From Zygophlyctis sp. KS116 (Eukaryota; Fungi; Chytridiomycota), in contig BAAFSQ010000476.1 of NCBI GenBank assembly GCA_054661495.1, positions 1 through 5,581 of the forward strand: a stretch of 5,581 nt of DNA. The letters run 5' to 3'. Both the position numbers and the translations under genes were made by a program. How positions within the stretch are numbered: position 1 is the first letter of the stretch; every line of letters starts with the position of its first letter. Positions 1-5,581 of the stretch are shown here, piece after piece. The notes beneath the pieces are model-generated. The model was not told the DNA's origin, did not search any database, and saw only the letters and a program-made list of their open reading frames with translations.

Positions 1-128
1 TAGTTAATTTTGGGACTAAGATCCAAGGTTTTTACTGAACTGAGTGTTGTCCAAGTAGATAGTGCTTGGAAAGTTGATTAGTTGAAGGAATTAGTTAAGA
101 AAAGTTTATTAGAAAGTGGAATTTAACA
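1..128 (+). repeat. 3' part of an LTR of a second family (element B), cut by the window start
   Basis: 2-128 aligns to 5355-5480 with one substitution (G76/A) and one 1-nt indel (G84). Both copies end at ...GAATTTAACA and then diverge. This copy is not followed by the TGGTAGC PBS, so it is probably a 3' or solo LTR. Confidence 0.85.
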
Positions 129-133
129 TAAAT

Positions 134-437
134 TGTCGCCGTTCTCGATGGTTCGGGTCTCGATCAGGGGGCTGGTTCAGGCTCTGGGTATGGTGAATGT
201 GCTGGTTTAAGCCAAGGCTACCTTTTCCCTTCATAAATCGACAAGGGTTTTTAATGGGCCTATCAGGTGGCGTATTTTCTTTTACCCCAGTGGTTTATCT
301 TCAATCTAGAATAAATCTCAAGTGGAAATTAGTCTAATTATCTATTTGAGTGAATTTATTATCTTTCTTGAAATCTATAAATCAAATCTATTAGTCTTAG
401 TGTTAAATCTAGGTTTATCTGTGTCTTACGGTCGACA
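134..437 (+). repeat. 5' LTR of element A
   Basis: Starts TGTCGCCGT and ends ACGGTCGACA (5-bp perfect terminal inverted repeat, 9 bp with one bulge). 303/304 identical to 4856-5159 (T410 vs C5132). Confidence 0.98.
310..315 (+). promoter_or_regulatory. Candidate polyadenylation signal AATAAA in the LTR (functional copy would be 5032-5037)
   Basis: AATAAA lies 21 nt downstream of the inferred transcript start at 289, consistent with a short R region. Confidence 0.5.
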
Positions 438-451
438 AAGTATAAACCACT
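438..451 (+). promoter_or_regulatory. Self-priming (tRNA-independent) primer-binding site of element A
   Basis: No TGG follows the LTR. ATAAACCACT (442-451) is the exact reverse complement of AGTGGTTTAT (289-298), extendable by AAG(438-440)/CTT(299-301) across a bulged T441. Confidence 0.8.
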
Positions 452-483
452 CTATAAATCTTTTCAAAGTAAACTCTTGAAAA

Positions 484-1560
484 ATGAATAACTTGGAAAA
501 TTATGGTAATGCAGGCTCTCCTGCATCCCCCTTTGCTGGATCTCGCTTGGATGATGCTGGTGATGGTGGATCTCGGCCTGCTACCCCTATGAATCAGGAC
601 TGGACTAGTCTCTTGGCTAATCTCAATCAGAGATTAATGTTTAATCTTAATGTGGCTCTGCCGGAGCGATACAATGGAAGTATTGGCCGATGCAGGGACT
701 TCTTGCTCTCTGTGCAAAATCTGTTTGCACTTCAACCTCAAAAATACTCTTTGGACGAAGTTAAAACTCGTTTTATTGGAACTCTACTCTCTCATGAAGC
801 TTTGGCCTGGTTCCGGGATATAGTGAAGAGACGATCAGAGCTCCTTACAAATTATGATCAATTTATTATGGAATTTAAAGCCTTCTTCGACGATCCAAAT
901 GCACAGCGGCATGCCGCAGATGCATTAGGACGATTGAAGCAAGGCAAAGGATCTTGTCTGGCCTTTGCTACTAAATTCAGAAGGCTGGCTTATGAGACAG
1001 GATTCAACAATGGTGCACTGGTGAACTTCTTCAGAAAGGGATTGAATGAGGATATAAAGGATCGCTTGGCCAACGCTCTCGAGGAACCCAACGATCTAGA
1101 GGAATTCATCGCCTTGTGTGTTAAGATCGACCAACGGCTCTTTGATCGCCGGGTCGAGAAAGCCGGTACTGTTAAGTATAACTTTACATCTCCTAGATTC
1201 AATCCCCGACCGCCGTCGGGACCTGTGCCGATGGAGTTGGACTCTGTTCAACCGGAAAAATTTCAGAAACTCACTCCTGAAGAAAAGAAACGGCGTTTCG
1301 AACTCAAGTTGTGCCTCTACTGTGGAAATAAGGATCACAAATTGGCTACTTGTCCCGCTAGGAATGCTAAAATGAACAAGCCAGGACTGAATATGCCTGG
1401 AGTGTCGGCATTGGGAACAATGGAACAATCTCAATCAACTCATACCTCAGAATGGATGACTTGGATGTGCCAGTCAAGGCTATGGTGGACAGTGGAGCAA
1501 CAGGGAACTTCGTATCTCAAGCCTTTGTGGACACTATGTGTCTCCCAGCTACCTGTCTGA
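484..1560 (+). CDS. gag: Gag (capsid plus CCHC nucleocapsid); meaningful frame probably ends near 1416
   Basis: Capsid-like motifs PERYNG...CRDFL, ALAWF, LKQGKGS...FRRLA, FRKGLNEDIKD; GPVPMELD; zinc knuckle CLYCGNKDHKLATC (C-X2-C-X4-H-X4-C, 1312-1353). Resembles sushi/PEG10-like Gag. Residues after ~1416 look like an out-of-frame reading of the protease. Confidence 0.93.
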   Translation: MNNLENYGNAGSPASPFAGSRLDDAGDGGSRPATPMNQDWTSLLANLNQRLMFNLNVALPERYNGSIGRCRDFLLSVQNLFALQPQKYSLDEVKTRFIGTLLSHEALAWFRDIVKRRSELLTNYDQFIMEFKAFFDDPNAQRHAADALGRLKQGKGSCLAFATKFRRLAYETGFNNGALVNFFRKGLNEDIKDRLANALEEPNDLEEFIALCVKIDQRLFDRRVEKAGTVKYNFTSPRFNPRPPSGPVPMELDSVQPEKFQKLTPEEKKRRFELKLCLYCGNKDHKLATCPARNAKMNKPGLNMPGVSALGTMEQSQSTHTSEWMTWMCQSRLWWTVEQQGTSYLKPLWTLCVSQLPV

Positions 1561-3920
1561 TGCATGAATTACCTGTTCGTTTAGCAAATGGTTTAACTGT
1601 ACCTTGTACAGAATCTCTCAGTGAGACGATTGTTGGCATAATTGGTGATAATGATGCAAGACTAGTTGAGTTAGACTTAATTGTTGTACCTGATCTAAAG
1701 TTTGATGTGGTTCTGGGTCTACCTTGGTTAGTGCAGGCTAATCCTACTATTAATTGGAGGTTGAGAGAACTTACCTTCCCCAAGGATACAGGTGATCATT
1801 TAGACAAGGAACGTGGTTCCAATTTATCTCTACAAAATCTAAATCTTAGTGTTAATGATCGTACCTTAGTTCAAGATCCAGTGAAAACTGCTATGGATAC
1901 AGGTGAAATTTTATCCAAGGAACGTGGTTCCAATGGTTATCCACTACAACTAAACGTTAGTGATAAACAAAGGGATACCTTAGAGTCTCCAAAAAGAAAC
2001 TCTGACGACTCTAATTTATCAGTTGATGTCAGCTTACCTGACTGCTTAAAAGAATTTGCATCCGTATGTGAAGAAAAAGAGACCGATGAATTACCGCCAG
2101 AAAGAAATTACGACCTGGAAATTAATCTAAAGGATAGTAAGCTTACTCCCCCGTTCCTGAAGATATACCCTCTATCGAAGTTTGAAGAAGACCACCTAAA
2201 GGATTGGGTAGAGCAAGGATTAAAGAAAGGATTCATTCGACCCAGCAACAGTCCTTTTGCCGCACCGATCTTCTTTGTCAAGAAAAAGAATGGAAAGCTT
2301 CGTCCTTGTATTGACTACCGTCAGTTAAATTCAAATACCATAAAGGATGGTCATCCTCTTCCCCTTATCTCGGATGTTCTTGCTAAGTTTAAAGATTCTA
2401 AAGTATTTAGTAGTATTGACTTACGTGGTGCCTATAACTTGGTTCGTATGAAGACTGGTCATGAATACAAAGCGTCCTTTCGATGCAAGTTTGGGCAGTT
2501 CGAGCCGACAGTAGTCCAATTTGGTCTAACTCATGCTCCAGCAGTCTTTAGTAGATTCGTTTTATCTATTTTCAGGGATTTGGTAGATATTTACCTGGAA
2601 GTATACATAGATGACATTATTGTCTATTCTAACAGCTTGAAAGAACACAATCTTCATCTGAGGGAGGTATTTAAAAGAATCAGAGACAATCAGTTAGTTG
2701 TTAGCTTGGAAAAGTGTTCGTTCTTCTCTACTGAATTAGTTTATCTTGGATATAAAATTACAACGACAGGTATATCAATGGAACAAGAAAAGGTCCGCGC
2801 GATATTGGAATTTGGTAGCCCCAGAAATGTTAGAGAAGTCAGAAGCTTTTTGGGCCTCACTAACTATTACAGGAAATTTCTGAAGAATTTTTCACTCCTT
2901 GCCCTTCCTCTTACATCTTTAACGAAGAAAGGAATCGAGTTCAAATGGTCTGAAGTGGAAGAAGAATCTTTAAATAGATTGAAACACGCGGTACGGGATG
3001 ATGTTATGCTCAAATACCCCGACTCTTCTAAGGCTTTCTACATATATGCGGACGCGTCTGACTTTGCTCTAGGTTCGGTACTAAGTCAATTGGATGACGA
3101 ACAAAATTTGCGACCTGTGGAGTTCTATTCGAGAAAATTTCTACCGGCAGAACAAAACTATACAGTGTACGATAAAGAATTGCTTGCTATAGTGGAGTCT
3201 TTTAAGGTTTGGAGGCATTTCTTGTTATACTCTCCCCACAGGATAGAAGTCAAATCTGATCACAATAATCTGAAATATTTTGCAACTGCTAGATTGTATA
3301 AGCCAAGACATGCTCGATGGGCAGAAGAACTGTCCCAATATGACTTCGTCATATCGCATGTCTCTGGTGTGAATAACTCAGTAGCTGATGCTCTCAGCAG
3401 AGCTCCAAATCTTAGTTCTTCCAGCTCCCCCCACAGTGAAATGGCTATTTTGAAAGAAGATCAATTTGTAGGAGTAGCGGCTCTTGAGATGGACGACACA
3501 GATGAAGAATTAGATGATCAGTCAGATCATGACTGGCCAGAAGATGTGGCTCAATATTTAGTTTCAGAGGAATGGAATTGTCAGGTTCACCGAAAGTCTA
3601 AATTTCAACGATTCATTCCGAAATTTACTATCTATGGGGGTAAGTTATACTACATGGATGACAATGGATGGCCAAGATTGTATGCTCCGAAGAATCAGCG
3701 CTTGTTTGCCTTGAGTAGATTTCATGATGACTTGGGTCATCTAGGTGCTGATTCGATTGAAAAGCTTGTCATTCGAAGATATTACTGGCCTGGGTTGCTA
3801 AATGATTTGAAGAAATATGTGAAAAGTTGCAGTCAGTGCCAATTAGCCAGATCAAGAGGAGGAGCTCCTAAACCCTCCATGAAACCGATTCCTCCTGTGG
3901 CGTACCCTTTGAGCGGCTAG
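1371..3920 (+). CDS. pol: Pol part 1: aspartic protease, reverse transcriptase, RNase H, integrase HHCC domain
   Basis: Frame is open from 1371 (after TAA 1368-1370), first ATG at 1452. Protease AMVDSGA (DSG 1488-1496); RT KGFIRPSNSPFAAPIFFVKKK...CIDYRQLN and YIDD (2604-2615); RNase H ADASD (D 3051), KELLA, SDH, ADALSR; IN H-X4-H-X29-C-X2-C (3723-3839). Confidence 0.97.
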   Translation, partial: NEQARTEYAWSVGIGNNGTISINSYLRMDDLDVPVKAMVDSGATGNFVSQAFVDTMCLPATCLMHELPVRLANGLTVPCTESLSETIVGIIGDNDARLVELDLIVVPDLKFDVVLGLPWLVQANPTINWRLRELTFPKDTGDHLDKERGSNLSLQNLNLSVNDRTLVQDPVKTAMDTGEILSKERGSNGYPLQLNVSDKQRDTLESPKRNSDDSNLSVDVSLPDCLKEFASVCEEKETDELPPERNYDLEINLKDSKLTPPFLKIYPLSKFEEDHLKDWVEQGLKKGFIRPSNSPFAAPIFFVKKKNGKLRPCIDYRQLNSNTIKDGHPLPLISDVLAKFKDSKVFSSIDLRGAYNLVRMKTGHEYKASFRCKFGQFEPTVVQFGLTHAPAVFSRFVLSIFRDLVDIYLEVYIDDIIVYSNSLKEHNLHLREVFKRIRDNQLVVSLEKCSFFSTELVYLGYKITTTGISMEQEKVRAILEFGSPRNVREVRSFLGLTNYYRKFLKNFSLLALPLTSLTKKGIEFKWSEVEEESLNRLKHAVRDDVMLKYPDSSKAFYIYADASDFALGSVLSQLDDEQNLRPVEFYSRKFLPAEQNYTVYDKELLAIVESFKVWRHFLLYSPHRIEVKSDHNNLKYFATARLYKPRHARWAEELSQYDFVISHVSGVNNSVADALSRAPNLSSSSSPHSEMAILKEDQFVGVAALEMDDTDEELDDQSDHDWPEDVAQYLVSEEWNCQVHRKSKFQRFIPKFTIYGGKLYYMDDNGWPRLYAPKNQRLFALSRFHDDLGHLGADSIEKLVIRRYYWPGLLNDLKKYVKSCSQCQLARSRGGAPKPSMKPIPPVAYPLSG
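1784..2005 (+). repeat. Diverged in-frame tandem duplication (~111-bp unit) in the PR-RT spacer
   Basis: GGATACAGGTGA at 1784 and 1895; CAAGGAACGTGGTTCCAAT at 1805-1823 and 1916-1934; constant 111-nt offset. The end coordinate is approximate. Confidence 0.85.
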
Positions 3921-4309
3921 GAATTGATTTTTTGTCGAATCTACCTCTTACAAAGAATGGCAATAGACATTGTATTACCTGTGTGGATTACTCTACTCGG
4001 TGGGTGTGGGCAGTAGCAGTTCCAAGAATGGATGAAAAGACAGTTATATGGTTCCTATATCATTATATAATCACTTTTGTTGGTGCTCCGTTTGAATTAT
4101 TTTCTGATAGAGGTTCGAATTTTATGTCGGCAGGGGTCACTAGCTTTTTGAATCAGCATCAGATTAAACATCTGAAGACCTCTCCGTACCATCCTGTCAC
4201 CAATGGAATGATTGAAAGAGTTCATGGCATGATAAATCATGGGATTAGTGCGTTATGTCAAACCAAAGTTAATCGTTGGGATGAATTTGTAGATCAAGTA
4301 GTTTTTGCG
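3905..4309 (+). pseudogene. pol: Pol part 2: integrase DDE catalytic core, frameshifted on both sides
   Basis: Reads PFERLGIDF from 3905 in the frame of ORF 3932-4393. D 3926, D 4106 and E 4214 give exact D-X35-E spacing; TSPYHPVTNGMIER motif present. Confidence 0.93.
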
Positions 4310-4958
4310 AAATCACTCTGTGACGAAGTATGCACCTTACTATTTGCTTTTTGGGGTACATCCAAGACTTCCAGGGGATCTAGAACCACCTGATCAGATT
4401 CGGGTTCCTCTGGAAGAAGCTGAACGACGAATTGAAATTGAAGGTTTTACTAATAGAGAGCTAGAGGAACTTGGTGTTGCTCGGGGAAGTGCCTTTATCC
4501 GGACTCAAGCTGAAAGGGAACTCATGAAAGGTATAAATACTAATAAGGAGGACTTTTATTTCAAGTTGGATGATTGGGTTAAACTTAAGAATTATCAGAA
4601 GTCTAAGTTTCAGTTCAGTTGGAAAGGACCTTTTATAATTCATGGATTTGGTTACTATCCGACTTACTGGCTTAGAGATCCGAATGGAAATATACAGAAG
4701 AGTTTGGTGAATCAAATTAATTTGGCTCCATGGACTGCCAGATTAGAAGAAAATGAATCTTACTTCCTAGAACCTTCTGATCAGGATCTGGACCCCTTGG
4801 AAGGGGAGTACAGGGATGATGACGACGATAGAACATTCCCGGAAGGAGGGGATGATGTCGCCGTTCTCGATGGTTCGGGTCTCGATCAGGGGGCTGGTTC
4901 AGGCTCTGGGTATGGTGAATGTGCTGGTTTAAGCCAAGGCTACCTTTTCCCTTCATAA
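4308..4958 (+). pseudogene. pol: Pol part 3: integrase C-terminal region with GPY/F module and acidic/Gly-Ser tail, no chromodomain
   Basis: HSVTKYAPYYLLFG matches the post-core integrase motif; KFQFSWKGPF (GPF 4626-4634); stop TAA 4956-4958 lies inside the 3' LTR. Confidence 0.9.
4841..4852 (+). promoter_or_regulatory. Polypurine tract (plus-strand primer)
   Basis: GGAAGGAGGGGA, 12 purines, separated from the 3' LTR by TGA. Confidence 0.92.
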
Positions 4959-5159
4959 ATCGACAAGGGTTTTTAATGGGCCTATCAGGTGGCGTATTTT
5001 CTTTTACCCCAGTGGTTTATCTTCAATCTAGAATAAATCTCAAGTGGAAATTAGTCTAATTATCTATTTGAGTGAATTTATTATCTTTCTTGAAATCTAT
5101 AAATCAAATCTATTAGTCTTAGTGTTAAATCCAGGTTTATCTGTGTCTTACGGTCGACA
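4856..5159 (+). repeat. 3' LTR of element A
   Basis: Direct repeat of 134-437 with one mismatch; preceded by the PPT. Confidence 0.98.
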
Positions 5160-5163
5160 CATC

Positions 5164-5480
5164 TGTTATGATCTATAATGAATCTGAAGGGCTGGATGAA
5201 AGGCTAGGTTGAAGCTTCTAGGTGTGCACTTTAAGAGTAAGGTGATTTACTGATCTAATGCTTTGCGCTTTTACTGATCAAGCTTAAAATATTTAGTGAT
5301 GACAAATGTGGCTTGGCTCTTAGTTAATTTTGGGACTAAGATCCAAGGTAATAGAGTTAATTTTGGGACTAAGATCCAAGGTTTTTACTGAACTGAGTGT
5401 TGTCCAAGTAGATAGTGCTTGGAAAGTTAATTAGTTAAGGAATTAGTTAAGAAAAGTTTATTAGAAAGTGGAATTTAACA
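5164..5480 (+). repeat. 5' LTR of element B (317 bp)
   Basis: TGTTA...TAACA terminal inverted repeat; 3' part matches 1-128; followed by a PBS-like TGGTAGC and an ORF. The left boundary rests on the TGTTA terminus only. Confidence 0.8.
5322..5382 (+). repeat. Perfect 28-bp direct repeat with a 5-bp spacer inside the B LTR
   Basis: AGTTAATTTTGGGACTAAGATCCAAGGT at 5322-5349 and 5355-5382, spacer AATAG. Confidence 0.95.
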
Positions 5481-5481
5481 T

Positions 5482-5492
5482 TGGTAGCTTGG
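5482..5492 (+). promoter_or_regulatory. tRNA primer-binding site of element B, probably initiator tRNA-Met
   Basis: TGGTAGCTTGG starts 1 nt after the LTR end. TGGTAGC is complementary to GCUACCA, the 3' end of fungal and animal tRNAi-Met (the Ty1/Ty3 PBS begins TGGTAGCG). Confidence 0.7.
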
Positions 5493-5501
5493 ATAAACAA
5501 A

Positions 5502-5581
5502 ATGGAATTTAATACAGCTGCAGATATTACTACTGAACAGAAATTTCAACAGGCTTTAGAAATAATCAGTACTCTTCAGGG
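5502..5581 (+). CDS. Probable N-terminus of element B Gag (partial, runs off the window)
   Basis: ATG in A-rich context (CAAAATGG) 21 nt after the LTR; open frame MEFNTAADITTEQKFQQALEIISTLQG. Assigned by position only. Confidence 0.55.
   Translation, partial: MEFNTAADITTEQKFQQALEIISTLQ

Follow-up and report, generated by a model that had tools for sequence, protein, structure and literature searches.

The window analysed here is the whole of contig C476 of the Zygophlyctis sp. KS116 assembly, a stretch of 5,581 nucleotides that begins inside one LTR and stops 101 bp into the interior of the element that follows another. Two LTR families, A and B, share it. Along the contig, the end of a B LTR (128) is followed by TAAAT, then by element A (134-5159), then by CATC, and then by a full B LTR (5164-5480). 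The three units, called B1, A and B2, are co-oriented, and their termini are all intact. The features are these.

1-128, + strand: B1, the last 128 bp of a B LTR, cut by the contig start; ends TTTAACA, the terminus being matched by pattern search
129-133, no strand: spacer TAAAT, from the end of B1 to the start of A; one 4-bp duplication plus 1 bp
134-437, + strand: 5' LTR of A, 304 bp, TGTCG to CGACA; internal sequence follows
442-451, + strand: primer-binding region of A, ATAAACCACT, complementary to 289-298 within the LTR
481-1560, + strand: gag of A (from the ORF list), with a capsid domain and a CCHC zinc knuckle (Pfam Retrotrans_gag, Ty3_capsid)
1371-3920, + strand: pol of A, in the -1 frame relative to gag, with protease, reverse transcriptase, RNase H and integrase zinc domain (Pfam)
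3872-4393, + strand: integrase catalytic core of A (Pfam rve), in a frame unlike that of either neighbouring part
4302-4958, + strand: integrase C-terminal tail of A, reading 100 nt into the 3' LTR
4841-4852, + strand: polypurine tract of A, GGAAGGAGGGGA, read from the sequence
4856-5159, + strand: 3' LTR of A, 304 bp, preceded by the purine tract
5160-5163, no strand: spacer CATC, from the end of A to the start of B2; exactly one 4-bp duplication in length
5164-5480, + strand: B2, a complete B LTR of 317 bp, its last base at 5480
5482-5581, + strand: primer-binding site of B2, TGGTAGCTTGG, and start of gag, with an ATG at 5502; the contig ends here

Both junctions can be read letter by letter. 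The left one runs TAACA (124-128), TAAAT (129-133), TGTCG (134-138); the right one runs CGACA (5155-5159), CATC (5160-5163), TGTTA (5164-5168). The points at which the LTRs stop are set independently by other copies, those on C634 and C339 for B and those on C437 and C576 for A, whose flanks diverge at identical bases. A preliminary description of this DNA had reported a co-oriented B-A-B stack of intact termini with spacers of 5 and 4 bp, and the sequence matches that report exactly. It had also excluded a nested insertion and a tandem with a shared LTR; both are indeed ruled out by four complete termini with 4-5 bp of non-LTR sequence between them. The B-A-B order is that of the assembled contig, and that the two junctions lie on one molecule is a statement made by the assembly.

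Element A is a Ty3/gypsy (Metaviridae) LTR retrotransposon, having TG...CA LTRs and gag followed by protease, reverse transcriptase, RNase H and integrase in that order. Its protein identities rest on Pfam and on solved-structure matches, which leave no ambiguity; the top solved-structure match for pol is Ty3 Gag-Pol (7Q5B, E 8.6e-91). The two LTRs differ at one base (410 versus 5132). This copy is broken, because its frame shifts around the integrase core; the frame map places the changes near 3890-3900 and near 4300-4320. Assignment of A to the chromoviruses, which would call for a chromodomain at the C-terminus of integrase, was rejected, no Pfam family being found, at a cutoff of E 0.01, in the C-terminal piece of 217 aa. 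The complementarity between 442-451 and 289-298 is a Tf1-like self-priming signature. The same pair of 10-mers is present in two diverged copies of the A family (L004 and L008), and as the 10-mers are invariant between copies, they offer no evidence from covariation.

B1 is 98% identical to 5354-5480, from which it differs by one substitution and one 1-bp indel. A 29-bp unit occurs twice inside the B2 LTR (5321-5349 and 5354-5382). B2 is the 5' LTR of a B element, because a T, the primer-binding site and the gag ATG come next; this region (5482-5581) has a homologue in the 5' end of a related element, on C883. The continuation of B2, both interior and 3' end, was not found in the assembly, nor was any B interior when the interior of the related element was used to find it, and the last 102 bases of C476 have no match elsewhere in the assembly. 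A-like and B-like fragments also occur together in the part of C133 that was read, a degraded mosaic that is uninformative.

LTR ends upstream of tRNA genes

The assembly searched comprises 12.7 Mb in 1175 contigs; it is fragmented, with breaks at repeats, and 62 tRNA genes were detected in it. Only two other B 3' ends in it have an adjoining flank; one is 8 bp upstream of tRNA-Ile(AAT), the other is 7 bp upstream of tRNA-Ser(GCT), and both share the same orientation. The probability that a random position would lie so close is about 1e-4 for each. Termini of the B family thus occur far above chance in the ~20 bp that precede tRNA genes, which is the mark of elements of the Ty3/Tj1 kind.

Nor is B alone. 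An LTR terminus lies 4-11 bp upstream of about 16 of the 62 detected tRNA genes, and these termini come from about ten terminal-sequence families. The 3' LTR ends of two families whose integrase tail resembles that of A (38-40% protein identity) lie close to tRNA genes, at 4 bp in the case of tRNA-Trp and at 8 bp in that of tRNA-Leu; it is such families with a similar tail, and no LTR of the A family proper, that were found directly beside tRNA genes in the assembly. At least two tRNA-adjacent elements are in reverse orientation. Where a tRNA gene lies within 120 bp of a contig end, that end is on the upstream side in 13 cases versus one on the downstream side (binomial p 0.002). This excess is the expected product of abutting repeats, and piles of elements upstream of tRNA genes would explain why the assembly breaks there.

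The insertions duplicate their targets in the ordinary way. At tRNA-Ile, the left flank on C634 ends in CAAA and the right flank on C339 starts with CAAA, followed by TCCA and the tRNA; the two flanks together rebuild an ordinary empty site upstream of tRNA-Ile, with a 4-bp duplication. AACA flanks a solo LTR at tRNA-Lys, and TCCT flanks an LTR nested in C576. Because all three of the other insertions checked carry normal 4-bp duplications, the missing target duplication of A is not a property of the system.

Short gaps between LTRs are also found outside the window, in the parts of other contigs that were read: LTRs of the A family lie 2-6 bp from other LTR termini on C576, on C517 and possibly on C437.

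Probable origin of the pile and of A's unmatched flanks

The window is probably the interior of a pile of Ty3/gypsy elements that grew by repeated integration a few base pairs upstream of a tRNA gene. Many gypsy families of this genome, including B and those with an A-like tail, insert 4-11 bp, occasionally up to ~18 bp, before the mature tRNA 5' end, each insertion duplicating 4 bp of the target. If Ty3 and Tj1 are a guide, it is presumably the Pol III initiation complex that the integrase reads. A newcomer would enter between an earlier element and the tRNA, and because newcomers land there, neighbours would come to lie head to tail, about one duplication apart. The spacer CATC exactly fits repeated hits on one tRNA gene. 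The order of arrival would be B1, then A, then B2, and the tRNA gene is predicted to lie beyond B2, off the contig; the search for a nearby tRNA gene that had been recommended earlier found none on C476 (ARAGORN over the window). The start of A's LTR was considered as a tRNA-like target in its own right and rejected: ARAGORN found no tRNA in the window, and the only four matches in Rfam at E up to 10 are at chance level, none of them tRNA-like.

The flanks of A itself require something further. They do not match at either 4 or 5 bp (AAAT or TAAAT on the left, CATC or CATCT on the right), and a single simple insertion cannot give both TAAAT and CATC. Had the elements simply been inserted one after another, AAAT or TAAAT would stand on A's right; CATC is seen there, and therefore an extra event is required. 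The preliminary description had noted the mismatch and had called for a second event, and on both points it was right; recombination between copies, one of the events that it named, is the most economical. The likeliest account is that A's two flanks stem from different target sites and were brought together by homologous recombination between two A copies in piles. Such copies, lying for example in piles at neighbouring tRNA genes, would have deleted the intervening sequence as they recombined. Piles are ready substrates for ectopic recombination, because the families that they hold recur at many sites with order and orientation unchanged, and A's unmatched flanks may be the result of one such event.

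For these flanks, recombination is favoured first and a repeat-threaded path through the assembly second. Here, the junctions would be real, but they would come from different loci, one path having been threaded through near-identical A copies or LTRs, and neither the B-A-B order nor the mismatched flanks would belong to one molecule. This is unlikely, though the assembly gives some grounds for it. Its 1175 contigs break at repeats, and many of them stop about 77 bp plus the spacer before a tRNA gene, in a way that resembles short-read k-mer graphs. C476 itself begins at the 29-bp unit repeated within the B LTR. Junction contigs shorter than about 1 kb are apparently absent, so alternative flanks could have been filtered out. 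However, the 12.7 Mb contain no second copy of A and no A terminus with a different flank. Had two copies been collapsed, the assembler would normally have halted at the LTR edges instead of continuing into both flanks, and if an element with two LTRs is present once, just one path is consistent.

It is improbable that piling is anything beyond a by-product of tRNA targeting. It would be so if LTR ends themselves seeded integration, their last ~15 nt imitating the motif upstream of tRNA genes and recruiting the Pol III initiation factor, or if elements entered without duplication; A's unmatched flanks would then be explained without recombination. The form of this idea that dispenses with Pol III, in which integrases recognise resident LTR ends or a motif within them and insert a few bases off, is slightly more doubtful still. 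LTR-LTR junctions of 2-11 bp do recur (in the window, on C576 and on C517). Further, a weight matrix of the native motif, built from 39 unoccupied tRNA upstream regions, gives the consensus AGTGCAAATTTTC, most instances of which end 6-11 nt ahead of the tRNA, and the last 14 or so nucleotides of B-type LTRs are loosely like it, in the same register. The likeness, however, is not significant. LTR 3' ends at occupied sites score as background (empirical p 0.13 for B, 0.11-0.9 for most families), save for one B-related family (p 0.01), and imitation of the motif as a general feature is not supported. Moreover, identical LTR ends, of the B type and of other families, adjoin tRNA genes without any neighbouring LTR, and the B insertion at tRNA-Ile used a native site. 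The same terminus closes the 5' LTRs of B2 and of the C883 element, and in both elements an intact primer-binding site comes next, with no insertion.

Pol III-gene targeting, and not attraction to LTR ends, is the most likely cause of the pile. The preliminary description had offered position-specific integration either beside existing LTR ends or at a fixed distance from a landmark such as a Pol III gene; the second half of this proposal is borne out by the termini of B and about ten other families 4-11 bp upstream of tRNA genes, while the first half is not needed.

The least probable explanation is that A entered one tRNA upstream region aberrantly and without duplication, either through non-concerted joining of both its ends or by end-joining of cDNA, with the loss of a few target bases. 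The native region upstream of tRNA-Cys on C281 reads TAAAT, TTT, CATC directly before the gene, and a 3-bp loss at a site like this would yield exactly both observed spacers, but about 0.17 such coincidences are expected by chance among 59 upstream regions, the three other insertions checked have their duplications, and the assembly has no B end followed by CATC and tRNA-Cys. The C281 region is thus a weak lead as a candidate for A's original target. In fact, a pattern search found no B terminus followed by CATC anywhere in the assembly, and the recurrence of CATC at the far ends of B copies, suggested earlier as a check, was not seen.

Relation to known elements

The preliminary description saw here a candidate for an undescribed system. 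This does not hold, since Ty3, Tj1 and the Ty3-like elements of Yarrowia behave in the same way (PMC4600332, PMC5911963). What the window alone adds is small. With the wider set of insertions, an early-branching fungus joins the few hosts whose Ty3/gypsy elements home to the bases upstream of tRNA genes, so far budding and fission yeasts, Yarrowia, Candida and Dictyostelium; the literature searched yielded no account of LTR elements targeting tRNA genes in chytrids. About ten families share this habit, and about one in four of the detected tRNA genes is occupied, which is relevant to the question of whether Pol III targeting within this group of elements is old or arose several times.

Ty3 of Saccharomyces cerevisiae (Ty3/gypsy, Metaviridae) has the domain order of A and is the best solved-structure match to its pol. 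Its insertions, upstream of tRNA genes and in both orientations, fall within a few base pairs of the Pol III start site, whereas the LTR ends here lie 4-11 bp from the mature tRNA 5' end, where any contact with TFIIIB is putative. Ty3 also makes a 5-bp duplication, uses a +1 frameshift and is primed by a tRNA; in the present genome, 4 bp are duplicated, and A has its self-priming signature and a pol that overlaps gag in the -1 frame. [quoted passage not shown] Its insertions are in the tRNA orientation only, with a 5-bp duplication, unlike the reversed elements seen here.

Tyl3, Ylt1 and Tyl6 of Yarrowia lipolytica, Beta/Tca8 of Candida albicans and DGLT-A of Dictyostelium are further Ty3/gypsy elements that lie upstream of tRNA genes, at distances from a few bp to about 30 bp (PMC5911963, Table 1). 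They belong to other hosts and lineages, and DGLT-A lies farther off, at 13-33 bp. Piles with spacers one duplication long are not a feature described in that review (PMC5911963). Tf1 and the sushi elements, which prime themselves, resemble A in having a 10-mer after the LTR that is complementary to a site within it. Tf1, however, targets Pol II promoters and has a single ORF, whereas in A the gag and pol frames differ, and the pile to which A belongs is of the tRNA-targeted kind.

Recombinant LTR elements without matching duplications are known among Ty and plant elements (see also PMC5911963, section 14). A would be like these, an intact element with flanks from different target sites, although its partner copy and the reciprocal product are absent from the assembly and the event is inferred. 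The pile is probably a tidy new example of the known habit of Ty3 and Tj1, with one copy whose flanks do not match.

tRNA genes as the probable landmark for insertion

The landmark for insertion in this genome is the tRNA gene. The assembly searched holds 12.7 Mb in 1175 contigs. At least 62 tRNA genes were located in it, and their upstream sequence was read; the list of tRNA genes and the counts of repeats are both minimum figures. Upstream of about 16 of the 62, at 4-11 bp, lies an LTR terminus that ends in ACA; these LTRs represent, by their terminal sequences, about 10 families. Of the elements whose orientation can be read, five lie parallel to the tRNA and two antiparallel, with the 5' LTR start of the latter (L062 on contig C349, L091 on C167) adjoining the gene. 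Further, a contig end lies less than 120 bp upstream of 13 tRNA genes, but less than 120 bp downstream of only one (p 0.002). This excess is the signature of a repeat that abuts the gene.

The B family, whose LTRs border element A in the window, has only two other 3' termini in the assembly that abut non-element sequence. One (C339) is 8 bp upstream of a tRNA-Ile(AAT), the other (C1162) 7 bp upstream of a tRNA-Ser(GCT), and both are parallel to the tRNA. The flank of the sole other B 5' terminus (C634) ends with CAAA, and the flank on C339 begins with CAAA. Put together, these two flanks restore a tRNA-Ile upstream region of the ordinary kind, its TATA-like element spaced as usual; B thus entered a native site, making a 4-bp duplication. 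Two elements with integrase tails 38-40% identical to that of A have 3' LTRs ending 4 bp from a tRNA-Trp and 8 bp from a tRNA-Leu. Some insertions are more distant, falling within the last 5-10 bp of an older LTR (C576; C309).

The preliminary description had proposed integration beside LTR ends or at a fixed distance from some landmark. The landmark is borne out, as a short fixed distance from a Pol III gene, for B and about 10 families. Attraction by the LTR ends, through imitation of a conserved native upstream motif, found no support in a weight-matrix test. Nor was any tRNA likeness found in the start of the A LTR, considered as a tRNA-like target. A weak lead is that the B-type ending AGTGGAATTT shares the register of the native tRNA-upstream motif.

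Upstream of most unoccupied tRNA genes (L049-L106), a TATA-like box is followed by AGTGCAAATTTTC, and this shared element ends 6-11 nt short of the mature 5' end. Retrotransposons insert between it and the gene, which should therefore be cut off from it as a promoter element.

Proposed build-up of piles and the layout of the window

Here, all new elements would target the same few base pairs just before the tRNA, each landing between the resident element and the gene and leaving neighbours about one duplication apart. The integrase presumably reads the Pol III initiation complex, by analogy with the Ty3, Tj1, Yarrowia and Candida systems. Three independent cases show a 4-bp target duplication: AACA at a solo LTR beside tRNA-Lys, CAAA for B at tRNA-Ile (C634/C339), and TCCT for a nested LTR on C576.

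Features of the window, the complete 5581-bp contig C476 (LTRs, spacers and limits of A as read from the sequence)
1-128, + strand: B1, last 128 bp of a B-family LTR, ending TAACA at 128
129-133: spacer TAAAT between B1 and A
134-5159, + strand: element A, from TGTCG (134) to CGACA (5159)
481-1560, + strand: gag of A
from 1371, + strand: pol of A, -1 frame (protease, reverse transcriptase, RNase H, integrase zinc domain)
5160-5163: spacer CATC between A and B2
5164-5480, + strand: complete LTR of B2, starting TGTTA at 5164

On rereading, both junctions lie exactly where they had been placed. Each of the four LTR termini is fixed by independent evidence: in other copies, flanking sequence diverges at precisely these bases. 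All parts share one orientation; the arrangement is, as first described, neither a nested insertion nor a shared-LTR tandem. B1 and the B2 LTR are 98% identical over the 128 bp of B1. The latter is followed by T plus TGGTAGCTTGG and then by ATG at 5502, which identifies it as the 5' LTR of a B element with an interior that continues past the contig end. The far end of B2 was not found in the assembly, and no tRNA gene was found on C476. CATC is exactly one 4-bp duplication long, and TAAAT is one base longer. On C576, C517 and possibly C437, only 2-6 bp separate other A-family LTRs from foreign LTR ends.

The B LTR contains a 29-bp unit twice (5321-5349 and 5354-5382, 33 bp apart), and it is precisely with this unit that the contig begins on the left. 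In a related LTR adjoining tRNA-Asp (L095, C309), about 34 bp are tandemly duplicated in a similar way. Both U3 duplications may represent variable repeats of an enhancer-like kind.

The unmatched flanks of element A

Only the pair of unmatched flanks of A is peculiar to the window. Serial insertion predicts AAAT or TAAAT to the right of A; the sequence there is CATC, a mismatch with TAAAT on the left that had been noticed from the outset. The A LTRs (304 bp each) differ at a single base (99.7% identity), so the mismatch is not decay, and the two ends of A come from different target sites.

We rank first a recombination between two A copies in piles, for example at neighbouring tRNA genes, that would have deleted the intervening DNA. 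Tight clusters of tRNA genes do occur in the assembly, and the single-copy state of A is consistent with such an event. Second comes a false route of the assembler through repeats. That the assembly holds no alternative A flank argues against it, although small junction contigs have apparently been left out. Ranked last is an aberrant insertion of A without duplication; one native tRNA-Cys upstream region reads TAAAT-TTT-CATC, a coincidence that is not improbable.

Element content and comparison with known systems

Element A is a Ty3/gypsy element, its best solved-structure match being Ty3 Gag-Pol (7Q5B, E 8.6e-91). The integrase zinc domain is followed by the integrase core and a C-terminal tail that gave no chromodomain match. 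The catalytic core (3872-4393) is not in frame with the preceding zinc domain or with the tail that follows; the frame shifts near 3890-3900 and again near 4300-4320, and the two shifts cancel. This copy is thus unable to make its own integrase, despite its nearly identical LTRs. Young-looking but defective, it must have been mobilised in trans, or else damaged once in place. The pol frame stays open across the polypurine tract and for about 33 codons of the 3' LTR (4856-4958), where it stops. The linker of pol between protease and reverse transcriptase contains a 72-bp segment twice (1784-1855 and 1895-1966, 111 bp apart, 78% identity), an internal duplication.

The 10 bases just 3' of the 5' LTR of A (ATAAACCACT, 442-451) are complementary to 289-298, 140 nt before the LTR end. 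Judged by sequence, this pair resembles a self-priming site of the Tf1 type, in which the transcript would start near 289. It is kept in the A-family copies L004 and L008, where LTR identity is only 78-94%; the 10-mers are invariant across all three, and thus show no covariation. The primer-binding site TGGTAGCTTGG (5482-5492) is common to B and two related families (C883/L119 and L062). No match to it among 60 recovered tRNAs extends past 7 nt at its 3' end, and the priming tRNA is therefore either outside the recovered set or non-standard. The L091 element has a T run after its LTR in place of a tRNA-type primer-binding site.

Insertion upstream of tRNA genes has been described for Ty3, Tj1, and Ty3-like elements of Yarrowia and Candida (PMC4600332, PMC5911963). 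The pile-building elements here behave as these do, and the suggestion of an undescribed system must be given up. The targeting itself is of a known kind; for the host group (chytrids), our literature search found no report of tRNA-targeted LTR elements. In Tj1, orientation to the tRNA is fixed, whereas here it is variable, as the antiparallel L062 and L091 illustrate.
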